A DNA stretch of 61,884 nucleotides, filler included, from an uncultured virus (IMG/VR IMGVR_UViG_2061766007_001639) (Duplodnaviria > Heunggongvirae > Uroviricota > Caudoviricetes). It is 10 parts of one record of this genome, joined end to end, with 100 filler letters (N's around TTAATTAATTAA, not from the genome) between each part and the next. Parts side by side here need not be neighbours in the genome. Positions count along the whole stretch, not along the records: positions 9,664 to 35,231 come from IMGVR_UViG_2061766007_001639; 9 more parts are not named here. The stretch is one strand, 5' to 3'. Position 1 is the first letter of the stretch; every line of letters starts with the position of its first letter. The position numbers were made by a program, and so were the translations under genes. The notes under the pieces were generated by a model. The model was not told the origin of the DNA and did not search any database. It worked only from the letters and a program-made list of their open reading frames with translations. Shown here one piece after another: positions 1 through 61,884 of the stretch.

Positions 1-14
1 GGCGGTGACAGAAC

Positions 15-599
15 GTGTCTATAGCGGATGACGTAAAGCGCAATGTTACGATGAGCGACGTTTGCCTTGCACTTGGAATCCCAGTGACACGAAGTGGCTT
101 TTGTAGTTGCCCATTTCACGGCTCAGACAGACACCCATCCATGAAAGTGTATCCAGCAGACAGGGGATATTGTTGCTTTACATGTGGTTCTAAGGGTTCT
201 GTAATCGACTTTGTTATGCACTATAATTCCTGCACCTTCTGGGACGCCGTTAAATGGCTCAATGAGACGTTTTCTCTTGACCTTAATCTCAACGAGCGTC
301 TGGACGAAAAGGCGCTGGAGAAGGCGCGTATGGAGCGTGAGAGGCGCGAACGGGAACGTCAGGAACGGCACGAAGACGATATGCTCATCTTCGAGACTTA
401 CGTGGACGTGCAGAAGGTCATCGGCGAGTTGGAAGACGATGTGCGGCGTTATGAACCCGAACCGTGGGACGAGCACTGGAATAGCCGGTTCTGTGACGCG
501 CTGAAGAGATTGCCCGAAATGCGCGAGGCGGCGGAGGAGTTACTTGACCTGATGGAGCGCCGGAAAAGGGAAGAAAAACAACGACAAGCAAGGGAGTGA
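15..599 (+). CDS. CHC2 zinc-finger (DnaG-type) primase-associated protein
   Basis: CPFH...SMKVY...CFTCGSKGSVIDFVM motif; no TOPRIM domain follows. Confidence 0.85.
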   Translation: MSIADDVKRNVTMSDVCLALGIPVTRSGFCSCPFHGSDRHPSMKVYPADRGYCCFTCGSKGSVIDFVMHYNSCTFWDAVKWLNETFSLDLNLNERLDEKALEKARMERERRERERQERHEDDMLIFETYVDVQKVIGELEDDVRRYEPEPWDEHWNSRFCDALKRLPEMREAAEELLDLMERRKREEKQRQARE

Positions 600-832
600 C
601 ATTTGTGGATTTGACGATGTTTGACGAGCAGCCGCTGTTCGTGAAGTACTGCCGCCGACCTGGAACGCGATGCGCGAAGATAATGCAGATGATCGATGAC
701 GGCAAGACGGATGAGGAAATCGCCGAACGGTGGCGCACGACGAAGTACGACATCGCGGTGTACCGGAAGGCCCATGACGGTACATTGACCACCATCAACC
801 ACGACTATATGCCCAGCACGGAGCGAATATAA
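596..832 (+). CDS. Hypothetical phage protein, possible HTH
   Basis: Overlapping start/stop with the upstream gene; GKTDEEIAERW resembles an HTH. Confidence 0.55.
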   Translation: MTFVDLTMFDEQPLFVKYCRRPGTRCAKIMQMIDDGKTDEEIAERWRTTKYDIAVYRKAHDGTLTTINHDYMPSTERI

Positions 833-1268
833 AGGAGATGAACACGATGGAAATCACGATGAGAGAGGCTGGANNNNNNNNNNNNNNNNNNNNNNNNNNN
901 NNNNNNNNNNNNNNNNNNNNNNNNNNATGACGGAACAGCGGGATGCATTGCAGAGGAAGTGCACCGCGCTGATGGATGAGAACGCTCTGAATGAAGACGA
1001 GATCCGACAGCTCAGGCAGGAGAACAGGAACTATCGGTTCTCGCGATCCAGGGCATATCAGACCTCCCTTTCCGAGCAGGGACGCACCGTATCGTATGAC
1101 GCGCTGCACAACCTGGCGTGGATGGCGCTCNNNNNNNNNNNNNNNNNNNNNNNNNNNNNNNNNNNNNNNNNNNNNNNNNNNNNNNNNNNNNNNNNNNNNN
1201 NNNGCGATTTCCGCAGAAATGTCACTTGGAAAACACGCGAAAAATGCTGTGGGAGGAATTACTGAATC

Positions 1269-1532
1269 ATGCCTGACGAAAAGCGCATACGCATGACGGC
1301 ATCGGAACGGGAATCTCTGACGCGAATCAATCTTGGCTTGAGTTTCCTGCTGACCGAACCGCAGAACCTGGAACGGCGCACCAGGATGATCAAGAAGGGC
1401 AAGTTCTGGTTGGGCGCTGCGAGGAAGGCGTTGGAGAAATACACCGAAAGCGCCTATCTGACGGTCCCGCCGGAACAGCTCCTCACGATTCGACGCTCCA
1501 TTATGGAAACGGGCTACTACGTGGGCGTGAAG
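1269..1532 (+). CDS. Hypothetical phage protein (3' truncated by linker)
   Basis: GGAGG RBS, ATG, open frame. Confidence 0.55.
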
Positions 1533-1576
1533 NNNNNNNNNNNNNNNNNNNNNNNNNNNNNNNNNNNNNNNNNNNN

Positions 1577-1588
1577 TTAATTAATTAA
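1577..1588. other. Artificial scaffold linker TTAATTAATTAA (also at 9608, 35276, 41977, 43472, 44730, 47468, 51886, 58930)
   Basis: Identical 12-mer with stops in all six frames, always embedded in N runs. Confidence 0.95.
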
Positions 1589-1634
1589 NNNNNNNNNNNN
1601 NNNNNNNNNNNNNNNNNNNNNNNNNNNNNNNNTG

Positions 1635-1740
1635 TTCGACGAACTTGGCGATGTGCTGTGGTATCTGGCTGAGTCCGTCAGTGCGATGGGGTGGAACCTT
1701 GAAGACATTGCCCAGCACAACATCGACAAACTGGCAGGTA
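1635..1740 (+). CDS. MazG-like nucleotide pyrophosphohydrolase (fragment; not in ORF track)
   Basis: Translates FDELGDVLWYLAESVSAMGWNLEDIAQHNIDKLA, with the ELGDVLWY signature. Confidence 0.8.
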
Positions 1741-1894
1741 NNNNNNNNNNNNNNNNNNNNNNNNNNNNNNNNNNNNNNNNGGAACGCAGCCTTCACCGGA
1801 CGCTGTAGGAGCAAGGCCATGAAAGCGCTCATCTTAATCGTTTTCCTCGTCGTGCTGTATCTGTCGCTCATGATGATTTTCAAGGAGTAAAGCA

Positions 1895-2200
1895 ATGGAA
1901 CAATCCGTTACAAACACGCTGATCGCGGAAAAGGCCGCGCTGGAAAAAGCCGAGCAGGAAAAGCAAACGCATAAACGGGCGGCAAGGGAATTCTTCAATT
2001 TGCTCGAAGAACTGTACCCGCCCGGCGACGACAGCGAATACTGGGAGAAAGCTGCCGGACGGGTTTGCGAGGTCTATCAAAATGCCGGCAAACCACGACT
2101 GCTCATGTACCTCATGGTGGCGCTGATGGAATACCTGGAAGACGTTGCAAAGGAGAGCAAAGACAATGAAAAAGAGCGAGTACCTGACACTCAACGATAA
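1895..2200 (+). CDS. Hypothetical phage protein
   Basis: AAGGAG RBS, open frame. Confidence 0.6.
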   Translation: MEQSVTNTLIAEKAALEKAEQEKQTHKRAAREFFNLLEELYPPGDDSEYWEKAAGRVCEVYQNAGKPRLLMYLMVALMEYLEDVAKESKDNEKERVPDTQR

Positions 2201-2397
2201 CGCGCCGTTCGCCGTTCGGATGTGGTTTATGCGTNNNNNNNNNNNNNNNNNNNNNTAAGCTGGATTGTACTCGATTGACCGTTCGGAACTGGGAGTCCGG
2301 ACGAACCATTCCGCGCATAAGTCAGTTTGTCCAAATGTCCAAACTGTTCGGCGTCAACGCGCTGTGGCTGATGGGGCAAAACAATGGAGGGAACTGA
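2166..2397 (+). CDS. XRE-family HTH regulator (gap inside; not in ORF track)
   Basis: MKKSEYLTLNDNAPFAVRMWFMR...TVRNWESGRTIP...SKLFGVNALWLMG. Confidence 0.75.
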
Positions 2398-2398
2398 T

Positions 2399-2644
2399 AT
2401 GGTCATTCATACAGACTACGTTGTGCTGACTCCAGACGCACCGATCAGCACCCGGATCTGGTTCATGAGGGATAAACGCCGCATGTCACAGACACACGTC
2501 GCAAAGGCCGTCAACGTCAACGTCGCGACGGTCCGGAGATGGGAGAAGGGAGAATGCGAACCGTACCCTTACCAGGTGGAGAACATGGCAAAGCTGTTCA
2601 AAGTGAATACTGACTGGCTGATGACCGGAAAGGTGTGGGGTTGA
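2399..2644 (+). CDS. XRE-family HTH regulator
   Basis: MSQTHVAKAVNVNVATVRRWEKGECEP...LFKVNTDWLMTG. Confidence 0.85.
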   Translation: MVIHTDYVVLTPDAPISTRIWFMRDKRRMSQTHVAKAVNVNVATVRRWEKGECEPYPYQVENMAKLFKVNTDWLMTGKVWG

Positions 2645-2993
2645 AATGGAGTTTAAGAAGGCGATGACGATAATACGGAGGATGTGTAATAACGGGGAGG
2701 CAAACTGCGATAAATGCCCGCTGTTCCTCAGCCACAATTGCAGCGTCAGGCCGTGGGCTGATTCGGATGCTGTGCGGGTTGAAGGCATATTGGAGAAGTG
2801 GGCGAAGNNNNNNNNNNNNNNNNNAATTTTTGACATCGATTGGGGTAATCCCAAAGGTAACAATAGCTGCTACCGAAAAAACTCAATTTGATGTATCGGG
2901 GGATTGGGCAGAAGCATATGCTTTAACCCAAAATAGGATCCCTGCCGACATTGCTGAGAAACTGGGGTTGAAGCCGAAGGAGGCGAAGGACTA

Positions 2994-3444
2994 ATGAAGC
3001 GAGGCTACTTTGGAATCGGCATATTCCANNNNNNNNNNNNNNNNNNNNNNNNNNNNNNNNNNNNNNNNNNNNNNNNNNNNNNNNNNNNNNNGCAAGCGCT
3101 ATCAGACCCAATCCAGCGACACAGTCAAGGCGCCTCGGCATATTCCATTATACCACTACAAGGATTATGACGATTTCTTTCAGCATGTTCCGTATGGCTG
3201 CCCTGTTATTGCCGTAGAGCTCGCGGACAACTCTGTACCACTGGAAACCTTCGTGCATCCGGAACGGTGCATCTACCTGCTGGGCGCGGAAGATAACGGC
3301 ATACCTGAGAGCATACTCACGCGGTGTCAAAACACCGTGCAGTTGATCGGCGAAATCTGCTATAACGTTTCAACTGCTGGGAGCATCGTCATGTATGACC
3401 GGGCTGTGAAGAGGATTGAAAAAAGGGGGGGTGAAGTGGGATGA
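2994..3444 (+). CDS. SpoU/TrmH-family (SPOUT) RNA methyltransferase
   Basis: Starts MKRGYFGIGIF; SPOUT knot motifs YLLGAEDNGI and CYNVSTAGSIVMYDR. Confidence 0.8.
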
Positions 3445-6400
3445 CACTCAACCGCGATAATGTCATTATATCCGTTGAGAAGATAGACGGATTCGGCAAG
3501 AAACCCGGGCTGTGGATTGGAACGAAAGNNNNNNNNNNNNNNNNNNGTTCGGCAGTGAGGACAAGGCAAAGCAGTTTGAAAAGTGGCTGAGATACATCAT
3601 CGGGATAAGTTCGGAAGAGGTGAAGTGGCGTGACTAACCGCGAAGAAGCTGTAATTTTGTTGAGAAGTTTCTTGGAAAACAAAGAATACATGGTGTTGGT
3701 GCCAAAGACGCTGCTAAGAATCATGTATGACGCGCTGGAACAGGAAGCAGTGTGTACTATAACAATTCAAAAAGAAGTTGATTTCAGATCAGAAATTGAA
3801 TGCGTTTCTGTTTGCGGGAATTGCAGACACGAACTTGTACGTTATCCTAAAAAGTGGAACTTCTGTCCGGAATGCGGAAGGGCGGTGAAGTGGGATGGCT
3901 GAACCGACAGAGAATCAAATTTGCTCAGATTGCCTCAAGCGATTCTCGTGCGTTTTCAACGCGTTCATTCCTAAAGAAGCATGCGAGTTGTATGAATCCG
4001 ATACAGAATTCGTAAAAGAGATAATTAATTGGATAAGTCGTTATCTTGAAAGCAAACAAAAAGACAATTTGACGCGAAGCGGAAGGCCGGTGAAGTGGGA
4101 TGGCTGAGCGTGAGAAGGTTATCAAGGAGATCGCAAGAATACGCGATGAATACTTTGGCGAGATGACATCGTATGAGGGGGATGTGCTGGATGCCGCCCT
4201 CGCCCTGCTGAAAGCGCAGGGGCCGCGCGTGATGATGTTAAACGAAATGTACGACAAGCGCGGACGCGGTGAGGCCGTCTACTACGAGGATAGAGATGCG
4301 ACATGTAAGTCTCAGGATGTGTTTGTTATAGCGCAGGACAAATACCTTGACGTTGTATGGCTAAAAGCCGAAACGTATACTCTGGCGGCAAAAATGAGCA
4401 CAATGGGTAAGACGTGGCGCTGCTGGACAGCCCGACCCGATGAGAAAGTGAGGGCTGAAACGCCGTGGGAAGCACAATGAAACGGACTGACATCTGCCCT
4501 TCATGCGGCACGCGATTGCGATGGGAACCGCCCAACACATTTGTCTGCGGCGTGTGGATATGCCCTCGGTGCAAGTACAAGCGCGGAGAAGGCAGTGAGC
4601 GGAACCCATACAAGTTTCTGAGAAGGAGAAAGCGCTATGTGTAAGCTGATTGNNNNNNNNNNNNNNNNNNNNNNNNNNNNNNNNNNNNNNNNNNNNNNNN
4701 NNNNNNNNNNNNNNNNNNNNNNNNNNNNNNNNNNNNNNNNNNNNNNNNNNNNNNNNNNNNNNNNNNNNNNNNNNNNNNNNNNNNNNNNNNNNNNNCGCAA
4801 GGACAAGAGAAAGCCCGGGGAGATAGATGTGTACGGTGAGGTTGTTGACTGATGGGAAAACCGAAACGTAAGCCGCGACCGGCAATGCCGCATTGGTGGT
4901 GGCTTGGTCAGGACGGATGCTGGTTTTGCAAGAATAAGAACAACTGCAATCAGTGCAAGGCGGCGCGATTGTCAGGCAAAAGCGGCGGCAAGTTAGCGAA
5001 GAAAAGAGATAGGAGGACGAACGATGAACACTGAAGCGCTAATGATTGCATGCAGTTGGCTTGGGGTTTTAGTGGTTGCCGGTTGCGCGGTCATGATTGT
5101 CTGCTACGCTTTTGATGCAATTAGAAACATTATTCATGTATTGCGCTTGACGTACAAATACAAGCACCGCTTCGATAAACCGCCCGCGGCAATGTGTTAC
5201 TGCAAAGNNNNNNNNNNNNAATGTTCTGACGGCATGGGGCCGTGCGGGTGGCCTGGTGTAAGCAGATGGACGCCGGATAACGGATTTTGTTACGAAGCGG
5301 AACCGAGGAAGAAGGATGTTTACAATGTTCGTGCTAACAGAGACGGCAAAGGCGATTGAAGGAAATACCGATCCGAGAGTTGGCATGGTTCTTTTCATTA
5401 CGGTCGTTGTCTCAATTCCATTGCTAATATATGCAATAGTGGAGGGATTTAAGAAATGATGATCAAGATTTTCGCGCAGGGTAATGACGGCAAGATCGCT
5501 CTGACCCCGGAGGAACTGAGAAGCCTTCTCGACGAGGCGTATTGGGAAGGGTATAAGGCGAACTGCAAGACGGTCACATATACCACTCCGAACTGGACTC
5601 CTTATGTCTGGAACGGTTCATCCATCACGCTGACAACGAACGCAAACGGGACGGAATCGACGGATACGGTGTTTGTCGGGGATGCGAAGATGGAGGNNNN
5701 NNNNNNNNNNNNNNCGCGGACGCGCTGTATAATGGCGCGATGAAAGATGAGTATTTTCGATTCAAAGAGAAAGACAAAACAGGCATAGAGGTGTTTGCCT
5801 ATTCATGCGCAATGGAGCGTTTAGTCGAAGCCCTGACCGTTGACCGCTGGGTCAGCGTCAAGGACATGTTGCCGGACGAGGATGGGCGCTATCTAACGTA
5901 TCACGGCCAGAGCCAGATGAAACAAGCGTTTGGGTTGACCGGAGAAGACTTGATTAGCATAAGCACATGGAGCAAGCAACGCGGTAGTTGGTGGAGCATA
6001 GAGAATAATCGTCCTATTATTGGGATCACATATTGGCAAGTCCTTCCCGAACCGCCGAAGGAGGATGATAACGATGCCGAACAATGATTTGATTTCGAGG
6101 GCGGCGGCGATTACGCAGATTAAAGAAAACTATTGTGATTGGTGTGACCATGCTGATTTGTGCCAATCGTGTGAAACGCGAGATTGTATTGCTACGANNN
6201 NNNNNNNNNNNNNNNNNNNNNNNNNNNNNNNNNNNNNNNNNNNNNNNNNNNNNNNNNNNNNNNNNNNNNNNNNNNNNNNNGATGACGGTGCAGAAATTCA
6301 ACACTGCTATCAGTATTGCCCGTGGTGTGGGGCACGTATGATGGACGGAGGCGATAACGATGAGGCTGATTGACAGTGACGCACTGGTAAACCCGTTAAA

Positions 6401-8239
6401 GTTGCAGGCTGATTCATTTCGCAGAATTGGCGAATGGGTACGCGCTGATGCGCTGGATGACTGCATCGTCGAAATCGGCGAGCAGCCGACAGTGGACGCG
6501 GAGCCGGTTGTAAGATGCAAGCAGTGCGGACAGTGGGACGATTCGAGCGAAGGGCGGTATGTAGGCNNNNNNNNNNNNNNNNNNNNNNNNNNATGAGCAC
6601 ATCGCCGGATTGGTTCTGCGCCGATGGCGAACGCGCAGACGCGCCAACCTGCGGCCCGGACTACTGCGAGATTGGAGGCGACACAAAATGACAACACCTT
6701 TTCAAAATGATCCGATGTGTTTTGTCTGGATGGCGTTTCAGCGGCTTTTCCCGGGCAAAAAATGTGTCGTGAGTTACGACGCGGGAGTAACAGACACAGA
6801 TGGCAAGCGCGTGTATGGGTTTACGACATTTTGCGACGATGGCAGTGTATACGTTACGATTGATGCGGGACAGGCCGTGTGCAATGCGGTGGAAACGTTG
6901 GCTCATGAGCTGGCGCATGTTGCTGTCGGGGCCGAATTTGAACATGGGCCGGAATGGGAAAAAGCATTTGATGCGATTTATGAGGAGTATATCAGAGTTG
7001 GCGACGAGATTTGCCNNNNNNNNNNNNNNNTTGAAATAATCGGGGAAACGGTGCGGGTAAAGGATGGAGGCGGCGACGATGAAAGCTAAGGCGTGGTGCA
7101 TGATTCCGCACAGCAGAAATAAAGGAACATCGCTTGAAATTGAAATGAAGCCATTGGTGTTGTGCGGCGATTGTAAATACTGGAAAGATAACGGCGAGAA
7201 TGCGACGCACTGGTTGCCGTGTCAAGAAATGAGCGTCCCGCGGGATTGGTTCTGCGCAAGCGGCGAAGCAAAGGATGGAGGCGAAACCAATGGATAATTC
7301 CGTTATTATCGACGCTGTTCGTGCCGCACTGGCAAAAGGCGGGCAGCACATCATGATTGCGCCAGACGGCGGCGTGAGTATCTGGCCAGATACAGATACG
7401 ACGGTGACGCACTGCAAGGATTGCCGGAAGTGGATTGATATGCGTTACCCTGACGGCATGATCAAAGTATGTGACCTGATCGATAGGGCGACGAAACCCG
7501 ATGATTACTGTTCGCATGCGGAGGCGATTAATAAATGCCGATGACGAAACAGGGGAAATGCCCGTGGTGTGAAAAGCACAACAAAACGCTGTTCTTCTCA
7601 ATTGGTATAATGGACGGAAGACTGTGGTGTAATTGGATTTGCGCGAAATGTTTGAGTATTGCGAGAGGACTTGAATATGGGGGCGATACCGAATGAAAGC
7701 ACGTGACTGGTTCCTCGGCATAGTTGGCATATGTATGTGGATGCTCGGCGTGGCGTTCTGTGTCCGCGCTGCCATGGACCTCTACTGGGGCGGGCGATAC
7801 GTAATCAGCACCACATTCGCCTTATCCGGGTTGGTCGGACTGATCGCCTTTATCGTGGCGATTGAGTCGTATGGCAACGACCAATGACACCATTCCGCGC
7901 GTAACGTAACCGAACGAAACGTAACGACAGGAGGCGATAACAATGGTATCCAACGCACCAGGAATGACGGATAAGGAAGCCGCCCGCATCATCGTCGACG
8001 TGTTCTGCGGCCTCTCAGCACCATCCAGACGCGAGTATGTGCAGGTATTGGAATTGTGCATGGCGTTACGGATCGCGCGGTCTAAGGCAGGCAGTAACAC
8101 GCTTGGAGACGTGATACGGTGGGCGAGNNNNNNNNNNNNNNNNNNNNNNNNNTACCGCCAAGCAAGACGATGCTGGACGAGTTTATTCGATGATGAACAG
8201 CCGCCCCGAACCGAACAAACAGAAATGGACGTGACATAA
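3441..8239 (+). other. Array of about 15-20 small, tightly overlapping hypothetical phage genes, many with CxxC zinc ribbons
   Basis: Consecutive ORFs (e.g. 3630-3902, 3895-4107, 4100-4480, 4852-5034, 5024-5359, 5456-5743, 5740-6087, 7275-7544, 7693-7887, 7943-8239) with GGAGG RBS and ATGA-type overlaps. Confidence 0.7.
6688..7089 (+). CDS. HExxH zinc metallopeptidase-like protein (SprT/ImmA-like)
   Basis: TLAHELAHVAVGAEFEHGPEW. Confidence 0.65.
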   Translation: MTTPFQNDPMCFVWMAFQRLFPGKKCVVSYDAGVTDTDGKRVYGFTTFCDDGSVYVTIDAGQAVCNAVETLAHELAHVAVGAEFEHGPEWEKAFDAIYEEYIRVGDEICXXXXXXEIIGETVRVKDGGGDDES

Positions 8240-8894
8240 ATGAACAAATCAGTATGTTACTGCCTCACCCGCAACATCTACGAACGGGTGTTGCCGTCTA
8301 TCCATTCGTTGACGGCGAATAACAAAATTGACCAGATATACCTGCTCATTGAAGATGACGAGTTTCCGTACCCGTTGCCCGATAACGTTCAGATTATCAA
8401 CGTTATCAATCAGCCATACTTCCGTCCAGACGGCCCCAATTACGCTCAGAAATGGACGTATATGGTGCTCATGAGGGCTGCGTTGACGAAGTACCTTGTC
8501 CGGGAAGACCGTGTCCTCTCGCTCGATGTAGATACCATAATCCGTGGTGATATCTCGGCGCTATGGGGTTACGACCTTTCCGGGTACTACCTCGCAGGCG
8601 TTCCTGAACCGTACTGGACGGAACGGCTCGGACAGACCTACGTCAACATGGGTTCCGTGATGTTTAATCTGGAGAAGTTACGGAACGACGGAATGGATGA
8701 CAAGATTATCCAGGCGCTCAACACCACTCCGTTCAACCTGTGCGAACAGGACTGCATCAATCAGTTCTGCGCTGGACGGATCCTGGAGTTGCCTGGCGAT
8801 TACAACGCAACACGATGGACCACACCGACCGATAACGTCCTGATCAGGCACTACGCCGCAGAGTTCGGTTGGTTCGATACGGAGGATGTGCAGA
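8240..8894 (+). CDS. Glycosyltransferase family 8 (end in gap)
   Basis: DRVLSLDVDTII (DxD), YVNMGSVMFNL, EQDCIN, IRHYA. Confidence 0.85.
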
Positions 8895-8927
8895 NNNNNN
8901 NNNNNNNNNNNNNNNNNNNNNNNNNNN

Positions 8928-9778
8928 GAGGGTTTGAACTGGCAGGTACGTTAAACGGAATAAGACCCGTCTGGTGCTCAGAAGTGGAACCTTTCCCGAT
9001 CCGTGTCGAAGCGGCGCGTTTCCCCGACTGCAAGCAGCTCGGCGACGTGACGAAGATAAACGGCGCGGAGATCGAACCGGTGGATATTATCACGTTCGGG
9101 TCACCGTGTCAGGATCTGTCCGTCGCTGGCAAACANNNNNNNNNNNNNNNNNNNNNNNNNNNNNNNNNNNNNNNNNNNNNGGCTATACGAATTATCAAGG
9201 AGATGCGTAACCATGACGAGTTGGACGGGCGAACAGGTCTCGATATTCGACCTCGATTTGCCGTTTGGGAAAACGTGCCCGGAGCCTTCTCCAGCGGTAA
9301 AGGAAAAGACTTCCAAGCCGTCCTCCAAGCGTTCTGCAACGTTCGAGGGGGGGNNNNNNNNNNNNNNNNNNNNNNNNNNNNNNNNNNNNNNNNNNNNNNN
9401 NNNNNNNNNTGCTGGGTGCATCGTGGGAGACGGCTACAGCGTTGCCTGGCGTGTCTATGACGCTCAATACTGGGGCGTCCCCCAGCGTCGTAAGAGAATC
9501 TACCTTATCGCAGATTTTGCAACCGAACGCGCCGGAGAAATACTATTTAAGTCCGAAAGCATGNNNNNNNNNNNNNNNNNNNNNNNNNNNNNNNNNNNNN
9601 NNNNNNNTTAATTAATTAANNNNNNNNNNNNNNNNNNNNNNNNNNNNNNNNNNNNNNNNNNNNCGGCGCGAACGGCAGTGATAGCGCTGTTTATAAGATG
9701 GCCGGGAACGGCATAGCAATTCCTTGCGCCTATGACGTTCTGAACCACATCGCAGAGGAACTGCGGGGAGAACTTTAA
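8928..9778 (+). CDS. C5-cytosine DNA methyltransferase (fragmented by gaps and a linker)
   Basis: GFELAG, GDV, FGSPCQDLS (motif IV), WENVPG (VI), GVPQRRKRIY (VIII), YKMAGNG (X). Confidence 0.9.
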
Positions 9779-9794
9779 GAGCACCAGAAAGGAC

Positions 9795-10193
9795 GTGAAA
9801 CAGATGGTAGATTTATATCAAAGGGTTATAGGNNNNNNNNNNNNNNNNNNNNNTACTCACTATGACCATTCCGCGCTGTTTGAACGTGACGTATTTGACT
9901 TTGAAGGCCGATGCACGTCATGGCCTCCACGCCTACCCGGACAGGTGCCGTCCATCCGCAACGTCATCTTCAACCCTCCCGCCACCATCATCTACTGGAT
10001 CGACGGCACGAAGACGGTCGTTAAGTGCGGCGAGAACGACGTCTGGGACGCTGAGAAGGGCTTAGCAATGGCCGTAGCTAAGAAGGCAATGGGGAACAAG
10101 GGTAACTACAACAGGGCGCTTAAACGGTGGCTGGAAGATCGGTCAGAACGCAGCGAAACGACCCGTTCCGAGATGAAGGCAACTGGAGGCTGA
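9795..10193 (+). CDS. Conserved phage hypothetical protein
   Basis: VIFNPPATIIYWIDGTKTVVKC...DAEKGLAMA pattern familiar from gut phages. Confidence 0.6.
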   Translation: MKQMVDLYQRVIXXXXXXXXTHYDHSALFERDVFDFEGRCTSWPPRLPGQVPSIRNVIFNPPATIIYWIDGTKTVVKCGENDVWDAEKGLAMAVAKKAMGNKGNYNRALKRWLEDRSERSETTRSEMKATGG

Positions 10194-10652
10194 TTGCGAA
10201 CCATGAAAATCATCCTGAACAGCAACAGCAGTAACGACAACAAGCCGATCCGTTTTACCTGTTCCAGGTGCGGCACGGTATTCGATGCGGACAGAAACGA
10301 GTATGACATGTCGGTCAATTTCCGAAACGAACCGTACTGCGTATGTAACTGTCCGAAATGCAACTCGACGGTCTATTACTATCCGTTTTGATAGTATAAT
10401 TGCCGGTACATGCCTTCGGTATACTGACTGAATTTTTATACACCGCGCAGGCATATTGCACAGCTTATCAACATCGTGTTGTGGATAATATATTACGAAA
10501 GTATTACAACAGGCGTTTGGGACGATTTTTATAGAATCAGATCCACAAATTAGTATTTTTGAGGACTTTATTTTCTGTCGTGCTTGCGCGGTGTGCCCTA
10601 ATCGGNNNNNNNNNNTCATCATGCCCGACATCAGAAACGCAGGAGGCAATAC

Positions 10653-12415
10653 ATGAGCGACCCAATCCAAACAACCAAGCCATTGATACCGGAGTGGACG
10701 AAGGATGACTTTGATAACGACGTGGTATACCAATGGTTATGGGAGCATCACAACGACAACAAATACATCTTCAAAAAGTACCTTGCAAACACGCAGGACA
10801 GGGCAAAACAACTGCGCATAACGGGCTTCATGAAAATCTGGCAGGCGTATGTCGAGACGATGAACCCGCAGACTGTCACCGTTATGGGTCACAATATGAC
10901 GCAGTTCTCGGACCAACCGGTCGAGTTGGAGTGCGGTGCATATGACTGTACGTCTATGGGCGTGTACTATACGGGCCGCATGGGCGAATCGATAGAGGTC
11001 ATTAAACACCCGCTCATGCCCGTCCGACGCGTGATGAACGTTGACAGCGGAGAGGTTCAGATCGAACTAGCGTACAATCGCGGCAGGAGCAACGCCTGGA
11101 AGAGTATTATCGTTCCGAAAGATACAATTGCCTCCGCGCAGAAAATCGTCGCCCTGTCCAAGAGCGACATTGCCGTGAACAGCGAAAACGCCCGGGAACT
11201 TGTGAAGTACCTAACCGAATTGGAATCGCTGAATTACGATGAGTTGCCCGTCCAGAAGAGCACGTCGCACATGGGATGGATGGCGAACGGCGAGTTTTCT
11301 CCCTATTCCGGGGATCTGATTTACGATGGCAACACTGCTGAATTCAGCCGCATGTTCGAGCAGTTCCAGCCGACCGGTAGCCGTGACGCGTGGATGAAGG
11401 TGGCGCTCGACACCCGGAAAGGGAAGAGCGTTCCTGCCCGAATCGCATTGGCTGCATCATTCGCCGCACCGCTCATAACAAAGCTGAACGCGCTATCATT
11501 CTTCTGCCATTTCTGGGGACTGCAGGGTACAGGCAAGACGGTCGGCCTGAAGGTGGCGGCATCGGTCTGGGGCAAACCGGAACTGGGCGGCTATATCAAG
11601 AACTTCGGCGGCACCAAGAACAGCCAGGAAGTCAACGCCGCATTCTTCTGCAACCTGCCCGTCTTCATTGACGAACTGCAAGTCATCTCTGACCGGAAGT
11701 CCTTTGATGACATCATCTATATGCTCTGCGAAGGATTCTCCAAGGGCCGTAGCACGAAGGACGGCGGATTGCAGGCACAGCGGAAATGGTCTACCTGTTT
11801 CCTGACGACCGGTGAGATGCCTATCGTCCAGAGTACATCTGGAGGTGGCGCGACGGTCCGTACTATCGAGATCAATTACGGTGGTGAACCGTTTTTCGAT
11901 GACCCTCGGGAAGTGGCTGGTATTNNNNNNNNNNNNNNNNNNNNNNNNNNNNNNNNNNNNNNNNNNNNNNNNNNNNNNNNNNNNNNNNNNNNNNNTTGCA
12001 GAAACAGTACCAAGCCAGCCTTGGCAACAGAATCGAGACGAAGCAGGCCCTCTCCGCATCGATCATCCTGGCAGCTGACAAACTGGCGGATTCAGCGATA
12101 TTCCATGACGGCAGAGCATTGACACCAGACGAGATCCTGCCGTATCTGGTGACGCATGAGCAGGCGGATCTGAACCTGAGGTGCTATCAGTGGCTTATTG
12201 GATATATCGCCGCAAATCCGAAGCGATTCGAGATTGACGATAATAACGGCGAATTATGGGGTGTTAAGGGCACTGACGAAAACACCGGCAAGCGCATGGT
12301 GTACTTCATCAGAACATGCTTCGACAAAGTCCTCGGTGATGGCGGTTTCTCCCCTGGAGCATTCCTGACGTGGGCAAAGCAAAAAGGGCTGCTTGTAACC
12401 AGACGCAGTGATGCC
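10653..12415 (+). CDS. DUF927-family replicative helicase/ATPase (gap-split, end in gap)
   Basis: Walker A GLQGTGKT, Walker B VFIDE, LTTGEMP; GGAGG RBS. Confidence 0.85.
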
Positions 12416-12894
12416 NNNNNNNNNNNNNNNNNNNNNNNNNNNNNNNNNNNNNNNNNNNNNNNNNNNNNNNNNNNNNNNNNNNNNNNNNNNNNNNNNNNNN
12501 NNNNNNNNNNNNNNNNNNNNNNNNNNNNNNNNNNNNNNNNNNNNNNNNNNNNNNNNNNNNNNNNNNNNNNNNNNNNNNNNNNNNNNNNNNNNNNNNNNNN
12601 NNNNNNNNNNNNNNNNNNNNNNNNNNNNNNNNNNNNNNNNNNNNNNNNNNNNNNNNNNNNNNNNNNNNNNNNNNNNNNNNNNNNNNNNNNNNNNNNNNNN
12701 NNNNNNNNNNNNNNNNNNNNNNNNNNNNNNNNNNNNNNNNNNNNNNNNNNNNNNNNNNNNNNNNNNNNNNNNNNNNNNNNNNNNNNNNNNNNNNNNNNNN
12801 NNNNNNNNNNNNNNNNNNNNNNNNNNNNNNNNNNNNNNNNNNNNNNNNNTAACTCGAGAGCCTAAAATCCCATACGACATAAGGGATCTTGATT

Positions 12895-13140
12895 TCATTG
12901 CTACAGTTGCTACACCTTTTACAGTGCAAAACATAAGCTATATAGAGAATAAAAAAATAGCGCAACTGGACGTTCATTCAAATTTGCGCAAAAAATATTC
13001 CTCACGCGTAAGGATGTTTTTTTACTGTAGTAACTGTAGTAACTGTAGCAATGGCCTTAAAAAGTCAATAAAATCAAGCGATTTGAGGCTCGATTTACTA
13101 CTACAGTAGCTACTACACCAGAACAAATACTGTAGCAACG
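12895..13140. repeat. Putative replication origin with iteron-like repeats
   Basis: AT-rich non-coding stretch after the helicase; ACTGTAGTA tandem (13024-13050) and inverted CTACAGT copies. Confidence 0.6.
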
Positions 13141-13193
13141 GAAGTATCATGAACATCATCGCGAACGAAAAATATAACTGGAGGCGATCCATC

Positions 13194-13943
13194 ATGAACG
13201 CTATTCTACTGAGCATCAACCCACGTTGGTGCGATCTGATCCTTTCCGGGCAGAAGAACGTCGAGGTGCGGAAGCGTATACCGCAGCGTTTCGGAGCGCC
13301 GTTCCGAGTTTACCTTTACCGGACAAGGAAGTCTGGCAGCGCTGAATGGGACGGAATGATCGTAGGCGAATTCATCTGCGATAAGGTGTACGGACTGGAG
13401 CGTGACGAATACGTCTATATTGACCTGAACGGTTGGAAATACGATAAATGGATCTGGGTGGACGGATCCGAACGATTCGATCAGCTAGACCGTCGTGATT
13501 TGCGGACTTGCCTTTCCGGGAATGAGATGACCAAGTACGCCAAGAACAGTGACAAACTGTACGGACTGCACGTATCGGAGGTGAAACGCTATGAGACGCC
13601 CGTGACGATTGAAGAACTGACGAGATGCAGGCACCTGGATAGGGAAAGGGTGTGCGGGAGGTTCATGCAACCAGTTACCGTACCGAGAACCGGGAGCATT
13701 TCCTTGACCAGATTCAACTGCCCGTATCAGCACGTTGACTACTTCAACCCCAACTACCGACCGAACGAGTGCGAGTGCCGCCGGAAAGTCAATACCAATG
13801 CGCCGCAGTCGTGGCAGTACGTGGATGATGATGACGCACAGGCGGCAGTTGAGCGGATGAACCCGATCCGAGTGGAGNNNNNNNNNNNNNNNNNNNNNNN
13901 NNNNNNNNNNNNNNNNNNNNNNNCCGCCCTTTCCGGGACGTAG
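13194..13943 (+). CDS. ASCH/PUA-domain protein
   Basis: LLSINPRWCDLILSGQKNVEVRK and APQSWQY motifs. Confidence 0.8.
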   Translation: MNAILLSINPRWCDLILSGQKNVEVRKRIPQRFGAPFRVYLYRTRKSGSAEWDGMIVGEFICDKVYGLERDEYVYIDLNGWKYDKWIWVDGSERFDQLDRRDLRTCLSGNEMTKYAKNSDKLYGLHVSEVKRYETPVTIEELTRCRHLDRERVCGRFMQPVTVPRTGSISLTRFNCPYQHVDYFNPNYRPNECECRRKVNTNAPQSWQYVDDDDAQAAVERMNPIRVEXXXXXXXXXXXXXXXXALSGT

Positions 13944-14116
13944 TGGGCGGGAACAATCAGAACGACAGGTGACTAGTGCTTCTTTCCCTTTCCGGGTTGG
14001 TGACAGCAGAACAGAACTGAACGACTAGTGACTAATCTTTTTTACCTTTTCCGAGGCGTAGTTGGTACAACAGAACCANNNNNNNNNNNNNNNNNNNNNN
14101 NNNNNNNNNATCCGGG

Positions 14117-14434
14117 ATGGAGGTGCAAGTAATGCCGGTAATGATCCGCGACGTTGATCTCCCATCGACCTGCCAGCAGTGTCCGTGCTTTGGCGTTTCG
14201 TATCTGAGAGATGACGCCAATCACATGTTCGATATCGTGGTGCAGCAGTGCCGGGCACACAGGCAGATAATCAGAATGGCGTATAGCGTGACAGATACAG
14301 ACGAATCGTGGCACAAAACAAAGCGGCCCGAGTGGTGCCCGATGGTATGNNNNNNNNNNNNNNNNGAATGGCAACGAATGCAGCGTATAGTATCTGCTCA
14401 ATCAGAACAGAACAGTAGCGAATGTAATATCTAG
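14117..14434 (+). CDS. Hypothetical Cys-rich phage protein
   Basis: DLPSTCQQCP...RPEWCPM pattern. Confidence 0.5.
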   Translation: MEVQVMPVMIRDVDLPSTCQQCPCFGVSYLRDDANHMFDIVVQQCRAHRQIIRMAYSVTDTDESWHKTKRPEWCPMVXXXXXXEWQRMQRIVSAQSEQNSSECNI

Positions 14435-14492
14435 TGGCGATTTTAGTCAGAACAGGTCAAAACAGTTGAATGAAAGGGTGAAATGTGGTATA

Positions 14493-15139
14493 ATGACCAT
14501 AGATAAAAAAACGTTGATTGCAATGCCGGCCATGTCGATGATGCACACCGCATCAGCAGAGTGCTTCGTCAATATGCGCAAAGGTAATGGCGTTTCGTTC
14601 GGGATCACTCAGAACAGTCTGGTATATGACGCCCGGAACGATTTCGCCTGGAACGCAATCAATCAGGGCTTTGAACGGGTGCTCTGGATTGACAGTGACA
14701 TGACATACGAACGTGACATTCTTGAACGTTTGTATGCTGACATGGACGACGGTGACAAACAGTACGTTTCCGCTCTTGCCTTTACCAGGAAACTGCCAAC
14801 CGCGCCGGTCGTGTACTCAGATCTGACCTNNNNNNNNNNNNNNNNNNNNNNNNNNNNNNNNNNNNNNNNNNNNNNNNNNNNNNNNNNGGTGCCGTCATGA
14901 CCAGCGTTAATCTGCTCAAACAGGTGTGGGATAAATACGGCCCGCCGTTTGACCCTCTACCACATATGGGCGAGGATATCTCGTTCTGCTGGCGCGTTAA
15001 ACAACTGGGCGTACCGATGTGGTGCGACAGCAGAGTTAAGGTCGGGCATATCGGGCAGGTGGAGTTTAATGAGGCGACTTACCTGAACCAACAGAAGCAA
15101 CTCGCAACGACACCAGAAGAGAATCAGAGCGTAACGTAG
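14493..15139 (+). CDS. GT-A fold (GT2-like) glycosyltransferase (gap-split)
   Basis: SLVYDARN, LWIDSD (DxD), GEDISFC, VGHIG. Confidence 0.8.
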
Positions 15140-15539
15140 CAGAACGTCTCTGAACTGCCGCAACATATCAGACCGTCATCAGACCGCCTAGAACGTGCCT
15201 AGAACGCGTTTCAACCGTGAATGCGATAAGAGATACCAATCGCGCCAGAACCGCTCAGAATGCCGTTTAAATGCGTTTGGTGACGTTCAACGCAATTAAC
15301 GGGAATCCAGACCGCTAGAATCCGTTTTTAGCGTGGGTACGTATAAAGTATCGCCTAGACCGCTACAAACGATTCTAGCCCTCTCAACCCGCACAAGAAG
15401 TCTATGTCGGGAACAAACCAGAGTGATGCATCCAGACGTGACGTCTGCAATCAGAACAAACCGGAGCAACACGTCCGGAACGTAACGTCTCAAACCAGAA
15501 CGTTCCCGCTCTGATCGATGTGAAATGGAGCTGACAATA

Positions 15540-16091
15540 ATGCCAAGATCGAAAAAGCAATCCGCAGAATTGACCGTCCAGTCACCAGAAGAACAGGTCG
15601 TATCCGCGGTAAAGGAAAAACGCCATCGCAATCGTCCCGATCTCGCTAAGTTCGGTTACGAAAATGCTGAACCGGGAGATAACGCCCGTTACCTCAGGAT
15701 GGCTAGAGTCTCNNNNNNNNNNNNNNNNNNNNNNNNNNNNNNNNNNNAGTACTTTGATTTCTGCGAACATAACGACAGAAAGCCTAACATGGTTGGTATG
15801 GCTAACTGGATTGGTATCGATAGAGATACGCTCACATTGTGGAAGAAAGGCGACTACCGAAGCGGAACACACTTCGGAATGATAAAAAAGTATATCGACT
15901 TACTGGAAGAAATGTGGATAGATTACATGCAGAACGGTAAAGTCAATCCTGCAAGTGGGATCTTCCTCGGGAAAAATCTGTTTTCGTACAAAGATACACA
16001 AGACGTTATCCTCACACCTAACAACCCACTAGATAACATGTCCGACGATGAAAGCAGAAAACGTCTAACAGAAGCAATACCAGAAGAATAG
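15540..16091 (+). CDS. terS: Terminase small subunit (DNA-packaging gp3-like)
   Basis: YFDFC...GMANWIGIDRDTL HTH and GIFLGKNLFSYKD C-terminal motif; lies upstream of terL. Confidence 0.7.
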   Translation: MPRSKKQSAELTVQSPEEQVVSAVKEKRHRNRPDLAKFGYENAEPGDNARYLRMARVXXXXXXXXXXXXXYFDFCEHNDRKPNMVGMANWIGIDRDTLTLWKKGDYRSGTHFGMIKKYIDLLEEMWIDYMQNGKVNPASGIFLGKNLFSYKDTQDVILTPNNPLDNMSDDESRKRLTEAIPEE

Positions 16092-16098
16092 CAAACAA

Positions 16099-16129
16099 GC
16101 GCGCCTGCGAATATGTAGGTGCGCTTTTA
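16099..16129 (+). terminator. Rho-independent terminator after terS
   Basis: GCGCGCCTGC-loop-GTAGGTGCGC followed by TTTT. Confidence 0.6.
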
Positions 16130-16587
16130 CTGTACCAGTGTAGATTATATACTATGCATATCTAATCTAATCTAATCAGATCAGAACGAATAGAATATAT
16201 TAGTACAGTTACTACAGTAAATAATAATAATATATTTCGTGACGCGTCAGGTTGCTTTTGAGTGTTAGAGACTGTGCTGTACACATTGGCTAGGCACCAG
16301 AGCGGACTGCCTTTACCAGGGGCGCGGAGAAGGGCGGCGCTGGGACTAGCTGTATGGATCGGGGCAGGACGTGACGGAACGGGGTAGCGGGTCACCCCTC
16401 GGAAAAGGTAATACAGGGCTGGCCAGATCTGATCCGCTCTGTTTTTCTGCTAACGGCGCTCCGTTTCCCAACGGGCGCACCAGAACGGCCCTGGTGGCAC
16501 CAGAACGGGCAGATGATAGCAGAACGACGAGAATACGGTCGGCAGAACAGACGATTCTAGGGGCGTTTACGGGCGTTTCGGAACGGG

Positions 16588-16619
16588 CAAAAGAAAACCG
16601 CCCCAGAAAGGGCGGTATC
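16588..16619 (-). terminator. Rho-independent terminator closing the minus-strand operon
   Basis: Minus strand ACCGCCC-TTTCTG-GGGCGGT then TTTCTTTT. Confidence 0.8.
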
Positions 16620-16631
16620 GTTGGTTAATCA

Positions 16632-16892
16632 TCAGGCGTCGATGTGGTACGCGCCGTCATCGTTGCGCGTGAAATAGGTAGTCCCATCTGTGGAGGTCAG
16701 CAGACTTTCGATATCGCTGGCATCGTTGATCATATCCAGCGTCCAGCCGTTGCCATAGATTGTGTCGCCGTCTGAAAATTCGTCGGTAGTATCATGCAAC
16801 AGAACGCCGTCTTGAACGGTGGTTTCGTCGGCGTAGGTGAAGCGGATGGCGGTGATCTCAATGTCGCGACCGTTGTAGTTAATGGTTTTCAT
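16632..16892 (-). CDS. Acidic hypothetical protein
   Basis: GAGGAGGG RBS; 86 aa, Asp/Thr-rich. Confidence 0.7.
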   Translation of the reverse strand: MKTINYNGRDIEITAIRFTYADETTVQDGVLLHDTTDEFSDGDTIYGNGWTLDMINDASDIESLLTSTDGTTYFTRNDDGAYHIDA

Positions 16893-16923
16893 TGTGTTTC
16901 CCTCCTCTTTCTGTGTCGTTTGT

Positions 16924-16952
16924 AGTATAGCATTTTGTGCGGATCAGGTCAA
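16924..16952 (-). promoter_or_regulatory. Sigma-A promoter with extended -10
   Basis: Minus strand TTGACC-17 nt-TATACT with TG two bases upstream of -10. Confidence 0.7.
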
Positions 16953-17219
16953 GCAGAACCTGCTGCTCTTGCTGGTTACGGTGTATTTCGCTGCCACATC
17001 AGGGAGGGCGGCTTTCAGGGCTTTGGTGTCGATGCGGCTGGACTCGATCACCTTCCACGATGCTTTCCAGCCGGTGCCGGTCAAGGTCTCTTCGCCCCTA
17101 GTCGCCATCTCCATTTTCAGTTCGTCCTTGATTGCTTCGGCCTCTGCTGTCATGCTCTCAATCTCGATCTGCAGCGCCTTCAGAATGCTTACCTTCTGGT
17201 CTAAATCCTTGATGCTCAT
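16944..17219 (-). CDS. Hypothetical phage coiled-coil protein
   Basis: GAGGAGG RBS; SSRIDTKALK...SSRF pattern. Confidence 0.7.
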   Translation of the reverse strand: MSIKDLDQKVSILKALQIEIESMTAEAEAIKDELKMEMATRGEETLTGTGWKASWKVIESSRIDTKALKAALPDVAAKYTVTSKSSRFCLT

Positions 17220-17270
17220 GGTGTAACCTCCTCTTTATCGTTGAATCAGAACGGGTTAATCAGAACGGTG

Positions 17271-17663
17271 TCAAGCGTACCAGGAAACATAGCAGCGTTT
17301 GGAGTCGCCCTTGCAGAGTGTCGCGTCGGCGTAACTACTGAGCTTGAACGCGGGGCATCCGTTGTTCTTCAGGCGCTTGACGTCACCGTGTTCTTGATCC
17401 CGAACAAACAGACTGTAATCTGCAGCGGGTAGGATGTCATGGGGCAGGGCGTAGGTGTAATTTGCGGCCATGGGTCCGGTTGCCTCTTCCTTGATGATGG
17501 GGGGCAGGATCTCGCGGACTCTGACGGACGACTCGCCCACCAGGGCGACCACCTGGAAGAAGTCAACGTTGGTCTGGTCATATCCCCAGGATGAGCAGAA
17601 GATATCGCCAACGCGGACGCCGTACTTGTTAATGCGGGTGATGTTTGTTTCGTTGTTCTTCAT
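17271..17663 (-). CDS. Conserved hypothetical protein of mobile elements
   Basis: GGGAGG RBS; VGDIFCSSWGYDQTNVDFFQV motif. Confidence 0.75.
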   Translation of the reverse strand: MKNNETNITRINKYGVRVGDIFCSSWGYDQTNVDFFQVVALVGESSVRVREILPPIIKEEATGPMAANYTYALPHDILPAADYSLFVRDQEHGDVKRLKNNGCPAFKLSSYADATLCKGDSKRCYVSWYA

Positions 17664-17695
17664 GGTTTGTAACCTCCCTTTGCTTTGTCGTTTTG

Positions 17696-17758
17696 CGGCT
17701 TCCTACGACGCCCTGTCGGGCGTTTCGGCCCGGTGCCGCCGGGCCATCATCAGGTAGG
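17696..17758 (-). ncRNA. Type I hammerhead ribozyme
   Basis: Minus strand CCUAC-CUGAUGA-U-GGCCCGG(CGGCA)CCGGGCC-GAAA-CGCCC(GACA)GGGCG-UC/GUAGG-AA-GCCG; three perfect stems and intact core. Confidence 0.9.
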
Positions 17759-17762
17759 GTTA

Positions 17763-17918
17763 TCAGAGCATCGCCGCCAGGATCGGCAGCAGAACCAACA
17801 GCAGAACCAGGGCGATCCCTGCTGCGATCTCCGGTAGCAGAACGCGGATCGTCAGCAGAACGTGCCGCAGATCGCTCATCAGAACAGCAGAACGTGAGGC
17901 TTTATAGTTGCGTACCAT
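17763..17918 (-). CDS. Small single-TM protein (51 aa; not in ORF track)
   Basis: GGAGG RBS; MVRNYKASR...IAAGIALVLLLVLLPILAAML. Confidence 0.5.
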   Translation of the reverse strand: MVRNYKASRSAVLMSDLRHVLLTIRVLLPEIAAGIALVLLLVLLPILAAML

Positions 17919-17932
17919 CAGAAGCACCTCCA

Positions 17933-18664
17933 TTATGCGACGCGTTGCCAGTATTGGATAATCGTCCTGTATTGATCATCAGAGTACCGGGGCAACTTCC
18001 ACAGGTCCATGTGCCCGCCGCGCATGTAGTAGGCATACGCCACACCAGCTTCGCGGGGTTCCGGGAACAACTCACATCCGGCCTGGTTTATAATGTTCCT
18101 GCTGTGCTGTGCTGTCGCCGTCCGCAAGCCCACAATGCCGGTAAAGTTGACTTTAATCTCTGTCGGGATCACTGTCGCCAATGGGCATTGGGTACCGGCG
18201 ATAACGTGCACATTCAACGCGCGGCCGATTTGGCATATCCTTTGCAGGATGGGCTTTGCCGTCTTTTTCATGGTTAGCATGATTTCGGCCATTTCATCAA
18301 TGAAGATGTAGATGTGTCCGCCGTCATACTGTGCTAGCTCTCGGCGTTGCAAATCACGCTTCCGCCTGTCGATGATCGCTAGGGCCATGTTCAGCGCGTC
18401 CGTGATTTCGTCGTTTTCGCACGCATATTTCAGCGTGTGGGGCAGGCGCTTATACTTTCCAAACTCGGTGAATTTTGGATCGATGAAGATAAACTGGACT
18501 TTATCCGGGCACTCATGAAGCAGATTGTAGATTATCGAATTCATGGCGCAGGATTTGCCGGAGCCAACTTCACCGGCGATTAGTAGATTGTGCTGGCGGG
18601 CCATGTCGGCGTATAGGCTGTACACCTGGCCACGCGGGGCTGTTACTTTACGTCTAAAAAGCAT
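17933..18664 (-). CDS. Stand-alone FtsK/SpoIIIE-family ATPase domain
   Basis: LLIAGEVGSGKS, FIDPK, IFIDE, GRALNVHVIAGTQ. Confidence 0.85.
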   Translation of the reverse strand: MLFRRKVTAPRGQVYSLYADMARQHNLLIAGEVGSGKSCAMNSIIYNLLHECPDKVQFIFIDPKFTEFGKYKRLPHTLKYACENDEITDALNMALAIIDRRKRDLQRRELAQYDGGHIYIFIDEMAEIMLTMKKTAKPILQRICQIGRALNVHVIAGTQCPLATVIPTEIKVNFTGIVGLRTATAQHSRNIINQAGCELFPEPREAGVAYAYYMRGGHMDLWKLPRYSDDQYRTIIQYWQRVA

Positions 18665-18680
18665 TTGATATCACCCCCAA

Positions 18681-18827
18681 TTAATGCGTGCAAGGCGCGA
18701 CGCTGGAAACAATCATGACTCCGTCATCGTCTTCAATCCATCCATTGACGCGTGCGGCAATTTTCAGCGCCGCTATAAAGCTGGCATGCATTGCCCAAAA
18801 ACCATTGGCGTTGCGGATCGTAAACAT
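18681..18827 (-). CDS. Small hypothetical protein (48 aa; not in ORF track)
   Basis: GGAGG RBS; MFTIRNANGFWAMH... Confidence 0.5.
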   Translation of the reverse strand: MFTIRNANGFWAMHASFIAALKIAARVNGWIEDDDGVMIVSSVAPCTH

Positions 18828-18871
18828 GTTAAAACCTCCGATTTTTTGTCGTCTCTGTCGCTGTCGGCTTG

Positions 18872-19069
18872 TTACGCGTTTATTATGTCGTGATACGTGC
18901 CGATCATTTCTATTTTAATCCCTGCGTCCCTGGCCGCGTCCCTGGCTGCGTCAATTGTGGGATAGCGTCGGCCGTCGTATGGCGTTGTGCCCCATGGAAC
19001 AAGTTTCACAATGCCGCAGAACGTCTTTTTTCCGTCGCCGGTTACCATGATCGCATAGCGTTTTTCCAT
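18872..19069 (-). CDS. Small hypothetical protein
   Basis: AGGAGG RBS; 65 aa. Confidence 0.65.
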   Translation of the reverse strand: MEKRYAIMVTGDGKKTFCGIVKLVPWGTTPYDGRRYPTIDAARDAARDAGIKIEMIGTYHDIINA

Positions 19070-19097
19070 TGCTATTTCCTCCTGTTTCGTTGTTGTT

Positions 19098-19161
19098 GGC
19101 TTGCCTTCATCAGATAACAGGTTGCCGTCCTGCTATGACGGGCCTTGCGGCCCGTTTCGGC
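19098..19161 (-). ncRNA. Type II hammerhead ribozyme
   Basis: Minus strand GCC-GAAA-CGGGCC(GCAA)GGCCCG-UC/AUAGCAGG(ACGGCAA)CCUGUUAU-CUGAUGA-A-GGC-AA-GCC. Confidence 0.88.
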
Positions 19162-19163
19162 TT

Positions 19164-19904
19164 TTAATCGTCCTGTGCTTCAATGAGTGCCTTTAATTCT
19201 TCAAATCGGGCGTCCTGTTCTGCCTTGTATGCTGTGCTGTGTTCAATGAAGAGAACAAATTGTGCTGTCGCGCAATGTTTGCAATTTTCGCAATGCTGAT
19301 TTTTGTCAATGCCACAACGACAAATCCAAACTTTTGCGTCCATTGCCTTGAGTTTGTTATACGCGTTGATGATATAATCGCAATGACCAAAATTATATCC
19401 AATGCCGTCAATAATGGATTTGACAATGTTTCCGTTGGCTGTATCATCGAATAGCGTTTCATACTTCGCTATTTTTGTGTACGTCCAGAAAAGGAATGAC
19501 GGATTTTCTACAACGACTCTATGCCATGTATTGGCGTATTCTTCTGGATTATTCACATTGAAATCGCCGGAAGCATGTATTCTTATTTCCCCGCTTCCGA
19601 TTATTTCAAGCTGTGCGGAAATTGCATTGTAGAAAAATTCGATATCATCATTTACGATTGACATATTCAATTCAAGGGATCGTTTGACACTTGCCATGTT
19701 ATAAAAACCTGTCTGTGCATAGCAGCCCTTGCAATCGCAAATGCATGTTCCCTTTGTTCCGGCCGGCATGCTCCATGTATAAACGCGCTTGCCTGTTTTG
19801 CTATTGCCTTCCTTGAGTAATTCGGCAATCCAATTGCCATGATAAAGGATTTTCCCTGCCTTGTATTCAATGCCATGGAGCTTGTAAACTTCCTTCGCTG
19901 TCAT
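19164..19904 (-). CDS. GP88-family (radical-SAM-like, Cys-rich) protein
   Basis: GNSK, TCxxxCxxCYA, IRIHASGDF, FWTYTK and C-terminal CxxCxxC. Confidence 0.75.
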   Translation of the reverse strand: MTAKEVYKLHGIEYKAGKILYHGNWIAELLKEGNSKTGKRVYTWSMPAGTKGTCICDCKGCYAQTGFYNMASVKRSLELNMSIVNDDIEFFYNAISAQLEIIGSGEIRIHASGDFNVNNPEEYANTWHRVVVENPSFLFWTYTKIAKYETLFDDTANGNIVKSIIDGIGYNFGHCDYIINAYNKLKAMDAKVWICRCGIDKNQHCENCKHCATAQFVLFIEHSTAYKAEQDARFEELKALIEAQDD

Positions 19905-19960
19905 TGCGTCCGCCTTCCTTCCTTTTGTCGTCTGTTTTGTTCCTTCCTTATTACGTGAAT

Positions 19961-19989
19961 AGTATATCATGATTGCGCGTAAATGTCAA
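19961..19989 (-). promoter_or_regulatory. Strong sigma-A promoter of the minus-strand operon
   Basis: Minus strand TTGACA-17 nt-TATACT with extended -10 TG. Confidence 0.85.
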
Positions 19990-20060
19990 TAGCAAATTCA
20001 AGATTGCACGTAATTTTCTTTGATCATTCCTGACTTTTAATCGCTTCGCTGTCGTTTTTC

Positions 20061-20158
20061 CTGCTGGCCTTGCTTCCGGGCGTGACGATGCTTCCGGGCG
20101 CGTGCTGGCCTGCTGGCCTTGCTTCCGGGCGTGACGATGCTTCCGGGCGCGTGCTGGC
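20061..20158. repeat. Perfect 49-bp tandem duplication
   Basis: CTGCTGGCCTTGCTTCCGGGCGTGACGATGCTTCCGGGCGCGTGCTGGC x2. Confidence 0.9.
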
Positions 20159-20361
20159 AAGGCCTGCCCGGATCGGATCGGCAGGAAAAACGCGTCCCCC
20201 GCGGGGAAATAGGCGAAGACGGGGAGGGGGTGATGGAGTCCCGCTACCACCCGCCAAAAATAAAAAGCAAATTTTCTTNNNNNNNNNNNNNNNNNNNNNN
20301 NNNNNNNNNNNNNNNNNNNNCGTAATGGTGGTAATATGTATCACGAAGGGAGGGATTGACG

Positions 20362-21122
20362 ATGAACGTTGCGGCCTACATCAGGGTGTCCACGGACGGG
20401 CAGTGCGGAGACGATAAGTTCGGATTGGACGTTCAGAAGCAGATAATCAACGAGTATTGTGCGAAGAACGGCATGACGATTCTGCGCTGGTACATGGACG
20501 AGGGCGAGTCTGGTGCGAAGGAGCGGCCCGGATTTGACGAGATAGTATACGGAGAGGTAAGCAATCCTCCGACCGAGGCTGTTATCGTTGCGAAGTCTGA
20601 CCGTGTGGCAAGGGACATCAACATCTATTACTACTATAAGATGATGTTGAAGAAGAAGGACATCAAGCTGATTTCGATTGCGGAGGACTTTGGGCAGTTT
20701 GGTGTATTTGCGAACATGCTTGAAGCGTTTACGATGTGTGTCGCGGAAATGGAAAGAGACAACATTACAAAACGCACCAGCAGCGGTCGCAAGGTGAAGG
20801 CATCGCGTGGTGGGTACAGTGGCGGCGNNNNNNNNNNNNNNNNNNNNNNNNCGGTGGTGCGCTTGTAATCAACGAAGACGAGGCAAAGGTCGTTCGGAAG
20901 ATATTTGAACTCCGCAACTCGGGCAGTACGATGCCGGGCATTGTGGAATATCTGAACTCGAACGGATATGCGACTCGTCGTGGTGGAAAGTTTCAGATTA
21001 GTACAATTCAGGGGATTCTGAACAACAGGAAAACATATGAGGGTTATTATCACTACGGAAGCAATGGTGAATGGGTTAAAGGGCAACACGAACCGATCCT
21101 TACCGACGAAGACGAACAGTAA
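20362..21122 (+). CDS. Serine recombinase (resolvase plus recombinase domain; gap-split)
   Basis: AAYIRVSTDGQ, DEGESGA..RPG, KSDRVARD; C-terminal EAKVVRKIF...GQHEPIL. Confidence 0.9.
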
Positions 21123-21152
21123 CGACAAACAATGCAAAGGAGTGTAACCAAC

Positions 21153-22308
21153 ATGAAGAAGGTCAACGAGATGATCACGAAGGTACTGAACACGGAAGAT
21201 GGCAAGTGCGTGGATGTATTCGCGTATGTAGAAGACGAGAAGTACGGAGAGGTAACGCTCGGTTACGAACTGAATGGAAAGGACGAAGTGATTACGATGT
21301 GCTACGGGCGCATTAACACTGAGGATCCTGGCGATGTGCCGTCGAAGGAGTTTGCGAACAGGGCGGAGGCTGCTGGGTCGGAATATGGCGAGGCGTTCGG
21401 CGAGATGTTTGCTGTTGCGGAGAAGGAAGCCGCANNNNNNNNNNNNNGTTTGGAAATCGCCCGCAAAATCAAAAAGGCCAAACCCGGAAAGGGAAAAACA
21501 CCTACAAGGAGTGTATGAGCAATGAAAAGGGTTGTAGTGATATTGCTGATCGTGGCGGTTCTTNNNNNNNNNNNNNNNNNNNNNNNNNNNNNNNNNNNNN
21601 NNNNNNNNNNNNNNNNNNNNNNNNNNNNNNNNNNNNNNNNNNNNGGATAGACATGTTTACAGACGATTATTCTGAACTGATCTACAGGTACTTAAAGCTA
21701 TACTTGGCTGCGGACAATGTGAAAACGATTGAAATGATCAAGGAAGTGCGGAACCAAGGCAAGGAACTACCGGAAATGGACGACAGGATAGAAATGGAAT
21801 ACTATCTTGAATCGTGCGTAGATAACTATTGGCTTGGATATGTTGGTGGTGAAATGACGAAAAAGGATTATCTGGATTGGATNNNNNNNNNNNNNNNNNN
21901 NNNNNNNNNNNNNNNNNNNNNNNNNNNNNNNNNNNNNNNNNNNNNNNNNNNNNNNNNNNNNNNNNNNNNNNNNNNNNNNNNNNNNNNNNNNNNNNNNNNN
22001 NNNNNNNNNNNNNNNNNNNNNNNNNNNNNNNNNNNNNNNNNNNNNNNNNNNNNNNNNNNNNNNNNNNNNNNNNNNNNNNNNNNNNNNNNNNNNNNNNNNN
22101 NNNNATAACAATTGACGGATTGCATGTAACGTGTATGCTTGATGATGTCGATGATGTTATAGTTGGCACGGGCGGCAAATTCGCATATGTGTTTTTGAAC
22201 GGAGAATCNNNNNNNNNNNNNNNNNNNNNNNNNNNNNNNNNNNNNGAGTTGTATGACGGTGAAAGGATCATACTTGATATAATGCGTGCAGAGTTTGTTC
22301 GCGTGTAA
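21153..22308 (+). other. Two or three hypothetical genes (gapped)
   Basis: RBS plus ORFs 21153-21518 and fragments to 22308. Confidence 0.5.
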
Positions 22309-22468
22309 TCATTATAAATTACATAACAAGCAAATATAAGCAAGTAACAAGACACCGCAAAACACAGTAAATCAGAGTAAAAACCGTGGGGGCGGTGTCT
22401 ATTTTTATGCGTGTGTAGGCACTCCCTTCGGAAAAGGTAAAAAACAAACCGTTAGGGGGCGTATCAAT

Positions 22469-24079
22469 GTGAATGATTACGAACGAATCTTAAAATACAT
22501 CGCTATAAAACCGAACGATCCGCAGGCATATGAGGATGGGTTAGCGATTATATACGAACACACTAAGAATGGCGAGACGGAGTATCACGCGCATAACAAG
22601 GAGTTTCGGGGCAAGATAGCGGCGGNNNNNNNNNNNNNNNNNNNNNNNNNNNNNNNNNNNNNNNNNNNNNNNNNNNNNNNNNNNNNNNNNNNNNNNNNNN
22701 NNNNNNNNNGTTTGGATGCGTATATGCTGTACATCGAATCGAATCGGGATCCAAAGAAACAATTCTATCTGCCACGAAGGGATAAGCTGTTGCCGGTCGT
22801 GAACCTTCTCCAGGCCATGGAGGATGATAAATATGACCTTGTTGGCATCAGTCAACCACCTGGAACGGGTAAGACGGGTACCGCGATATTCTATTTAACG
22901 TGGTTGGCTGGNNNNNNNNNNNNNNNNNNNCCTGACCGGGTCGCATAGTAACGCATTTGTCAGGGGCGTTTACGACGAATGTTTGCGCGTATTTGATGCG
23001 AACGGGGAGTATCTATGGCATGACGTGTTTCCTGGCGTATCGGTATCGAATACAAACGCGAAGGACTGCCGGATTGATCTGGGGAAGCGGAAACGCTTCG
23101 AGACGTTGCAATTCACATCCATCGGAACAGGTAATGCCGGCCTGTACCGTGCATCAAAACTGTTGTATTGCGATGACCTGGTGTCAGGCCTGGAAGTGGC
23201 GTTATCTCGGGAGCGGCTGGATAAGTTGTGGGATACGTACACGACCGACCTGAGGCAGCGTAAAATCGGCGACCATTGCAAGGAACTACACGTCTCAACG
23301 CACTGGAGCGTTCAGGATCCGGTCAGTAGGCTTGAGCGTCAGTATGAAGATGATCCCCGCGCTACCTTCCTTGCCATCCCTGCCTTGGACGAAAACGACG
23401 AGAGCAATTTCGACTACAAATATGGCGTTGGATTCAGCACTCAATTCTACCATGAGCAGCGTGCGATTATGGACGATGTATCATGGCAGGCGCTGTATAT
23501 GAACCANNNNNNNNNNNNNNNNNNNNNNGATATTTCGAGTTGCCGGACAGGGAACCGGATGCGATTCTGTCTGTTTGTGACACGAAAGACCGTGGATCAG
23601 ACTATTGCGTCATGCCGATTGCATACCAATATGGGAATGATTATTACATCGAGGACGTGGTATGCGATAATTCCAACCCGGAAGTGGTAGAAGCGCGGCT
23701 CGTTCAGAAGTGCATACAGCATAAGGTTCAGATGAGTCGATTTGAGAGCAATTCTGCCGGCGGACGAGTTGCTCAGAGCGTGCAGGAACGGATTAAGGCG
23801 AACAGTGGCATCACCAAGATAACAACAAAGTACACCACTCAGAACAAGGAAACGAAGATCATCATGGCTTCACCATTTGTGAAAGAACACTTCCTGTTTA
23901 AGGACGGCAGTGTAATCAAAGATGACAAAGAGTACAGGCGTTTCATGGGTTTCCTTTGTTCGTACTCTATGGCAGGAAAGAATAAATTCGATGATGTCGC
24001 TGATGCGTGCAGCATGTTGGCGGATTATGTGCAAAGCTTTGCAAGAACACAGGTTGAAATCATACAAAGACCGTGGTGA
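22469..24079 (+). CDS. terL: Terminase large subunit (gap-split)
   Basis: SQPPGTGKT Walker A, LYCDDLV Walker B, nuclease DT..RGSDY and FDDVADA. Confidence 0.9.
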
Positions 24080-24094
24080 TTGGGAGGCGATTAT

Positions 24095-24714
24095 ATGGCT
24101 AAAAACAATGAAACATACAACAAAAGTGAATGGATTGGAAAGAAATTTGGCAGGCTTACAGTTATTGAACCGGTTCATAGAGTGCATCCAAATGGGAAAA
24201 GCCAATGGTATTGGAAGGTTGTTTGTGAATGCGGAACGATAAAGGAAGAGCACCCGCATACACTTATAACCGGAAAGGTGGTATCGTGCGGATGTTATAG
24301 GTTACATGACAAACCCTGCCACACAAAGACTCATGGCGAAAGTCATACGCGTTTACACGATATTTGGTGCGGGATTAACAGACGGTGCAACCCGAAAAGC
24401 ACGATTTCAGAACGATATGGAAAACGAGGAATAACTATATGCGAAGAATGGAACGACTATGAAAAGTTCGCAGAATGGGCAAGAAACAACGGATATGATG
24501 ATGGACTAACGATTGAAAGAATAGATGTTAACGGGAACTATTGCCCTGAAAATTGTACGTGGATTCCGCTTAGAAAACAGGCGCGGAACAGGCGTACAAC
24601 ACATTGGGTAAATTATGATGGACGTAGAATGTCTCTTGCGGAGGCGTGCGAACTTGCGAATCTGCCCTATAAGCAAGTATTTGGACGTATAACAAAACGT
24701 CACTGGTCTGTTGA
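24095..24714 (+). CDS. HNH-type homing endonuclease
   Basis: GKKFGRLTVI, CECG, SCGC, YGKRGITICEEW, TIERIDVNGNYCPENC. Confidence 0.85.
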
Positions 24715-24868
24715 ANNNNNNNNNNNNNNNNNNNNNNNNNNNNNNNNNNNNNNNNNNNNNCGGTTATTGTAGAACCGGAAGAAATAGTCAAACGCAGGCT
24801 GGATGATGCAGATAACAATTACGCGTGTTATATCTGATGCCTTCTTTCCGTTAATTACCTAATAACTA

Positions 24869-24897
24869 TTGATACTTGGAACAATATATGCTATAAT
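24869..24897 (+). promoter_or_regulatory. Sigma-A promoter upstream of the head genes
   Basis: TTGATA-17 nt-TATAAT with extended -10 TG. Confidence 0.75.
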
Positions 24898-25066
24898 ACA
24901 GTCAAAGAAAGTGTACACCACACAAATTCTTATATGCAAAACACAGTCAAACACTGAATGAACAGACGTGATAGGTCTGTCATTCCTGCTTTTTACAGAG
25001 CAGTCAGAGTCAATCCGAGCGGATGATTTCTGGCTGCTCTTTTTTGTATTTTTCGGAGGTGGTACT

Positions 25067-26755
25067 GTGGCTCTTGAGGCAGATACCGTGCGGAAGTTGA
25101 GCGACATTGAGCCGCAGTCGCTACACGGGAGAAGGCAGATTTTCACATCTGAGACGAAAATCACGCGCGAGAACGTCATTGATGTTCTGGAGAAGGCACT
25201 CCCGGTACACGCGAGGAATCGTCAAGAGATCATATATCTGGAGAAGTACATTCGAGGCATTCAGCCGATCCTGGAAAGGGTAAAGAATGTCAACGCCGAG
25301 ATTAACAACAAGGTCGTTGTGAACATCGCGAACGAGATCGTGGCGTTCAAGACGGCTGAGTTTGCCGGCGAACCGATCCAGTACATCAGCCGTGCCAGCG
25401 ACAATGAGTCTGTCCCGGAAAAGGTCGCGAAGCTGAACGACATGATGATTTCCGAGGGCAAGCAGACGAAAGACTTCGAGCTGGCTCATGACATGTTCAC
25501 CGATGGCGTCGGGTATCGGCTGGTTATTNNNNNNNNNNNNNNNNNNNNNNNNNATGAAGCGCCGTTCGAGATTTACATTCCGGAACCGCGCAATACGTTC
25601 GTGGTGCGGGTGAACGACGTCACCAAGCGCGTCGTGATGGGCGTGACGTATGTGTATCTGGACCCGCCCGTTGACGGCGTTCGGAACGCTCCGTATATTC
25701 CCGAACCGACCGGCGGCATCCGGTACACGGTTTACACCGACGACGCGACGTATACCATCGACAGCATTGACAGTAACGGCCTGGAGATCAAGAACGAGGT
25801 TCACCATAACTTCGGTGCTGTTACGCTGGTTGAGTATCCGTGCAATTCGCTCTATATGGGCGCTTTCGAGGTTGTACTGCCTCTGCTCGATGCGATCAAC
25901 ACCACACAGAGCAACCGCCTGGACGGGATTGAGCAATTCATTCAGGCGATCATGGTGTTTGAGGGCGTAGACATCACGCGCGAACAGTTCCTCGAATTGA
26001 AGGACCTTGGCGCGTTGAAACTGCCGCCGTCTGTGGATGGACGGTCCAGCCGTGTTTACTACCTCAACGAGCAGTTGGATCAGGCGCAAACGCAAACGCT
26101 AGTAGACGATATGTACCAGACGGTCTTGCAGATTGTCGGTATGCCGTCTCAGGGCAATGCCAACACGTCTGACAGCAGCAACAATGGCGCGACAATCATG
26201 AAAAATGGTTGGTGGCACGCCGAGGCACGGGCGCTTGAAGCCCAGTCAATGTGGCGGCGCTCTGAGACGGATGTTCTGAAAATCGTGCTGAAGATCGCAT
26301 CCGAAAGCGGCGAACTGACCGGTCTGAAGATTTCGGATATTGAACCGAAATTCTGGCGGCAGAGTTACGAAGATCTGCTGGTCAAGACTCAGTCGTTCAG
26401 CACGCTCCGGTCGGCTGGTATGCCGGCGATCCAGGCGTTCACGTTCAGCCACCTGAGCAAGGATCCCGAAAGCGACGCGATGGTGTACGACGATTACCAG
26501 GAAGAGCAGGCACAGCAACTGGACGCCCTGTCCGGTGCGGGTGGAACAGATAGCGATATTGACGTTTCTGCCGGTGCCAGTGCCGCTCCGATGGGTGTCG
26601 GTTCGACGAGTGGCGAGACGACCGGAACAGGTCATCCCAAGGACAGCATTGGCGTGTGCCCGGTATGCAAGCGTTCGTTCAGGAAACGCAGCAACAACCA
26701 GGTGTATGACCGTCCGGAATGCAGACGCAAGGCCCATGGCGGTGATGTCGAGTGA
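25067..26755 (+). CDS. Portal protein (SPP1 gp6-like)
   Basis: Position after terL; NNKVVVNIANEIV, GAFEVVLPLLDAIN; GGAGG RBS with GTG start. Confidence 0.85.
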   Translation: MALEADTVRKLSDIEPQSLHGRRQIFTSETKITRENVIDVLEKALPVHARNRQEIIYLEKYIRGIQPILERVKNVNAEINNKVVVNIANEIVAFKTAEFAGEPIQYISRASDNESVPEKVAKLNDMMISEGKQTKDFELAHDMFTDGVGYRLVIXXXXXXXXXEAPFEIYIPEPRNTFVVRVNDVTKRVVMGVTYVYLDPPVDGVRNAPYIPEPTGGIRYTVYTDDATYTIDSIDSNGLEIKNEVHHNFGAVTLVEYPCNSLYMGAFEVVLPLLDAINTTQSNRLDGIEQFIQAIMVFEGVDITREQFLELKDLGALKLPPSVDGRSSRVYYLNEQLDQAQTQTLVDDMYQTVLQIVGMPSQGNANTSDSSNNGATIMKNGWWHAEARALEAQSMWRRSETDVLKIVLKIASESGELTGLKISDIEPKFWRQSYEDLLVKTQSFSTLRSAGMPAIQAFTFSHLSKDPESDAMVYDDYQEEQAQQLDALSGAGGTDSDIDVSAGASAAPMGVGSTSGETTGTGHPKDSIGVCPVCKRSFRKRSNNQVYDRPECRRKAHGGDVE

Positions 26756-27357
26756 TTTACGACAAGGCGGATAAGGCGATCAAGGCCATGAACCGCCGGA
26801 ATCTCAAGGCATTTAACCGCCTAAAGCTGGCCGATTTCGACGAACTGAACATCATTCGGGAAATCGACGAATTGTACAGAAGTTCTTCGCGTTATGCCGA
26901 AAAGCAGTATCTGGAGATTGCGAGAGATGCTTACATAACGGCGATGCACGAAGCACATTACAAGGGCAACCCGGAAAAGGCAATCGACGACGACTGGGTG
27001 CTGGACATGCTGGAAGAAGTCGATCCCGTCACGCTCTATGTATTCACCTACGAACGGGAACGAAAGAAGCAGCGACTGATTGAAGCGCTATCCGTTGCGC
27101 ACGATAAGGTGCATGAGATAGACAAAGCGCTACGTTACTGGACGCTGCAACTCGGACAATACGCGGACAACTCGGTCGCATACGCCCGGGAACAGGCGTT
27201 TGAGGATGCCGGGATTAGGCGCGTTCGGTGGGTAACGCAACACGACGAGCGGGTGTGCAAGACGTGTGATGAACGCGATGGGCACATCTACCGGATAGGG
27301 AACATTCCTCAGACTCACTGGGGATGCAGATGTATTTTGGAACCAGTTTTTAATTGA
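26752..27357 (+). CDS. Minor head / head morphogenesis protein (SPP1 gp7, Mu gpF-like)
   Basis: WVTQHDERVCKTC...HWGCRC. Confidence 0.85.
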   Translation: MIYDKADKAIKAMNRRNLKAFNRLKLADFDELNIIREIDELYRSSSRYAEKQYLEIARDAYITAMHEAHYKGNPEKAIDDDWVLDMLEEVDPVTLYVFTYERERKKQRLIEALSVAHDKVHEIDKALRYWTLQLGQYADNSVAYAREQAFEDAGIRRVRWVTQHDERVCKTCDERDGHIYRIGNIPQTHWGCRCILEPVFN

Positions 27358-27466
27358 TATTAGGTGGCCTAGCGTCACTTGATATACCTTCCAGAGAAGG
27401 AAGTAAAACGACGCACATAAAGAGCTAGAGAAAGCTCTCCAAATCACGCAAAGGAGATTGATTACC

Positions 27467-28033
27467 ATGCCGGAAACCGAAGTTATTGCCGAACAGCAGG
27501 CCGTTGAACAGACGGAACAGCAGGAACACACCGAACAGACCAACACCGAGACGGAGAATCCGGAACTTGCCAAGTCCAGGGCAGAACTCGCCAGGATGAA
27601 AGCCGCTCTGGATAAGGCCACAAAGGAAGCAGGGGACTACCGAAAAGCCCTAAGGGCCAAGCAGTCCGCCGAGGAAATTGCCGCCGAGGAACAGAAGGCT
27701 GCGGACGAAGCGCGTGATAAGGAACTGAACGACCTTAGAAAGCGGTTCGCGGTCATGGAGACGCAGAAGAGCNNNNNNNNNNNNNNNNNNNNNNNNNNNN
27801 NNNNNNNNNNNNNGGACGTTGATGGTGCGCTTCTAGAGATTCAGAAGATCATCACGGCGAAGGAGAAGGCCCTGCGCCTTGAGTACGGGAAGATCCCCGC
27901 GCCCGGTGCTGGCGGTTCAGAAAACGAAGACACTGCGGAAAGCCGCGCTGTGAAGCTGGCTGGAGACATCGGTAAGGCCAAGGCTGCGGCTGATAAAACC
28001 GCAAGAGACGCGCTGAGTGTCTACATGCGGTAA
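27467..28033 (+). CDS. Capsid scaffolding protein
   Basis: Acidic N-terminus, coiled coil, position before capsid genes. Confidence 0.75.
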   Translation: MPETEVIAEQQAVEQTEQQEHTEQTNTETENPELAKSRAELARMKAALDKATKEAGDYRKALRAKQSAEEIAAEEQKAADEARDKELNDLRKRFAVMETQKSXXXXXXXXXXXXXXDVDGALLEIQKIITAKEKALRLEYGKIPAPGAGGSENEDTAESRAVKLAGDIGKAKAAADKTARDALSVYMR

Positions 28034-28068
28034 AGGTTAGAACAAACATGACGGAAGGAGAGATAGAC

Positions 28069-28415
28069 ATGATTTTCTCGACCACTTCTATCGCGAATGA
28101 CGTTGAGATCCTTGCTTCCAAGGACTTCCAGGCCATTCCGATCAAGGTCGCCACGCCTTCTAGTGGCACTGTCGTCAAGGCTGGCGCTCCGCTGACTTCT
28201 GCGGGTGCCGTGACCACCGCTTCCGGTGCGGTCGGCATCCTGCTGTATGACGTGGATGTCGCCACCAATCCGAACGGCGCTCTGGTTGTGCAGGGCATCA
28301 TCGACGNNNNNNNNNNNNNNNNNNNNNNNNNNNNNNNNNNNNNGAGTATGCATCCGCTCTGGCGGCTGCTCTGCCCGGCATCGTTCTGCGCACGAACATC
28401 GGCGTGAACGCTTGA
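28069..28415 (+). CDS. Head decoration / capsid-associated protein
   Basis: VKAGAP...GILLYDVD...VVQGII; lies between scaffold and MCP. Confidence 0.65.
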
Positions 28416-28430
28416 TAGGAGGTGCAGACA

Positions 28431-29482
28431 ATGAATCTGTTTGAACTGTTTACCCCTGCGGCCATTGCCATGAACTGGACTGAGGCCGCTTCCAATCGCA
28501 CCCCCTACCTGGGCGAGAGCCTGTTCCCTGCCCGTAAGCAGGCCGNNNNNNNNNNNNNNNNNNNNNNNNNACCCATGGCGTGCCTGTGACCCTGATGCCT
28601 TCTGCTTTCGACGCCAAGGCCACCTTCCGTGACCGCGTGGGCGTTGAGAAGCTGGAGACCGAGATGCCCTTCTTCCGTGAGGGCTTCAAGGTGAAGGAAC
28701 ATGACCGTCAGGAGATCCTGCGTGCCATGTCTTCTGCCGATCCCTACGCTCAGGCCGTTATCGCGCGTGTCTTTGACGACGCCCGTGACCTGATCGAGGG
28801 TGCGAACGTTGTGCCCGAGCGTGAGCGCATGCAGCTCCTGTTCCCCGCGAACGGCTACTGCGGCATCACCATCAAGNNNNNNNNNNNNNNNNNNNNNNNN
28901 NNNNNNNNNNNNNNNNNNNNNNNNNNNNNNNNNNNNNNNNNNNNNNNNNNNNNNNNNNNNNNNNNNNNNNNNNNNNNNNNNNNNNNNNNNNNNNNNNNNN
29001 NNNNNNNNNNNNNNNNNNNNNNGGACGCCGTGGTCGCCAAGACCGGTGTGAAGCCGACCATCGCGATCATGAACAGCTTCACCTTCAAGTACCTGCGCAG
29101 CATCAACGCTGTGAAGAACCGCTACCTCAGCCGCAGCGGCATCGCCCTCGGTTATCTGACCGACCAGGAGATCATCAACGTGCTGAAGGACACCAACGGT
29201 CTGACCGGCGTCGTTATCTACGACAAGATGTACAAGAACGAAAACAAGGTTGCGGCCAAGTTCGTTCCGGACAAGTACGTCGCTCTGGTTCCCGAGGGTG
29301 CCCTTGGCTCTACCTGCTACGGCACCACCCCGGANNNNNNNNNNNNNNNNNNNNNNNNNNNNNNNNNNNNNNNNNNNNNNNNNNNNNNNNNNNCGGTGAA
29401 CGTCAACACCTTCGCTTCCGAAATCGTGCTGCCCAGCTTCGAGCGCATGGATGAGGTCGCCCTGCTGAAAGTCGCCTCCTGA
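28431..29482 (+). CDS. Major capsid protein (phage cap E family; gap-split)
   Basis: PYLGESLFP, PSAFDAKA, EMPFFRE, ERMQLL, ASEIVLPSFE; strongly biased codons. Confidence 0.9.
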
Positions 29483-29709
29483 TAGGTGGTGACTTCCAAT
29501 GAGAGTTAAAGCGAAGTGCTGGATCAAAATCGGTGACGATTGGCACAAGCCCGGAGAGGTGTTCGAGGCGGAGGATTTCGACGAGAACATCATGACGGTT
29601 TGTGACGAACAGGAACCGGAAAACGCAGACCAGGTTGAGGTCGAGGAACCGACCCGCCGTGNNNNNNNNNNNNNNNNNNNNNNNNNNNNNNNNNNNNNNN
29701 NGGTGCAGG

Positions 29710-30025
29710 GTGGACTGCAATTCTATGGTGGAAGAACTGAGAGCCGTTCTGGAAACTGACGAGTCGGAGTTCACCCTGAACTCTTATCTGGAGCAGGCGA
29801 AGCACATCATCCTCGGAAGGCTTTATCCGTATGCTTCGGACGAGGAATACGACGGGATGGACGTGCCGAGCAAGTTCCAAAGCAAGCAGATTCGGATCGC
29901 TGCCTACCTGATGAATAAGCGCGGTGCTGAAGGCGAAATCCAGCATATCGAAAACGGGATTCACCGCAATTACGGTAATGCTGATGTTCCGGCGGCTATG
30001 CTCCAGGATGTTATGCCTTACGTTG
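29710..30025 (+). CDS. Head-tail connector protein (end in gap)
   Basis: YLEQAKHIILGRLYPY...NKRGAEGE..H.ENGI.R. Confidence 0.75.
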
Positions 30026-30475
30026 NNNNNNNNNNNNNNNNNNNNNNNNNNNNNNNNNNNNNNNNNNNNNNNNNNNNNNNNNNNNNNNNNNNNNNNNNNN
30101 NNNNNNNNNNNNNNNNNNNNNNNNNNNNNNNNNNNNNNNNNNNNNNNNNNNNNNNNNNNNNNNNNNNNNNNNNNNNNNNNNNNNNNNNNNNNNNNNNNNN
30201 NNNNNNNNNNNNNNNNNNNNNNNNNNNNNNNNNNNNNNNNNNNNNNNNNNNNNNNNNNNNNNNNNNNNNNNNNNNNNNNNNNNNNNNNNNNNNNNNNNNN
30301 NNNNNNNNNNNNNNNNNNNNNNNNNNNNNNNNNNNNNNNNNNNNNNNNNNNNNNNNNNNNNNNNNNNNNNNNNNNNNNNNNNNNNNNNNNNNNNNNNNNN
30401 NNNNNNNNNNNNNNNNNNNNNNNNNNNNNNNNNNNTCATGGCGAACCTTCCGAACCCGGGTGGTGGTAATACACC

Positions 30476-30991
30476 ATGGCAACGAAAGTCATCTCGATGT
30501 CGCTGGACATTGCATCGATTGACAGTGCGATTCGGCAGATAGAGCAGTACAAGCAAGACTTCATCAAGAAGTGCGAGGAACTTCGCGAGAAGATCGGAGA
30601 ACGGATCGCCTGGAGCGCGTCATCCGGATTCCGATCCGCGTTGGTCAGCGACGTGTTCTACNNNNNNNNNNNNNNNNNNNNNNNNNNNNNNNNNNNNNNN
30701 NNNNNNNCGATCGTCATCGCGGAGGGCAACGAGGCCGTGTTCATCGAATACGGCGCTGGCGTTTACAATAACGGAGCGGCTGGTTCATCGCCTCATCCGT
30801 GGGGAGCGGAACAGGGCTACACCATCGGTGGCTACGGAAAAGGGCACGGCGCTGAACCAAGATGGTATTACCGGGACGCGTCCGGCCAGAAGGTCGGCAC
30901 ACGCGGCACTCCTGCGGCGATGCCAATGTATCGTGGCATGCAAGAAGCAATCAATACTATTGACGATATAGTGCGGGAGGTGTTCGGATGA
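30476..30991 (+). CDS. Neck protein (HK97 gp10-like)
   Basis: AVFIEYGAG...TRGTPAAMPMY. Confidence 0.7.
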   Translation: MATKVISMSLDIASIDSAIRQIEQYKQDFIKKCEELREKIGERIAWSASSGFRSALVSDVFYXXXXXXXXXXXXXXXXIVIAEGNEAVFIEYGAGVYNNGAAGSSPHPWGAEQGYTIGGYGKGHGAEPRWYYRDASGQKVGTRGTPAAMPMYRGMQEAINTIDDIVREVFG

Positions 30992-31383
30992 TTGATGTTG
31001 AGGCTGATGTCTTCAATTACGTCTATCCGCGCGTCTCTCCGCTCGTTCCGAAGGGTTGCTTCAAAAGCGTGTATCTTCCGGCGCCGCCTGCGTTTCCATT
31101 CGCCACGCTGTACGAAGTGGACAGTTACACCACGCCTAGAATGTGGGGCACAACGGACAGCGAGACCCACGCGACGCTCACCTATGAAGCGAATGTCTAC
31201 GCCGAGGATAAGTATGAGTGCAAGGACATCATGAGCGCCATTGACACCGCCATGCACGAATTGAACTTCCGACGCACGATGATGCAATCGATTCCGAATC
31301 TTGCTGATAGCACACTCTTCAGATTAACGGCGCGGTATACAGCCGTTGCCGATGCAAATAAGACGATGTACAGAACATATTAA
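30988..31383 (+). CDS. Tail terminator / completion protein
   Basis: Position; PPAFPFATLYE...RLTARY. Confidence 0.65.
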   Translation: MIDVEADVFNYVYPRVSPLVPKGCFKSVYLPAPPAFPFATLYEVDSYTTPRMWGTTDSETHATLTYEANVYAEDKYECKDIMSAIDTAMHELNFRRTMMQSIPNLADSTLFRLTARYTAVADANKTMYRTY

Positions 31384-31404
31384 ATAGGAAAGGACTGAGG
31401 AAAC

Positions 31405-31816
31405 ATGGCGGCNNNNNNNNNNNNNNNNNNNNNNNNNNNNNNNNNNNNNNNNNNNNNNNNNNNNNNNNNNNNNNNNNNNNNNNTCGTTCCCGGATCTGGG
31501 CGGCGAACCCGAGCGCATTGACGTGACCACCCTGTCCGACCGTGTGCGCAAGTACGTGGCCGGCGTGCAGGACCTTTCGTCTTTCAGCTTCAACGCCAAC
31601 TACATTACGGGCGACTATANNNNNNNNNNCATCTGGGTTGGCGCGACCGACACCGGATCTGGTGCCGCGACTCCCACCGGCGAGAACGGCAAGTGGAGCT
31701 GGACCGGCGACATCATGGTGTACAAGAACGGCGGCGACGNNNNNNNNNNNNNNNNNNNNNNNNNNNNNNNNNNNNTTGCGTTCCCGACCACCGAGTTTGC
31801 GTTCACCACGACCTGA
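31405..31816 (+). CDS. Major tail (tube) protein
   Basis: FPDLGGEPERIDVTTLSD, FNANY. Confidence 0.85.
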
Positions 31817-31854
31817 TCAACAATCGACTAAATTAAAACGGGAGGGTTTTCATC

Positions 31855-32194
31855 ATGGCAAAGCAGATTGCGATTACGTACAAGGGCGTCGACTACACGC
31901 TTGAATTCGACCGAAAGATTGCGAAGCGCATGGAAGAGGGCGGTTTCGTCATCGACCTGGACAAGCCGGTATCTACCATTACCGGCNNNNNNNNNNNNNN
32001 NNNNNNNNNNNNNNNNNNNNNNNNNNNNTCACAGGCGCATTCAGCCTGACCTCATTGAGGAAATCTGGGATGCGCAGAGGAACAAGGAAGGCCTGCTGAC
32101 GGCGCTCGTCACAATGTACACCGAAACCGCTTCCTCCCTGATCGATGAGGATGAGGGTGCCAGTGACGAAAACCCTACCTGGAAGACGGTGTAA
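31855..32194 (+). CDS. Tail assembly chaperone (G)
   Basis: Follows MTP; YTLEFDR...MEEGGF. Confidence 0.75.
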
Positions 32195-32611
32195 CGGAAG
32201 ACGGCGAGGCGAAAACGCCTCGGACGATGGCTGAGTTGTTCGACGAAGCCTTTCCGCATTACCTGGCGATGGGGATGACCTACGAACAGTTCTGGGAACA
32301 GGATTGTATGCTGGTTATCCCCTATCGTAAAGCGTACAAGATACGGATGGAACAGGAGAACTACTTGGCATGGCTGCNNNNNNNNNNGTGACGTTTCGCC
32401 GCTGATGCATGCCTTCGCGCCGAGAGGGACAAGAGCCGCGCCGTATTCCAGTAAGCCGTATGAGCCGGAAAAGAAGAAGACAATCGAAGAAACCAACCTG
32501 CAAAAGGAAGACAACGCCGTCAACTTCATGACGAAACTGACAGCGCAGTTCAACAAACAGTTCCGCGAGAAACAGGAAACGACAGAGGGGGCGTCTGGAG
32601 ATGGCTGCTGA
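32170..32611 (+). CDS. Tail assembly chaperone extension (GT), reached by -1 frameshift or own ATG at 32227
   Basis: FPHYLAMGMTYEQFW motif; -1 frame is open from the slippery heptamer. Confidence 0.7.
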
Positions 32612-35231
32612 AACCGCGCTTGAACTTCAAATTAGGGAAAACTCGGCGCAGGCGATCCAAGCGCTCGATTCTTTGGCGAATGCGTTGGGGCGTTTGCGCA
32701 ATGCCGTACAGCGCGGTTTGAATNNNNNNNNNNNNNNNNNNNNNNNNNNNNNNNNNNNNNNNNNNNNNNNNNNNNNNNNNNNNNNNNNNNNNNNNNNNNN
32801 ACGCCATTCCAAACGAGACTGTGCAGAGGGTTGAACGCCTTGCCGATGCCATGGAGCGCTTGAGGGCGGCAAGTCGCGGGGGAGCGATTAGGTTGCCTAG
32901 AGTCCAAGGCGGANNNNNNNNNNNNNNNNNNNNNNNNNNNNNNNNNNNNNNNNNNNNNNNNNNNNNNNNNNNNNNNNNNCGCAGCAGGCCGGAGGCGGAA
33001 CCGGACTCGCAAATGCCGCAGACCAATATGCAACTCTCAGAGACCGCGTTAATGCGGCGGCAGAGAGTTTGAGGGGTTTTGTTGGCGGTCTGCGAAATAC
33101 CGTTAGAGAAGCGAATCGTAGTTCCGGGTCGATTGGAAATCTCGTTTCGTCGTTTGGCCGTATCGCCTATTATCGTCTAATCAGGTCTGCTATTAAAGAG
33201 ATTACTGACGGATTCAAGACTGGTATTTCAAATGTACGCGAGTACAGCANNNNNNNNNNNNNNNNNNNNNNNNNNNNNNNNNNNNNNNNNNNNNGGCATT
33301 GGCTCCTGCGCTGATGTCTCTGATCCCCGTGTTGCAAACGGTCGTAAGCTGGGTCATCACGGCGGCGAATGCTCTGAACCAGTTGTTCTCGTTACTGCGC
33401 GGGCAGTCTACCTGGACAAGGGCAACCAATGCGGCGGCATNNNNNNNNNNNNNNNNNNNNNNNNNNNNNNNNNNNNNNNNNNNNNNNNNNNNNNNNNNNN
33501 NNNNNNNNNNNNNNNNNNNNNNNNNNNNNNNNNNNNNNNNNNNNNNNNNNNNNNNNNNNNNNNNNNNNNNNNNNNNNNNNNNNNNNNNNGGATCCGAAAA
33601 ATCGTTGACTGGATCAAGCAGAACTGGGAAGACATCCGAGATATTGTCACGCACATCGGTATGGCCATTGCGGCGTGGTCTGTTTCTGAAGCCCTCGGCG
33701 GCTTTCTTGGCTGGATAATTGGATGGGCGGCGGCGGGTGCAATCATTCCGATAACGTTTGAAATATCAACATTCCTCGCCAATAAATATCTTGACACTGG
33801 AAGCGTTGGATATCTGATTGCGGACGTGCTTGCACCGGCGCTCGGCGCGAATCTGGCATGGAGGGCAACGAGAAAACTGCTTGGTAGCAGCGCCGCAACC
33901 AGTGCGATACCAGGGATAGCGGTTGCGTTGACGTTTACGGTAAGCGCCGTGGCAGATCTTATCGCATTGATTGGTAAGAAAGATGTCTCCGCCTTGTCCA
34001 AGGAGTCAATCCTGCTGTCGATTGCAAGCGCGGCGAAGCTTGGAACCGGCGTAGCGTTTGCGCTGTACAGGCCGCTCGGGTTGGGTGGCGCGGTACTTGC
34101 TGGTGCGGGTGCTGCGTTGATCTGGGGAAGCGTTTCCGTTGGCATAAAGGCGATCGCAAATGTATATGACACGGGCGAGATTACGCAGGAAACAATACGG
34201 GCCGGGCTTATATCTGCCCTTGGCGTTGGCGCTGGTGTATCGCTCGTTGCGCTTGCAACTGGTGCTGCCGGTGGTGTAGCGCTTGGAGCGGGCGTTATAG
34301 GTGCAATCGCGACGGTTGGCGTATTGTATGCCGGCGTAAAAATCGCCGCATATCTAAGTACTGCTGAAAACAGGATCAGGTGGGGAGACATTGATCTTAC
34401 TCGCGACCAGATTGAGCAGTATGTGAAGGGACAGTTTTTCAACGTTGATGTACCCGTGACGGTTGGACTTGTCAACGATTCGATTACNNNNNNNNNNNNN
34501 NNNNNNNNNNNNNNNNNNNNNNNNNNNNNNNNNNNNNNNNNNNNNNNNNNNNNNNNNNNNNNNNNNNNNNNNNNNNNNNNNNNNNNNNNNNNNNNNNNNN
34601 NNNNNNNNNNNNNNNNNNNNAAGCGCCTAGGGAAATTGACATTACAACTAACGCCAACGCTTGTCGGAAGCGACGAAAAAGAACAGGCCGAATGGTATTC
34701 TTCGTATTCTACAGGGTGGAACACCGTAAATGATTACGTGCGCGGACTGGGTGAACAAATCGGTGCCATATTGGTAGAGGGAGAACGAAGCAAAATTCAG
34801 GGTTCAGCCCCAGAGGTTCTTAATGACCTGATGAATCAGCTCAATGCTGTAACGAGCGCAATATCTCGCTCAAAGATTGAATCGGCGGCATATGCGAATT
34901 ACCAGATTGGGCTGGGCGATTTGTCAAAGAAGTCATTTGATGAAGTGATGGAAGAGACGATCAAGTATCAGAAAGAACTTGGAGATGCGCTTGCAAGGAA
35001 CGCACAAGAGGCATACGTCAATCAAGGCGCTCTTGTGGCGGCGTTGTTTNNNNNNNNNNNNNNNNNNNNNNNNNNNNNNNNNNGAATACAAGACCGCTTA
35101 TGCCTCATGGGTTAAAATGGGCGAAGAACTGCCGAGCGCGGCAGAAAAAGCGCTCGAAATTTCGATGGAACCTTTCAGAGAAGCCGCAAATAAATGGATT
35201 ACAGAAAAACTCGGAGACACCACGCAAATCA
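32601..35231 (+). CDS. Tape measure protein (gap-split, truncated at linker)
   Basis: Long Ala/Gly-rich helical ORF with hydrophobic segments after the chaperones. Confidence 0.85.
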
Positions 35232-35331
35232 NNNNNNNNNNNNNNNNNNNNNNNNNNNNNNNNNNNNNNNNNNNNTTAATTAATTAANNNNNNNNNNNNN
35301 NNNNNNNNNNNNNNNNNNNNNNNNNNNNNNN

Positions 35332-37260
35332 GCAAGCGCGGCATTCCATCAGGCAATACGGCAAAACGCGCCCCAGCGTGCATTGCTCATTTTCGCAGAT
35401 GCGTTCTTCACGAACGAGGATATCAATGTCGAGCGTGGGATTGAGTTCACCGATACGTTCAACGAGGAAACGGATCTGTCCATCGGCCAGGCGCTGTCGA
35501 ATGAGATCACGTTCACCTTGTTCAACGACGACGGCCTGCTGGACGGGTTCGACTTTGGACGATTCACCGCGACGATTGGTGCCCGGATAGCGCAGACCAC
35601 CTACAAGCAGCACAACTACGTGACGGTGCAGAGCGCAAACAACACGTACTATGGCAACAAGAAGCACCCGTACCTGACCCGGAATGGGGAAACGATGAGC
35701 GTGCTGTTTCCGGTGCATAGCGTGTTCATCCTGGACGACACGGTGCATGTCTTCGGCGAGAAAGGCTACTACGCCGCATTCAGTGATTCGACCGGTGCGG
35801 CGAAGAGCATCTCCACAAACTCGTTCATGATGAACAAGGCATCGNNNNNNNNNNNNNNNNNNNNNNNNNNNNNNNNNNNNNNNNNNNNNNNNNNNNNNNC
35901 GCGGAAGATGTACGAATACCAGGGCGGCATCATCGGAGAGTATGAGTTCGTTCCGCTCGGTGTGTTCACGGCGGTCAGGCCGAACGTGGGCACCACCATC
36001 GAGATCGACTTCACTTGCAACGACCAGATGAACNNNNNNNNNNNNNNNNNNNNNNNNNNNNNNNNNNNNNNNNNNNNNNNNNNNNNNNNNNNNNNNNNNN
36101 NNNNNNNNNNNNNNNNNNNNNNNNNNNNNNNNNNNNNNNNNNNNCAACAGCAGCGCGACGATTTCGGCACAACCTGAAGCGTTCGAGAAAGCGACGTTGC
36201 GGCAGATTATCGGCTGGATTGCTGAAGCGGCGTGTGCAAACGCTCGATTCGACCGNNNNNNNNNNNNNNNNNNNNNNNNNNNNNNNNNNNNNNNNNNNNN
36301 NNNNNNNNNNNNNNNNNNNNNNNNNNNNNNNNNNNNNNNNNNNNNNNNNNNNNNNNNNNNNNNNNNNNNNNNNNNNNNNNNNNNNNNNNNNNNNNNNNNN
36401 NNNNNNNNNNNNNNNNNNNNNNNNNNNNNNCCATCACGACGCAACCTACGGACCAGACCGTAACAGCAGGCGGTACGGCAAGTTTCACCTGTGCCGCGCA
36501 GGGCGGAGACGTTGCGTTCCAATGGCAGACGAAAAGCAGTGACTGGACGGACATTTCCGGCGCGACAAGCGGAACGTANNNNNNNNNNNNNNNNNNNNNN
36601 NNNNNNGACGGAAAGCGGTTCAGATGCAAGGTGACGCTGGGGGAGAAGAAAAAGTATTCGGACGGCGTTACACTGCACGTTACGACCGGATCGTAAAAGG
36701 GGGTGGATGAATTGGCGAACGACACCGAACCGGTTGGCGGTTCCGTACAGCCGGTATATGCACGGCTGAGTCAGGCCGGCGGCTATCATCCATTTACCGC
36801 AGATACGTTTGCGGACTGGTCGGTTNNNNNNNNNNNNNNNNNNNNNNNNNNNNNNNNNNNNNACGGCGACAACTACCAAGCGCCTATTTACTCCTCCCGA
36901 ATGGTCTGGAGGGGGAAAACACCTGAGGTCAGTTTCGAGACCACCGGCAACACGGAACGGGAATCCATCACGAAACTCGCGCAAAGGCGTTATGGATCCG
37001 GTGGTGGTATCGGCGGNNNNNNNNNNNNNNNNNNNNNNNNNNNNNNNNNNNNNNNNNNNNNNNNACGCAGACAGAGGAAATGATCGAACTGGCTGCGTGG
37101 GACTTGCGGGACATGGATCATCAGTACAGCGCGGCGTTTACTGTGACCGCCCAGCAGATTTCGGCAGTTGTCGCCACGGCAGACGCGCAGGGCAGCATGC
37201 TCCGTCAGGCCGGTTTCCAACTGAACGAATACGGCATGCTCATTTACGCCGAAGACGCGA
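35332..37260 (+). CDS. Tail tip / baseplate protein(s) including an Ig-like domain (fragments)
   Basis: Position; ITTQPTDQTVTAGGTASFTC..FQWQ..RFRCKVT Ig-like pattern. Confidence 0.6.
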
Positions 37261-37288
37261 CGAACCCNNNNNNNNNNNNNNNNNNNNA

Positions 37289-39278
37289 CAGGCAGACGCC
37301 ATAGAAGCGGTTGTTGTAAAGACCGGCATTGACGACCTGAGTTCCGGAGAAACGCTGTATTCGCGCATTACGCAGACCGCCGACTCGATTACTGCTGAAG
37401 TAACTCGCGCTACCGATGCGGAAAATGCGATGTCCTCCAGGATCACGCAGACTGCTGACGCGATTACAGCAGAGGTTACAAGAGCCACGGACGCGGAAGG
37501 CGCGATGNNNNNNNNNNNNNNNNNNNNNNNNNNNNNNNNNNNNNNNNNNNNNNNNNNNNNNNNNNNNNNNAGAAGGTTCTATGTCGTCCCGCATTACGCA
37601 AAATGCCGACGCAATCACGGCAGAAGTAACGCGGGCGACTACCGAAGAAGGCTCCATGTCAACTCGGATTACGCAGAATGCGAATTCGATTTCCTCAGAG
37701 GTAACCCGCGCGACCAATGCGGAAGGGGCGCTTTCTTCCCGGATTACGCAGACTGAGAACAGTATTTCGCTGGTTGTATCGAACGGGTCCATCAACGCCG
37801 CGTCTATCGTTGCCGCCATCAACAACGGTTCCAGTTCGGTAGTCATCAACGCCGACAAGATTGATCTGAGCGGTTACGTCACGGCGACCGAGTTCAATAC
37901 CACCAAGGCCACCGTCACCAATCTGGTCACGGACGGCGCGAGAGTTGCGAATCTTTACGCGCAGAAGCTGAACGGATACACCGCGTGGATTACGGGCAGT
38001 TCGAGCGGCGGTNNNNNNNNNNNNNNNNNNNNNNNNNNNNNNNNNNNNNNNNNNGACGTTGAGGATAACGGACGACGGTTCGCAATACAACGTCCACGCG
38101 CGATACATCACCATGACGGGCGTTGCAACGAACCAAGTGGTGTTCGGACCCTCTACACAAACGATCAACCTGACCCACTCCCACTCGGTTAGCGTTGCTT
38201 CGGACGGCACGGTAACAATCGGCAACCCGCAAACTTCAGCAGGAACTTTTAATATAGCCGACACTGCGTATTTCCAGCAGCAGATGTCGGCGGCAGGACA
38301 AGTCGGCTGGGATTTGGCTTGGGGATACGTTGACCCACCGGATNNNNNNNNNNNNNNNNNACTTACGACAGAAGCGCGTCGTATCGATTTGAAGTATCTG
38401 TTGACGAGAACTATGCCTACATCAAGAATGCTGTTGGAACGACGGTGGCCCGTTGCTCAAATACGGCATCATCACTGAACGGATGGAATTTGGCATACAG
38501 CTACGTCGTCCCGCCTGATAGAAACACGACGACGGCATATTTCGACTTTGGCGTGCCGAGCGTTAGGTATGACCGGTCGGCATCGTACCGATATACGATT
38601 TCGTGCGATAACAATCTTATTTACGTAAAAGATCCCGCCAACACGATTGTAGCAGAACTTGGTAACAGCGCGTATTACGACGCATGGGACGCGGCGACAG
38701 ACCTGGTTGTATGGCCCGGATCGGGAACGTCATCCACGATGACCGTAAGCGTGCCGTCAACCATTCCGGGTCAGTCAACAAGCCAGACGTTTACGCTATC
38801 AAGGGATGACAACTACGCCTACATCAAAAACGCGCTTGGAACGACTGTGGCAAGGGTCAGTAATGGTGGCGGCGGAGGAAGTACTGCGGAGGGCTNNNNN
38901 NNNNNNNNNNNNNNNNNNNNNNNNNNNNNNNNNNNNNNNNNNNNNNNNNNNNNNNNNNNNNNNNNNNNNNNNNNNNNNNNNNNNCGCCGAGTTCGACCTA
39001 TGGCCAGCAGACAACGTACTTCTATGAAGTATCGCGTGATACTCAGTATGCCTACGTAAAGCGCAATGATGTGGTCGTTGCCAGGAGAAGCCTTAGCGTG
39101 TCAGCGTCGCAGTCCGGCGTAAAGAGTGGNNNNNNNNNNNNNNNNNNNNNNNNNNNNNNNNNNNNNNNNNNNNNTTGGTTCAACAGCCAGAACCGCATCA
39201 GGCAACGCAATGGGCATATCGATTGTGATTACAACGACGGTGGGCGGCTACAGCTACACATTCAACACACAAGTATAA
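37289..39278 (+). CDS. Tail fibre / host-specificity protein(s) with internal repeats (fragments)
   Basis: 25-aa SRITQ..ITAEVTRAT repeats, INADKIDLSG, repeated NYAYIKNA.GTTVAR. Confidence 0.7.
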
Positions 39279-39293
39279 AGGGAGGAAACCATT

Positions 39294-39653
39294 GTGACTC
39301 AGAAGCAAATCGTCGGTGCGTACAGAGCGCTGGAACACCTGTCAAAGCAGACTCTGCCAGTCAAAACGGCTTATGCCATGCACAAGATGCGAGGAAAGCT
39401 GAGGCCGTTATGGGATTTCCAGGTGGAACAGGAGCAACAGCTACTTGAGGAACTGAAACCAACTCCGGAAGGGAACGACCTGGTGTTTGCCTCTCCGGAA
39501 GACTCGAAACGGTGGCTTGATCTGCTGAAGGATTTGGCCGAAATCGAGACCGACATTAAAGTCGATCCGATTGACGTGACCATGACGGACGACATGAAGG
39601 TGTCCATGGCAGACATTGAGGCACTGGACGGATTCATCAATTTTATCGAATGA
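39294..39653 (+). CDS. Hypothetical tail-region protein
   Basis: GGAGG RBS; LPVKTAY pattern. Confidence 0.6.
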   Translation: MTQKQIVGAYRALEHLSKQTLPVKTAYAMHKMRGKLRPLWDFQVEQEQQLLEELKPTPEGNDLVFASPEDSKRWLDLLKDLAEIETDIKVDPIDVTMTDDMKVSMADIEALDGFINFIE

Positions 39654-40184
39654 CGGTTTGGGCGCACGGCANNNNNNNNNNNNNNNNNNNNNNNNNNNNN
39701 NNNNNNNNNNNNNNNNNNNNNNNNNNNNNNNNNNNNNNNNNNNNNNNNNNNNNNNNNNNNNNNNNNNNNNNNNNNNNNNNNNNNNNNNNNNNNNNNNNNN
39801 NNNNNNNNNNNNNNNNNNNNNNNNNNNNNNNNNNNNNNNNNNNNNNNNNNNNNNNNNNNNNNNNNNNNNNNNNNNNNNNNNNNNNNNNNNNNNNNNNNNN
39901 NNNNNNNNNNNNNNNNNNNNNNNNNNNNNNNNNNNNNNNNNNNNNNNNNNNNNNNNNNNNNNNNNNNNNNNNNNNNNNNNNNNNNNNNNNNNNNNNNNNN
40001 NNNNNNNNNNNNNNNNNNNNNNNNNNNNNNNNNNNNNNNNNNNNNNNNNNNNNNNNNNNNNNNNNNNNNNNNNNNNNNNNNNNCCATTATGGCGACATGC
40101 AGACGGAATACGATGACTTTACGGACCTGCGAGGGATCCATAAAGATTATGATGAGCAAATCGTAATACAACTACAGAAAGGGG

Positions 40185-40522
40185 ATGAGTGACGTGTTTA
40201 CCGTATCCGGAACAGACATAACGCTTTCGCGCGGCGATACCGGTGCCGTCGTTCTGACGGCAAGCGGGTACGACTTCGGAAGCAGTGACCGGGCGTTGTT
40301 CTCGGTTCGGAACGGGGCGGGCACCATGGTCATCCAGCGCATCTACGAAATGGAAGACAACGCGTTCACCGTCACGTTCTTCAACGCTGATACGGACACG
40401 CTGATGCCCGGCACGTACTACTGGGACGTGCGATACGTCATCAACCCGACGTATGACACAAGCGGAAACATCATCGATGGCGACCAGGTGCTCACGCCGA
40501 ATACACCCATGAATCTGAAACT
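40185..40522 (+). CDS. Baseplate upper protein-like N-terminal domain
   Basis: ITLSRGDT...PGTYYWDV. Confidence 0.6.
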
Positions 40523-41403
40523 NNNNNNNNNNNNNNNNNNNNNNNNNNNNNNNNNNNNNNNNNNNNNNNNNNNNNNNNNNNNNNNNNNNNNNNNNNNNNN
40601 NNNNNNNNNNNNNNNNNNNNNNNNNNNNNNNNNNNNNNNNNNNNNNNNNNNNNNNNNNNNNNNNNNNNNNNNNNNNNNNNNNNNNNNNNNNNNNNNNNNN
40701 NNNNNNNNNNNNNNNNNNNNNNNNNNNNNNNNNNNNNNNNNNNNNNNNNNNNNNNNNNNNNNNNNNNNNNNNNNNNNNNNNNNNNNNNNNNNNNNNNNNN
40801 NNNNGCGGCAGACGCAAAGGCCACGGGCGATCAGATCCGCTCGATCAAGCCGGCTACTGATGGTACTTCCGGACAACTTCTGAGAACGAATGGAGACGGC
40901 ACGACGCAGTGGGTCAGTCNNNNNNNNNNNNNNNNNNNNNNNNNNNNNNNNNNNNNNNNNNNNNNNNNNNNNNNNNNNNNNNNNNNNNNNNNNNNNNNNN
41001 NNNNNNNNNNNNNNNNNNNNNNGCGGAAATCGTTCCGGTATTTACGGACGATGGCGAAGGCAACATCACGATGACAGTCGGATTGGGAGAGTGATAGCAA
41101 TGCTTACCTGGAATACAACGTATAAGCCGAATTTGGCGGGCAAGGTGTACAAANNNNNNNNNNNNNNNNNNNNNNNNNATGAATGGCTCCAAGCTGCTTG
41201 AAATGGACACTGGAACGCTTTACGTTTTTGACGAAGCGAACAGCATTTGGAGGGCGTGGCAATAATGTTTGATATGATTTCATACATCCTTGGGAATAAG
41301 GACGGCCAAGGCCGTGCGACCGTGTCAAGCGATATGACATTCGTTGACGACGGCGAAGGCAACGTGAGCGTCGTTACCGAAGATGAGGAGGAGGTTGAGA
41401 ACA

Positions 41404-41932
41404 ATGGCTAATGTACCGATGAAAACGCTGAAACTTCCGGGATTGTCGGATACGTATACTTTTATTCAAAACGACGCAAATCTTACCGTATCCGGCAGGG
41501 CCGCTGACGCGAAGAAGACCGGCGATGCAATTGCTCCTGAATATAATGGCAATTCGACGTATGCCGTTGGCGAGTACGTGCGCTACAATGGCGTCGTTTA
41601 TAAGTGCAACACCGCCATCTCTACTGCCGAAGCGTGGACTGCTGCGCACTGGACGGCTACGAACGTCGCAGGCGGGATTCACGCTGACGTAGCTGAGGNN
41701 NNNNNNNNNNNNNNNNNNNNNNNNNNNNNNNNNNNNNNNNNNNNNNNNNNNNNNNNNNNNNNNNNNNNNNNNNNNNNNNNNNNNNNNNNNNNNNNNNNNN
41801 NNNNNNNNNAGCTGTTGACTACAGCAGCAAAGTGACAATTTATCCGGGAAGCAAAATCTCCGCGAAGACCGGATATACGCTGGATTACTCCATCCTGGAC
41901 GGCGACGGCAATTCCCTGCAGGGCGAACGGGG
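41404..41932 (+). CDS. Adhesin / tail-associated protein with CBM5/12-like module (fragment)
   Basis: GRAADAKKTGD; TYAVGEYVRYNGVVYKC...WTAAHW. Confidence 0.6.
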
Positions 41933-42033
41933 NNNNNNNNNNNNNNNNNNNNNNNNNNNNNNNNNNNNNNNNNNNNTTAATTAATTAANNNNNNNNNNNN
42001 NNNNNNNNNNNNNNNNNNNNNNNNNNNNNNNNT

Positions 42034-42550
42034 CAACGCCAGCGACGGGGAATACACGGGCATGATGTTCAGCCATTTTCTGCGGGCCATGAGCCGCACG
42101 GTTGACGAATGCGACGCAATTGCCAATGATTGGGCCAGCATCAAGACAAAGATCGCAAGCGCGCCTGACGAATTGACCGAGACNNNNNNNNNNNNNNNNN
42201 NNCTGCCCTATCTGGACGGGACGAACGACATGCCGGACCTTTTCGTGTTTGACCATGGGCACAACGACGTGAGGCCGAAGGGCATTGACGGAGAGAATGA
42301 TTTGTGGATCAATCCGTCCGTGCAGATGATCGCGGAAGGCATTCTCGCGCCCGACACCTACATGACGGCCAACAGCTATGCCAAGCTGAAGCTGGCGCTG
42401 AACGACGACCTTTCCGGCATCGGCGATTTGGAGAGCTTCGCGGCCAGCCTGAACCGGAACTGCTTCAGGGGCGCGATGAACTTCCTGATTACCGTCATTT
42501 TGCGCTATAACCCCTATGCGCGGATCGCGATTGTGGGGGATTACAATTAA
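42034..42550 (+). CDS. SGNH/GDSL-like domain, C-terminal fragment
   Basis: PDLFVFDHGHND; GAMNFLI...NPYARI. Confidence 0.55.
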
Positions 42551-42609
42551 AACCCATCGACGCGGGGCGGGCCAACCACCCGCCCCAGACTAAGAAAGGA
42601 GATGACACC

Positions 42610-43427
42610 ATGCCGGATTATATCATGAGTGNNNNNNNNNNNNNNNNNNNNNNGGACGTGGCGCGGAACTTCAAAACCATCTACATGTACGCCTGCTATG
42701 GCTTTCAGGTGACGGACGCGACGATTAAGTCTAAGTCCGAACAGAACCTCAACGGATGGTATACCAAAGCCAATATCGCCAAACTGAAGGCCGTTGCGAA
42801 CCAGCACCCGCCCACGTGGGGCTTCGACTGCGTGAACCTCATCAAGGGCATCTTGTGGGGCTGGTGGGGTAACCCGGAGAAGGAAAAAGGCGGCGCTGTT
42901 TATGCCTCCAACGGCATCCCGGACACCAACGCGGACGGGATGATAAAGCGGTGCTCCGGCGTGACGGACGATTTTTCGTCTATCGAGGTCGGCGAGGCCG
43001 TATGGATGCAGGGCCACATCGGCGTATACATCGGCAATGGCCTTGCGGTTGAGTGTACGCCCCGGTGGGCTGATGGGGTGCAGATTACGGCGGTGCATAA
43101 CATCGGCAAAAAAGCTGGCTACAATGGCCGGACATGNNNNNNNNNNNNNNNNNNNNNNNNNNNNNNNNNNNNNNNNNNNNNNNNNNNNNNNNNNNNATTT
43201 TGAAGCGCGGATGCACCGGCGAGGACGTGCGCGAATTGCAGAATGCCCTCATCAAACTGGGCTTTAGCTGCGGCCCGGATGGGGCCGATGGCGAGTTCGG
43301 AAAGGCCACTGAAAAGGCTTTGATTGAGTTTCAAACGATGTCTGGCATCAAACCGGACGGGAAGTTTGGTTCGCTCAGTTTGAAGGCGCTCAAAGCCGCT
43401 CTGGACAGGCTGGATGACGCCGCGCCC
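42610..43427 (+). CDS. Endolysin: NlpC/P60-like catalytic domain plus PG_binding_1 domain
   Basis: GFDCVNLIKG, GHIGVYIG; LKRGCTGEDVRELQNAL..GADGEFG..T..A..FQ. Confidence 0.85.
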
Positions 43428-43622
43428 NNNNNNNNNNNNNNNNNNNNNNNNNNNNNNNNNNNNNNNNNNNNTTAATTAATTAANNNNNNNNNNNNNNNNN
43501 NNNNNNNNNNNNNNNNNNNNNNNNNNNGAGCGAATACGTTCGACGCGACGAACTTGAGCAGATGAAGGAAGAACTGAAGACCGTAATTACCTCTGCGAAC
43601 GCTGACAGGGAGGCGCAGAAAG

Positions 43623-43949
43623 ATGGCAAACCCGCTGTTTAATCAGATTATGGGCGGCACCAAACCGAATTCCAATCCGGGTGCCGAGTCACAGCAGGCC
43701 CAACCCGGACAGGGAACAAACGGTCAGCAGATGTCTATGCAAGAGGCCATGAGTCAGTTGAGATCCAATCCTGCGCAGATTATTCGACAGGCTGGTTTCA
43801 ACGTTCCGGACGAACTGGCAAACGATCCACNNNNNNNNNNNNNNNNNNNNNNNNNNNNNNNNNNNNNNNNNNNNNNNNNNNGTCAGGTGCGTGGCCCCAT
43901 GATGCAACGGATCCAGCCCATGCTGAATATGCTGATGGGACGGAGATAA
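43623..43949 (+). CDS. Gln/Met-rich hypothetical protein of the post-lysis cassette
   Basis: GGAGG RBS; MANPLFNQ...NP...NDP. Confidence 0.7.
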   Translation: MANPLFNQIMGGTKPNSNPGAESQQAQPGQGTNGQQMSMQEAMSQLRSNPAQIIRQAGFNVPDELANDPXXXXXXXXXXXXXXXXXXQVRGPMMQRIQPMLNMLMGRR

Positions 43950-44216
43950 ATAAAAAATACGCGCCGGGTGTTGCAGCACTCGACGCGCGTACCAGGAACC
44001 ATCGCAGGAGCGCCGACGATAGCANNNNNNNNNNNNNNNNNNNNNNNNNNNNNNNNNNNNNNNNNNNNNNNNNNNNTGTCAAGTATGCAATCCGTTCGGT
44101 GCACAGAACGGTAGCAAATAAAACACATTGAAAGGAACTGGTGAACGTGACTGAAGGTATGAACACGTATATGCCCGTCATGCCGGCGTATGGCAATGGC
44201 GGCGGGNNNNNNNNNN

Positions 44217-45226
44217 CCACGGTGTCGGAAGAGGGCGTGATTAGCTGGACGGTTAATGGGCCGATTGCCGTGCCTGATCCGGTGAATATCAAAGGCCCTG
44301 CTGGACAGAGCGGCGACGATGGTTATTCCCCGACCGTAGCCGTCACCGACATCACCGGCGGGNNNNNNNNNNNNNNNNNNNNNNNNNNNNNNNNNNNNNN
44401 NNNNNNNNNNNNNNNACGTGCTGGATGGCGCACCCGGAAGCGGAGCGACAATCCATATCTGCTCGTCCAGCGAGTATGACTCGACTACCCGTGTTCCGAC
44501 TGTGACGAACCCGGACGAGAACACGTTCTACCTCGTTCCCGCTGCGGACGGCGCGTCCCCGGACATGTTCGATGAGTGGATTTACGCGAACAGCGCATGG
44601 GAATTATTCGGTAGCGCTTCGGTGGATTTAAGCGGCTACCAGACAAAAATTACCGCGTCTGGCCTGCTGAAGGGCAACGGCAATGNNNNNNNNNNNNNNN
44701 NNNNNNNNNNNNNNNNNNNNNNNNNNNNNTTAATTAATTAANNNNNNNNNNNNNNNNNNNNNNNNNNNNNNNNNNNNNNNNNNNNCAACGGCGTGTCGGT
44801 GCTGAGTGATGGCGTGGCGAATGTGCCGGCAGCAAGCAATAGCGTTTTTGGCGTCACCAAGGGCAACACGAATCAAGGGATTGGCGTTGATTCCGTCAGC
44901 AAAAATTTGTACATAGTGAAAGCGAGTGGAACCCAAGCCAAAGATGGTAGCAATTCTTACAGGGCGATAGTCCCGTACAACCANNNNNNNNNNNNNNNNN
45001 NNNNNNNNNCACCACGCAGAGCCAGTCCAGCAACGCGGTGGGGACGTATACGGACAGCGCCATCGACAAAATCCTCGCCATGTTGGGTGTATCCGCGCTG
45101 ATTGGCCCGACAGAGAGCGGGACGGCCTCTCAGGCGNNNNNNNNNNNNNNNNNNNNNNNNNNNNNNNNNNNNNNNNNNNNNNNCTGTGCACAAACCACCA
45201 TCATCGACCTGCTGAAAGGAGCGTAA
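44217..45226 (+). CDS. Collagen-like / tail-appendage protein fragments
   Basis: NIKGPAGQSGDDGYSPTV; FYLVP..FDEWIY..WELFGS. Confidence 0.55.
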
Positions 45227-45232
45227 TACACC

Positions 45233-45475
45233 ATGACATACTATTCCGAGCGCAAGAAAGTCACCAACGGCGCGGCCATCGCCCCTGTCTACCACACCGG
45301 CGAACGTGACTCGATGGAGCGTCAATTCCACCTCAACTGCGCCAACGTATTGGACAACACCAACCCACGGAACGACCTTGACGTCTGCGAATGGGGAACC
45401 ATTGAGGGCGGCGCTGTCGAACGGAAGGTGTATGTGAAGCCCACGCCGGAGCCGGAGGAAGGTGACGCCGAATGA
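45233..45475 (+). CDS. Hypothetical protein
   Basis: AAGGAG RBS, open frame. Confidence 0.6.
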   Translation: MTYYSERKKVTNGAAIAPVYHTGERDSMERQFHLNCANVLDNTNPRNDLDVCEWGTIEGGAVERKVYVKPTPEPEEGDAE

Positions 45476-45819
45476 GCGAGGCCGTGATTGTGGCGCTGAT
45501 TACGGGTGGGCTGACGCTGCTGGGGACGGTTATCACGGTATGGGTGTCGCACAGTTCGACTATCGCCAAGATGGACAAGAACTCAGCAGTTGCCGACGAG
45601 AAAATCGAAGGCGAACTGCGCGAAATGAAATCTCAGGTGCAGGGCGAGATAAACGTCATCAAGGCCGATATCCGCACCTTATCCAACAGGGTCGAAGCGC
45701 ATAACAAGATGATCGAACGAACATATGAGTTGGAACGCCGCGCGGACGTGCTGGAAGAAAAGGCCAGCGCGGCGAACCGCAGATTGACAGACTTGGAAAG
45801 GAGCGAACACCATGAATAA
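45472..45819 (+). CDS. Lysis-module membrane protein (N-terminal TM plus coiled coil)
   Basis: MSEAVIVALITGGLTLLG...VEAHNKMIERTY. Confidence 0.65.
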   Translation: MSEAVIVALITGGLTLLGTVITVWVSHSSTIAKMDKNSAVADEKIEGELREMKSQVQGEINVIKADIRTLSNRVEAHNKMIERTYELERRADVLEEKASAANRRLTDLERSEHHE

Positions 45820-46069
45820 AATTGATTTCAAGCGCAAACTGTGTTCCCGCAAATTCTGGGCGTGTGTATGTGATTTCGTGGGTATGCTACTGGTGGCCCT
45901 GCACGTCGNNNNNNNNNNNNNNNNNNNNNNNNNNNNNNNNNNNNNNNNNNNNNNNNNNNNNNNNNNNNNNNNNNNNNNNNNNNNNNNNNNNNNNNCGGCA
46001 ATGGCGTATGAGGATGTGCCGGAAGAAGAAATCAAACCACCCGAATCCGACGCCACGAACGAACACTAA
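45812..46069 (+). CDS. Putative holin
   Basis: IDFKRKLCSRKFW followed by a TM segment. Confidence 0.7.
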   Translation: MNKIDFKRKLCSRKFWACVCDFVGMLLVALHVXXXXXXXXXXXXXXXXXXXXXXXXXXXXXXAMAYEDVPEEEIKPPESDATNEH

Positions 46070-46103
46070 CAAAAACGAGCATCATAAAAATGGAGGGATC
46101 GCC

Positions 46104-46375
46104 ATGAGCGACCAGGAACGGCAACAGCAGGAATGGGAATTTGTGATGGACGGCATCACGACCAGGATGCAGATGGCCATGGATAAGCTATCTGATAACA
46201 ACAAGGCGCTGCGAGAGACAATGAGGAGCATTGTGAAGTGGGTGTGCATTTTCGCACTGATCATGACGCTTCTGACCGTTGTTGGACTAATCCTCAATAA
46301 CAGAATGTGGATGGCGCGAGAGAACGACCTGGCCCGGAAGACGGTGGTTAGAGAGGTGATCCCCGATGCTCAAGA
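46104..46375 (+). CDS. Single-TM hypothetical protein
   Basis: GGAGGG RBS; WVCIFALIMTLLTVVGLIL. Confidence 0.6.
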
Positions 46376-46385
46376 NNNNNNNNNN

Positions 46386-46569
46386 AATGATTGACGAGAA
46401 AGTCCATTCTGATATAGGTCGAAAAGCGCTGAAACTAAAGTACATCGACGGCAAAACGCTCCTGCAAATCTCAGAAGAACTCGGCATGGTGTACAGCACC
46501 TTCACGAACAACTACTACAATAAGTGGCTCCCGGAATTGTTCGCAGATTTCGAGTGCACAGACGAGTAG
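46386..46569 (+). CDS. Small sigma region-4-like HTH protein (5' end in gap)
   Basis: LKLKYIDGKTLLQISEELGM. Confidence 0.6.
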
Positions 46570-46581
46570 CTGAATAATCAC

Positions 46582-46623
46582 AACCCGGATAGGGCAAAAA
46601 CGCCCCGTCCGGGTTCTTTTTTT
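46582..46623 (+). terminator. Rho-independent terminator
   Basis: AACCCGGA...TCCGGGTT plus T-tract. Confidence 0.75.
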
Positions 46624-46871
46624 ATGCCCAAATACAAAATCAGTATAGATCGGGTATAAAACCCATACTGAACCAGTAACGACTTCAGATGTGTTTTGAC
46701 CGATAATATAGACAAGAAAAGGAGGCCGAAAACGATGTGTAAGTTGATTGACCGCCTAACAGAATGCGGTATCCCAGAACGTGCCGCAATATGCATTTAT
46801 AGAGATTTCAGACGCAGAAACAGCCTGAATAGTCTGAAAGAATATGTTCGTGTCGTCGAGGCACAACCGCC

Positions 46872-47246
46872 ATGTTCATAAAAATAAATCCGAATCCGGC
46901 AAAGAAGAACGTCGGTGATTGTGTTATCCGTGCTGTCAGCATCGCAACGGAGCAGCCATGGCTGGATGTTTACGATGCGATTTGCGGAACTGGCAGGGAA
47001 GAATACGATATGCCAAGCGCCGACGCAGTGTGGGGCTTATACCTTTACCGAGAAGGATTTGAACCATTCATCCTGCCATCGCGCTGTCCGCAATGCACGA
47101 CGGTCAAGGCATTTTGCAGGATGTATCCACGCGGCACGTACATCATCGGAACAGGATCCCATGCGGTATGTGTGACCGACGGGAACTATTATGATTCGTG
47201 GGACTCCGGGAACCAGATTGCGAGTTATTTTTGGAGGGTGAGATAA
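46872..47246 (+). CDS. Papain-fold (C39-like) Cys-His-Asp protein
   Basis: NPNP..VGDCVIRA, GSHAVCV, YDSWDSG. Confidence 0.55.
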   Translation: MFIKINPNPAKKNVGDCVIRAVSIATEQPWLDVYDAICGTGREEYDMPSADAVWGLYLYREGFEPFILPSRCPQCTTVKAFCRMYPRGTYIIGTGSHAVCVTDGNYYDSWDSGNQIASYFWRVR

Positions 47247-47247
47247 C

Positions 47248-47423
47248 ATGCCTAATTACAACAGCNNNNNNNNNNNNNNNNNNNNNNNNNNNNNNNNNNN
47301 NNNNNNTGCAGCAACCCATGCAGTCGTATCAGCAACCCCAGACGCAAATGCAGGGAATCTGTTGGGTGGATGGCGAGATCGGCGCGAAGGCCCAGGCTCT
47401 TCCGGTCGGTTGGCCAGCGAACG
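47248..47423 (+). CDS. Gln-rich hypothetical protein (fragment)
   Basis: QQP...ICWVDGEIGAKA. Confidence 0.6.
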
Positions 47424-47523
47424 NNNNNNNNNNNNNNNNNNNNNNNNNNNNNNNNNNNNNNNNNNNNTTAATTAATTAANNNNNNNNNNNNNNNNNNNNN
47501 NNNNNNNNNNNNNNNNNNNNNNN

Positions 47524-48083
47524 TCACGTCTATCCGGGATGGTGTGTACGGCATTACCAATCAGTTGTGCAATGGTTTCGCTGGCACGACTGCGGCGATT
47601 ACGGGCGCTCAGAATGCCATTACACAGCAGATGTACACCAATCAGATTGCCGATATGCAACAGAATTTCGCCGCTCAGACCGCGACGATGCAGGGCTTCA
47701 ATGCCGTCCAGGGACAGCTTGCTCAGTGCTGCTGCGACAACAAGACTGCGGCGATGCAGAATACCCGCGACATCATTGACTCGCAGACGCGCAGTACGCA
47801 GGCCATCCTAGATAAACTGTGCGCACTCGAACTTGACGGCGTGAAGGGTCAGCTTGCGGCGGCACAGCGCGAGAACGTCGGTCTCCAGAACCAGCTGAAC
47901 ATGGCGGCGCTTCGTGAGTCTCAGACGGCTCAGAATGCGTTTATCGCGCAGGGTCTGAGCAACGAGGTCGATCAGCTTTACAACCGCCTGTCCAACTGCC
48001 CAGTGCCCAGCGTGCCTGTGTACGGCAAACAGCCTATCTTCACTTGCGGCGGTCAGGGCTGCGGGTGCGGCATGGCCGGTTAA
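47524..48083 (+). CDS. Conserved coiled-coil 'QCCCD' protein (C-terminal part)
   Basis: QLCNGFAG, LAQCCCD, TQAILDKLC, terminal GCGCG. Confidence 0.7.
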
Positions 48084-48095
48084 GGTGGTGTGAGT

Positions 48096-48557
48096 ATGGC
48101 TGCGGAGTATCTTGCGGTTGGTGAACAGAGCGTCGCGCTAAACGCTCCGATTATCTTTACCGCATCTATCCCTTGCACTCGCGGATGGGTGTATCACGAA
48201 GATGAGACTGGGATTTTTATTCTGCGGGGCATTACGAACGGGCAATGTTTCGCAACGTACCAGATCACCTACAACGGGAACATCTCCCTTCCGACCGATG
48301 CCGAGGCGGTCGAACCGATTGCGATTGCCATAACCGTGAACGGCGAACCGCGCATTACAAGCCGCGCAATCTTCACACCGGCGGCTGTAGATGAATACGG
48401 CAACGTGACATCAACCGCGATCATCAAGGTTCCGAAAGGCTGTTGCTTCACCGTCAGCATTGACTATGTGTCAGGCATCACCGCCGACGCAACGACAACG
48501 CCGCCTCCGGTGATTAACGCCATCAACAGCAACCTCGTTGTGGACAGAATCGCGTAG
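48096..48557 (+). CDS. Beta-rich hypothetical protein (BclA-CTD/C1q-like guess)
   Basis: MAAEYLA...GIFILRG...YNGNI...NLVVDRIA. Confidence 0.6.
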   Translation: MAAEYLAVGEQSVALNAPIIFTASIPCTRGWVYHEDETGIFILRGITNGQCFATYQITYNGNISLPTDAEAVEPIAIAITVNGEPRITSRAIFTPAAVDEYGNVTSTAIIKVPKGCCFTVSIDYVSGITADATTTPPPVINAINSNLVVDRIA

Positions 48558-48574
48558 GGAAGGAGGAGACAGTA

Positions 48575-48922
48575 ATGGAACGTTACGAACACCTGGATAA
48601 GGCTATGTGCAAGGAACTGGAGAAGCTGGACAAAAAGTACACTGCGGAAGTGGAAATGTCAGAGCAGGACGCTGAACGCGCCAGAACCCTGTACCATGCG
48701 CTGAAATCGGCTGAAACCTACTACGCGATGAAGGAAGCCGAGGAAATGGATGAAGGCGACTACAGCGGTGAGGCTAGACCGTATCGCCCCGGCCGTGGTG
48801 GTAATTCCTATGCGCGTGGTAGGGATATGCGCACCGGACGGTTCGTGAGTCGCGACATGGGCTATTCCGGTCACTATCCGATGNNNNNNNNNNCACCATT
48901 TTTCGGGAAACGCATATTTTAG
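48575..48922 (+). CDS. Hypothetical protein with RG-rich tail
   Basis: AGGAGG RBS; SYARGRDMRTGRFVSRD. Confidence 0.65.
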   Translation: MERYEHLDKAMCKELEKLDKKYTAEVEMSEQDAERARTLYHALKSAETYYAMKEAEEMDEGDYSGEARPYRPGRGGNSYARGRDMRTGRFVSRDMGYSGHYPMXXXXPFFGKRIF

Positions 48923-49020
48923 ATCAAGTCTGTGTATTGTGTCGTCGTTTGTTTGACACCACAATATATAGTTGTGCATGGCAGATTAAAACCCCACATC
49001 TTGTGCGATGCAGGGTTATC

Positions 49021-49085
49021 TGGCGGAGAAGCCGGGATTTGAACCCGGGCGACGGTTATCCCATCCTACTCCCTTAGCAGGGGAG
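49021..49085 (-). mobile_element. attP core: 3' part of tRNA-Ser(GCT)
   Basis: Minus strand CTCCC-CTGCTAA-GGGAG, long variable arm, CCGGG-TTCAAAT-CCCGG, CTTCTCCG-CCA; no D arm; next to the integrase 3' end. Confidence 0.85.
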
Positions 49086-49149
49086 CCAATAAGTCAATAA
49101 AATCAAGGGAATTCAGCCTCGATGTCGGTAGTACGTCGGTAGTAGAAAT

Positions 49150-49882
49150 TCAATTTGGTTTACTTTTTATCGCGTCGACGGCGGTCAGGGCGTCTGCGGT
49201 TTCTGGATGGGCGTACCGATCGAGCATCTTCGTGGTTGACCAGCGCATGACGCGACGGACGGTTTGCGGAGCGATTCCTTCGGTAATGGCAAGCGCCGTG
49301 GCGGTGGTATGACGGCACGAATACGGCGTTAGACGCCTGCACCCGGCCCGGTTGAGCGCCTCNNNNNNNNNNNNNNNNNNNNNNNNNNNNNNNNNNNNNN
49401 NNNNNNNNNNNNNNNNNNNNNNNNNNNNNNNNNNNNNNNNNNNNNNNNNNNNNNNNNNNNNNNNNNNNNNNNNNNNNNNNNNNNNNNNNNNNNNNNNNNN
49501 NNNCGTGCGCGATTCGAGGTCGATGTGCTCAACGCGCAATCCGAACGCCTCGCCGGGCATCATGCCGGTATAAATCATGAGGAGCGGAATGGCGGCGCGT
49601 TTGTCGCCTGACTCATACNNNNNNNNNNNNNNNNNNNNNNNNNNNNNNNNNNNNNTCGCTGAACGGTTGGCGCTCTTTTTCGTCCAGTTTCGGCAGCACA
49701 ATAAACGACGGCAGATCCTTTTGCGCATAACCGTCCGCAGCGGCGATCATGAACAGGTTGGTCAACAGGCTCTTGCAGTCCCGGGCGGTATAAAACGTCG
49801 GGCAGGCGCTCGTCACGGTCTGGCGTAGCGCATCCACAGATATGGAATCGACGCGCAGGTCGTGGAGCGGTTTCAGCTTGTT
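49150..49882 (-). CDS. int: Tyrosine integrase (5' part in gap)
   Basis: LMIYTGMMPGE, LTPYSCRHT, MRWS...LDRYAH; adjacent att site. Confidence 0.85.
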
Positions 49883-50712
49883 NNNNNNNNNNNNNNNNNN
49901 NNNNNNNNNNNNNNNNNNNNNNNNNNNNNNNNNNNNNNNNNNNNNNNNNNNNNNNNNNNNNNNNNNNNNNNNNNNNNNNNNNNNNNNNNNNNNNNNNNNN
50001 NNNNNNNNNNNNNNNNNNNNNNNNNNNNNNNNNNNNNNNNNNNNNNNNNNNNNNNNNNNNNNNNNNNNNNNNNNNNNNNNNNNNNNNNNNNNNNNNNNNN
50101 NNNNNNNNNNNNNNNNNNNNNNNNNNNNNNNNNNNNNNNNNNNNNNNNNNNNNNNNNNNNNNNNNNNNNNNNNNNNNNNNNNNNNNNNNNNNNNNNNNNN
50201 NNNNNNNNNNNNNNNNNNNNNNNNNNNNNNNNNNNNNNNNNNNNNNNNNNNNNNNNNNNNNNNNNNNNNNNNNNNNNNNNNNNNNNNNNNNNNNNNNNNN
50301 NNNNNNNNNNNNNNNNNNNNNNNNNNNNNNNNNNNNNNNNNNNNNNNNNNNNNNNNNNNNNNNNNNNNNNNNNNNNNNNNNNNNNNNNNNNNNNNNNNNN
50401 NNNNNNNNNNNNNNNNNNNNNNNNNNNNNNNNNNNNNNNNNNNNNTAATAACACATTGCGTGATGAATTGCAATAGGGGCCGCGATATTGAAATTTTATT
50501 ACAAATATTGCGTAACTATTTCAAATCTTACAAAAGAATAAAATCATCGCAGAATGTGTTGACAGTNNNNNNNNNNNNNNNNNNNNNNNNNNNNNNNNNN
50601 NNNNNNNNNNNNNNNNNNNNNNNNNNNNNNNNNNNNNNNNNNNNNNNNNNNNNNNNNNNNNNNNNNNNNNNNNNNNNNNNNNNNNNNNNNNNNNNNNNNN
50701 NNNNNNNNNNNN

Positions 50713-50793
50713 GCAAAATACTACGGAGTAAGCGTACAAGATATTTTTTTTCGAGACGATATCGCAAAAAGCGATAATGACACCGACCGGTAA
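50713..50793 (+). CDS. C-terminus of a Cro-like HTH protein
   Basis: AKYYGVSVQDIFF. Confidence 0.5.
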   Translation, partial: AKYYGVSVQDIFFRDDIAKSDNDTDR

Positions 50794-50910
50794 GACGCGG
50801 CGTACGGGCGCTCCGATGCCCACCAATTCGCACCTGACACGACAACGATTATCACAAGTACAATGGTGGAATTATTGTGAGGCTCGGAGCATAAGATAAA
50901 NNNNNNNNNN

Positions 50911-51484
50911 AGTTTTCAATATAGTCCGAGAATTGCTCCTTCACCATCCGGTTCAGTTCGGCCGGGACATGTACGCCGGGCGTCTTGCGCATTCCGGCCA
51001 AACACCTTTCATAACACCCCGTCATTGTGCCGAGAACCTCCGTTGACATACGGACCGGCGAATCCCACATGGCCTTAACGATGGCGCGAGGACACAAAAG
51101 ATGATACGCAAAGGCATTGGCTTCTGCCATCCGCACATCTTCCGGTCTGGATCCATCGTGCCCAAGAATGATGTGGCCGAGTTCACGGGCAAGGCCGCGC
51201 TGGACCATAAACACAGGTAGTCTCTGGTTGAATACAACGTAATACATCAGCTTGCCCTTGATCGTCTTTGCAAATGTCATGGCGTCGTGGTTTTCAGCGC
51301 TGAATATCTTCAGTAGATTGCTGCGCTCCACGCCAGTTTCAAGCGCCATTTCGGCAAAGGTCGATACGATGACGTTCGGCGTGGACTTGAGGATGTGTAT
51401 CGGTTCTACCGGCGCGGCAGATATATGGTACTCAACCAGGATTTCCGTGGCTTTTATCGCGGCTCGTTCGAGATTGGGTATCAT
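50911..51484 (-). CDS. ImmA/IrrE-family protein with degenerate HExxH
   Basis: ARELGHIILGH...EANAFAYHLLCP; downstream of the repressor. Confidence 0.8.
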
Positions 51485-51841
51485 GGTTGTTCCTCCTTAT
51501 CCAAATAACGTGAAAACACGACTTCAAACAGTTCGACTGCGCGTTTTCGTTCCTCCGGTGGCATGTTGTCAATTCCGGCCGATATCATCCTGGCTTCCGA
51601 TGTGCGGGGAGCACCCGAGCGTTCGCTTGCGTATTCAAGAGGGATGACCTCGTCTTCCCGATAAAATATAGACCACAGCGGAACGTTGAAAGCATCAGCG
51701 AGTGCCTCTGCCGCCGGGGTGCTTGGCTTACGTGTGCCACTCTCGTACCCTGCGATAGTGGATTGGGCAAGTCCCGTCGCCTCTGCCAGATCCTCTTGCG
51801 TCATGTTGCGCGACAAACGCCGGACTTTGATCATTTCGCCG
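51481..51841 (-). CDS. CI-like XRE repressor
   Basis: MTQEDLAEATGLAQSTIAGYESGTRKP. Confidence 0.85.
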
Positions 51842-52051
51842 NNNNNNNNNNNNNNNNNNNNNNNNNNNNNNNNNNNNNNNNNNNNTTAATTAATTAANNN
51901 NNNNNNNNNNNNNNNNNNNNNNNNNNNNNNNNNNNNNNNNNCGGTTATCCGTTCTCGTTCGTTGGATCGCGAATGAAGATTCCCCGGTTGGGATTTATCA
52001 GATGGGTTGTTTACGGCAACGCGCCGATATACGAAAAGGAGGTTGAATCCA

Positions 52052-52545
52052 TTGGAAGTAACACTGCTACGTAGTCCGACTGAAGCTGACTGGATGGAGG
52101 TCAAGCGACGGGCACTGGTGACGGTCGGTAAGCNNNNNNNNNNNNNNNNNNNNNNNNNNNNNNNNNNNNNNNNNNNNNNNNNNNNNNNNNGGCACGGCAC
52201 TCACCGATCCGGTATCTCATCTACTCGTTCTACATTCATGATGTACCGAGTTGGGTTGCGACGCACCTTGTCCGGCATCACGAAGGATTTCAACCGTATG
52301 TCAGGAGTCAACGCAACGACAGGCAAAGCGACTACGACCGGAACGCGGCGAGACAGGACATGCCGGTTGATATGATCGTGGATCTGAATGCTGAAGCGCT
52401 GATGACGCTGGCGAACAAGAGGCTTTGCAACAAGGCGGCGGATGAGACGCGACGCACCGTGCAGATGATGTGCGATATCGCGGAAAAGGCAACCCCGGAA
52501 TTGGAAGGACTGCTCGTCCCGCAATGTGAGAGGAACGGCGGGCGG
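52052..52545 (+). CDS. thyX: FAD-dependent thymidylate synthase (ThyX-like; gap-split)
   Basis: RHSPIR, WVATHLVRH, RSQRNDR, KRLC..A..ETR, LVPQC. Confidence 0.75.
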
Positions 52546-52627
52546 NNNNNNNNNNNNNNNNNNNNNNNNNNNNNNNNNNNNNNNNNNNNNNNNNNNNNNN
52601 NNNNNCAAATGAGGTGGACACAGAAAA

Positions 52628-52980
52628 TGAGAACAGAAGACGCATTTCGAATGAACCGAGAGGCAATGGCCCGCGGTTCTGAAAGTAAGGTTTTCGATTG
52701 GGATAAGGCCGCAAAGATTATAAATGACGAGCGCAAGAAGTACCCAGATTTGGTAGCTGTTGCCGGATTACAGGACGACATGGAATGGACTTCCGACGTG
52801 ATCTATAGGGATGGCAAGTGCGTTAACAGTAACTACACGTATTTGGCTAGTATCTGGGCAATTCCCGTGTTGGTTATTGACGACGGTGACGAGATTCCTT
52901 GTTGGAAAATGGAAAGAGAAACCGAATGGGATGCCAGTACGACATGGCCCGAAAGCGCGAAAAACATATTGAGATCGTAG
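52628..52980 (+). CDS. Conserved phage hypothetical protein
   Basis: VFDWDKAA, AGLQDDMEWT, YLASIWAIP. Confidence 0.65.
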
Positions 52981-53035
52981 AGAACTGTGGAACGGCAACC
53001 AATGACAAACAAAAACAACAAGGAGGGCAAACAAA

Positions 53036-53599
53036 ATGGCAAACATGATTCAGATCGACGGACAGAAATTCCTTGAACTGTTCCACAAGGCCGGAATTAA
53101 GCAGACCGATGCAAGCAAGAGTGCCGGATTCTCGCGAAATTATTTCTCGAACTGCGCGTACTATGGTTCCATCAGCAAGGCGGCGGCGCAACTTCTGGAG
53201 ATCCAGCACGGCATCATGCTGAAAGACTACATCTACGTCGAACCAGCACCTGAACCGGAACCGACGCCCGAACCGGAACTGCCCGTTCCGAGCGAACCGA
53301 TTGAGGCCGAAGTGAAGGAAGTACAGCCGGTCTATACGCCGGTCGCAACCCTGGATATGGCAGAACTCCAGCAGGCCATCGCACTGGCATGCCAGCAGAC
53401 GAAAGCGCCGGAGATCGACTATGACAAACTGCGCTGGGCGATCCGCGAGGGAATGCTTGATGCAGTAACGCAGATGCTGAGCGATGGCCGGATCAGGAAC
53501 GCGCTCTATCAGGAAATGTACGACGCGCACAAGAACGCGCTTTCAAACCACCTGAAGGACACTTGGAACAAGGCTAAAAAGAACGCGCAAGCTACTTGA
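53036..53599 (+). CDS. Hypothetical protein with N-terminal HTH-like region
   Basis: AGGAGG RBS; Pro/Glu-rich linker. Confidence 0.6.
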   Translation: MANMIQIDGQKFLELFHKAGIKQTDASKSAGFSRNYFSNCAYYGSISKAAAQLLEIQHGIMLKDYIYVEPAPEPEPTPEPELPVPSEPIEAEVKEVQPVYTPVATLDMAELQQAIALACQQTKAPEIDYDKLRWAIREGMLDAVTQMLSDGRIRNALYQEMYDAHKNALSNHLKDTWNKAKKNAQAT

Positions 53600-53605
53600 T
53601 TTGAG

Positions 53606-53980
53606 GTGATTCATTTGAGCTACTACGACGAAACGGAACCGACGACGCAAGTAAGCATTCTCGGCACGCCTTATAAGATCTGGATGGACGTTTCAAAGAG
53701 AGACGACCCGGAACTGGTGCTATGCGATGGGTACTGCGACTACTCGGTGAAGCGCATTGTGGTTTGCGATAACGAGGATTCAGATCTGTGCGACTACGAT
53801 GAGCACAAGAAGAACAGCTTGCGTCACGAACTGGTTCATGCGTATCTGTTCGAGAGCGGCATCGGCGCGAACGTCGTATGGGACGTTCCTGGGCAGACAC
53901 ATCCGGAGCATTTCGTCGAGTGGTTGGCAATGCAGTTTCCGAAACTGGCAGAAACCTTCAAAGAAGTTGGAGCGATGTAA
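53606..53980 (+). CDS. HExxH zincin-like phage protein
   Basis: LRHELVHAYLFESG. Confidence 0.65.
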   Translation: MIHLSYYDETEPTTQVSILGTPYKIWMDVSKRDDPELVLCDGYCDYSVKRIVVCDNEDSDLCDYDEHKKNSLRHELVHAYLFESGIGANVVWDVPGQTHPEHFVEWLAMQFPKLAETFKEVGAM

Positions 53981-54584
53981 AAGTGAAGNNNNNNNNNNNN
54001 NNNNNNNNNNNNNNNNNNNCACGGACGATGTGATCGATATGCTGAGTATCGTGACCACATCAACGAGACGAACCGAGGCCGGGCCGAATACAGGGAACAA
54101 GAGCAGATGCGTTTCGCGTTTGTGGAGCGCAATGCGATGAGACGATCAAAGAGATAATTCCGTAAGGCGCGGGCTATAAGCCCAGCGGCATGAGTATAAC
54201 CTCGCTCACCCGCGTCCCGATCGGCAAGGCGGATCTTTTCCTCCTTTCTCTATCTGCCGAATCCGTGAATTGGGACTATGCCAAGCGTTGGCGGTCAGCG
54301 CTACAGAAAAACCGCCATTATCGGAACATAANNNNNNNNNNNNNNNNNNNNNNNNNNNNNNNNNNNNNNNNNNNNNNNNNNNNNNNNNNNNNNNNNNNNN
54401 NNNNNNNNNNNNNNNNNNNNNNNNNNNNNNNNNNNNNCTGGGTTCATTCTAGACGGGCGTGGCGTTCCATGGTAAGCCCGCCCAAAATTACCACGGTGTT
54501 CACGCTCGATGGCGCTCGGTGGTGCGCACACCGGGAAGGCAGAGGATGCGCAACTCGTTAAGTCGGGCGTGAACATTATTTCAT

Positions 54585-54635
54585 AGCGGCATAGCTTAAT
54601 GGAAAAGCACGCGGCTTTGAACCGCGAGTTACTGG
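54585..54635 (+). tRNA. tRNA-Gln(TTG), 3' end lost in gap
   Basis: AGCGGCA-TA-GCTT-AATGGAA-AAGC-A-CGCGG-CT TTG AA-CCGCG-AGTTA-CTGG. Confidence 0.7.
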
Positions 54636-55144
54636 NNNNNNNNNNNNNNNNNNNNNNNNNNNNNNNNNNNNNNNNNNNNNNNNNNNNNNNNNNNNNNNNN
54701 NNNNNNNNNNNNNNNNNNNNNNNNNNNNNNNNNNNNNNNNNNNNNNNNNNNNNNNNNNNNNNNNNNNNNNNNNNNNNNNNNNNNNNNNNNNNNNNNNNNN
54801 NNNNNNNNNNNNNNNNNNNNNNNNNNNNNNNNNNNNNNNNNNNNNNNNNNNNNNNNNNNNNNNNNNNNNNNNNNNNNNNNNNNNNNNNNNNNNNNNNNNN
54901 NNNNNNNNNNNNNNNNNNNNNNNNNNNNNNNNNNNNNNNNNNNNNNNNNNNNNNNNNNNNNNNNNNNNNNNNNNNNNNNNNNNNNNNNNNNNNNNNNNNN
55001 NNNNNNNNNNNNNNNNNNNNNNNNNNNNNNNNNNNNNNNNNNNNNNNNNNNNNNNNNNNNNNNNNNNNNNNNNNNNNNNNNNNNNNNNNNNNNNNNNNNN
55101 NNNNNNNNNNNNNNNNNNNNNNNNNNNNNNNNNNNNNNNNNNNN

Positions 55145-55674
55145 CCGAAGAACGAAGGCCGGACGGGAAGAGTACGAACGGTTCGTCAAGGATGCGCTTG
55201 GGAAGGACATTATCACCGTTGATGAGTTCAACCAGATTGTGGACATGACGAACAAGGTCAAGTCGATCCCATACGTTCGGAAACTACTCGCCGGGCAGCA
55301 TGAAACGCCGCTATTCTGGACGGATGAGGATACCGGTGAGCGGTGCAAGGTGAAGCTGGATATGCTGGCCGATGTGGACGGGGTGCTGACGGTCGCTGAC
55401 TACAAGACGGCGAACAGCGCTGAGACGAGCATTTTCGTTCACAAAGCGTTTCAACTAGGATATGCGCTTCAAGCCTTCATGTACACCGAGGCGGTTATGG
55501 TGAATATGGGACTGACCGAACGGCCCGATTTCGTATTCGTCGTCCAGGAGAAGAAACCACCTTATTCTGTCAATTACATCCAGGCATCCGACGAATTCAT
55601 CCTGCACGGCATGGATACCTTCCGGGAACTCATTGGCACGCTGAAACGATGCAAGGAAATGGACTATTGGCCCG
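55145..55674 (+). CDS. RecE / exonuclease VIII-like PD-(D/E)xK nuclease
   Basis: LFWTDEDTGERCKVKLD, DYKT, FVVQEKKPPY. Confidence 0.85.
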
Positions 55675-56452
55675 NNNNNNNNNNNNNNNNNNNNNNNNNN
55701 NNNNNNNNNNNNNNNNNNNNNNNNNNNNNNNNNNNNNNNNNNNNNNNNNNNNNNNNNNNNNNNNNNNNNNNNNNNNNNNNNNNNNNNNNNNNNNNNNNNN
55801 NNNNNNNNNNNNNNNNNNNNNNNNNNNNNNNNNNNNNNNNNNNNNNNNNNNNNNNNNNNNNNNNNNNNNNNNNNNNNNNNNNNNNNNNNNNNNNNNNNNN
55901 NNNNNNNNNNNNNNNNNNNNNNNNNNNNNNNNNNNNNNNNNNNNNNNNNNNNNNNNNNNNNNNNNNNNNNNNNNNNNNNNNNNNNNNNNNNNNNNNNNNN
56001 NNNNNNNNNNNNNNNNNNNNNNNNNNNNNNNNNNNNNNNNGGACAATTACGAAATGGAGGAAGCGTAGATGAGCGGCGTGATTATTGACCCGCTAAGCAT
56101 TTACTGGATAGGGTTTTGCGATTCGGCGAAAACGCTCATGACGGTTGCGGCTGTTTTGACGTTCTTCGCGATGGCAGGATTCGTTATTGGCGCGTTCTAC
56201 AACGCAGAGTTCATGTGTTGCGAGGACAACAAGCGGTATTACGGAATATGCAAAACCGGCGTCGCGATAANNNNNNNNNNNNNNNNNNNNNNNNNNNNNN
56301 NNNNNNNNNNNNNNNNNGCAACGCCGTTATCGGAATGACCGTCGCCAAATACGCCACCTATGAAAACGTCCAGATGACCACGGATGGCATCAAGGAACTT
56401 GTGGACTACATAGTCAATGCAATTGGACAAATCAAGTGAGGAGGGCAAAACA

Positions 56453-57058
56453 ATGATCCCCGATGAACTGAAGCGAATGCGTCCCCTTTCCGGAAAGGAA
56501 AGACTTGGAGCGAACCGCGAATCCGACTATCTTGGCGCTGAGGACATAACCCCAGATACAGAACCCGTGCTGACTATCTGTGCAATTTACAATGGATTGA
56601 TTACCCTGGCGCGAGGCAAAGAACGCCATGACGTTATCGCATTCAAAGAAGAGACCGTTCCCGGCAGCATCAATCTTGTCAGGCCGATGGTTCTGAACGC
56701 AACGAACAGGAAGACGCTGAGGAAGATCTACAAGAACGTGACCGCTGAGAACTTGGTTGGAAAACAGATCCAACTTTTCATCCAGCATGACGTTCGAGAT
56801 CCTTCCACCGGTGATAAGGTGGACGGCATTCGGATCAGGCCGAGAATACCCACGCCGGCACGAACTGAACCGATCATCTGTGCGGAATGCGGAAAGCCCA
56901 TTACCGCAGTGGCCAGCTACAGCGCGGAAGATATCGCCCGGATCAATCAGTCTAGATTCGGGAAACCGATCTGCGCGGCGTGCAGCAAGAAAATGAATGC
57001 GGAAAAGGAAGAGACGAACGCCGAGCAGCCTACCACCCCGGAAAAGGAAGGTGAATGA
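56453..57058 (+). CDS. Putative ssDNA-binding / recombination protein with C-terminal zinc ribbon
   Basis: YLGAEDI, MVLNATN, GIRIR; CAECGKPI...CAAC; lies between RecE-like gene and ssb. Confidence 0.5.
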   Translation: MIPDELKRMRPLSGKERLGANRESDYLGAEDITPDTEPVLTICAIYNGLITLARGKERHDVIAFKEETVPGSINLVRPMVLNATNRKTLRKIYKNVTAENLVGKQIQLFIQHDVRDPSTGDKVDGIRIRPRIPTPARTEPIICAECGKPITAVASYSAEDIARINQSRFGKPICAACSKKMNAEKEETNAEQPTTPEKEGE

Positions 57059-57185
57059 CGATGGCGGCGGTCGCGACAATGGACGTNNNNNNNNNNNNNN
57101 NNNNNNNNNNNNNNNNNNNNNNNNNNNNNNNNNNNNNNNNNNNNNNNNNNNNNNNNNNNNNNNNNNNNNNNNNAGGTAGAGAACG

Positions 57186-57565
57186 ATGCTTAATGCAGTA
57201 TCTTTTCAGGGCCGTACCGTGCGCGAGATGGAGTTGAAGAAGACCCAGAGCGGAATTGAGTATCTTAATTTTACGCTGGCATGGAATGAGAAGTACAAGG
57301 AACAGGAAAAGACATGCTTCCTTCGTTGCAAGGCATGGCGTCAGCAGGCGACGTTCCTGGACAAGTTTTTCCATGACAAGGGCAGCGAGATGATCGTCGA
57401 GGGCCATCTGGAAACGGAGAACTGGGACGACAAGGACGGCAACAAGCGCAGCGAGAACGTGCTGATGGTTGAACGCGCACACTTCTGCGGCAAGCGCCAG
57501 GCCGGCAACGAACAGTCCGCACCTACTCCGAGCGGATACACGCCTGCTGATCCTGACGAACCGTT
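57186..57565 (+). CDS. ssb: Single-stranded DNA-binding protein
   Basis: NAVSFQGR, FLRCKAW, VEGHLETENWDDKDGNKR; acidic tail ending EP(F). Confidence 0.9.
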
Positions 57566-57579
57566 NNNNNNNNNNNNNN

Positions 57580-58031
57580 GCCGCGAAAAGAAGAACGAGC
57601 ACATCATAAACTACTTCGACCGGCACCACATCGAATATACCGTTCGGAAACTGGATGTCGGCGACTACATGGACGACGCAAACCCGGAACAGGCAGTTGA
57701 GCGTAAGGCCTCGCTTGCAGAACTGGCCCACAACATGCTGACCGGTGACAGACGACGGTTCTACAACGAAATTCGTCGGGCAAGGTCGGACGGCATCAAA
57801 CTGATTATTCTGTGTGAGGAAACCAGCGTCAAGGCGTTCGCAGACGTTCGGAAATGGGTGCCTAAGTACGGCAAGGCAACGGGCAAGGCGTTATCTGATG
57901 CGATATTCAGGTTGGAAGTCGGGTACGGTGTGCCAACGTTCTTCTGCGGCAAACGGAGCAGTGGGAAACGGATTCTGGAGATACTATCGGAGGCAAACAA
58001 TGGCAACGAAAATCACATGCGCGGCGAGTGA
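57580..58031 (+). CDS. ERCC4-domain nuclease
   Basis: REKK...KLDVGDY...VERKASLAEL. Confidence 0.8.
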
Positions 58032-58271
58032 CTGTGTTTTCTGTAACGACAAGTTCCGATGCACAGCGGATAAGGTACAGCTTGCCGCCAATGACATCAT
58101 GACGATGTGGGACGGACGGCAACGCTACAACCGGTGCCTAACCTATCAGAAAAGCGAACGGGCGAAGCAGTTTGAAAATGCGTTCAAGGATCTTGTCGAG
58201 ATGATGAAGAACGGGCCGCTCCCACAGTACCCAACGGAGTCGATGATAGATGAAAGTCTGGCAGAATAACC

Positions 58272-58744
58272 ATGCTTGAATTAAGACCAATCGATCTGAA
58301 CGGTGCCCGTCAGTTTGTCGGCGAGAATCACCGACACAACAAGCCACCGAACGGGCATAAATTCTCCATCGCTTGCTACGACGGCGACAGACTCTGCGGC
58401 GTGGCGATGGTTGGACGGCCCGTTGCAAGGCTACTGGATGACGGCCTGACGGTTGAGGTAACACGCAACTGCACCGATGGCACGTACAACGCCTGTTCGA
58501 TGCTGTACGGCGCGTGTTGCAGGGCCGCTAAGGCACTCGGATACAAGAAGATCATCACGTACACCCTCGAAAGCGAACCCGGGACGTCGCTGAAGGCAAG
58601 CGGATGGACACTGGTCCAAAAACATGTAGGGGGGGCGGATGGGACAGGCCGAACCGGAAGCGGGAACTGGTACAGTATACGCTGCTTGGTGATGAAATCA
58701 AGTATTCGACCGAGAAGAAAGTGCGGTGGGAAAAGATGTTATGA
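58272..58744 (+). CDS. XF1762-family (Mom-like GNAT) protein, frameshifted at a G7 tract
   Basis: HRHNKP, GRPVARLLDDG, NACSMLYGA, ITYTLESEPGTSLKASGW. Confidence 0.7.
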
Positions 58745-58885
58745 AGCGCGATTTATCTGGAAGAAAATATACGGTTTATAAACACACGACCCCTGACGGA
58801 AAGTCATATATCGGAATGACGTCACAGCCGCTCGAAGTAAGATATGGGTCTGGCGGATACAGATGGAAATACTTTGATGGCGGTG
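58741..58885 (+). CDS. GIY-YIG endonuclease (fragment)
   Basis: YTVYKHTTPDGKSYIGMT. Confidence 0.75.
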
Positions 58886-60005
58886 NNNNNNNNNNNNNNN
58901 NNNNNNNNNNNNNNNNNNNNNNNNNNNNNTTAATTAATTAANNNNNNNNNNNNNNNNNNNNNNNNNNNNNNNNNNNNNNNNNNNNATCCCTGACGCGCCG
59001 TGGATTCGCGACGCAGAGACAAACGGCATGCCGGACGGGGAAAGCGTATGGTGCCCGGTATGCCAAGAGGAGAACCCTGAGTTCTTCTACGTGCAGGACG
59101 GCGAGGTGATCGGTTGCAGTGANNNNNNNNNNNNNNNNNNNNNTTCGATTGGAAAGACACGCACGCCTGCGAAGGGTACGATATCGACCCGTATGGGGAG
59201 GAATAATGATGCCGGACAAGGCAACGCTCATTAACGCGCTAGAGCACTGCACAACATCGGTAAAGGACGTTACCGGAACGCGCGTGACGGAAATCGGTAA
59301 TTGCGATGCGTGCCCACTCCGAGACGAGCGCTTCGGCATATGTACTGACTTCGAGTATGAACACGCATGCGTACCTGTAAGCCTTATCCAACAGGCCGTA
59401 TCGTTGCTGAAAGACGATACCAGATACTACGACGGGCTGCGCGATATGCTCAACGCGATACGCACCGTGCTCGTGATGAACGATGACAAACGGCGCAGGT
59501 ATTTTGATATTGACCGGTTCGATAATTATCCGTTCCAAACGATCATCAAGGTAATCGGAATCGATGCTATCATGAACGGCGCGAACGCATACCGCCGCGA
59601 CGAAGACGANNNNNNNNNNNNNNNNNNNNNNTCTGACGAAACTTGCTGACGAAATCGGAATTCACGCGCTGTACGCCATGGTCAAAGAGATGCGCGGCGA
59701 AGGTGGTGATGCTAAATGAAACAGTACTGTAGGTACTGCTGTTTAGGAACGCTTCTGTTTTGAGGCTGACGAATTNNNNNNNNNNNNNNNNNNNNNNNNN
59801 NNNNNNNNNNNNNNNNNNNNNNNNNNNNNNNNNNNNNNNNNNNNNNNNNNNNNNNNNNNNNNNNNNNNNNNNNNNNNNNNNNNNNNNNNNNNNNNNNNNN
59901 NNNNNNNNNNNNNNNNNNNNNNNNNNNNNNNNNTCTCCCAGAACAAGAGACAATGTGGGACTACATCGAGGAAATTCGGATTGGATAGGGAGATGATTGA
60001 AGAAC

Positions 60006-60651
60006 ATGGGAAAACCGAAAACGAAGGTGATTACGGATCGGAACACCAGGTGGGCATACGTGNNNNNNNNNNNNNNNNNNNNNNNNNNNNNNNNNNNNNN
60101 NNNNNNNNNNNNNNNNNNNNNNNNNNNNNNNNNNNNNNNNNNNNNNNNNNNNNNNNNNNNNNNNNNNNNNNNNNNNNNNNNNNNNNNNNNNNNNNNNNNN
60201 NNNNNNNNNNNNNNNNNNNNNNNNNNNNNNNNNNNNNNNNNNNNNNNNNNNNNNNNNNNNNNNNNNNNNNNNNNNNNNNNNNNNNNNNNNNNNNNNNNNN
60301 NNNNNNNNNNNNNNNNNNNNNNNNNNNNNNNNNNNNNNNNNNNNNNNNNNNNNNNNNNNNNNNNNNNNNNNNNNNNNNNNNNNNNNNNNNNNNNNNNNNN
60401 NNNNNNNNNNNNNNNNNNNNNNNNNNNNNNNNNNNNNNNNNNNNNNNNNNNNNNNNNNNNNNNNNNNNNNNNNCCAGGTGTATTCCGGCGTTTACGGACG
60501 GGCAAGCATCAGCTTCTACGGATTCAATCGATGCGGCAATAGGGGCATAGCGTGCTGTCTGCTGAACCTCCAGAAGATCCGTGACGGCCTGCCGCTTGGG
60601 ACAAAGACGAGCGCATACGACGACTTTTCGAGCGAGAACAAGGAGGACTGA
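60006..60651 (+). CDS. DUF2815-family ssDNA-binding protein (gap inside)
   Basis: TKVIT...RWAYV; VYSGVYGRASISFYGFN..GNRGIAC.L.NLQKIRDG.PLG. Confidence 0.8.
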
Positions 60652-60655
60652 CACC

Positions 60656-61181
60656 TTGAAAGAAATTACAATCGACGGTGAGAAGTACGTCCGCAAACTC
60701 GACCTGCTTCGCCTTTTCCGGGATCACAAGCGCAAAACGGAGAAGGGCACCGAACCCGGCTTCATCTGTGACAACAAGGATCAGCGGATGGCCGGTTACT
60801 TGGCGCTTAACCATCTCCAGGCCGTCATCTTCCACGACGAAGCGCAGGAATCGTTGCGTCGCAGCGACTACATGATCGCCCTGGATGACGATGAAGAAGG
60901 CCGCATGTACTTCTCCCATTGGATCAAGATGAAGGAAGACACGCCGCCCGACCTTAAGACCATCATGCGGCATAACGGCATGAAGATCGGCGACTCGATG
61001 CCGGTATNNNNNNNNNNNNNNNNNNNNNNNNNNNNNNNNNNNNNNNNNNGGCCGAGAAGACCATCGAGAAGATCGAGAATGACTACGACGAATTCAAGGG
61101 CCATATGCACGCATTCCCGGTGTTCCAGCCCGGATCGGCAAAACGGCTACTTGAATCGATTTTCGGAGAACCCATTGACTA
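60656..61181 (+). CDS. Hypothetical protein (gap-split)
   Basis: AGGAGG RBS with TTG start; KEITIDGEKYV. Confidence 0.5.
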
Positions 61182-61314
61182 GACGGGAGTGAGCAACATG
61201 ATGCTGTGGGAAATGGCGCTGATTGCCTTTACCGTGNNNNNNNNNNNNNNNNNNNNNNNNNNNNNNNNNNNNNNNNNNNNNNNNNNNNNNNNNNNNNNNN
61301 NNNNNNNNNNNNNG

Positions 61315-61737
61315 CTCGCCCTGGAAAAGGAATTGCAGGCCGTTCATGACTTCTACGCCAGGCACGGATTGGCCCGGATCGACAAACAACAGGTCCGGGC
61401 CGCATTCACCGGCGAGAACCGCATGGCTAAGATCATCGGGAAAAGCACCGTAGACTACACCGGCGTGCTGGCAGGCGGTCGGTTTGTTGCCTTCGACGCA
61501 AAGGACTGCGCCGATAAGAGGATCCCGCTGAACCGATTGCAGGAACATCAGGCCGAGTATCTGATGGCCGTTGACGCACTGGGCGGCATGGCGTTTGTGC
61601 TGGCGAGATTTGAGTATAAACACGTTTACAGGATACCAATCGACATTTGGGTCTGCGCGGACCTGGCCCATCATTTCGGCAAGAAATACGCGGCAAAGCG
61701 CGTTGACGGATGGACACCGACAGGAATGGCAAGCCTG
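61315..61737 (+). CDS. recU: RecU-family Holliday junction resolvase (not in ORF track)
   Basis: KSTVDYTGVLAGGRFVAFDAKD...LQEHQAEYL...GGMAFVL. Confidence 0.85.
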
Positions 61738-61884
61738 NNNNNNNNNNNNNNNNNNNNNNGCAGAGCAATGAACCGGAGAGATAAACAGAGAGAGCAGATT
61801 GCCGAGATTAAAATTCGGCAGGGCTTCCGGGAGATGCGGAAGGGTATGTTCCCGGAATGGATGGAAGGCACCAAGGCGTATATG

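Follow-up and report, generated by a model that had tools for sequence, protein, structure and literature searches.

The locus belongs to an uncultured tailed phage and was studied within a window of 61,884 nucleotides, filler included, which is the whole stretch of DNA analysed. It comprises a small terminase gene (terS), a gene for an FtsK-like ATPase and, running from upstream of the former to just before the stop codon of the latter, many copies of the word CAGAAC (Table 1). Each unit of the upstream direct repeat had the form CTTTCCGGG ... CAGAAC, with copies at 13958, 14007, 14012 and 14071. The terS leader also held about ten degenerate YAGAMC variants, counted by eye, while terS itself contained a single copy, in frame as CAG-AAC (15930), and terS homologs in the relatives passed the PF16677 cutoff (38–55 bits). 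The promoter-like element after terS included a TACTACAGTA-type word, found too at 13018–13113. Plus-oriented copies lay within or between the three small minus-strand ORFs (16800, 16954, 17247, and 17261), and the possible 56-aa ORF was, by eye, not kept as an ORF in the relative L050. The phage also encodes exonuclease VIII-like, SSB/ERCC4 and RusA-like genes. A small serine recombinase gene at 20356 in the window was found nearby in the window's own lineage only, and the ORFs scanned in L311 and L272, two compact relatives, gave no resolvase match.

Table 1. Elements of the array and neighbouring features, with positions along the window.
Feature	Position	Strand	Basis or remark
Polar word array, 28 CAGAAC plus / 1 minus	13958..17893	+	k-mer counts
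Intergenic, partly N-masked set of three ~55–60-bp direct repeat units	13924..14078	+	family D7
Three CAGAAC copies at or beyond the end of a 105-aa ORF; two overlap as CAGAACAGAAC	14403..14453	+	
Non-coding terS leader, 385 bp, 4 exact CAGAAC copies	15140..15524	+	
terS, P22 gp3-type small terminase	15525..16091	+	PF16677, 26.9 bits (below the cutoff of 29.4; part of sequence masked)
AT-rich promoter-like element ending ...ATATTTCGTGACGCGTCAGGTTGCTTTT	16140..16262	+	kept after terS in L050, L049, L030 (I1, I18)
Four CAGAAC copies, spacing 19–23 bp, in a GC-rich non-coding stretch	16481..16548	+	
Strong terminator-like hairpin closing the gap ahead of the minus-strand genes	16597..16616	.	
Three small ORFs (86, 91, 130 aa)	16632..17663	-	
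Possible 56-aa hydrophobic ORF; Val-Leu codons spell six copies (17790–17893)	17763..17933	-	
FtsK-like ATPase, 243 aa, Walker A GSGKS, Walker B IDE	17933..18664	-	PF01580

A count on both strands recovered 28 plus-strand copies of CAGAAC and one minus-strand copy (14983) between 13940 and 17900, compared with 1.8 expected from its frequency elsewhere in the window. The original prediction had proposed about 28 plus-strand copies, and all 26 of the positions it listed were present, together with 14610 and 15930. Beyond this region the window held 22 plus and 20 minus copies. Over the whole window, 71 copies on both strands contrasted with 24.7 ± 4.6 (maximum 34) in 100 dinucleotide-preserving shuffles of it, and CAGAAC ranked first in hexamer enrichment within 13940–17900. 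The longer word CAGAACG occurred there 14 times on the plus and once on the minus strand, the core CAGAA 42 times versus 5 across the array, and the consensus was A-N-CAGAA-C-[G/A]. Some copies may be hidden, as 15% of the window is N-masked. The polar array is thus real; it extends over 3.9 kb, ends 40 bp short of the FtsK-like stop codon and is one-sided, word density falling to background to the right of the FtsK-like cassette both in the window and in a meta-profile of 36 loci.

The orientation of the word did not follow that of the genes, as had been claimed. Up to the end of terS, where genes are on the plus strand, there were 13 plus copies and 1 minus copy; the 540-bp gap at 16092–16631 had 5 and 0, and the minus-strand gene stretch at 16632–17933 had 10 and 0, six of these ten being GTT-CTG (Val-Leu) codon pairs of the possible 56-aa ORF. 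A different behaviour was found in the single related chromosome analysed, the 232-kb Oscillospiraceae MAG G006, which is not known as a host of the phage. CAGAA-type words there numbered 635/284 in co-oriented genes, 75/173 in counter-oriented genes and 55/39 in intergenic DNA, i.e., they flipped with gene strand and were not replication-oriented, and a prophage in this MAG did not have the array. Since the array is kept in relatives and is blind to gene orientation, whereas the same words flip with gene strand in this chromosome, the proposal of a strand-polar signal at the DNA level is supported.

The neighbouring ATPase matched PF01580 at 3.5e-24, and its GSGKS and IDE motifs were invariant across 11 homologs. 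An AF2 model with a pLDDT of 89.9 had as its best PDB matches the FtsK motor domains 2IUS, 2IUT and 6T8B (TM 0.77–0.82 of the query), and some of the motor structures matched are bound to dsDNA. The alignments covered the whole query, yet only about half of the alpha+beta targets, with the model ending at the beta domain. The protein is therefore confidently predicted to be a stand-alone FtsK beta (RecA-type) motor domain, without the alpha domain, linker, membrane part or gamma reader. No FtsK_gamma or other reading domain was detected in it or among the 174 ORFs from the window and nine relatives scanned with Pfam, and no transmembrane segment was apparent by eye in its 243 residues. No other ORF of the cassette was conserved with the pump (the best occurred in 12 of 75 loci), so that no candidate reader protein emerged.

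The array is shared by related siphophages of the rumen and gut, where it is again kilobase-scale, one-sided and built on the core word A-N-CAGAA-C/A. In four relatives with 53–71% portal identity, CAGAA occurred at the same place 30 to 51 times on the plus and 1 to 9 times on the minus strand per array, with about symmetric counts in the flanks. A word-agnostic test, in which one 6-mer had to occur at least 10 times on one strand and at most twice on the other within 2.5 kb beyond the FtsK-like stop, detected an array in 59 of 82 non-redundant pump-bearing loci and in none of 33 control regions, although array and pump are syntenic almost everywhere and their co-occurrence is therefore not independent evidence; by the same test, the array was absent from 23 loci with the FtsK-like gene. 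All 59 array words lay on the strand opposite to the FtsK-like coding strand. They were of the CAGAA type in 50 loci, GCAGAAG/CAGAAG being the most frequent word of the module, and a few clades used other purine-rich words (CGGAGCGG, GGAACGG, and ACGAAGG). In the meta-profile (36 loci), plus-strand density was 4–7 per kb over about 5 kb, rose to 24 and 38 per kb in the spacers on either side of terS, and dropped to 0.7 per kb past the FtsK-like stop. The array does not everywhere have its right-hand end at the pump stop, since in GGA[GA]CGG clades, and partly in class B (see below), the words continue through the cassette. The same word occurred alongside two different replicative helicase families and thus does not track the helicase. 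Word spacing had no helical phasing, copies overlapped at 5–6 bp, and 11–13-nt words such as GGAAAGCAGAAC were conserved in some phages. The array of L028 includes a 17-bp tandem repeat of six units.

The position of the array relative to terS differed between two classes of loci. In the window and class-A relatives, the densest clusters were in the spacers directly before and after terS, and the relatives had their densest cluster in the terS leader (24 per kb over the 250 bp before terS, 36 loci). In 14 class-B loci, representing only about three sub-lineages, terS sits with terL, 2–3 kb beyond the FtsK-like cassette, and the ORF in the place of terS was not TerS-like. The 2.5 kb to the left of the FtsK-like stop in these loci held CAGAA at +260/-33, against +4/-14 within 400 bp either side of terS, 2.8 kb from the array; in 11 of them, the final copy lay 36–37 bp from the FtsK-like stop. 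Where terS and the FtsK-like gene separate, the array stays with the FtsK-like cassette.

The reading tentatively preferred here is that the CAGAAC copies may be guide words, similar to KOPS, SRS or clt, for the minimal FtsK-type pump of the phage. The array is this phage's version of a conserved polar word array and would be part of a module around a FtsK-type dsDNA pump. The words would act as oriented loading or guide sites, as KOPS/SRS do for FtsK/SpoIIIE or clt for TraB, so that the pump, alone or within a complex, is placed on phage DNA in a single direction. If the KOPS convention applies, it would travel rightward, in the direction of its own cassette and of the terL/portal packaging genes, and might clear, resolve or deliver concatemeric DNA ahead of packaging. 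Of the three candidates put forward in the original prediction (a TerS/pac array, a nucleoprotein spreading site and KOPS-like cues for the FtsK-type ATPase), the last has the best comparative support, though not as a strict KOPS/FtsK mechanism, because the ATPase has no gamma (KOPS-reading) domain. If this reading holds, a pump without a known reading domain would imply that sequence is read in a new way or through a new partnership, and TerS, a new motor surface or a fast-evolving small cassette protein could be the reader. The wider proposal is more doubtful, namely that a widespread group of siphophages of gut and rumen Clostridia possesses a second, dedicated motor system beside the terminase, consisting of a gamma-less pump and a kilobase-scale, one-sided guide-word field that evolves between clades (CAGAA, GGAGCGG, GGAACGG, and ACGAAGG), with a novel kind of reader and with the pump loaded directionally on replicated DNA and driven toward the packaging start.

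Comparison with known systems revealed both likenesses and differences. Guide words include GGGNAGGG for E. coli FtsK-KOPS, GAGAAGGG for B. subtilis SpoIIIE-SRS and GAGAAG for L. lactis KOPS (PMC8190038). As in these systems, a FtsK-type dsDNA motor occurs here with short, purine-rich words in one orientation; GCAGAAG, CAGAAC, ACGAAGG, GGAGCGG, and GGAACGG share these traits with GAGAAG and GAGAAGGG, and GCAGAAG/CAGAAG is one base apart from the L. lactis word in that account (PMC8190038). The phage motor differs from FtsK and SpoIIIE in being a beta domain only. Its words are packed into 4–5 kb on one side of the gene, whereas KOPS are spread over two arms converging on dif, and the phage has no Xer/dif partner. 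TraB-type pumps of Streptomyces conjugative plasmids, which recognise direct 8-bp repeats in clt, likewise combine a mobile element, an FtsK-like pump and a cluster of short direct repeats (PMC4447253), and the phage array similarly abuts the 3' end of its pump (40 bp in the window, 36–37 bp in the 11 class-B loci). However, TraB is membrane-associated and reads clt by its own C-terminal domain; the phage pump has no such domain, and in the window just a separate 56-aa hydrophobic ORF adjoins it. The setting also differs, since the phage elements lie between the replication and packaging modules of a tailed phage. The length of clt is tens to hundreds of base pairs, not kilobases.

An unlikely, though live, alternative, absent from the original prediction, is a Chi-like cluster protecting DNA ends, in which the words would be the recombination hotspot of the host AddAB/RecBCD, set in active orientation to the left of the packaging cut, and a nuclease entering the exposed end and moving leftward would be quickly switched to recombination mode. 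Different words between clades could then reflect different hosts, and the variant CGGAGCGG contains AGCGG, the Chi of B. subtilis. Copies that overlap and show no helical phasing suit a translocating reader. Published precedent is close: the lambdoid LLS has 23 Chi, 20 of them on the terminase-sense strand and clustered at the genome end by cos, and Pseudomonas phage MD8 has 32 to 0 (PMC12315714). These lambdoids, of the 'no Rec module' type, share with the present array 20–32 copies of one polar terminase-sense word just upstream of the packaging genes (PMC12315714), and the copy number here (28–50), one-sidedness, strand and place all match. However, the array continues for at least 1.8 kb to the right of terS in the window and relatives, which would place the cut at a distance from terS. 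The conserved 11–13-nt words exceed known Chi sites in length, and CAGAA-type words behave as plain coding words in MAG G006. In LLS and MD8, by contrast, RecBCD reads a word known as the Chi of the host, and Chi-rich lambdoids mostly do not have recombination genes of their own (PMC12315714), whereas this phage does.

It is somewhat less likely still that the array is instead bound by a TerS ring, marking the packaging start and setting its direction. Direct repeats suit a cyclic ring, and the clusters adjoining terS in the window and class A favour this reading; the displacement of the kilobase-scale array from terS in class B speaks against it. FtsK-less relatives with the same TerS family had 11–13 direct GGCGACT[AT] repeats within 190 bp from the terS stop (three loci of one lineage), a block that looks like a classical compact pac site. 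Repeated words beside terS are also a feature of the direct-repeat pac sites of SPP1 (pacL/pacR) and P1 (hexamers). The present array is not compact: it covers 3.9 kb of the window, extends over about 5 kb in the meta-profile and includes coding sequence of unrelated genes; to our knowledge, no pac site approaches 4–5 kb. A TerS-FtsK_gamma fusion in Sam46/Sam112, for which KOPS-like sites were proposed, provides an evolutionary link of TerS with the DNA-reading parts of FtsK (PMC8190038), but no gamma domain was detected by Pfam in TerS of the window or relatives. Word choice did not follow TerS relatedness either, since L179, with 30% TerS identity, shared CAGAAC, whereas the closer L030 (52%) used CGGAGCG, and the unphased, overlapping copies also argue against this reading.

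Another reader or level of action appears improbable, whether a zone-coating nucleoid, partition or regulatory protein, or an RNA motif on long plus-strand antisense transcripts. Many copies adjoin ribosome-binding sites and stop codons and the putative promoter-like element after terS points rightward, but no conserved candidate protein was found, and an RNA role requires antisense transcription through the minus-strand genes. Mimicry of host KOPS/SRS, with the words recruiting host FtsK/SpoIIIE and the gamma-less motor perhaps modulating or poisoning the host pump, would account for the phage protein needing no reader. The one-base difference from the Firmicute word GAGAAG in the source cited above (PMC8190038) is consistent with it, as is the frequency of GCAGAAG, 2.5–2.8 times that of its reversed control in two of four Clostridia genomes; since the excess in MAG G006 is codon-driven and flips with gene strand, such mimicry is nonetheless highly improbable. 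A functionless by-product of local duplication or slippage and composition is hardly credible, for although tandem repeats make up parts of some arrays (13924–14078 in the window; the sixfold repeat of L028), copies are scattered across kilobases, through numerous distinct spacers and genes, at a polarity of about 28:1 and are conserved across proteins diverged to 39–50% identity, with none of the control regions positive.

Few DNA signals set the direction in which molecular machines travel, and KOPS, SRS, Chi and clt belong to them; such polar guide words are known in chromosomes, in plasmids and, as Chi, in one class of lambdoid phages. In the full-text literature searched, the array appears undescribed. 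If the pump system does read guide words, a large group of uncultured gut and rumen phages would encode a minimal FtsK-type pump of its own along with a dense guide-word field, with consequences for the processing of phage concatemers ahead of packaging; under the wider proposal above, no KOPS-like guidance system would have been described in a virus before. If instead the words are Chi-like, candidate Chi sequences could be drawn from the arrays for Clostridia that have been little studied. Under either reading, they provide a simple sequence marker of this phage module.

Matches to PHROGs and Pfam identified the window, about 15% of which is N-masked, as a temperate siphophage genome in circularly permuted layout, with the array region downstream of the replication genes. 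A blastn search of 14900–19200 against INPHARED phages returned no match.

Features of the window, with the compact repeat blocks of three relatives in the last rows
Feature	Position	Strand	Basis or remark
Tyrosine integrase and repressor	~49–52 kb		PHROGs/Pfam
Early/recombination genes following these (exonuclease VIII-like, SSB/ERCC4, Mom-like, RusA-like)			PHROGs/Pfam
Replication genes, next in order (primase, GT8/C5-methylase fusion)			PHROGs/Pfam
DUF927-type primase-helicase (replication genes)	10653–12122		PHROGs/Pfam
Weak ASCH-like ORF	13149–13943	+	Pfam match under cutoff
105-aa ORF	14117–14434	+	
ORF pair	14466–15139	+	No significant Pfam match
terS	15525–16091	+	
Gap	16092–16631		540 bp
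86-aa ORF	16632–16892	−	
91-aa ORF	16944–17219	−	
130-aa ORF	17271–17663	−	
Possible hydrophobic 56-aa ORF	17763–17933	−	
FtsK-like ATPase	17933–18664	−	
More small ORFs beyond FtsK-like gene	to ~20250	−	
Small serine recombinase	20356–		After array region
terL fragments			After array region
HNH endonuclease gene	24080–24772		Between terL fragment and portal (window lineage)
Portal	24968–26755		
Head and lysis genes			After array region
GGCGACT[AT] block, L338	6584–6772		Class C relative
GGCGACT[AT] block, L339	7137–7325		Class C relative
GGCGACT[AT] block, L340	8497–8685		Class C relative

Throughout the phage group a 2–4-kb minus-strand cassette splits terS from terL (16632–20868 in the window), and in the window's lineage a small serine recombinase (~190–200 aa) directly precedes the terL region. 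An exact 49-bp tandem duplication (20060–20157) in the divergent region between cassette and recombinase gene may serve as a site for a recombinase or for regulation. An invertible segment was considered, given this recombinase beside an opposite-strand cassette, and rejected, as there were no notable flanking inverted repeats and no inversion joints in contigs from four runs; these contigs showed no physical genome ends either. The fused glycosyltransferase-8/C5 cytosine methylase ORF (8240–9457) and the Mom-like protein (58272–58781) point to modification of the phage DNA. Words of the TACTACAGTA type (13018–13042, 13099–13113 and 16200–16224, including an inverted pair of 25 nt with 92% complementarity) flag two AT-rich promoter-like regions, 5′ of the 13149 gene and 3′ of terS; by eye, relative G003 has TGTACA words at both equivalent places, and these words are probably a common operator through which a middle or late regulon is controlled. 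In another relative (L051) a glycosyltransferase-2-like ORF lies 5′ of terS.

The original prediction was that CAGAAC is tiled along one strand around terS, with about 28 plus-strand copies in about 4 kb, and counts on both strands agreed with it. Between 13940 and 17900 there were 28 copies on the plus strand and one on the minus, against 22 and 20 outside, and the 71 copies of the whole window exceeded the 24.7 ± 4.6 of shuffled sequences. About one copy had been expected; the rest-of-window frequency predicts 1.8 in this region. Orientation proved as blind to gene strand as had been claimed, with plus/minus counts of 13/1 in plus-strand genes, 5/0 in the gap and 10/0 among minus-strand genes. 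CAGAAC was the top enriched hexamer of the region, within a wider consensus A-N-CAGAA-C-[G/A] (CAGAA by itself, 42 plus and 5 minus), and overlapping copies occur (CAGAACAGAAC). Read off the sequence and ORF calls, about 18 copies lie in non-coding DNA, two form in-frame CAG-AAC codons in plus-strand genes, a GTT-CTG codon pair in the 86-aa ORF accounts for one more, and six are Val-Leu codons within the doubtful 56-aa ORF. Spacings inspected by eye gave no evident helical phasing, and the right end lies 40 bp short of the FtsK-like stop codon.

A portal scan of IMG/VR yielded 46 relatives, and a polar array was present at the same place in all four records examined in full, with CAGAAC at 22 plus and 1 minus in 3.6 kb (G004) and CAGAA at +40/−7 (G001), +40/−4 (G002) and +30/−1 (G003, with a tight run of GGAAAGCAGAAC right before terS); the flanks were approximately symmetric in strand counts in all four. 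Gene order was kept, running from the helicase through a few genes, terS, the minus-strand FtsK-like cassette and the small serine recombinase to terL and portal, and terS of three relatives matched GP3_package at 38–55 bits. The same anatomy was found in L030 with a different word, CGGAGCG[G/A] (27 to 1), and in L034 and L036 the word was GGAGCGG or GGAACGG, partly within low-complexity C-terminal tails of minus-strand ORFs. Among the best 80 of 337 FtsK-like relatives, 68 were non-identical, and in 56 of these a GP3-type terS was convergent with the FtsK-like gene at a distance of 183–2269 bp. A profile of 36 CAGAA-array loci had a plus-strand density of 4–7 per kb over ~5 kb upstream of terS. 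This density peaked on either side of terS, at 24 per kb over the preceding 250 bp and at 38 per kb over the following 125 bp, and beginning at the FtsK-like stop it was down to 0.7 per kb; the minus strand upstream of terS held 0.3–2 per kb, mostly ≤~1.

Independently of the word, a hexamer present at least 10 times on one strand and at most twice on the other within 2.5 kb beyond the FtsK-like stop was found in 59 of 82 non-redundant loci and in 0 of 33 controls, and 50 of the 59 arrays had a CAGAA-type word. Scanning IMG/VR for three close CAGAACG copies gave at least 121 stretches; in the eight marker-less loci inspected, the copies were coding repeats that kept to the strand of their gene and were spaced by multiples of 3, and these are therefore not comparable arrays. 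Among the matches listed, orientation-independent arrays occurred only in lineage members, including the distant L179 and L159. A single-protein scan of IMG/VR with the FtsK-like protein confirmed no relatives.

Other repeats were noted in this zone, which is rich in repeats of several kinds. The 10-bp unit GGCTGCCTCC is repeated in tandem about 50 times (L034, 3600–4115; also L033, 1–311) and the 17-bp unit TTGCTATTCAGAAGSGG six times (L028, 4684–4790), in both cases beside the FtsK-like cassette. Between cassette genes of the window, Rfam matched a type II hammerhead ribozyme at 19095–19162 (−), at 35 bits versus a gathering threshold of 37 (E 2.9e-4); a focused scan of 16450–17850 found no further hammerheads, even at E ≤ 10, and with this single near-threshold match the hammerhead was rejected as the source of CTGATGA-like copies. 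A related short repeat lies at 16563, 17710 and 19132/19142, and many foreign contigs from the same metagenome stack on 17706–17754 and 19094–19139, to a depth of up to ~200.

The Walker A and B motifs of the 243-aa FtsK-like protein were invariant among homologs, and its predicted fold was confident (pLDDT 89.9). It matched FtsK motor domains over the whole query length but only about half of the targets, so that the phage pump is an FtsK beta domain alone. Pfam scans of the pump and of 174 neighboring ORFs from the window and nine relatives found no gamma domain, and no other ORF of the cassette was conserved with the pump. Against species-representative genomes, the matches listed were only cellular FtsK (28–36% identity), with no host. 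Our tentative reading, held at somewhat less than even confidence, is that the array words act as guide words for this pump, in the manner of KOPS, SRS and clt.

Alternatively, the words (ALTERNATIVES) may be read by the host and give Chi-like protection of DNA ends. One report describes phages with 20–32 polar Chi sites clustered beside the packaging end (PMC12315714), the same geometry as in the window. MAG labels of TerS relatives were mostly Oscillospirales/Clostridia, on short contigs. In 232 kb of an Oscillospiraceae MAG (G006) that contains a distant prophage relative, CAGAA-type words flip with gene strand and are therefore plain coding words there, whereas those of the phage array do not flip; the flipping counts weakly against Chi or KOPS mimicry. 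We regard Chi-like protection as unlikely. In the same DNA, GGTGAA, TGGTGA and GGTGAAA stay leading-strand biased even outside co-oriented genes (GGTGAA 155/39 overall, 29/16 in counter-oriented and intergenic DNA), and may serve that organism as Chi- or KOPS-like words.

The original prediction had named three candidates: TerS/pac recognition, a nucleoprotein spreading site and polar cues for the neighboring FtsK-type ATPase. TerS-anchored scans (best 80 of 97 relatives) gave three arrangements, of which class A is that of the window and has terS and the FtsK-like gene in convergent orientation. Class B comprises 14 loci of about three sub-lineages, in which terS, terL and an SPP1-type portal form one uninterrupted block 2–3 kb downstream of the FtsK-like cassette (Pfam on L416); CAGAA counts there were +260/−33 over the 2.5 kb to the left of the FtsK-like stop, +102/−38 in the cassette, +4/−14 at terS ± 400 bp and +36/−47 beyond, and the ORF at the terS position was not TerS-like. 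Class C (three loci, one lineage) has the same TerS family without an FtsK-like gene, and carries 11–13 direct GGCGACT[AT] repeats in a tight 190-bp block from the terS stop codon, each block facing a minus-strand cassette of genes without assigned function; in these loci the word was not spread outside the block. Kilobase-scale spread therefore accompanies the FtsK-like cassette, whereas a compact block after terS may be a true TerS site; the GGCGACT[AT] repeats are a good compact pac-site candidate. The array itself as a TerS/pac signal is quite unlikely. By its placement, the array is associated with the phage FtsK-type pump rather than with terS, which favors the ATPase candidate over TerS/pac recognition. 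Helicase iterons or a SaPI-like origin were removed because the same word is common to two unrelated helicase families (DUF927/Cch-type and D5_N/Pox_D5-type).

In the FtsK-like tree (18 rows), CAGAA was ancestral and paraphyletic and the other words formed one or two derived clades, while branching in the TerS tree (14 rows) was not resolved; the trees therefore do not single out the reader protein. Another reader, or action at the RNA level, is distinctly improbable. Mimicry of host FtsK/SpoIIIE words, against which the flipping in the MAG counts weakly, has a very small chance of being correct, and an array without function is hardly credible.

Full-text literature searches found no description of a module of polar array and phage FtsK-type pump; the nearest published cases found are the Sam46/Sam112 TerS-gamma fusion (PMC8190038) and the Chi clusters of the lambdoid phage LLS (PMC12315714). 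The array is real, a conserved feature of these phages rather than a local accident, and, judged from sequence comparison, selected at the DNA level.

Follow-up and report, generated by a model that had tools for sequence, protein, structure and literature searches.

What purpose do two self-cleaving ribozymes serve between the genes of a single phage operon? This question is raised by a minus-strand unit in a 61,884-nt stretch of DNA from an uncultured member of Caudoviricetes, referred to here as the window. A reading of the sequence alone had described the unit as a promoter, eight genes, a terminator, and two hammerhead ribozymes in the sense orientation, and our analysis confirmed this description almost to the base.

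Organization of the eight-gene unit

Each of the eight ORFs, all located on the minus strand, is preceded by a Shine-Dalgarno (GGAGG-like) site, and the genes are bracketed by a single strong promoter and a single terminator (Table 1). Between these co-oriented genes, no terminator-like site followed by a clean T run was found on the minus strand. The two ribozymes, both sense-oriented inside this one transcription unit, occupy its two longest intergenic gaps. With an internal promoter-like site before it, the last (86-aa) gene may be expressed without the long transcript, which weakens the single-transcript picture for this gene. The start of the GP88 gene was placed at 19904, behind AAGGAAGG, and not at an upstream ATG at 19970, which overlaps the promoter. 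For the membrane ORF, whose GGAGG site sits within the end of the ATPase gene, a start at 17918 (51 aa) is more likely than one at 17933.

A terS-like gene and a C-terminal part of terL flank the unit, in agreement with the sequence-only reading, but a serine recombinase gene, on which that reading was silent, also lies there. The recombinase appears as two overlapping frames around a masked run. Homologs of the terS-like gene are found beside the cassette in related loci, being convergent and downstream in 17 of the 25 loci with a terS match. In addition, GP88 and the FtsK-like gene are on one strand in 23 GP88 loci. The same layout thus recurs in relatives, indicating a feature of the lineage and not a recent insertion, although the unit had been called inserted. 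We read the eight-gene unit as an accessory operon conserved in a lineage of temperate gut phages, and this reading, together with the cutting of its transcript proposed below, seems to us fairly probable. The early or host-takeover role previously suggested for the operon has nothing in the sequence behind it and is not supported.

Table 1. Features of the operon and its flanks (positions in the window).
Feature	Coordinates	Strand	Remarks
sigma-70/sigma-A type promoter	19961-19989	-	TTGACA-17 nt-TGaTATACT; 11/12 matches; TG present
GP88-family gene, 246 aa	19164-19904	-	PF17338 4.6e-15; 960 homologs
type II hammerhead ribozyme (hammerhead 1)	19091-19165	-	predicted cut 19137/19136; loop I / 3' tail pseudoknot GGC/GCC
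65-aa ORF	18872-19069	-	no family; AGGAGG 8 nt upstream
48-aa ORF	18681-18827	-	no family; GGAGG upstream
stand-alone FtsK/SpoIIIE-like P-loop ATPase, 243 aa	17933-18664	-	PF01580 3.5e-24; phrog_1358 1.5e-44; 115 homologs
51-aa membrane ORF	17763-17918	-	hydrophobic C-terminal stretch; no family
type I hammerhead ribozyme (hammerhead 2)	17693-17761	-	predicted cut 17707/17706; loop II / 3' tail pseudoknot CGGC/GCCG
130-aa ORF	17271-17663	-	phrog_37844, unknown function; 305 relatives in viral contigs
91-aa ORF	16944-17219	-	phrog_1956; resembles C-terminal part of phrog_434; homologs in L001, L149, L089, and L086
internal promoter-like site	16924-16952	-	TTGACC-17-TGcTATACT; 10/12, TG present; precedes last gene
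86-aa ORF	16632-16892	-	no family
intrinsic terminator	16588-16616	-	hairpin 16616-16597, 8-bp stem, then T run
terS-like gene (context)	15525-16091	+	GP3_package 26.9 bits, 5.7e-6; below 29.4 Pfam cut-off; convergent with unit
serine recombinase (context)	20356-21122	+	Resolvase 6.8e-26, Recombinase 1.7e-14, phrog_95 integrase; divergent from unit
terL C-terminal part (context)	22983-24079		phrog_38

Two hammerhead ribozymes of different type

Both elements possess the full conserved core, CUGAUGA ... GAAA ... UC, as judged by the positions listed in the Methods of PMC3088659 (C3 U4 G5 A6 N7 G8 A9 / G12 A13 A14 / A15.1-U16.1 / H17). One extra residue follows A9 in each, A in hammerhead 1 and U in hammerhead 2; these are the two residues described as tolerated at this place in the CChMVd viroid hammerhead (PMC3705267). 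Helices I/II/III are of 8/3/7 bp in hammerhead 1 and 5/7/6 bp in hammerhead 2, with zero mismatches, and the 3' tails are complementary to the relevant loops. The minimum free energy (MFE) and centroid folds of both elements are the hammerhead structure; the MFE fold is a three-way junction of -26.0 kcal/mol (z -3.4) for hammerhead 1 and -32.3 kcal/mol (z -3.1) for hammerhead 2, and none of 200 shuffles was as good in either case.

A comparison with the Rfam hammerhead models had been proposed along with the sequence-only reading. Hammerhead 1 matched Hammerhead_II (RF02276) over its full length (model positions 1–66) at 19162-19095 with 35.0 bits (E 1.5e-4, 4 kb searched), 2 bits short of the gathering threshold (37 bits), at which a search of the whole window gave no match; two relatives, L013 (37.1) and L425 (45.9), exceed this threshold. 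Hammerhead 1 shares the open stem II, the hairpin stems I and III, and the tail-loop I pairing with the RF02276 type, but differs from typical members in its 3-bp stem II, the extra A, and the score below threshold. Its pseudoknot has 3 clear pairs, whereas most type II hammerheads described in PMC3088659 have 4 or more. Hammerhead 2 gave no match to Rfam models, including those of type I/III, at E up to 10; evidently, these models do not cover its phage type I family.

Family models were built from other phage contigs, without the window's sequences. Hammerhead 1 scored 71.3 bits (E 2.3e-19) against the type II model R3, and hammerhead 2 scored 77.6 bits (E 8.6e-24) against the type I model R1 (37 phage sequences), each as the sole strong match in the window; part of these scores is circular, because the model sequences were fetched by patterns from the window's own cores. 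Covariation was found in all helices of the type II family including the pseudoknot (94.7% of cells paired versus 66.6% in shuffles) and in the type I family (94.2% versus 71.1%; 16 of the 21 pairs changed on both sides). The pseudoknot helix itself covaries: 82% and 80% of cells are paired in types I and II, respectively, and both partners vary in each of the 4 pairs. L092 retains an ortholog of hammerhead 1 at the corresponding position, in which three base pairs differ in both partners and one G-U pair has become G-C. A descriptor scan of 1.06 Mb on both strands yielded six matches with scores of 17–18, namely the window's two elements and those of L092, L157, L159, and L160, while the best score of the shuffled control was 14. 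The cores, helices, folds, family models, and compensatory changes in L092 led us to conclude that both motifs are genuine hammerheads, as had been claimed.

Ribozymes upstream of the ATPase gene in related loci

The 40 loci with an FtsK-like gene (L401–L440) contain 24 ribozyme matches in 21 loci, all of which are in the sense orientation and upstream of the ATPase ORF, with none downstream. These ribozymes belong to the pistol, twister-P1, hammerhead II, and hammerhead I classes. Those located between GP88 and the ATPase gene are twister-P1 (L086–L089), hammerhead II (L092), or hammerhead I (L274). The comparison shows a conserved position upstream of the ATPase gene that is occupied by changing classes of ribozyme.

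Most related loci have no ribozyme, or none that was detected: this holds for 18 of 24 retrieved loci in which GP88 and the ATPase gene share a strand, and for 19 of the 40 FtsK-like loci. The operon can therefore work without ribozymes. The loci so counted lack phylogenetic independence, and some contigs are represented twice, once in each of two collections. None of the relatives examined has a ribozyme downstream of the ATPase gene like hammerhead 2, and no hammerhead adjoins the relatives of the 130-aa gene; among 80 loci, a single one contains a hammerhead, at a distance of about 2 kb.

These observations raise the possibility, which we advance tentatively, that the stand-alone FtsK-like ATPase gene of temperate gut phages has, across a large clade of them, repeatedly recruited unrelated ribozymes to one position, in sense orientation and immediately 5' of the gene or of a short cargo block preceding it. 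If this were true, selection would want the cut itself, that is, a separate ATPase message with a 5'-OH end, and the cut would perhaps serve to adjust the level of this DNA translocase, potentially a harmful one, separately from the levels of its neighbors. The question of what bacterial ribozymes are for would then have a specified partner gene and a small system that can be cloned and tested.

Proposed cutting of the transcript and its relation to known systems

We consider it probable that the ribozymes cut one operon transcript into three independent mRNAs. The strong promoter would drive a transcript of ~3.3 kb, in which both hammerheads would fold and cut themselves as the RNA is made. 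The predicted cut sites agree with those given by the sequence-only reading, as does the length of the middle fragment, and the three segments that it derived are supported by the sequence and the comparison: GP88 (about 0.8 kb); the 65-aa, 48-aa, FtsK-like ATPase, and membrane peptides (1430 nt); and the 130-, 91-, and 86-aa products (about 1.1 kb). Each cut would leave the upstream piece with a stable ribozyme hairpin followed by a terminal 2',3'-cyclic phosphate, and the downstream piece with a 5'-OH. The piece after hammerhead 1 would open with the 8-bp stem I hairpin, and that after hammerhead 2 with a short open leader carrying a ribosome-binding site. Such end structures may allow the pieces to decay and be translated independently; differential segment stability would correspond to the standard published hypothesis. 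Cleavage probably takes place in the host, and selection may act on the uncoupling of the ATPase block from its neighbors.

Other explanations were weighed against this proposal. Each ribozyme starts 2–4 nt past the upstream stop codon (hammerhead 1 at 19162, 2 nt past that of GP88 at 19166-19164; hammerhead 2 at 17758, 4 nt past that of the membrane ORF at 17765-17763), and the twisters in L086, L089, and L091 start about 20–40 nt after the GP88 stop. A terminating ribosome could thus cover part of the ribozyme, so that cleavage would report upstream translation and tune the downstream block, and regulated cleavage of phage hammerheads was raised by Perreault et al. (PMC3088659). Genes are, however, normally packed closely in phage genomes, which requires no regulatory interpretation, the ribozyme is 300–850 nt from the upstream gene in L087, L088, and L090, and no ligand or sensor element is visible; we assign this coupling a small but appreciable probability. 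The ribozymes could also mark the boundaries of exchangeable gene cassettes, travelling with small cargo genes and persisting by insulating a newly inserted gene from its context, not through any need of this operon for the cut. In line with this idea, the hammerhead II of L092 lies directly before the ATPase gene, from which that of the window is separated by two additional small ORFs; L371 has the order hammerhead II, unrelated 67-aa ORF, ATPase gene; and the neighbors of 119 family members sort into 155 protein groups, mostly singletons and none of them a cassette protein. That 24 of 24 matches lie in sense and upstream of a single gene family nevertheless points to a link with the ATPase gene and not to random borders, and no exchange mechanism is evident, which makes boundary marking rather improbable.

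Inactive relics or chance look-alikes, for one or both motifs, would agree with the unreached Rfam thresholds, the extra core-adjacent nucleotides, and the lack of ribozymes in most relatives, but are very unlikely in view of the intact core positions, the mismatch-free helices, the available pseudoknot partners, the shuffled controls reaching 14 against 18, the compensatory changes in the L092 ortholog, and family-model E-values on the order of 1e-19 or lower. Extremely unlikely is the earlier suggestion that a host RtcB-type ligase joins the ends of the middle fragment into a 1430-nt circular mRNA. RtcB acts on 5'-OH and 2',3'-cyclic phosphate ends, and the end chemistry fits; the idea is chemically possible but unsupported. 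The ends derive from different hammerhead permutations with unrelated stems, so that no ribozyme would be rebuilt for self-ligation, whereas viroid and retrozyme circular RNAs have the same ribozyme copy on both flanks. In addition, no RNA ligase family turned up in the scan of ORFs from the window, of which 15% is masked, the ATPase gene of relatives commonly has one ribozyme upstream of it, which gives no excisable segment, and Perreault et al. (PMC3088659) report that circular or spliced products were not detected in similar arrangements.

Cutting into three mRNAs, the preferred reading, would place the locus within a kind of arrangement already known, the ribozyme-split gut-phage operon, and the locus reveals no new type of element. 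It is a clean, complete example, with promoter, three segments, terminator, two hammerhead permutations, and intact predicted tertiary contacts. Engineered ribozyme insulators such as RiboJ remove the RNA that precedes them, so that the transcript begins with a 5'-OH leader headed by a hairpin. The operon ribozymes are likewise predicted to be self-cleaving and are placed before a gene, but RiboJ is engineered, and we infer the natural equivalence. In prophages, hammerheads flank genes or short gene blocks, and processing of long transcripts was proposed (Perreault et al. 2011, PMC3088659); cleavage of polycistronic constructs of ~2 kb was demonstrated in vitro for tandem elements from C. scindens, A. 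caulinodans, and A. tumefaciens, and one of the sets was also active in E. coli (PMC3088659). In D. vulgaris, cleavage is documented for three type II hammerheads located close to phage-like genes (PMC8782182). The present operon resembles the clusters of Perreault et al. (PMC3088659) in its several sense-oriented hammerheads of mixed type between phage genes, and differs from them in its gene set (GP88 and an FtsK-like ATPase) and its full promoter-to-terminator unit.

The purpose of the thousands of bacterial and phage self-cleaving ribozymes was described as still open in a 2019 review. Roth 2014 and Weinberg 2015 noted unrelated ribozyme classes "within 6 kb of certain gene classes", for a reason left undetermined (as described in PMC5737381, PMC4604424, and PMC6765202). 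Similarly, pistol, twister-P1, and hammerhead I/II interchange upstream of one ATPase family, and what our comparison appears to add is the FtsK-like ATPase gene as a fixed partner of the ribozymes. Since the class changes while the position is retained, this association offers a concrete handle on such gene-class associations and may permit a direct test on a 3.4-kb cassette.

Minus-strand unit and its two hammerheads

The sequence-only reading had described a minus-strand unit with a promoter, eight genes and a terminator, and such a unit was indeed found, located between the terS-like gene and the recombinase gene. The window is not a single contig but ten pieces, with nine N44-TTAATTAATTAA-N44 spacers joining them (six-frame stop; at 1533, 9564, 35232, 41933, 43428, 44686, 47424, 51842, and 58886), and gene order across the joints is therefore without meaning; the ribozyme operon sits in the piece 9664-35231. 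Masked bases amount to 9424 (15%) in 125 runs, and the N-terminal part of the terminase would lie in heavily masked sequence.

Features of the ribozyme operon and of the piece that carries it
Feature	Position	Strand	Basis or make-up
DUF927 replication gene	in piece 9664-35231	+	
terS-like gene	15525-16091	+	GP3_package, 26.9 bits, under its cut-off
Terminator	16616-16597	-	
Element 2	17761-17693	-	CCUAC-CUGAUGA-U-(GGCCCGG CGGCA CCGGGCC)-GAAA-(CGCCC GACA GGGCG)-UC/-GUAGG-AAGCCG (slash, predicted cut)
Element 1	19165-19091	-	GCC-GAAA-(CGGGCC GCAA GGCCCG)-UC/-(AUAGCAGG ACGGCAA CCUGUUAU)-CUGAUGA-A-GGC-AAGCC (slash, predicted cut)
Promoter	19989-19961	-	TTGACA, 17 nt, TG-n-TATACT; 11/12 matches
Serine recombinase	20356-21122	+	
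Large terminase, C-terminal part	22983-24079	+	
HNH endonuclease, SPP1-type portal, head genes	in piece 9664-35231	+	

A GGAGG-like site lies ahead of each of the eight ORFs. The family is known for two of them, GP88 (PF17338, 4.6e-15) and a stand-alone FtsK/SpoIIIE-like ATPase of 243 aa (PF01580, 3.5e-24; phrog_1358, 1.5e-44), and in PADLOC and NCBIfam searches of the eight proteins only the ATPase was matched, in each case to generic ATPases. A perfect 49-nt tandem duplication (20060-20157) lies a short way upstream of the cassette promoter, in the gap that separates it from the divergent serine recombinase; every copy contains GCTTCCGGGCG twice, and 12-nt inverted repeats (20053-20064 and 20181-20192) stand on either side. 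The duplication may serve as an array of operators or belong to the site of the recombinase.

Element 1, located 3' of the GP88 gene, reads as a type II hammerhead with an open stem II and hairpin stems I and III, and its 3'-tail GCC could form a pseudoknot with the complementary GGC of loop I. Element 2, which follows the ATPase gene and a small membrane ORF, is a type I hammerhead whose tail GCCG is complementary to CGGC in loop II. The predicted cuts, 19137/19136 and 17707/17706, coincide exactly with those of the sequence-only reading and would release a middle fragment of 1430 nt, in line with its value of about 1.43 kb. The Rfam hammerhead models, proposed there as a check on both elements, matched element 1 (Hammerhead_II, 35.0 bits, E 1.5e-4 on 4 kb), but under the gathering score of 37, and gave no match to element 2 at E values up to 10. 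For both elements, the minimum free energy and centroid structures showed the canonical junction, and none of 200 shuffles was as good. When both strands of 1.06 Mb of sequence were scanned with a descriptor, six matches scored 17-18 (elements 1 and 2 and the related loci L092, L157, L159, and L160), whereas shuffled sequence reached at most 14. After A9, element 1 carries an additional A and element 2 an additional U; in the CChMVd hammerhead, A at this place is tolerated, U increases the rate, and C or G is harmful (PMC3705267).

Eight metatranscriptome contigs from two bovine-gut libraries are identical to parts of the region, four from one run (16681-16902, 17757-17977, 18781-18987, and 18973-19124) and four from the other (16749-16900, 17002-17178, 18691-18907, and 19860-20032); none bridges a cleavage site and one covers the predicted promoter, in assemblies that show neither ends nor strand and may include DNA carry-over.

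The phage is probably temperate, since a tyrosine integrase and an HTH/ImmA-like pair occur elsewhere in the window. With blastn, the region had no match in 50,697 phage records, and a single-sequence ATPase scan of viral contigs found no close relative. Possible nucleic-acid modification genes were seen at 8240-9460, 58272-58781, and 3010-3444; candidates in the window are an ORF matching both glycosyltransferase family 8 and C-5 DNA methylase, a weak Mom-family match (under cut-off), and a SpoU-type methylase.

Sequence families of the two ribozymes

A search of viral contigs with the pattern of element 2's core fetched at least 121 stretches, and among the matches listed at least 95 distinct type I sequences formed a stem I no shorter than 4 bp. 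In an alignment of 37 of these hammerheads, 94.2% of the cells were paired, compared with 71.1% after shuffling and at most 44% with slid partners, and both sides had changed in 16 of 21 pairs, all four pseudoknot pairs among them. The same procedure with element 1 yielded 34 stretches, 20 of which were aligned (94.7% paired versus 66.6% shuffled; pseudoknot helix, 80%). The covariance model R1, built from the 37-sequence type I alignment without the window, scored element 2 at 77.6 bits (E 8.6e-24) as its sole window match, and the type II model scored element 1 at 71.3 bits (E 2.3e-19), both scores being partly circular because the fetching patterns, which left stems, loops, and tails free, fixed the core letters.

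Type I hammerheads with U after A9 and a pseudoknot between loop II and the 3' tail are abundant in viral contigs (L246-L366, at least 121 stretches). Rfam seems to cover the type I hammerheads of phages incompletely. Pairs of ribozymes that share a strand and are separated by 0.4-1.6 kb also occur in other phage contigs (L286/L287, L319/L320, L393/L394, L237, L415, L418, and L419): the two are near-identical hammerheads, both type I or both type II, or they are a pistol and, about 400 nt further on, a twister immediately ahead of the ATPase gene.

Ribozymes at GP88 and ATPase loci

There were 960 GP88 homologues, mostly metagenomic, and 80 viral, 5 genomic, and 80 metagenomic loci were fetched; the species-genome collection contained only five GP88 relatives, all distant. 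In 23 loci GP88 is followed by an FtsK-like gene in the same orientation. Of the 25 loci having a terS match, 17 have the terS homologue downstream and on the other strand, and in three loci a recombinase homologue lies upstream. As judged from gene order, the cassette layout is a lineage feature.

The ribozymes are sporadic in the GP88 loci, yet concentrated in the closest relatives. Nine relatives have a GP88 identity of 71% or higher and include the sequence downstream; six of them carry twister-P1 (E 1.5e-8 to 1.7e-5, under Rfam's high cut-off of 67.2), one carries a type II hammerhead, and two have none detected. The hammerhead, in L092 (GP88 identity, 72%), is element 1 at the same site, directly after the GP88 stop, with three pairs changed on both sides, one G-U replaced by G-C, and an identical loop I and tail. 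Wherever GP88, the ATPase, and a ribozyme were all present in a fetched locus, the ribozyme lay between the two genes: a twister in L086-L089, a type II hammerhead in L092, a type I member of the element 2 family in L274, and the window itself. L371 lacks GP88 and has a type II hammerhead, an unrelated 67-aa ORF, and the ATPase gene in that order. At the gathering threshold, Rfam found Hammerhead_II (L013), twister-P5 (L032), two tRNAs, and nothing more in 33 viral GP88 loci, and the full Rfam at E values up to 0.1 found nothing in 11 more distant syntenic loci.

Adjacency of GP88 and a hammerhead was rejected as a rule: a ribozyme was detected in just 13 of 113 GP88 loci (L001-L033 and L086-L165, duplicates included), and its side varies, being downstream of GP88 or, as with the type I hammerheads about 35 nt before the gene in L157, L159, and L160, upstream. 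Element 2 and the 130-aa gene that follows it were likewise discarded as a conserved pair, with hammerheads in one of 80 loci (L237), about 2 kb off. The immediate neighbours of 119 hammerhead-family matches included neither GP88 nor any cassette protein. A hairpin 3' of GP88 in L098 failed to align as a twister. In L088, tandem repeats of about 63 nt (1545-1750) directly follow the GP88 gene, upstream of the twister.

An alignment of 24 ATPase homologues was used to fetch 80 viral loci with 900-nt flanks, and at least 257 FtsK-like loci were confirmed in viral contigs. All Rfam models at E values up to 0.01 gave 23 matches in 20 of the first 40 loci (pistol, 12; twister-P1, 9; Hammerhead_II, 2); since the loci do not represent independent lineages, such figures are counts and not numbers of events. 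R1 detected one more ribozyme, a type I hammerhead in L435. All 24 ribozymes lie on the strand of the ATPase gene and upstream of it; in these 40 loci, Rfam and R1 found none downstream or antisense. The frequency drops with distance from the query, from 15 of 20 loci to 6 of the following 20, and our own three models, a scan outside which pistol and other classes fell, found zero matches in the last 40 loci.

No relative of GP88 with a solved structure was significant by sequence, and Foldseek found nothing at E values up to 0.001. A wide structural search peaked at Z 5.9 with no match at Z 8, an atlas search returned GP88 clusters only, and the AlphaFold model (pLDDT 83) has an alpha/beta core. 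Radical SAM enzymes made up 11 of 50 weak structural matches (Z 4.1-5.7). C54-x-C56-x-C58-xx-C61 is invariant among the homologues, and a C-terminal H-C-xx-C-xx-C is also kept; the cysteine run includes CX3CX2C, a spacing characteristic of radical SAM enzymes. GP88 is possibly an Fe-S or radical SAM-like enzyme.

Proposed processing of the transcript and comparison with known arrangements

The varying class, fixed position, and strict orientation of the ribozymes argue that the cut itself was selected, and not a given RNA shape or ligand. We consider it fairly likely that predicted cleavage processes the polycistronic transcript into units of different stability or translation. The products would be capped by ribozyme hairpins. 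At the 3' end of the GP88 mRNA one would expect the 7-bp hairpin of stem III and a cyclic phosphate. The middle mRNA would have a 5'-OH and the 8-bp hairpin of stem I at its start and two GC-rich hairpins at its end, and the last mRNA would begin with an open leader of 43 nt bearing its own ribosome-binding site. In bacterial mRNA decay, terminal hairpins impede exonucleases, and a 5'-OH impedes 5'-end-dependent entry; we infer that this protection extends to the present host.

Less probable rival readings are that cleavage is conditional and coupled to translation, that the ribozymes insulate the borders of the cassette, and that they are relics. Circularisation of the middle fragment, put forward in the sequence-only reading, is the weakest of the alternatives: the two ends come from different hammerhead permutations, no ligase family was seen among the window ORFs scanned, relatives commonly carry a single upstream ribozyme, and Perreault et al. 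found no circles (PMC3088659).

A literature search on self-cleaving RNA and FtsK gave, among the papers covered, nothing relevant by title and start of abstract, and Weinberg 2015 may already list an association with FtsK-like or GP88 genes. Processing of phage transcripts by ribozymes has already been published as a hypothesis (PMC3088659 and the review PMC6765202). The present locus is a well-formed example of an arrangement already described: hammerheads flanking prophage gene blocks were reported in 2011 (PMC3088659), and twister, pistol, and hatchet were discovered through gene neighbourhoods common to unrelated ribozyme classes (PMC5737381, PMC4604424, and PMC6765202).

Follow-up and report, generated by a model that had tools for sequence, protein, structure and literature searches.

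Gene content of the locus

We analysed a stretch of 61,884 nt (hereafter the window) from an uncultured Caudoviricetes virus (IMGVR_UViG_2061766007_001639), and all coordinates are positions in this stretch. The locus is a minus-strand unit of about 3.4 kb, surrounded by phage gene families, which contains a GP88-family gene, a type II hammerhead, three genes, a type I hammerhead, three further genes and a terminator-like hairpin (Table 1). The pair of ribozymes brackets three genes beside a serine recombinase gene, and the predicted cuts of the two hammerheads are 1430 nt apart (19136 to 17707). The promoter-like site at 19989-19961 overlaps the start of the longest ORF of the GP88 gene. The 65-codon ORF that follows the type II element had no family match, and none of the 605 pattern matches obtained for it in viral contigs was confirmed as a relative. 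A blastn search with 16600-20000 against 50,697 phage records gave no match.

Some other features of the region were recorded. Runs of N at 20282-20319, 21560-21650, 21880-22110 and elsewhere interrupt several ORFs near the recombinase gene, and gene calls are incomplete there. A 49-nt unit is perfectly duplicated in tandem at 20060-20158 (2.0 copies, 100% match), in the interval from the recombinase gene to the promoter-like site of the gene row. An unverified ORF of 56 codons (17933-17763) would end 4 nt upstream of the type I hammerhead.

Table 1. Features of the hammerhead locus. Positions refer to the window; minus-strand features with coordinates run from high to low positions, except for the whole type II element.
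Feature	Position	Strand	Evidence
Serine recombinase gene, divergent	at 20356		PF00239, E = 6.8e-26
Promoter-like TTGACA-17-TATACT, TG before the -10	19989-19961	-	consensus match only, 11/12 bases
GP88-family gene, 268 codons as longest ORF, start uncertain	19970-19164	-	Pfam PF17338, E = 5e-15
TAA stop of the GP88-family gene	19166-19164	-	sequence, ORF list
AA spacer between stop and stem II	19163-19162	-	sequence
Complete type II hammerhead, stem II open, stems I and III closed	19098..19161	-	sequence, MFE fold, RF02276 match
Stem II 5' strand GCC, pairs with GGC 19105-19103 (3 bp)	19161-19159	-	sequence and fold
GAAA	19158-19155	-	sequence
Stem III hairpin: A19155-U19138 (15.1-16.1) and six G/C pairs	19155-19138	-	sequence, fold, covariation
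GCAA loop of stem III	19148-19145	-	sequence
GUC triplet; predicted scission C19137/A19136	19139-19137	-	hammerhead consensus position
Stem-loop I, 8 bp: AUAGCAGG 19136-19129 with CCUGUUAU 19121-19114	19136-19114	-	sequence, fold, covariation
Loop of stem I, ACGGCAA	19128-19122	-	sequence
Core CUGAUGA	19113-19107	-	sequence
One extra A before G10.1	19106	-	sequence
Stem II 3' strand GGC	19105-19103	-	sequence
3' tail AAGCC; GCC 19100-19098 pairs with GGC 19126-19124 of loop I	19102-19098	-	sequence
AGGAGG	19083-19078	-	sequence
65-codon ORF, ATG 19069, first gene of the predicted downstream product	19069-18872	-	ORF list
48-codon ORF, between the 65-codon ORF and the FtsK-like gene		-	ORF list
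FtsK/SpoIIIE-like ATPase, last gene between the ribozymes	18664-17933	-	PF01580, E = 3.5e-24; phrog_1358, E = 1.5e-44
Type I hammerhead	17758-17697	-	sequence, MFE fold
Three more ORFs after the type I hammerhead, one with RecE-like C-terminal similarity		-	family search
Terminator-like hairpin and U run, end of the gene row	16616-16597	-	sequence/fold

Structure and class of the type II hammerhead

The minus strand from 19161 to 19098, read 5' to 3', carries a complete type II hammerhead of 64 nt. The order of its parts on the RNA (5' strand of stem II, GAAA, hairpin III, GUC, hairpin I, CUGAUGA, 3' strand of stem II) gives the type II topology. All core bases of the hammerhead are present, C3 U4 G5 A6 N7 G8 A9 in CUGAUGA (19113-19107) and G12 A13 A14 in GAA (19158-19156), and they align to the Rfam consensus. 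The A15.1-U16.1 pair (A19155-U19138) and the NUH triplet (GUC) are both found. We looked for standard pairs next to the core in the three helices, a criterion taken from the methods of PMC3088659. Pair 1.1-2.1 is A19136-U19114, a standard pair next to the core, and G19105-C19159 makes a standard 10.1-11.1 pair only if A19106 is taken as inserted; without the insertion an A faces a C. Folded at minimum free energy, 19170-19090 takes precisely this three-way junction form (-26 kcal/mol, z = -3.0); none of 200 shuffles folds as stably. Cleavage at the consensus position would give fragments of 25 nt (19161-19137) and 39 nt (19136-19098). In all its sequence features, 19161-19098 is a genuine hammerhead.

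The preliminary description of this DNA had placed a type II hammerhead at 19098..19161, two nucleotides after the GP88 stop codon, and the sequence, the junction fold and the PF17338 match of the upstream gene (E = 5e-15) bear this out. The extra base that it reported after CUGAUGA is A19106, the CGGCA that it assigned to loop I lies in the loop ACGGCAA (19128-19122), and the 3-bp stem II said to adjoin the stop is formed by GCC (19161-19159) and GGC (19105-19103), with AA between stop and stem. The GUC given as the cleavage triplet (19139-19137) is in the sequence at the hammerhead consensus position of the predicted cut. The proposed pairing of CGGCA with the 3' AAGCC holds in part: GGC (19126-19124) and GCC (19100-19098) are complementary and covary in relatives, whereas the rest of the two motifs is not complementary. 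Loop I and the 3' tail can therefore form a pseudoknot of 3 bp (GGC:GCC).

The same description saw a design shared with a "first ribozyme". This is the type I hammerhead at 17758-17697, and it indeed has an extra base (U), CGGCA in loop II and an AAGCC tail. It consists of stem I (CCUAC/GUAGG), CUGAUGA with the extra U, a 7-bp stem II closed by loop II, GAAAC, stem III, GUC (17709-17707) and the tail. Its minimum free energy fold is a three-way junction. No Rfam hammerhead model reported it in a search of a 300-nt stretch, even at E ≤ 10.

The Rfam model Hammerhead_II (RF02276) aligns end to end with the type II element, with a score of 35.0 bits (E = 4e-5 for the 1.1 kb searched, E = 0.0023 for the whole window). 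This is 2 bits under the gathering score of 37, and the element is absent from the matches at the gathering threshold. The shortfall arises because two bases are scored as an insertion after CUGAUGA and the tail is shifted by one base. Hence, we file the element in this ribozyme class by its features, and not as a match at the Rfam threshold. Other Rfam matches in the window at E ≤ 1 (snoRNA-like and tmRNA 3' end-like) were below their cut-offs and unrelated to the ribozyme. The window has 12 copies of CTGATGA, where 7.6 are expected, and only two of them, that of the 19161-19098 element and the one at 17753-17747, are accompanied by the rest of the motif. A covariance model built from 35 sequences of the same design, the window element included, scores this element at 82.7 bits; run over the window with filters off, it detected no other type II copy, and the second-best match had 11.2 bits.

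Relatives of the design and covariation

We searched for the same design with a pattern that fixed stem II, the core and the AAGCC tail, required one free base after CUGAUGA, and left stems I and III free. The pattern matched 68 stretches of viral contigs and 30 stretches of representative genomes. The genome matches were mostly from Lachnospiraceae and other Clostridia of gut samples, but also from Proteobacteria, Actinobacteria, Bacteroidota and one Dehalococcoidia. Two of the 31 genome contexts (L192 and L216) lack proper stems and are probably chance matches.

The base inserted after CUGAUGA, which the pattern required to be present, is mostly U (61 of the 70 pattern matches, against A in 8 and G in 1), and the window element carries the minority form A. 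The plus-strand hammerhead of chrysanthemum chlorotic mottle viroid reportedly tolerates an extra residue between A9 and G10.1, and U at this position is said to have given a faster ribozyme. That hammerhead is reportedly of type III with loop-loop contacts, and not an element of a phage mRNA. The majority base of the pattern matches (U, 61/70) is the one reported as the faster form in the viroid; the window has A.

Compensatory changes in the relatives lend strong support to the predicted helices of the type II element, i.e., stems I and III and the pseudoknot. In the alignment of 35 distinct sequences, 93.1% of the cells form standard pairs, against 72.3% in shuffles, and 158 cells are changed on both sides, against 56 in shuffles; both values were reached in 0 of 500 shuffles. 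Pairing falls to 25-40% when the 3' partners are slid by 1-3 columns. Changes on both sides occur in four of the six pairs of stem III and in seven of the eight pairs of stem I. Stem II and the three pairs of the pseudoknot were held fixed by the search pattern and are hence invariant in this alignment.

For the pseudoknot we rescanned with a free tail, which gave at least 116 stretches, and took the flanks of 80 loci. Loop I and the tail change together, e.g., UGACC/GGUCA, UGGUC/GACCA, GCCC/GGGC and UCGCC/GGCGA. Within the subclass of the window, GGC:GCC is replaced by GAC:GUC (loci L123 and L162) and by AGC:GCU (L117). Over at least 142 distinct combinations, the longest Watson-Crick duplex between loop I and tail has a mean length of 4.27, compared with 3.03 (sd 0.08) when tails are shuffled, and none of 200 tail shuffles reached 4.27. 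Among these combinations (at least 142), the pseudoknot has three pairs in 27, two in 4 and more in 111, which puts the three pairs of the window at the low end. A fourth pair (column 40 with column 70) can be drawn in 27 of the 35 relatives; the window lacks it, with C and A at these positions. We gave this pair little weight: of the 13 relatives with C in the loop, only seven have the G (counted by hand).

In many unrelated loci, a conserved stretch of about 40 nt lies directly 3' of the tail, with the pattern GAGAG(A/C)C..UCAG.G.AU.GUG.GAAA.AUGGCGGCG (L006, L009, L014, L023, L026, L030, L032, L035, L038, L041, L046, L057, L059, L061, L190, L196, L198, L199, L205, L215 and L217). It is absent from the window, and is either a conserved gene start or a second RNA element.

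Four RNA runs hold parts of 17500-19500, as contigs only, which carry no information on RNA ends or on transcription. In the run with the largest share, labelled as a bovine gut metatranscriptome, the pieces cover 18973-19124, 18781-18987 and 17757-17977. Contigs at the predicted cut come from one study only and none of them spans 19137/19136, which is uninformative for cutting either way. In a contig of run X4, single bases are missing at both 19144 and 19149, which together make up one base pair of stem III. One X4 contig carries two substitutions relative to the window (RNA sense), A for G at 19125 in loop I and U for G at 19130 in stem I; the partners of these two positions are out of view, since differences near contig ends are not listed.

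Placement relative to the upstream stop codon

The type II element begins 2 nt after the TAA of the GP88-family gene. We recorded where the upstream stop lies in 164 distinct contexts (from both viral scans and the window), each with 160 nt or more of upstream sequence. An upstream ORF of at least 50 codons ends within 150 nt of the element in 157 of these contexts; the other seven have none. The stop ends between -1 and +6 nt from the first base of stem II in 124 of the 157 contexts, including 35 at -1, where a UAG shares its G with stem II, and 36 at 0 (71 together). In the remaining 33 contexts it lies 9-131 nt away. The peptides encoded upstream are diverse: they form 119 unrelated clusters (blastp, E ≤ 1e-3), of which 93 have the tight placement and 26 do not (gaps of 9-131 nt), and the GP88 peptide of the window clusters with no other. 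The genome set shows the same tendency, with 20 of the 26 contexts that have an upstream ORF being tight. The base preceding stem II is A in 135 of the 164 contexts. The flush placement at the upstream stop is therefore general and not peculiar to the window locus. That the design adjoins the upstream stop in about four fifths of unrelated contexts can be used beyond this locus, and so can the plain hairpin that relatives of the upstream gene have in the same slot (see below).

As a rough guide, we compared these distances with 197 ribozyme-free junctions on the same 64 locus strands, whose median gap was 39 nt (quartiles 4/39/137); ORFs were called crudely (at least 60 codons), so that small genes are missed and the downstream median of 111 nt is inflated. 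The 3' side of the element is tight too: in many loci a Shine-Dalgarno sequence and a start codon follow the tail at 14-35 nt. The stop codon is not mentioned in the main text of PMC3088659, PMC8782182 or PMC6765202, and a search of full-text literature for hammerheads together with stop codons or translation termination in phages returned nothing relevant.

Probable cleavage of a polycistronic message

We think it likely that the type II hammerhead is active and that its self-cleavage divides a polycistronic message between genes. We infer this because the core is intact, the RNA is predicted to fold into the junction, RF02276 matches it, the design recurs with covariation, and the published context of such elements is the same. 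The phage-type minus-strand unit of about 3.4 kb would be co-transcribed and carry both hammerheads. The transcribed RNA would adopt the three-way junction, in which the 3-bp loop I/3' tail pseudoknot keeps stems I and II parallel, and would cut itself after C19137. The GP88 message would then end 27 nt past its intact stop codon, in the G/C-rich hairpin of stem III with a 2',3'-cyclic phosphate, and the next message would start with a 5'-OH, flush with hairpin I and 67 nt upstream of the ATG at 19069. If the type I copy cuts as well, one transcript could give rise to three messages, each having a stability and a translation of its own.

The GP88 gene itself offers a comparison. Four relatives of it were found in viral contigs, with 53-68% identity. 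None of the four has a hammerhead, either in Rfam searches at E ≤ 1, with our own model with filters off, or by eye, and the element is therefore not conserved with the GP88 gene. They have instead stable hairpins starting 1-14 nt past the stop (z of -2.3 to -5.5), which fits a role of the ribozyme in making a hairpin-capped 3' end. Going by bacterial mRNA decay in general, such ends would be expected to stabilise the message. The ribozyme may provide the upstream message with such an end, as a terminator hairpin does, without ending transcription. It would perhaps be an alternative to a plain hairpin in the same slot, one that lets the downstream genes live on.

Elements of this kind, i.e., intergenic hammerheads of phages, are already well described, and the one in the window is not in itself new. 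The main text of Perreault 2011 (PMC3088659) describes natural type II hammerheads in which loop I forms a pseudoknot with the 3' tail, reports pseudoknots for each of the three topologies, and gives stems II as short as two pairs. It places hammerheads near integrase genes, several of them flanking single genes or short blocks in prophages, reports cleavage in vitro, and in vivo for one triple, and proposes that long phage transcripts are processed into gene-length mRNAs. The window locus fits this picture, as given in that text, point by point. The type II element has the pseudoknot between loop I and tail and lies between genes of a phage-type row near a recombinase, and a second hammerhead (type I, with a pseudoknot between loop II and tail) flanks the gene block. 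The locus is a further clear case of two ribozymes enclosing a gene block beside a recombinase gene.

The window element differs from RF02276 and from the hammerheads of PMC3088659 by the extra nucleotide between A9 and G10.1. Its stem II is GCC/GGC, whereas the RF02276 consensus has two pairs, and its pseudoknot has three pairs, whereas most have four or more according to the main text of PMC3088659. In the construct described there, reducing the pseudoknot's six pairs to four lowered the rate about 20-fold, and further shortening more than 100-fold. The window copy may hence be slow at low Mg, because its pseudoknot has three pairs and shortening slowed the Perreault construct. The three-pair pseudoknot, the minority form A of the extra base and the RF02276 score 2 bits under the cut-off speak against our reading, as does the absence of hammerheads from the four GP88 relatives.

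For three type II hammerheads from Desulfovibrio vulgaris, the main text of the cyPhyRNA-seq study (PMC8782182) reports cleavage both in vivo and in vitro. They belong to the same class and lie among phage-like genes, and their fragments (29-32 nt for the 5' and 39 nt for the 3' product) resemble those predicted here (25 and 39 nt). The organisms are different, and activity was measured in Desulfovibrio, whereas it is predicted for the window element. A review of 2019 (PMC6765202) calls the roles of bacterial hammerheads largely elusive in its main text, and gives the processing of polycistronic transcripts as a suggestion. It also describes a discontinuous hammerhead in the 3' UTR of mammalian Clec2 mRNAs, which resembles the window element, as far as that account goes, in having its cleavage site just downstream of the translation stop, such that the reading frame stays intact and the following RNA is detached. 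Unlike the window element, the Clec2 ribozyme is a split eukaryotic one that removes the poly(A) signal, with no downstream cistron.

Alternative readings of the locus

The position at the stop codon might also mean that translation controls the cutting. A ribosome at a stop codon covers roughly the next 9-10 nt, here AA, GCC and GAAA. With GCC and GAAA hidden under a ribosome that is finishing the ORF or sits at its stop, the core could not form, and the RNA would be cut only if the upstream gene is untranslated, or before a first ribosome reaches it. For a 3-bp stem II adjoining the stop this is geometrically reasonable, and if it were true, self-cleavage and the fate of the downstream message would report the translation state of the upstream gene. 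What argues for it is the placement, the stop being flush (-1 to +6 nt) in 124 of the 157 contexts, 93 of 119 clusters and 20 of 26 genome contexts, which is tighter than at the 197 ordinary junctions (median gap of 39 nt, with crude ORF calling). However, the 26 of 119 clusters with gaps of 9-131 nt indicate that the element need not sit flush, the 3' side is tight as well in many loci, and economy of space predicts the same picture. The A before stem II (135/164) is cheaply supplied by a stop ending in A or by the UAG overlap, and tight packing of phage genes, or the need for a 3' hairpin near the stop, explains the placement too. We consider it unlikely that translation gates this ribozyme, and doubtful that the flush placement is a selected functional rule in which ribosome and core compete for the same 8-10 nt.

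The pair of hammerheads could also serve to release the 1430-nt segment between the two cuts (19136 to 17707), with an RtcB-type ligase circularising it or joining its flanks. The ends of hammerhead products (5'-OH and 2',3'-cyclic phosphate) are substrates of such ligases, and the two same-strand ribozymes share a pseudoknot module. The main text of PMC3088659 raises this possibility, but its authors detected no spliced or circular products, and we regard it as very improbable here. The contigs of the RNA runs contained no such joint, although contigs of this kind would be unable to reveal one. The opposite reading, that the element is an inactive relic or a chance look-alike, i.e., a hairpin-rich spacer or weak terminator after the GP88 gene, would account for the RF02276 score under the gathering cut-off, for the minimal pseudoknot and the extra base next to the core, and for the plain hairpins that GP88 relatives have at the same spot. 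It is hardly credible given that every conserved core base is intact, that all three helices and, with A19106 taken as inserted, the pairs adjacent to the core are standard, that 68 viral and 30 genome stretches share the exact design and show compensatory changes, and that the rest of the motif accompanies only 2 of the 12 CTGATGA of the window.

Other repeats and RNA-like elements in the window

The segment 49021-49072 (minus strand) resembles the 3' end of a tRNA or tmRNA and has a T arm, acceptor strand and CCA. Its match to the Rfam tmRNA model (15.6 bits) is far under the cut-off, and ARAGORN found no tRNA or tmRNA gene in the window. It may have been derived from a tRNA as the core of a prophage attachment site.

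The octamer GTTCTGCT, with one mismatch allowed, occurs 88 times in the window, where 36.6 copies (sd 5.8) are expected, and none of 100 shuffles reached 88. They are most frequent on the minus strand, where they occupy short intergenic gaps of the gene row at 13950-17900, with clusters at 17788-17893, 16479-16548, 14005-14076, 14401-14413, 15450-15501 and 17245-17266. The gap that separates the FtsK-like gene from the type I hammerhead contains six or seven of them. After the hairpin of one GP88 relative (L001, 975-1010) there are similar copies, of the form CGTTCTGA. The repeat could be bound by a protein, on DNA or on RNA.
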